Below are positions 1-15,654 of a DNA stretch of 15,654 nucleotides, one piece after another. A program made the position numbers and the translations under genes. The first letter of the stretch is position 1. Every line of letters begins with the position of its first letter. The notes below the pieces were generated by a model. It did no database searches and was not told the origin of the DNA. It saw only the letters and a program-made list of their open reading frames with translations. The stretch spans positions 1-15,654 of the forward strand of contig JAJRZD010000009.1 of NCBI GenBank assembly GCA_024275415.1. Direction: 5' to 3'. The stretch comes from an archaeon. GTDB lineage: Archaea; Asgardarchaeota; Thorarchaeia; Thorarchaeales; Thorarchaeaceae.

Positions 1-2
1 AC

Positions 3-224
3 AACGTCACCATGCTGGTGAACGACACGTCAGGCAACACAGCTACAGCCATGGTGTACCTCACCGTGACAGGGGCTCCGACAACCGGAACTGACACCAG
101 TACTGAGACTGACACAGGTACTGGGACTGGTGGGGAAACACCTCCACTACCTGACAACCTCCTGTTGATTGTCGCCATCGTAGCCGTGGGGCTTGTCATC
201 ATCATGACAAGAAGGAAGCCGTAG
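3..224 (+). CDS. 3' end (partial, runs off the left edge) of a membrane-anchored surface protein: last Ig-like strands, Thr/Gly linker, C-terminal TM helix and basic tail
   Basis: Frame is open from position 3 (NVTMLVNDTSGNTATAMVYLTV, an Ig-like beta-hairpin end). It continues with a TTGTDTSTETDTGTGTGG linker, the hydrophobic LLLIVAIVAVGLVIIM and RRKP. Tandem stops TAG TAG at 222-227. Confidence 0.85.
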   Translation, partial: NVTMLVNDTSGNTATAMVYLTVTGAPTTGTDTSTETDTGTGTGGETPPLPDNLLLIVAIVAVGLVIIMTRRKP

Positions 225-239
225 TAGTTTCATTTTAGA

Positions 240-275
240 GAAACCTCTTCTTTAGGTTTCCACTACTCCTTTTTT
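240..275 (+). terminator. Hairpin plus T-tract terminator after the surface-protein gene
   Basis: Perfect 7-bp stem GAAACCT (240-246) / AGGTTTC (254-260), followed by T6 at 270-275. Confidence 0.6.
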
Positions 276-508
276 CAAACGGCAAGATGTGTCACTACAA
301 CTTCATAGTCTTGACTGTGGATCATGGCATATGAACGCCTACAGGACTCATCAAATGCTTGTCTAAGAGTATATGAGGATAGTAGGTTTTCTGCAACTGC
401 TGCACACTTCCAGCTTGAATGGAATAAGAACGTGAATCAACAACGGGATGACAAATTGCTTGTCAAATATGTTTAATAGTTCTTTTGAGAAGCCAATTAT
501 GATAATTA

Positions 509-1603
509 ATGACTGAGTCCAAAAAGAAAGACACTGATATCGAAACTGCAAAAAGAGTTCTTGAGGCATTAAGAAGAGATCCCAGATTGAGAGAGCAATT
601 CTTTGAAGTAATCGAGCCTGGACTCTATGTCAAACGGGATGAATTTTCTGAATTACTACACGAAATTAAACAATTGCGATTAGAGAGCAACGAACGCTTC
701 GAGGAGTCGAGAAGACGTTTCGAGGAGTCAGACAAACGTTTCGAAGCCATGCAGCGAGACTCGAGAGATCGTTTCGAAACCATGCAACAACAGATAGATC
801 GGCGTTTCGAAGAGTCAGACAAACGTTTCGAAGCTATGCAGCAAGAATCGAGAGAGCGTTTCGAAACCATGCAGCAACAGATAGATCGGCGTTTCGAGGA
901 GTCAGACAAACGTTTCGAAGCTATGCAGCAAGAATCGAGAGAGCGTTTCGAAACCATGCAACAACAAATAGATCGGCGTTTCGAGGAGTCAGACAAACGT
1001 TTCGAAGCTATGCAACAAGAATCAAGAGAGCGTTTCGAAACCATGCAGCAACAGATTGATCGGCGTTTTGAGGAGTCGAGAAAACGTTTCGAAGCCATGC
1101 AACAACAGATAGATCGGCGTTTCGAAGAGTCAGACAAACGTTTCGAAGCCATGCAGCAACAGATAGACAGGCGTTTCGATAAAGTGTTCGAGCGCTTCGA
1201 TGAGCTCTCGTTGGCATTGGGTCACGACTTTGAAGAGTTCAACAGCTATTGGTTGGAGACCTTCCTCCTTGAACAGGGATACCCGAAAGTTGCCATCAAG
1301 AAACGACATTTATTCGATAAGAACTACACAGTGTTCCCGAACTCGAAGGATGTAGAAGTGGATTTGTTCAATGAGGAGCCCTTGGTGATAGGAGAAGTGA
1401 CCGCTATAGTACGGAGTATTGACAAGGTGACCGTTTTCCTGAAAAAAATAAAGTTCATCGAGAAAGAACTTGAGCGCGAAGCGGAATACAAGATATTCAT
1501 CACCTATGCGATAGATCCTGAAATCAGGGAAGAAGCAGTCCGGCTATTGAAAGAGGGCGGTGTGACTCTTTTCACCCTGCGTCGTCCGCTCAAGACAGAC
1601 TAA
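509..1603 (+). CDS. DUF3782-like protein: N-terminal helical segment, long repeat coiled coil, C-terminal PD-(D/E)XK nuclease-like domain
   Basis: 364-aa ORF with RFEES/RFEAMQQ repeats, followed by ALGHDFEEF...DVEVDLFNEEPLVIGEVT. This matches the known architecture of archaeal coiled-coil + PD-(D/E)XK-fold proteins. Family name assigned by eye. Confidence 0.8.
   Translation: MTESKKKDTDIETAKRVLEALRRDPRLREQFFEVIEPGLYVKRDEFSELLHEIKQLRLESNERFEESRRRFEESDKRFEAMQRDSRDRFETMQQQIDRRFEESDKRFEAMQQESRERFETMQQQIDRRFEESDKRFEAMQQESRERFETMQQQIDRRFEESDKRFEAMQQESRERFETMQQQIDRRFEESRKRFEAMQQQIDRRFEESDKRFEAMQQQIDRRFDKVFERFDELSLALGHDFEEFNSYWLETFLLEQGYPKVAIKKRHLFDKNYTVFPNSKDVEVDLFNEEPLVIGEVTAIVRSIDKVTVFLKKIKFIEKELEREAEYKIFITYAIDPEIREEAVRLLKEGGVTLFTLRRPLKTD
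695..1192 (+). repeat. Intragenic tandem repeat: four 87-bp units (716, 803, 890, 977) and two 54-bp units (1064, 1118), built from 21-bp and 33-bp modules
   Basis: Read directly from the sequence. Units encode RFEESDK-RFEAMQQESRE-RFETMQQQIDR (29 aa) and RFEES(R/D)K-RFEAMQQQIDR (18 aa). Confidence 0.97.
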
Positions 1604-1777
1604 GATTCTGATTTAACAGTCATAACAAAGAGGTGTTTCCTATCTGATACCGTGATTCGAGCAAGTGCCATTGTCAAAGTCGCGGTTGTGCATTCTATCC
1701 AGAGTAAGACTGTCCTGCATGAAGTTTGTAAAAATTCAGAGCCTTAATTACACTGAGGTGGAGACATTTGAAGCGCA

Positions 1778-2293
1778 TTGTACAATGGCTTTCTGATTAG
1801 CGGACTGCGTGGTGATTATGACGATTCGACCTATCGAGATGCCTATGAGCTTTGGCTGAACGAGATAGCATTCATGCTCCGTCCTATGGTCACTTCTCCC
1901 GCGGATCTTGAGTTCCAATCCGGTACTACAGGGCATAACTTGGTCTGGGATGGCTCAAATTGGTCACCAGCATCTTACAATGTAACTGTGAATAGCACAG
2001 CAGCCGCCACTGGAGCATGGGACGGTTCACCAGTCGTCTATTCGCTTGACGACCTTGAGCAAGGTACATGGATTGTCACCATCACACTTGTGGACAGCCT
2101 TGGTGAAACAGTAAGTGACACAGTAGTCGTAACGGTCACACAAGCCTCTCTTTTCGGAAACCTCGACAACAACATGCTCATCCTTATCGCAGCTGCAGCA
2201 CTGTTTCGTATCATCCTCGCAGTCATATGCAGCAAGCAGAAAAGTGGGACGACAAAGAATGCAAAACCAAGGCCTCGGAAGAAGAAAAAGTAG
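1778..2293 (+). pseudogene. Probably 5'-truncated surface-protein gene: one Ig-like domain, TM anchor and Lys-rich tail
   Basis: PMVTSPADLEFQSGTTGHNLVW...WDGSPVVYSLDDLEQGTWIVTITLVDSLGETVSDTVVVTV is an Ig-like module. There is no signal peptide, the TTG start lacks an RBS and lies just after an in-frame TGA (1769-1771), and an Arg sits inside the TM helix (ALFRIIL). Confidence 0.6.
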
Positions 2294-2341
2294 AATATGA
2301 TGGATAATGGATGCTTTCGTCACTGATAGCATCCCGTTCTA

Positions 2342-2351
2342 TTTCTTTTTT
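2342..2351 (+). terminator. T-tract, possible archaeal terminator of the 1778-2293 frame
   Basis: TTTCTTTTTT about 50 bp after the stop codon. Confidence 0.35.
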
Positions 2352-2394
2352 GAAGTACAACAACCGGTTCTATCGTGTCCTTGTTAGAAACTAG

Positions 2395-2431
2395 AAAAAA
2401 AGAGATGAAGGGGGCAAAAAAGCCCACCTTC
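2395..2431 (-). terminator. Hairpin plus T7 terminator of the caspase-family gene
   Basis: Minus strand reads GAAGGTGGGC-TTTTTT-GCCCCCTTC (stem with one bulge), then ATCTC TTTTTTT. It begins 17 bp after the stop codon. Confidence 0.65.
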
Positions 2432-2447
2432 AGGGACAGACAGGTTC

Positions 2448-3548
2448 TTACAATGTAAAGAATGCTGCTAGGTTCCCGTCGAACTCCTGGGGTGTATCAG
2501 CACCGCTGTAGGGGTAGTTCGCAAGAGCCCAGTCAAAGCAGTCCTCCATATTGGTAAAGCCCTGACCCACAAGGCCTGCTTCCAAGAACCAATATGTCCA
2601 AGCACCGTTCGAGTATTCGGGTACATCGTAGCCATATCCGGTATCTGTACAAGTTGTTGTCAGGTAGATGTTACCTGCGTTAGCATTTGACATCAACTCG
2701 TTCATTCCGCCAGAGTAGCAGTGGTCAAGAAAGACAAAGACTTGGCAGACAGCCGGTGCGAATAGGCTTGCCATCTCCACATCTGTGAAGGAGCCATCCT
2801 CACCATCCTGGCCTGCTCCATAGTCCCAGCAGCAGATTGTTTCTCCACCTGTATAGGTTGTCCCATGTCCCGAGCTGGCAAAGACGAAAATATCGTCAGC
2901 ATCAGCCAGAGCAAGGAAGTCTGCTATTGCTGTCTTGACGTTGTATTCTGTAGCTAGTCCATCCCATTGTGGGTACGAGTTTGTACCATCGCCGAAGAGC
3001 TTGATCGTGTAACCAAGCCCTGAGAGATAGTTGTACCAGTCTGTGGCATCCTCATCACAGTATGAGAGGTCGCTGACTGCATAGTAGTCAGAAATCCCAA
3101 CTATGACTGCATACTTGTTCTGCCCTTCTGGGGGCGGCGGTGGTGGTGGATCAACCACATTGTCCACAGTCACTGTGATAGAATCAGAGCCTGTGAGACC
3201 ACCACTGTCAGTAGCGGATGCGGAGATGGTATGGGTACCATCAGCGACGGCCGTCGTATCCCAAGTATAGGAGTTTCCAGTTACTACAGCAACACCATCT
3301 ATGGATATGGTCGGAGTGAGTGTACCATCTTGTGCGTCTGTTGCAGTCGCAGTGATGGTAACTACTCCCACCACAATGGCTCCATCGACCGGTGAGTCTA
3401 TTGTGACGGTTGGTGCGGTGTTTCTCCATCTTCCAAAGCCACCTGGACGGGCGACCACACCGTCAGACTGGGCTGCGACAGGCATGACTAGGACTGTCAA
3501 GCCAAAAAGGAAGAGTAGAAGCACACCGAGTAGGGGTTTTCGATTCAA
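2448..3548 (-). CDS. Secreted caspase-family (peptidase C14, metacaspase-like) protease with signal peptide, Ig-like domain and poly-Pro linker
   Basis: Likely start is TTG at 3548 after GAGGT; the ORF-track ATG at 3644 runs through the AT-rich promoter. Signal peptide NRKPLLGVLLLFLFGLTVLVMPVAA. Ig domain APTVTIDSPVDG...DSITVTVDN, then P7 linker. C14 motifs: KYAVIVGISDY, LSYCDEDA, FVFASSGHG (catalytic His), VFLDHCYSGG (catalytic Cys), GAWTYWF. Confidence 0.9.
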   Translation of the reverse strand: MNRKPLLGVLLLFLFGLTVLVMPVAAQSDGVVARPGGFGRWRNTAPTVTIDSPVDGAIVVGVVTITATATDAQDGTLTPTISIDGVAVVTGNSYTWDTTAVADGTHTISASATDSGGLTGSDSITVTVDNVVDPPPPPPPEGQNKYAVIVGISDYYAVSDLSYCDEDATDWYNYLSGLGYTIKLFGDGTNSYPQWDGLATEYNVKTAIADFLALADADDIFVFASSGHGTTYTGGETICCWDYGAGQDGEDGSFTDVEMASLFAPAVCQVFVFLDHCYSGGMNELMSNANAGNIYLTTTCTDTGYGYDVPEYSNGAWTYWFLEAGLVGQGFTNMEDCFDWALANYPYSGADTPQEFDGNLAAFFTL

Positions 3549-3596
3549 GGTAAATACCTCTGCGAAAATAGGTAATCTGTTAGAAATAAAAACTGA

Positions 3597-3640
3597 TTTA
3601 TAAATGTTCTTTAATTTCGAGGCAAAAGCATACTTATAAG
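3597..3640. promoter_or_regulatory. Divergent archaeal promoters: TTTATAAA (3597-3604) for the caspase gene and CTTATAAG (3633-3640) for the + strand operon
   Basis: Two TATA-like boxes, each with a purine-rich BRE-like segment upstream on its own strand, in the AT-rich gap between the inferred starts at 3548 and 3672. Confidence 0.55.
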
Positions 3641-3671
3641 GCACCTTTCATTTATGACGGTCGGTGAGAAG

Positions 3672-4151
3672 ATGAGCCGCTTGTATTTGAGAGGAGTGAT
3701 TCTGATTGTCACTCTCGTCTTGTTCGGGTCTCTGTCCATACCAACAGTCAGTGCCCAACCCCGAAGTGTAACAGTGACAGATGTTGGTTCCATCTGCATT
3801 TGCGATGCGTACTATGGAGACCTTGATGGTGACTCGTACGAAGATGACATCAAGATCCTCTTGAACTTCACATTGGACATCCAGCCATCACGAGTCGAGA
3901 TATTCATGGACATCACCCTTCCTTCAGGGAGCGGATACTCGTTCTTGGTGGTCATATACGGGATGACATCCCATGCTATCCTCAACCTAGACTGCATTGA
4001 TATGGCTACTGAGGTCGGGATATACACAATCACGATGAACGCGCTGCTCTATGGAACTGGCGGTGGGAAGATACTGATCATGGACGAGTTCCAGTTCGAC
4101 CCTCCTACAGAAGCTGGACCTGGACTTCCAACAGTGTATGCGTATTTCTGA
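3672..4151 (+). CDS. Small secreted hypothetical protein, beta-rich, with a DxDGD-type Ca-binding-like motif
   Basis: ATG at 3672 follows GGTGA (ORF track starts at 3654). Signal peptide SRLYLRGVILIVTLVLFGSLSIPTVSA; motif GDLDGDSYEDD. Confidence 0.75.
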   Translation: MSRLYLRGVILIVTLVLFGSLSIPTVSAQPRSVTVTDVGSICICDAYYGDLDGDSYEDDIKILLNFTLDIQPSRVEIFMDITLPSGSGYSFLVVIYGMTSHAILNLDCIDMATEVGIYTITMNALLYGTGGGKILIMDEFQFDPPTEAGPGLPTVYAYF

Positions 4152-4176
4152 ACGAAATCGAGAGGGTCGGCATCGA

Positions 4177-5283
4177 GTGAACAGACAGAAACTGGCGCTC
4201 CTGTTCAAACTCCAGGAAATGCCAATGGCACCGGATGTCAAGCTAGCAGAAGCAGTCGGAGTGTCCCCACCAACAGCCAAAGTATGGTTAGAAGGACTGA
4301 AATCTGAACAGGTGTATGTCGGAGTACAGGCCAACCTCAATGCTCGCAAGCTAGGATTGCAGGTCTACGACTATCTTGTAGAAACAAGCTCTCATGATAG
4401 CCTATTGGCAATAGAGCGGTTCTGCGATTTGCATCCATATACGATATATAGAGCTAGAGTGTATGGTGGAGGGACTCACGGGATACTGGTACAGTTCAGG
4501 CAGCCACCCGAGAGCCACAGGTTCTTGCAAAGGGCATTCGGTGTATTTCAGGACAAGAACCTAATCAAATCAGTGCGAGAACTTCCCACTTTGCTTCCGG
4601 ACTACTGCTCGATCTATACAAGACCCAGACTTGAGGCATGGGAACCTGAAACCCTCACTTGGAAGTTCGACTGGGAACAATGGTGGAAGGACAACTCTAG
4701 CACAACCCAGTCCCATGTAGAGGTCAAACGAACAGAGCCTGTTGAGACGTTCCAACTGGATGCTCTAGACGCCAAGATCCTTGAGATTATCACACGAGAT
4801 GCACGTCAGAAGAATATCCAGATAATAGAGAAACTGGGACTCGACAAGAATGCCGTGGGAGTCCAACAGATGGTTTCAAAGAGGCTCAAACGACTCCAAG
4901 AAGTCGTGGACTCCTATTCAGTGTTCGTCAATTGGACACACTTTGATGTCTATAACACATCGATGGTCGTCGCCCATGCCTCACCAGATGTGACCGAACA
5001 CCTTCACGCCAAACTGAGCAATGGACAGTTTCCGTTCGGCTCCAGTATGAGAAAGACCCCCAATGGCTTTGTCTGGTCAACAAGACTCCCTTCGGCCCAT
5101 CTGTCCGAACTCATCACGCTGGTCTGGAAAATAAGTTCCGACTTTGAAATGTTGACCATCGACTACAAGCATTCTCAGCGTTATGGATTATGGGCTGAAA
5201 CCTTCAACGAGAAGACGGGTTCTTGGAAGAGTGACGAGGAGTTCATCCTGACAAACCCATTGAAAAAGCTCAAATTGCTTTGA
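4177..5283 (+). CDS. Tandem (duplicated) Lrp/AsnC-like winged-helix transcriptional regulator
   Basis: Likely GTG start at 4177 after GAGGGT (ORF track starts at 4138). First HTH: LAEAVGVSPPTAKVWLEGLK...ANLNARKLGL. Second unit: LDALDAKILEIITRDARQKNIQIIEKLG...VSKRLKRLQE. Each is followed by a beta/alpha domain. Confidence 0.8.
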   Translation: MNRQKLALLFKLQEMPMAPDVKLAEAVGVSPPTAKVWLEGLKSEQVYVGVQANLNARKLGLQVYDYLVETSSHDSLLAIERFCDLHPYTIYRARVYGGGTHGILVQFRQPPESHRFLQRAFGVFQDKNLIKSVRELPTLLPDYCSIYTRPRLEAWEPETLTWKFDWEQWWKDNSSTTQSHVEVKRTEPVETFQLDALDAKILEIITRDARQKNIQIIEKLGLDKNAVGVQQMVSKRLKRLQEVVDSYSVFVNWTHFDVYNTSMVVAHASPDVTEHLHAKLSNGQFPFGSSMRKTPNGFVWSTRLPSAHLSELITLVWKISSDFEMLTIDYKHSQRYGLWAETFNEKTGSWKSDEEFILTNPLKKLKLL

Positions 5284-5306
5284 CTTGTAGATTATGTTTG
5301 TGTTGT

Positions 5307-6194
5307 CTAACACGATGCGGCAACACTGCGAATCCTTTGTAATATCAGTCCATGAATCTCCTTGATTGCAGATTCATAACTTCGAAAGTGAAGGACATAG
5401 ACACCACTCTTCATCGCTCGCTTTGACATATATTCCTGTATTTCTCGGGCTGCCTCAAACTCCCGCTCTCGTTGCGTTGGATCATTGCTTATCGTTTGAA
5501 GCCCGCTTACCTTTGTCTTTGCCATAAACATCGCATGATGGGTTTCCTTGTCAGGATGTACCAGTATCTCCGTCACTGCATTACTAATCCTCTTGAGTGA
5601 ACCGGGGATGATATGAACGCCCTCGACAATGGCATTCGCCCCCTCTTTAATGCATCTTGAGATGCTCTCACGCAACAATCTCTCCATCAGTTGAACTTGT
5701 GCGATATAACCACGCACCACTGGACTCAAGTTATCAGAACCGACTTGCTTGTAATTGTAAGCTTGATATGTGTGGCAATAGAGTTCTGGTACCTCACTTT
5801 TTGACATCAATGCTCTTAGGAGTTGGCGTACAGTGTCCGTGCTGAGCATCCTTGTCGCAGTGATGCTCTTGACTAGCGAGATTGAAAGCATCGACTTTCC
5901 TGTTGATGAAGCACCTTCAAGGACGACTATGAGCGGATGGACTGACCGCGTTCGGCATAATCGTTCATACTTGACTATTGACCTGAAATCCTGCTTGAAA
6001 CGTCGCTCTAGGTTGGATTCGATATGCTGATATAATTCATCGAGCGATACCTCAATACCAGAGAACAGTGACTGGATCTCAAAGACTAATGACTGTACAT
6101 GTTTGGGCGATAGTCCACAAAGCACCAGTTTACCTTCGAGTGTGGAGAATGGGTACGGGATAGAATACTCGCCGACAGTGATGTGCATGTCCAC
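5307..6194 (-). CDS. pgk2: 2-phosphoglycerate kinase-like P-loop kinase
   Basis: PLIVVLEGASSTGKS (Walker A), LSTDTVRQLLR, PELYCHTYQAY and IVEGVHIIPG match the archaeal 2PGK family pattern. Substrate not established. Confidence 0.75.
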   Translation of the reverse strand: MDMHITVGEYSIPYPFSTLEGKLVLCGLSPKHVQSLVFEIQSLFSGIEVSLDELYQHIESNLERRFKQDFRSIVKYERLCRTRSVHPLIVVLEGASSTGKSMLSISLVKSITATRMLSTDTVRQLLRALMSKSEVPELYCHTYQAYNYKQVGSDNLSPVVRGYIAQVQLMERLLRESISRCIKEGANAIVEGVHIIPGSLKRISNAVTEILVHPDKETHHAMFMAKTKVSGLQTISNDPTQREREFEAAREIQEYMSKRAMKSGVYVLHFRSYESAIKEIHGLILQRIRSVAASC

Positions 6195-6359
6195 TGTTTT
6201 GGGATTCGCTGTGATAAATGCAACTCTGTGGAACCGATACGAATAATACCAGAACGAGATTTGCGAATGATGCCTAACACCTGACTAAGGGCAATACAAC
6301 CATACAAAAGTGATATAGCCCCTTGGGATGGTGTCAATCTGAATGGGAGGTAGAATACC

Positions 6360-7244
6360 CTGTCCACGACTCGACAGAAGAAGCTTGCATTCGTTGAAGA
6401 CATCATTGACCTGAGCAAGCGAGGTGATATGACCCTACTTACGAGTCGACTACAGGGTTACTGGGAGGATAAAAGGAAGTACCCCTGGCATCGGATATAC
6501 TCCATGATTGAAAAGCACTGGGAAAAAGCGGGAATTGATGAGGATCTGGGGGATGTGCTTATCCTTATCCGAGATGCGGTGTTCGGGGCATTGGACATCC
6601 ACTCTCTGTCTTTGGCAATTGACACTCCTACTGCAGATATCCTTGATATTCTCTTAAAAGCAAAAGACTGGTCAGAAGGGAAAAAGCATGTGAGGAACTA
6701 CTGCGCAAAGGAGATCAAGACCTTGGTTTCCAAGATGAAACTTGACTATCTCGATGATCGAGCATTGGCAAGGGATGGCTTCGGCTATCTTGTAGAGGAT
6801 CTTAGGAATGCCCAGCTCTAACAATACCGCAATGCACGACCAAAGCAAGAAAAGGGCTCCCTCAGCCTGAAGGAGCTCAGAGCGTCCGTCCATGGAAGAC
6901 ACCTCCTGCGAGAACTGGGAATAGATAGCCAATCGCTCCCAGAAGGCTCACCTGATGCTGAACGTCTGTTGCAAGGTTATGAAGGGCGACTTATCGAACT
7001 TGAAACGGATACCAGCAGGATAGACTTTGATATCGACTCGATACAGCAACTCACGTTGAATGGCGAATTGGTCGAGGACTCACAGTCAGATGGAGGAGCG
7101 AAAAAGAGTGAGCCTAAGAAGATCGAAGTGGATCAAGCACCCCTTACGAAATATATCTCAGGAAAGAAGGCAAGCCGAGTGCGGATGAAGAAGCGCAAGG
7201 CAAGACAAAAGACGGGTGTAGTCGAGTCGGAGGGGGCAAAGTAG
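6360..7244 (+). pseudogene. Hypothetical protein: one reading frame (CTG 6360 or ATG 6429 to TAG 7244) interrupted by a single in-frame TAA at 6819-6821
   Basis: ORF-track entries 6429..6821 and 6969..7244 are in the same frame, and 6822-6968 is open (QYRNARPKQEKGSLSLKELRASVHGRHLLRELGIDSQSLPEGSPDAERL). The frame is also open upstream to CTG 6360, which lies 8 nt after GGAGGT. Confidence 0.6.
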
Positions 7245-8702
7245 ATGCCTGCGCCAGAGTTTCTCATCAAAGCTGAGCGAAAGAAGCTCCGAGAGCTGAG
7301 AGCGATAGCGTCATCCCTCGATTCACCGAACCTCGGCGAAATGTACACTGCTGCTGGAAAGCTAATGACATTGCAATGTGGAAAGTCATTACTGCCAAAA
7401 GCAATGAGCCTATTGGACAAGGGTGATGAAACCCTGAGAAGGTTGGTCTACAGGTCGGCTGGACGGAATGTATATGGCAAGTACATCCCGGAGCTGTTCG
7501 AATGGATGAAACGGATCAATCCAGCCGAACGCGAGCAGGTTCTACAGGTAGTCGAGGAATCATTCAGGACTATCGGGAGTCCGTTTTCACGGCAGGAAGT
7601 CGATGCATGGATCAATGTGCTGTCAAACATAGGTCATGAACACCAAGCAACGGTGTTCGGAATAATGGCGTTGTTGGGCGATGCAGGTTTCAAATGGGCA
7701 AAGAAACGGATAAAGAATAACATCGAAACGATATCGATTGGAACCATCGCCAAGCTGGGCGAGTTCCCACCAAACGTCAGGACGAAGTTGGTCAGAGTTG
7801 CGATAGGAGAGGCAACAAAGAGGAAGCCAGACCTGCTACCATACCTCTGTGAGATCACTGACAAAAGCAGTCTGAAATACCTGCGGTCTTTTCTCGAGAG
7901 TGGTAACTGGCAAGACCGTATTCATGTTGCAAGAGCGATAGGCCGGGTCGGAATCACATCATCCAAAGGGATTGTGATGGATATCGTGGCAGACCCAGAC
8001 TGGAGGGTCAAACAGGAACTGATCGAGTCTATCGATATCAGCAGGTCTAATCTCTCCAACGTCATGAAGATCCTCAGCTACATGGTAGCAGATTCACATT
8101 CACGCGTGAGAGGTCAGGCAGACCGTACGATTCTGCTCCTGGGGTGTGAGCCTTGCAAGGACATGGATCTTGAAACTCAAAGAGTGAAGTTGGAGAAACA
8201 GTTCCGAACGCAACTTCTCCGAGCTGCACCCAAGAACAGGGACATCGACTCAAGATGGCTCGGCATCGAGATTGACGACCATCCGATCCCAATCCTAAAT
8301 GAGAGCAGTGACGAGCCTGCTGGTATCAGCCTGATAGATATCTCTTCGAAAACTACTGAGGAAAAGGCGGTAGAATCGCCAAAATCCGATCTTCTGGCAG
8401 CGTTACTGAAAGCAAAGGAGAAAGCTGTCCTCAAAGAGCCTATCATCCCTGATGTGGTTGAAGAAGTGATAGTAGATGACATAGAGATGTCCCTACCCGC
8501 GACTGAGAAATTCATGCAGGTTCTCAAGAAACTATCCGGCAAGAGTGGGAGGGGTGTCAGTCTGGATCGCATCAAGAGGGAAGCTAGTTCGTTAGAGATG
8601 TCAGAGGAAGAAGTGGACGAGGCGCTTGGGCAACTAGAGAAGGATGGCATCGTCTATAGGTCGAGCAGAGGAACAATTAAACGGGTCGATATCGAGCTAT
8701 AG
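7245..8702 (+). CDS. HEAT-repeat protein with acidic linker and C-terminal winged-helix domain
   Basis: HEAT-like units LESGNWQDRIHVARAIG, VADPDWRVKQELIESI and VADSHSRVRGQADRTI. C-terminal ATEKFMQVLKKL...VSLDRIKREA...EEVDEALGQLEKDGIVYRSSRGTIKRV has a wH pattern. ATG directly abuts the upstream TAG. Confidence 0.85.
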   Translation: MPAPEFLIKAERKKLRELRAIASSLDSPNLGEMYTAAGKLMTLQCGKSLLPKAMSLLDKGDETLRRLVYRSAGRNVYGKYIPELFEWMKRINPAEREQVLQVVEESFRTIGSPFSRQEVDAWINVLSNIGHEHQATVFGIMALLGDAGFKWAKKRIKNNIETISIGTIAKLGEFPPNVRTKLVRVAIGEATKRKPDLLPYLCEITDKSSLKYLRSFLESGNWQDRIHVARAIGRVGITSSKGIVMDIVADPDWRVKQELIESIDISRSNLSNVMKILSYMVADSHSRVRGQADRTILLLGCEPCKDMDLETQRVKLEKQFRTQLLRAAPKNRDIDSRWLGIEIDDHPIPILNESSDEPAGISLIDISSKTTEEKAVESPKSDLLAALLKAKEKAVLKEPIIPDVVEEVIVDDIEMSLPATEKFMQVLKKLSGKSGRGVSLDRIKREASSLEMSEEEVDEALGQLEKDGIVYRSSRGTIKRVDIEL

Positions 8703-8713
8703 TATCCACAACA

Positions 8714-8852
8714 GGGCTCTGGAATAATTCGAATGATGTAGAAGAAAGTTGTAGGATTAACTGTGGTCTTGTTACTTCTCAGACGACCCAAATCAAAACG
8801 GCGGGCCATCCTCATCGAATAATTGTGGATTGGTGGACTTTTTCCAGAGCCC
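8714..8852. mobile_element. MITE-like 139-bp element with 14-bp terminal inverted repeats and a possible 3-bp TSD (ACA)
   Basis: GGGCTCTGGAATAA (8714-8727) versus TTTTTCCAGAGCCC (8839-8852): 13/14 complementary, outer 11 bp perfect. ACA at 8711-8713 and 8853-8855. No coding capacity evident. Confidence 0.5.
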
Positions 8853-8911
8853 ACAATAGAGAAAATCTAAATGGCTTGAGGGCATTAGGTTCAAAATACG
8901 GCGTGAGGACA

Positions 8912-10240
8912 ATGGTAGAGTCTATTGTGATTGAGAACACATTCATCGTGACGGCAGATGAGAATGATACGATAATCCCGAAAGGATACATATTAATCGA
9001 AGGTAACAGGATTGCTGCCATCGGAGCGGGAGAGTTCCACGGAGAAGCTGAGGAGCGAATCGACGCTCGATACAAAGTGGTAATCCCAGGACTCATTACT
9101 GCTCACACACATCTCTACGGCATCTTGCTTCGTGGAGCAACGCTGAATATCGAACCTCCCACGGACTTTGCACAGATACTCCAACGGGTCTGGTGGCCAG
9201 TGGACGAGGCATTGACTCTTGATGATGCGTATGCCAGCGCGCTCTCTGCTTCCGCAGACATGCTCAGGAACGGATCCACCTTCTTCGCAGATACGTACTC
9301 GGGGCCGAATTCCATAGAAGGAAGCCTACATGGTATTGCAGAAGCCACACGATCCGTTGGAATAAGGGGTCTGTTGGCGTTCGAGATGACTGAACGGAAT
9401 GCGCCTGATGAGGCTGAACGAGGATTACATGAGAACATCAAGTTCATTGAGGAGTCGCGTCAGCAGGACTCGCTCACAACCGGGATGATCAGTGTTCATG
9501 CATCATTTACCGTTGAGGATGCCATTGTCGAAAAGGCTGTTGAGGCTTCTAAGAAATATGATGTTCCTATCACAGTGCATACATCCGAGGGTCTCGTAGA
9601 CCTCTATCACAACCTCGAAAGATATGGTGAGCGCACAGTGGAACGGCTCGACCGTGTCGGACTTCTAGGCCCAAGAACTGTCCTTGCTCACTGTGTCCAT
9701 GTCAACAAGGACGAACTGGCACTCATCGCAAAGACCAACACAAGGGTCGCCCACAACCCGATGAGCAACGCCTTGAACGCAGTTGGTACTTCTCCAGTTC
9801 CCGATATGCTAGAGATGGACATCACTGTGGGTCTCGGGAATGATGGATGGATCTTTGACCCCTTCGAGAACATGCGGTACGCCCTCACAGTCCATCGACT
9901 GGCAAGGAATGATCCAAGAGCAATGGGGCCAAGTGAGGTCTTTCGAATGGCGACCCTTGAAGGTGCTAGGTGTTATGGCTTGGAGAAGCAAATCGGTAGC
10001 CTAGAACAAGGTAAGCTGGCTGACATCGTGCTATTGGATGCGACTAACATACCCACACCAGTCACAGAGAGGTCGGTCGTTGGACATCTTGTCAACTCAT
10101 TCGGAGGGCGTGACGTGATAACGGTCTTTGTAAATGGACGAAAGGTAGTTGATGACAGGGCCCTGACACTCATAAGTGACAAGAAGGTCTCAGAGGCTTC
10201 TCAAAGAAGTGCAGCATCCTTATGGAATAGGCTCGATTGA
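8912..10240 (+). CDS. Metal-dependent amidohydrolase, SsnA/MtaD-type (nucleobase/nucleoside deaminase-like)
   Basis: Likely ATG at 8912 after GTGAGGA (ORF track starts at 8825). Motifs PGLITAHTHLY (HxH), LQRVWWPVDEAL, HASFT, VHTSEG, LAHCVH, GLGNDG and GSLEQGKLADIV. Confidence 0.9.
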   Translation: MVESIVIENTFIVTADENDTIIPKGYILIEGNRIAAIGAGEFHGEAEERIDARYKVVIPGLITAHTHLYGILLRGATLNIEPPTDFAQILQRVWWPVDEALTLDDAYASALSASADMLRNGSTFFADTYSGPNSIEGSLHGIAEATRSVGIRGLLAFEMTERNAPDEAERGLHENIKFIEESRQQDSLTTGMISVHASFTVEDAIVEKAVEASKKYDVPITVHTSEGLVDLYHNLERYGERTVERLDRVGLLGPRTVLAHCVHVNKDELALIAKTNTRVAHNPMSNALNAVGTSPVPDMLEMDITVGLGNDGWIFDPFENMRYALTVHRLARNDPRAMGPSEVFRMATLEGARCYGLEKQIGSLEQGKLADIVLLDATNIPTPVTERSVVGHLVNSFGGRDVITVFVNGRKVVDDRALTLISDKKVSEASQRSAASLWNRLD

Positions 10241-10324
10241 AAAAGGGCAGTTCCTCTAAATTAATTCGGTCGTGTTTCCTGTAGAGGTAATGTTTTCTAC
10301 TCTGCCTAGGTTTCTAAGACCGCC

Positions 10325-11275
10325 ATGTATCAAGAAGAATTGCATTATCAGGGCCCAATCTTTGATGCACACACACATGTTATCGATCTGGAGGCATTGA
10401 AAGGACTAGTGTCTGTGGCGCTTCAATACGGGATCGAGCAGGCACTCGTAATTGTGCATGGCGATTCTATATCTGAATATGAAAGGTTATTTCCAGAGCG
10501 TTTCATTTACGCACGATACTTCTCCGGATGGACGCTTTTCACCGAAGGACCCCAGCAGGCTATCGAAGAAGTACGGTCTCTCAGAAAGCGGGGATATGGC
10601 ATGGCAAAGATGCATTTTGCCCCATTCTGGTCAGATCGTCTTTCAGCAATCGAGCACGTCCCACCAATAGATAGCCCTCAGTATGACCCTCTCTTCGATG
10701 CGTTGGCAGAGGAGGATATCCCAATTCTAGTGCATATCGGAGACCCCGATACTTACTTTGCAACGCGCTATACCGATGCCCGAGTGTATGGTACGAAAGA
10801 GGAACACATCCAAGAATTCGAGAACAGGCTATTCCGAACACCCAAAGCTAGAGTGCAAGCCGCTCACTTTGCAGCACAGCCCGGACCACACCGTCTTGAG
10901 AATCTAGGGCGCATGTTCGAGAAATACTCCAACCTGAACGTTGACCTGAGTTCGGCACGGTGGATGTGTAGGGAGCTTGGACGTAATCCTAAACAGTCGC
11001 GGGAGTTCATCATCAAGTATGCAGACAGGATCCTTTTTGCCACTGATTGTGTAGCGAGTAACAACAGGGCTGAGGATCCTGTGTACTATGAAGGAAGACA
11101 TGCTTCGTTACGACTGATGCTAGAATCAGATGTGAAGAAGATTCCCTTGCCATTCCTAGACGCGGACACGGTAAACGCAGGGGGGACTTTCATCTACGGA
11201 CTAGACCTTCCTGATAGTGTATTGGAAAAATTGTACTGGAAGAATGCAATGCGTTTTCATAGACAGGCTCAATAG
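10325..11275 (+). CDS. Amidohydrolase-family TIM-barrel metal-dependent hydrolase (Amidohydro_2-like)
   Basis: IFDAHTHV (DxHxH), AKMH, ILVHIGDP, AAHF, NVDLSS, RILFATD and LEKLYWKNAMR. Confidence 0.85.
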   Translation: MYQEELHYQGPIFDAHTHVIDLEALKGLVSVALQYGIEQALVIVHGDSISEYERLFPERFIYARYFSGWTLFTEGPQQAIEEVRSLRKRGYGMAKMHFAPFWSDRLSAIEHVPPIDSPQYDPLFDALAEEDIPILVHIGDPDTYFATRYTDARVYGTKEEHIQEFENRLFRTPKARVQAAHFAAQPGPHRLENLGRMFEKYSNLNVDLSSARWMCRELGRNPKQSREFIIKYADRILFATDCVASNNRAEDPVYYEGRHASLRLMLESDVKKIPLPFLDADTVNAGGTFIYGLDLPDSVLEKLYWKNAMRFHRQAQ

Positions 11276-11676
11276 CGAAGCCTTTCGATCTGCTTTCTTC
11301 TCTCCACAGCCGCCATAAGTCGAGTCCTGTCGAAATACACCTCATTTCGTGTTATTTTCTTGTCACGGATCTCAACAATATCAAGACCAGTTTCCTCGAT
11401 GGTTTCCTCTCCGACATGAATCTCACAATGCCATTTCACGATAGCACCTTTCTGTGTGGGGAATATCTCGATGACTTTCCATTTCCAGTCATGATAGACT
11501 CGCAGGAGCCTTTCGAAATATGGGAGAATCTGGTCATGCCCTTGGAGACCTTTCTTGTTTGCAGGATCGATGTACAGTGCGTCCTTCGTATAAAATGAAA
11601 GAAGCTCTAATGGCCGGTTCCCTGTCCAGCAGTCCAACCAATTCTTGCAGAATGTGTATAACTCATCCTTGTCCAT
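11269..11676 (-). CDS. NTF2-like / SnoaL-like domain protein
   Basis: WLDCWTGNRPLELLSFYTKDALYIDP...GHDQILPYFERL...GLDIVEIRDKKITRNEVYFD is the typical SnoaL-like pattern. Overlaps the convergent amidohydrolase by 7 bp. Confidence 0.85.
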   Translation of the reverse strand: MDKDELYTFCKNWLDCWTGNRPLELLSFYTKDALYIDPANKKGLQGHDQILPYFERLLRVYHDWKWKVIEIFPTQKGAIVKWHCEIHVGEETIEETGLDIVEIRDKKITRNEVYFDRTRLMAAVERRKQIERLRY

Positions 11677-11716
11677 ATTCCCTTATTGATGAAACAGGCA
11701 TAAATGGCTTCGCAAT

Positions 11717-12001
11717 TCACCGCTTGTCCCGCGGAGTGCCAATAAGTTCGTGAAAGGATGCCGGCTCTTTACCTTCGGTAATCGGTCGAATCCGATAGTC
11801 CCGATAGGTATCGCTCAGTTTTGCCACGACTCGTGTCCCCATGAGCTTCTTGAAAAGACTCGCTTTCTTGCCCCTCCAGAGATAAACCACACGGTTTTCA
11901 TGATCTATATACACTAAGACCTTGTTTGTGTCTAGACCTATCACCTTCCCCTTAAATTCAGTCATTCTTGCATCGGACTCGATCTCAAAAGTGTCGACCA
12001 T
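11717..12001 (-). CDS. Single-domain gelsolin/cofilin-superfamily protein (ProGel-like eukaryotic signature protein)
   Basis: LDTNKVLVYIDHENRVVYLWRGKKASLFKKLMGTRVVAKL...ITEGKEPASFHELI fits the gelsolin-repeat consensus (L-x-S/T-x-x-V..D....YxWxGxxAS....A..L...EGxEPxxF). ATG at 12001 lies 6 nt after GAGGG; alternative ATG at 12007. Confidence 0.85.
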   Translation of the reverse strand: MVDTFEIESDARMTEFKGKVIGLDTNKVLVYIDHENRVVYLWRGKKASLFKKLMGTRVVAKLSDTYRDYRIRPITEGKEPASFHELIGTPRDKR

Positions 12002-12030
12002 ATTCATCCCTCAGATAGGCGTGACCATTC

Positions 12031-12056
12031 CTTCACATTATCACATATATGTGAAG
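12031..12056. promoter_or_regulatory. Palindromic operator-like site overlapping the likely TATA of the gelsolin gene
   Basis: Perfect 14-bp palindrome TCACATATATGTGA (12041-12054), plus an extra CTTCACAT (12031-12038) that can pair with ATGTGAAG (12049-12056). Confidence 0.55.
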
Positions 12057-12102
12057 TCTCAACAAATTCAGTTCATCACACAATTTCTAATATAGAAGTG
12101 AA

Positions 12103-12840
12103 ATGCACCGAAATTGGTGCTATATCGTGTCACCTGAATCCACCATTAGACTAATTGACAGGGATCTAAGATTGATTGAGATTCAGTCGAAGGGAGTCGT
12201 CCAGCGTTATCCTTTGAAACCGATACCTGATGACCTCTTTCAAACTCTTGCTGATTTTGCGAATGTTGGCAGTGACCAGACAGTCGATATTGATGAGATC
12301 CACGCCGCACCGATTACAAAAGCAACCATCTGCACCTTCAATTTCAGACAGCCGTTCTATATCAATGCAGCAACGAAGATAATTCGACTTACACCCACAG
12401 ACGAGATGATTCGTTCAAAAATCGAATATCTTGAAGGAAAACTGTTATCGTTTCAAGGAAGACGGTTTGAGGAAACCATTGATGATAGATTGATGACATA
12501 TCGTGAACTGTTCCTTGACGACTCTGGGATTGATAGGTTTAGGCTCGGTGTGATCGAGATGTTTGGCGAAGGGACTTTTGAGAACATCCAACGTGACCCC
12601 CGAGTTACTCTGTTGATACACTGGGTGGACGCTAAAAAGGGCGTGACTAGAAGCTATCAGATAAATGCCATCGCCGAAATCGCAAAACGAGGCGAGGAAT
12701 TCTTTAGGTATATGCAGGTGATGCGCCCTCTTTTCTCTTCGAGATTCATCCAATCCGCAAAAGTTTCCTATATTGTAGCATACAAACTATGGGTTTCAGA
12801 TATCATAGACAAGAGCCTTGCTCCGCGTTTAGGATTCTAA
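12103..12840 (+). CDS. Hypothetical protein with a C-terminal FMN-binding split-barrel (pyridoxamine 5'-phosphate oxidase-like) domain
   Basis: IEMFGEGTFENIQRDPRVTLLIHW...SYQINAIAEI resembles PNPOx-like split barrels. Exact start uncertain (possibly GTG 12127). Confidence 0.6.
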   Translation: MHRNWCYIVSPESTIRLIDRDLRLIEIQSKGVVQRYPLKPIPDDLFQTLADFANVGSDQTVDIDEIHAAPITKATICTFNFRQPFYINAATKIIRLTPTDEMIRSKIEYLEGKLLSFQGRRFEETIDDRLMTYRELFLDDSGIDRFRLGVIEMFGEGTFENIQRDPRVTLLIHWVDAKKGVTRSYQINAIAEIAKRGEEFFRYMQVMRPLFSSRFIQSAKVSYIVAYKLWVSDIIDKSLAPRLGF

Positions 12841-12844
12841 AGGT

Positions 12845-15379
12845 CTAGTAATTGGTCACACGAAGTAGTTTCTCAGGCAACTCGTCTACAGATGCGATGT
12901 CCAACACAATACCATGGTTAAGCTTGGCGAGTCGTTCCGCAGCATGGCGGTCATATTCATGCTTCGGCACGAGAATGATCATTTGGATGTCGTGGTGTTT
13001 TAGGTCGACCGCAAGGTCTTCACAAGCTGATTGATCAAATAAATATGCGTCAGTGCTGAATACGAATATCTTTTCCTTCGCCTTGGTTTCTCGGAAGTTC
13101 TCAAGTGCCAGTTTCATAACAGTCCGGCCTCCTGTTCCTCCTGATGCATGGACTTCAAGCAGATCCGCAGCGACTTTATCAACCGACACGGACTTGTCAG
13201 CGAGTTCCTTCACGATGTGGGTTTTGCTATCGAACAGAGCAACCCCGAAATCGTCCTTCTGGATACCGTATAGACCCGCCATCACAGAAATCGCAAGCAT
13301 CCCCAGTTTCTCGGGTGTGTCCATAGAACTCGACTTGTCAAGTGCCCAGAAGAATGCGCGATGTCCTTGGTACGTTTCGGCAATCAAGAAATCCTCAGCA
13401 TCTAAAGTATCGAAATCACTCCTACCGGCTGAAAGGATGGAGTCAATCGTCTCCTCCAAATCGATAAGGTCGATGTCATCACCAATCCTGAATGGTCGCA
13501 CGGTGGTGGACTGCTGGATGCCACCGAGCATCGATGAGCCCATCGTCGCTTTAGCATATCGCTGTCCAAGGTCTATGAGGAGTCGCTTCGCAATTGACTT
13601 CAGTCGTTTTCTGAGCTCGTCGGGCAGTGAATCTCGATATGTGTACCAGATTTTCACGATATTAGTGGCCGAACCTCCAAGTAATCCACCCATGACCTTT
13701 TCCGTGCGAGATGGATCGAACCCACCAAACCCGGATCCCCTACCTCTACTGTGACGTCCATAACCGGATGTTGGCAATGGACCTCCGAGTGCGGCAGCAA
13801 GATTCTCGTGGGCAATAGCACCTAGGGCTGACTGGTTGTCCTGAGCGTCCGCGACATCTGCCAACTCCTTCAGTTGGTTGAAAGAAAGAGCTGCACTTGA
13901 AACCAAGCTGTGTAATCTATCGAAGTCATCGACGCCTATCTCAATCAGCTTCTTGATGACCTGGAACGAGGGGTTGATCAGTTCTTCAATCTCATCATCA
14001 GTCATGCCAAGGCGTTTTCCAGCCTTCTCAAGTACCTCTCTCGATAGGACGATACCATGCGAAGTAAGGTCACGCACGGTCTGCCGAATATGAAGTTTAG
14101 TGGGTGACTTGCGAATCGCATTATCAGCGAACCTCTGCATCATTTGTTCCCAAGCCTTTGCCTGCGTCGTTGTCCGAAGATTCCCGCTAAGTTTGTCGGC
14201 TTGCCTGACCTGCATCCGGAGAAAATCGGAAGACGAGGATCTTGACAGTGCGTCAGTAACTGTGTCTTCAGCAAGTTTCTGTACTAGTCTTTCCCAACTG
14301 TCCGAATCTTGAGCTGACTCAGCCAGTTGTGCCATGTCAACATTCTTACGGGCACCTTCCTCGTAATGCTTGTCATATGCGTTGAGGATATTGGATGAGA
14401 AATTCTTTCCAGTGGATTTCTCAATCGATTTGCCGAACTCGATTGATTGACTGAGATAGTATTGCTTGGCAGCTGAGTCTATGAGGTCTTCGACCGTACG
14501 CGGGACTCTTTTCAGATGCCGTGCAAAGTCAGCTGCATCACTCAAGTTTTGGAGGTGCTCCTCAAGTTTTGACTGGAGTTTCTCTAACTCGGATTTGTCA
14601 ACAGATTTCATTTGTTCTATTAACGACAACGCTTTTGCAGCAGAGGTCGGGTCTCTGTCAGAAAGGTCTTCAAATCGCTTGAATAGGTCTGATGTCTTCG
14701 TGAGAATAGACGCCGCTGCAACCTGCTCCGATGTGGATCCTAACCTCTCAACTTCGGGTAATACTCCGAGGGTCGACGCGTTTAGAATATCACGCGCTGC
14801 CAGATTGCCGAGTTTCTCAAGCAGTTCCTTGGATGTTTCTGTCCGAAGCTGTTCATCTGACGAAATCCCCCGTAGGACTATATCGCCCTCCTTCAAATAA
14901 TCAGTGGCTACGTCAAGTAGCGACCTGTCCGTTCTTTTGCGGAGCATCTGGAGGTACTCGAATCCGGCCTCGACCTTATCTTTTCTAATGGTCTTTGCAA
15001 GTTCCTGCTCTTTTCTGATCTGTTCCATGACCTTCTGAAGCTGGTCTTTTTCAACCGTCTTTACAGTTGACACGGAATCTACATCTTTACTCTCAGCCTT
15101 CACCTCTTTGGTAGTTCCGAGAATGATTTCTTCAGCAAGAAGCCGTGCAATGTCCTGGTCGGCAGGATATGTTGTGAACACCGCAGCATCAATGAAGTCA
15201 TCAAGCGTTAGGAATCCTTTTCGAAAGAACCTTGATGAGAGGATCTCAGCAATCGATTGAGTTTGCCGCACACTTGGATATACCCGTACATCGTCACATT
15301 TTCGCATCTTTGACACAAACTCATATGCGAAATCTGGCACACTACTTGGAACAGGCTGATATCTAGGCGAGAGAGTCAT
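12845..15379 (-). CDS. Large VWA-domain protein (CoxE/ViaA-like partner of a MoxR AAA+ ATPase)
   Basis: C-terminal VWA with MIDAS: FFWALDKSSSM (DxSxS), ASGGTGG and VFSTDA. Pre-VWA motif VRPFRIGDDIDLIDLEETI. Long helical middle region. Confidence 0.9.
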   Translation of the reverse strand: MTLSPRYQPVPSSVPDFAYEFVSKMRKCDDVRVYPSVRQTQSIAEILSSRFFRKGFLTLDDFIDAAVFTTYPADQDIARLLAEEIILGTTKEVKAESKDVDSVSTVKTVEKDQLQKVMEQIRKEQELAKTIRKDKVEAGFEYLQMLRKRTDRSLLDVATDYLKEGDIVLRGISSDEQLRTETSKELLEKLGNLAARDILNASTLGVLPEVERLGSTSEQVAAASILTKTSDLFKRFEDLSDRDPTSAAKALSLIEQMKSVDKSELEKLQSKLEEHLQNLSDAADFARHLKRVPRTVEDLIDSAAKQYYLSQSIEFGKSIEKSTGKNFSSNILNAYDKHYEEGARKNVDMAQLAESAQDSDSWERLVQKLAEDTVTDALSRSSSSDFLRMQVRQADKLSGNLRTTTQAKAWEQMMQRFADNAIRKSPTKLHIRQTVRDLTSHGIVLSREVLEKAGKRLGMTDDEIEELINPSFQVIKKLIEIGVDDFDRLHSLVSSAALSFNQLKELADVADAQDNQSALGAIAHENLAAALGGPLPTSGYGRHSRGRGSGFGGFDPSRTEKVMGGLLGGSATNIVKIWYTYRDSLPDELRKRLKSIAKRLLIDLGQRYAKATMGSSMLGGIQQSTTVRPFRIGDDIDLIDLEETIDSILSAGRSDFDTLDAEDFLIAETYQGHRAFFWALDKSSSMDTPEKLGMLAISVMAGLYGIQKDDFGVALFDSKTHIVKELADKSVSVDKVAADLLEVHASGGTGGRTVMKLALENFRETKAKEKIFVFSTDAYLFDQSACEDLAVDLKHHDIQMIILVPKHEYDRHAAERLAKLNHGIVLDIASVDELPEKLLRVTNY

Positions 15380-15654
15380 TTCGAACTTCCCCTTGACCCG
15401 ATCACCCTTCGCACCAGCTGATTGACAGCTGGCTCAGGTTCGATACCAGGTCTAAATCTCAGTGCTCCCGTGAGTACATATGTAGCAGCTTCAGAAATAA
15501 CAGTAGCATCTATCTCCTTGAGATTCTTCCTCTTTGCCATCTGGGCTGCAAGACGAGCTATGGAGATACCAGCACGTATTGATGCAGGAATCTCAATATC
15601 TGTGCTGTTCCTTGTCGCTGATACCAAGCCATAGATCGTTTCCAGAGCCGTGTC
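15376..15654 (-). CDS. 3' end (partial, runs off the right edge) of a MoxR-like AAA+ ATPase (lid domain)
   Basis: Frame is open to 15654 (DTALETIYGLVSATRNSTDIEIPASIRAGISIARLA...AATYVLTGAL), matching the MoxR lid/sensor-2 S-x-R helix. Its TGA overlaps the VWA ATG (ATGA, 4-bp overlap). Confidence 0.8.
   Translation of the reverse strand, partial: DTALETIYGLVSATRNSTDIEIPASIRAGISIARLAAQMAKRKNLKEIDATVISEAATYVLTGALRFRPGIEPEPAVNQLVRRVIGSRGSSK

Follow-up and report, generated by a model that had tools for sequence, protein, structure and literature searches.

A stand-alone lid-like domain at the N-terminus of a Thorarchaeota VWA adaptor encoded beside a MoxR-type AAA+ ATPase

Described MoxR/VWA machines and the Thorarchaeota gene pair

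Structures of the MoxR/VWA machines, i.e., NorQD, CbbQO, CobST, RavA-ViaA, the chelatases and midasin, have begun to emerge only recently. To our knowledge, the adaptor N-domains described so far are mutually unrelated. NorQ-NorD consists of a MoxR AAA+ ATPase and a VWA partner and serves in FeB insertion into cNOR (PDB 9qh4-9qhg; PMC13036017, PMC9976466). NorD docks on its ATPase through the N-domain, which binds the small subdomain (PMC13036017), and the ring periphery is where the N-domains of both NorD and CobT attach (PMC13036017; bioRxiv 10.64898/2026.10.09.757910, 10.64898/2026.07.21.739949). A second arrangement is that of ChlD/BchD and of fused Asgard AAA-VWA proteins (L015, L016), where an entire AAA module, P-loop core and lid, precedes a linker and a C-terminal VWA domain, and a separate ChlI/MoxR-type ATPase is the partner.

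The window analyzed here is a 15,654-nucleotide stretch of DNA from an archaeon of the Thorarchaeota, and at its end lies a gene pair of the MoxR/VWA kind. The features of the pair are as follows.

12845..15379, minus strand: VWA adaptor gene (P0001), 844 aa, from the open reading frame and its translation
15376..15654, minus strand: 3′ end of the MoxR-type AAA+ ATPase gene, truncated at the contig edge; its last 92 codons, which encode its lid
15376..15379, minus strand: ATGA, in which the stop codon of the ATPase gene and the start codon of the VWA gene overlap, as the sequence itself shows
15104..15352, minus strand: lid-like N-terminal domain of the adaptor, residues 10-92; AF2 pLDDT >90, with structural, profile, HMM and feature matches to lids
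15302..15304, minus strand: Arg26 codon; aligns with the MoxR lid “TR” arginine (ATPase R235)
15266..15268, minus strand: Arg38 codon, in a P-S-x-R motif; aligns with the ATPase P-A-S-I-R sensor-2 motif (R247)
15047..15103, minus strand: disordered linker, residues 93-111; pLDDT <50, variable in sequence and length in the alignment
13787..15043, minus strand: all-alpha, solenoid-like central domain, residues 113-531; AF2 pLDDT mostly >90
12851..13510, minus strand: VWA/MIDAS domain, residues 624-843; assigned by Foldseek and MIDAS conservation

The complete ATPase of 312 aa was recovered via an overlapping contig (C114) of the same assembly. It is a MoxR AAA+ ATPase, with an AAA_5/AAA_3 core that carries Walker A (GPPGVGKT, at residue 59) and a lid that carries sensor 2. 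The full protein scores above the Pfam cut-offs for both AAA_5 (48.6 bits) and AAA_3 (43.5 bits), and its closest solved relatives are the midasin AAA modules and the MoxR structure 2r44. The P-A-S-I-R sensor-2 motif of its lid is invariant. It should be noted that Pfam AAA_lid_2 recognizes even this lid weakly, at 15 bits against a cut-off of 22.7.

The MoxR gene adjoins the VWA gene in the same orientation, and the synteny is retained well beyond this contig. About 110 homologs of the adaptor, of equal length, are found in Thorarchaeota. The ATPase-VWA pair is kept in Thor-, Loki- and Hodarchaeota, in Thermoprotei and in Bathyarchaeota. In Thermoprotei and Lokiarchaeia the order ATPase then VWA is retained and the VWA partners share the same N-domain, and further Asgard genomes also display this gene order. 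No nor genes are found near the locus.

The AF2 model of the full-length adaptor (mean pLDDT 89) displays a lid-like domain, a disordered linker, an alpha-solenoid and a VWA domain of the Rea1/NorD type. The central domain has no Pfam family, and Foldseek aligns TPR/solenoid proteins and Ro60 with it. A long helix (residues 587-613) and a low-confidence loop (616-622) lie ahead of the VWA domain, whose Foldseek matches are the Rea1-MIDAS domain (E 1.9e-5) and the NorD VWA domain (E 4e-5); Pfam VWA_3 matches the adaptor weakly. The MIDAS residues D681, S683 and S685 (positions 13325-13339), T749 and D777 are invariant or nearly so in the family alignment. Thus the C-terminus of the adaptor is a VWA domain with an intact MIDAS, as in partners of the NorD, CbbO, ViaA and CobT kind.

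The pair is like NorQ-NorD in having a gene for a small MoxR-type ATPase followed by one for a long partner with an N-domain, a flexible linker and a C-terminal VWA domain with MIDAS, and the NorD VWA domain ranks among the closest structural matches to the adaptor C-terminal domain. The differences lie in the rest of the chain. The N-domain of NorD, some 240 residues long, is said to match no database protein and is not described as lid-like, and where NorD has a disordered linker the Thorarchaeota adaptor has instead a solenoid of 420 residues. CobS-CobT, the motor and adaptor of the aerobic cobaltochelatase, likewise combines N-domain, linker and VWA domain, with the N-domain on the ring periphery and a VWA shaft in the pore; however the CobT N-domain is described as M48C (peptidase-like) with a beta-sheet, and not as a helical lid. 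ChlD/BchD and the fused Asgard proteins are similar in their N-terminal AAA+ material, linker and C-terminal VWA domain, but only the lid-like part of the AAA module is found in the Thorarchaeota adaptor.

Resemblance of the N-domain to AAA+ lids

The original prediction was based on an ungapped pairing of VWA residues 19-54 with the stretch of the ATPase that starts with YGLVSATR, with 12 identities in 36 positions. The pairing is real. It has a BLOSUM62 score of 46, the highest for any ungapped pairing of 36-mers from VWA residues 1-120 and the complete ATPase of 312 aa, and none of 1000 shuffles of the ATPase reached this score (mean 19.7, sd 5.2, maximum 41). BLASTP of the two proteins gives 13/42 identities (pairwise E 4e-5). 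The interval 15170-15325, in which the lid had been placed, encodes VWA residues 19-70.

Profile comparison gives the same pairing. The hhalign probability for N-domain against ATPase lid increased from 41% to 78% and then 88% (E 3.3e-6) as the N-domain alignment was made more diverse, in an unchanged register that is also that of the original prediction. In a column-shuffle control the maximum score was 22.1, compared with 37.3 for the real alignment, and 0/150 reached the real score. When the profile of the whole adaptor was compared with that of the ATPase, the pairing of N-domain and lid was the sole match. A Walker A pattern is absent throughout the VWA protein, and no P-loop core precedes the lid-like domain, which starts at about residue 10. 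As in the original prediction, the protein carries a lid-like part only.

An HMM of the N-domain was used to scan 151 Asgard genomes in six frames. Besides its own family, only ORFs of MoxR size and fused AAA-VWA ORFs were detected, and the match was always located at the lid; the lids of the fused proteins scored 20-22 bits. In seven genomes it falls on the ATPase gene immediately upstream of the adaptor gene (per-genome E 2.5e-6 to 1.7e-4). In hmmsearch of the N-domain against the tested ATPases the lid was matched in 130 sequences (131 domain rows), with 16-27 bits among the matches listed, and R26 was placed on the TR arginine and R38 on the sensor-2 arginine.

The same scores bear on the age of the resemblance. 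The lid had been described as a copy similar to that of the neighboring ATPase. The MoxR type of the lid stands, on the evidence of the 88% profile match, the HMM and the fold neighbors; the special kinship with the neighbor does not, since the neighbor's lid receives 16 bits in the N-domain hmmsearch and other MoxR lids 20-27 bits, among the matches listed. A recent copy of the neighbor's own lid was thus rejected, and the N-domain looks like an old divergence. On sequence comparison it appears to resemble MoxR lids in general and not the neighbor's lid in particular.

Several searches did not return a lid. Pfam found no lid family in the whole adaptor, in residues 1-120 or in 23 N-domains, for the last even at E 10, and NCBIfam models, that of BchD-ChlD included, did not match the VWA protein. 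Sequence-profile searches of the PDB gave no lid and chance matches only (apolipophorin and the ATP synthase beta presequence). A search of 1.84 billion proteins with the N-domain profile, at E up to 0.001, detected its own family and, at that library size, no ATPase lid; the matches are N-termini of long proteins or fragments of such proteins, with P0375 as a single unusual match.

With regard to fold, residues 10-92 form a compact four-helix bundle in the AF2 model (pLDDT >90; helices 11-27, 37-54, 59-68 and 72-87), as expected of a lid. The best structural neighbors by VIA-align are the lids of BchI, dynein and CbbQ, i.e., of the chelatase/MoxR/dynein clade, and the expectation of an AAA-lid fold was borne out in this way. 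Every Atlas feature (language-model) neighbor with a Pfam assignment belongs to an AAA lid family, AAA_5 or CbbQ_C, with AAA_lid_2, AAA_lid_8 and CbbQ_C among these, and AAA_5 ATPases are among the matches of an Atlas fold search. The Foldseek matches of the N-domain in the PDB are all non-significant (best E 0.4), with NorQ chains at ranks 2, 4 and 6. AAA_lid_2 (PF17863), AAA_lid_8 (PF17868) and CbbQ_C (PF08406), the nearest language-model and fold neighbors, share with the N-domain the four-helix bundle and the aligned TR and sensor-2 arginines; they differ in that their models do not score the N-domain, which has no preceding P-loop domain and has motifs of its own, F-A-x-E-F and T-T-x-P-x-D-Q.

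Two arginines mark a lid, that of sensor 2, where the third lid helix begins, and the TR arginine upstream of it, and the adaptor has both. BLASTP, hhalign and hmmsearch all equate R38 with ATPase R247 and R26 with ATPase R235. Across 61 diverse members of the family Arg26 and Arg38 are invariant, Arg38 being the residue whose conservation was in question, and their conservation equals that of the MIDAS residues. Among these 61 proteins, invariance outside the VWA region is confined to F17, R26 and R38. Both arginines presumably have a functional role.

Homology of the N-domain to AAA+ lids is suggested by several signals that are concordant and individually modest. A convergent resemblance, in which a small four-helix bundle with a chance S-x-R motif has no descent from AAA+ lids, is very improbable. 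Four kinds of method concur on family and register, the signal increases as the profile is diversified, and the two motif arginines coincide. In addition, the genome-wide searches match MoxR-type lids alone and no other AAA+ proteins. Cdc48, PAN, RFC and MCM are AAA+ proteins expected in archaeal genomes, and their presence in the genomes scanned is assumed.

Predicted contact with the ATPase and possible roles

The first 90 or so residues of the adaptor are probably (at about 0.6) a diverged lid homolog that stands alone and most likely anchors the adaptor to the ATPase. The lid-like domain would have lost, or never had, a P-loop core, and would sit by itself at the adaptor N-terminus. From there it would tie the adaptor to its partner ATPase, and the distant VWA/MIDAS domain would engage both the pore of the ring and the client, in the manner of NorQ-NorD and CobS-CobT.

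A complex prediction of N-domain and ATPase gave a score of 0.66, compared with 0.00 for the best control. Among solved complexes 58 of 80 attain this mark, and among mismatched pairs 2 of 110. The runs share at least 95% of contacts, and the pLDDT of the partner is at least 84. On the N-domain side the predicted contacts are the basic face of the sensor-2-like helix (R38, R50, R53), which is the main contact, and a conserved T-T-Y-P loop. On the ATPase they are the acidic helix before Walker A, whose acidic residues include E46, D47 and E49, and strand beta5, both of the large subdomain; those listed are I58, P175/M178 after sensor 1, D190, and 193-197 beside the presumed arginine finger. Arg38 lies within the predicted interface if the N-domain chain is numbered 1-83; full-protein numbering is the alternative reading, and 1-83 was preferred because the contacts then form one helix face and one loop. 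The modeling supports the view that the adaptor N-domain would bind the ATPase, but because the domain is lid-like, the modeled site may reproduce an intramolecular contact of lid and core, with which the controls are compatible.

The predicted interface is near the nucleotide pocket on the large subdomain, whereas the N-domains in NorQD and CobST bind the lid; NorD in particular binds the small subdomain. A role at the active site should also be considered, whereby the lid-like domain sits on the P-loop core of one subunit in the place of a lid, e.g., on a seam subunit with a displaced lid, with Arg38 acting in trans as a sensor-2-like residue and ATP hydrolysis dependent on adaptor occupancy. 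An Arg supplied in trans and docking by mimicry of a ring subunit had both been raised as possibilities in the original prediction. Such a role is distinctly unlikely. The predicted ATPase contacts are nucleotide-proximal elements met mainly by the sensor-2-like helix, the invariant Arg38 and Arg26 exceed the needs of a plain hydrophobic anchor, and the seam subunit of CobS has a small subdomain that is either mobile or not visible (bioRxiv 10.64898/2026.10.09.757910; 10.64898/2026.07.21.739949). However the ATPase has its own complete lid with an invariant sensor-2 motif, so that nothing is missing for the adaptor lid to supply, and the solved N-domains of NorQD and CobST sit on the outside of the small subdomain. 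The complex was also modeled without nucleotide and may reflect such cis packing as learnt by the predictor. A more elaborate form, doubtful to the same degree, would make the orphan lid a trans-acting regulatory lid, with Arg38 at the nucleotide pocket of one subunit and the adaptor switching or pacing ATP hydrolysis; the domain would then be all that is left of a fused AAA-VWA ancestor of the ChlD type.

The domain may also be lid-derived and yet have a present partner other than the ATPase, either a client or, as an autoinhibitory latch, the adaptor's own solenoid or VWA domain, and the conserved arginines would serve that contact. The main role proposed for the N-domain of NorD is target specificity (2023 NorQD paper), in the NorD model its own linker covers the N-domain binding surface (PMC13036017), and the CobT N-domain also contacts CobN. 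This is nevertheless unlikely, since the N-domain is highly conserved across phyla alongside the ATPase, unlike N-domains that bind clients, for which variability is described (2023 NorQD paper), and the predicted complex of N-domain and ATPase passes its controls.

If the reading of the N-domain as a lid-derived anchor is right, an archaeal family of Asgard and TACK lineages would use an anchor derived from an ATPase-type lid that keeps both signature arginines. The family could plausibly connect, in evolution, the fused proteins of ChlD type with the split MoxR/VWA pairs. The architecture had been suggested to be possibly undescribed, and this agrees with the lack of a Pfam model for the domain and of any lid-only VWA partner in the literature searched. 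The domain definition given here is missing from Pfam and would apply to proteins labeled “hypothetical” or just “VWA”. A well-folded domain of 80 residues with two obvious point mutants is also suited to tests of the coupling of adaptor and ring.

Within the predicted ATPase contacts, W195 was considered as a partner-specific hot spot and was rejected; the tryptophan is present too in MoxR ATPases without such a partner. Conservation of the helix ahead of Walker A (Q-Y...D-x-E...L-x-P) is confined to ATPases with a partner of this type, which favors binding.

The ATPase gene and its VWA partner

The window represents one entire contig (C80) of 15,654 bases from a Thorarchaeota-type genome, and at its right end lie two genes that share an ATGA overlap. 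Their coordinates, from translation, are:

12845-15379, minus strand, gene of the VWA adaptor protein P0001, 844 residues
15376-15654, minus strand, last 92 codons of the ATPase gene, directly upstream of the P0001 gene and cut by the contig end

The 5′ remainder of the ATPase gene is found on C114, an overlapping contig of the same assembly, whose end (locus L003, G000:C114 5464-5794) is 99% identical to the last 331 bases of the window (15324-15654). The two contigs probably join at these shared 331 bases, strain variation having broken the assembly. The ATPase has 312 residues if read from a GTG start and 306 from Met7, the latter being the more likely start. Its Walker A motif is GPPGVGKT, matches to Pfam AAA_5 and AAA_3 both exceed their cut-offs, and the solved structures nearest to it are those of midasin AAA modules and of the MoxR protein 2r44. 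Thus the neighbour is a MoxR-type AAA+ ATPase.

The full-length model of P0001 (mean pLDDT 89) displays four parts:

residues 10-92, lid-like domain (N-domain)
residues 93-111, disordered linker
residues 113-531, all-alpha solenoid of 420 residues
residues 624-843, VWA domain, after a long helix at 587-613

In structure, the VWA domain best matches the MIDAS domains of Rea1 and MDN1 and the VWA domain of NorD. Solenoid and VWA domain together (residues 113-843, window 12845-15043) were aligned by Foldseek with Ro60, which has a TROVE solenoid followed by a VWA domain, over about 680 columns (E 3e-5) with a low TM of 0.17-0.30; this may represent a shared layout, or just the same succession of two widespread folds.

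Homologues of the length of P0001 form about 110 clusters, all from Asgard archaea and mostly Thorarchaeota, in which a strongly conserved N-terminal stretch of 90 residues precedes a variable linker. The ATPase-then-VWA gene order and the N-domain are kept in Thermoprotei, where the partner has 679 aa, and in Lokiarchaeia, where it has 833 aa, and more family members are found in Hodarchaeota and Bathyarchaeota. The N-domain profile has a match in 40 of the 72 high-quality genomes of the sampled phylum, a few of these being weak matches to MoxR lids only.

Probable relation of the N-domain to MoxR lids

The original prediction was that residues 19-54 of the VWA protein resemble the lid of the adjacent ATPase, in a protein that has a lid only. 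The ungapped alignment with the ATPase stretch starting YGLVSATR has exactly the 12/36 identities claimed, and a pattern search of P0001 revealed no Walker A motif. This pairing is the top ungapped 36-mer between VWA residues 1-120 and the entire ATPase. Its BLOSUM62 score is 46; when the ATPase was shuffled 1000 times, scores averaged 19.7 (sd 5.2) and peaked at 41. BLASTP recovers the same pairing (pairwise E 4e-5).

Comparison of the N-domain profile with that of the ATPase family shows a single match, in the same register. Its probability is 41% with a Thorarchaeota-only N-domain alignment, 78% once the Thermoprotei and Lokiarchaeia partners are added, and 88% (E 3.3e-6) with 44 diverse members. 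None of 150 column shuffles of the N-domain alignment reached the real score (maximum 22.1 versus 37.3), and with the full 844-residue profile this N-terminal place is the sole match.

An N-domain HMM was used to scan six frames of 151 Asgard genomes, and its own family was found in 61. All other matches are MoxR-size open reading frames (294-332 aa) or fused AAA-VWA frames (647-730 aa), always at the position of the lid, and no other AAA+ protein class appeared among these secondary matches. In seven genomes the second match is the ATPase gene that directly precedes the primary match (per-genome E 2.5e-6 to 1.7e-4). On 130 ATPases the HMM falls on the lid, at about residues 220-270, with 16-27 bits among the matches listed; HMM Arg17 (R26) is placed on the arginine of the lid TR motif and HMM Arg29 (R38) on the sensor-2 arginine. 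By this register the N-domain represents lid helices 2-4 plus the next helix and lacks an equivalent of lid helix 1, which in the ATPase directly follows beta5.

The likeness is to MoxR lids generally and is not particular to the neighbour's own lid, which the prediction had singled out. The neighbour scores 16 bits, against 23-25 for Thermoprotei partners, 24-27 for other Asgard partners and 20-22 for unrelated MoxR or fused AAA-VWA proteins. The unspecific likeness points to an old divergence rather than a recent copy of the neighbour lid.

AlphaFold2 models the N-domain as four helices (11-27, 37-54, 59-68 and 72-87; pLDDT >90). The AAA-lid fold expected of it was borne out: lids of Rea1, NorQ and MCM are among the structural matches, ranked after those of BchI, dynein and CbbQ. 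A Foldseek search with the N-domain gave no significant match. An ESM Atlas fold search returned its own family and AAA_5 ATPases, and in the Atlas feature search all neighbours with a Pfam family belong to AAA_lid_8, AAA_lid_2, AAA_5 or CbbQ_C, at scores of 0.82-0.88 that serve as leads only.

Other searches were negative. Pfam lid models match none of the N-domains tested, and the ATPase's own lid is likewise under the Pfam cut-off; sequence-profile searches of the PDB found no lid. Among 1.84 billion proteins, at E up to 0.001, the matches listed are of its own family only, with at least 150 representatives, N-terminal in proteins of mostly 650-1200 residues or in fragments. The exception is P0375 (629 aa), in which the profile matches seven internal stretches (best 305-345). 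Sequence, structure and negative results taken together, the probability that the N-domain is homologous to MoxR/chelatase-type lids is put at about 85-90%.

Conservation and predicted binding to the ATPase

Across 61 diverse full-length members, whose identity to P0001 is 20-65%, F17, R26 and R38 of the N-domain are invariant, so the conservation foreseen for Arg38 is found. Also invariant, in or near the VWA domain, are G619, MIDAS residues D681, S683 and S685, the adjacent M686, F716, L741 and D777. Thus the two lid-motif arginines are constrained as much as the metal site.

Complex prediction with ATPase and N-domain each supplied as an alignment scored 0.66 over three runs (0.65-0.67), the best control being 0.00; 58 of 80 solved complexes scored at least this high, as did 2 of 110 mismatched pairs. 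Contact agreement between runs was at least 95% and partner pLDDT at least 84. On the ATPase side, the contacts predicted with confidence involve the helix that precedes Walker A (40-53), I58, P175, M178, D190 and strand 193-197. The numbering of the N-domain chain is ambiguous; if it runs 1-83, contacts are on the sensor-2-like helix face (R38, Q39, S42, E45, I46, S48-R50, F52 and R53), D64, the F68-A73 loop and Q75. In the model, the basic N-domain helix face complements the acidic ATPase helix (D43, E46, D47 and E49), which has motifs restricted to ATPases with this kind of partner. The predicted site lies near the place that a lid takes on the core of its own chain, so the score may partly echo learnt intramolecular packing. 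The complex model supports binding, and the N-domain likely binds the ATPase.

Known systems and gene neighbourhood

P0001 and its ATPase form a MoxR/VWA pair of the NorQD, CbbQO and CobST kind by all features compared, among them a C-terminal VWA domain with an intact MIDAS and a co-oriented gene next to that of a MoxR ATPase. In solved NorQD (PMC13036017) and CobST (bioRxiv 10.64898/2026.10.09.757910, 10.64898/2026.07.21.739949) the adaptor N-domain grips the outside of the ring and a VWA finger is in the pore. The NorD and CobT N-domains are not lids: that of CobT is described as M48C peptidase-like (2026 CobST preprint), and that of NorD is said to resemble no database protein (2023 NorQD paper). 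P0001 is not a ChlD/BchD protein, since the P-loop core is missing. Formally the N-domain also falls outside the Pfam lid families, having neither an HMM match nor a preceding P-loop core, but it very probably descends from an AAA+ lid, and its putative function is that of one. The lid-only architecture was not already annotated: there is no Pfam model, source labels read only "VWA domain-containing" or "hypothetical", and a literature search found no account of a VWA partner with a lid-only N-domain.

AAA-VWA fusions whose AAA module is complete are encoded in other Asgard genomes, and this ChlD-like layout is a plausible ancestral state of the lid-only form. Two have MoxR AAA_5 and VWA domains with Walker A intact:

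L015:1029-2972, minus strand, 647 aa
L016:771-2912, minus strand, 713 aa

Elsewhere in the window are three genes with no visible link to the pair:

2448-3644, minus strand, caspase-family (Peptidase_C14) protein with a Big_7 domain
7245-8702, plus strand, HEAT-repeat protein with an RPA_C-like end
11717-12007, minus strand, small protein with a weak gelsolin repeat match (E 0.0013, 18.9 bits; cut-off 21 bits)

Just upstream of the pair, the same Thorarchaeota genome has an N6_N4 DNA methyltransferase gene (L003:2330-3670, plus strand, 446 aa), as do two Lokiarchaeia loci (L006 and L007, both 5024-5860, minus strand, 278 aa). The Thermoprotei locus lacks this gene, and its place next to the pair may be conserved or due to chance. 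In Lokiarchaeia, a 787-aa open reading frame without a Pfam family begins 20 bases after the VWA gene on the same strand (L007:9479-11842 and L006:9481-11844, plus strand) and may encode a third component or the client; at the corresponding place the Thorarchaeota window carries a gene in convergent orientation.
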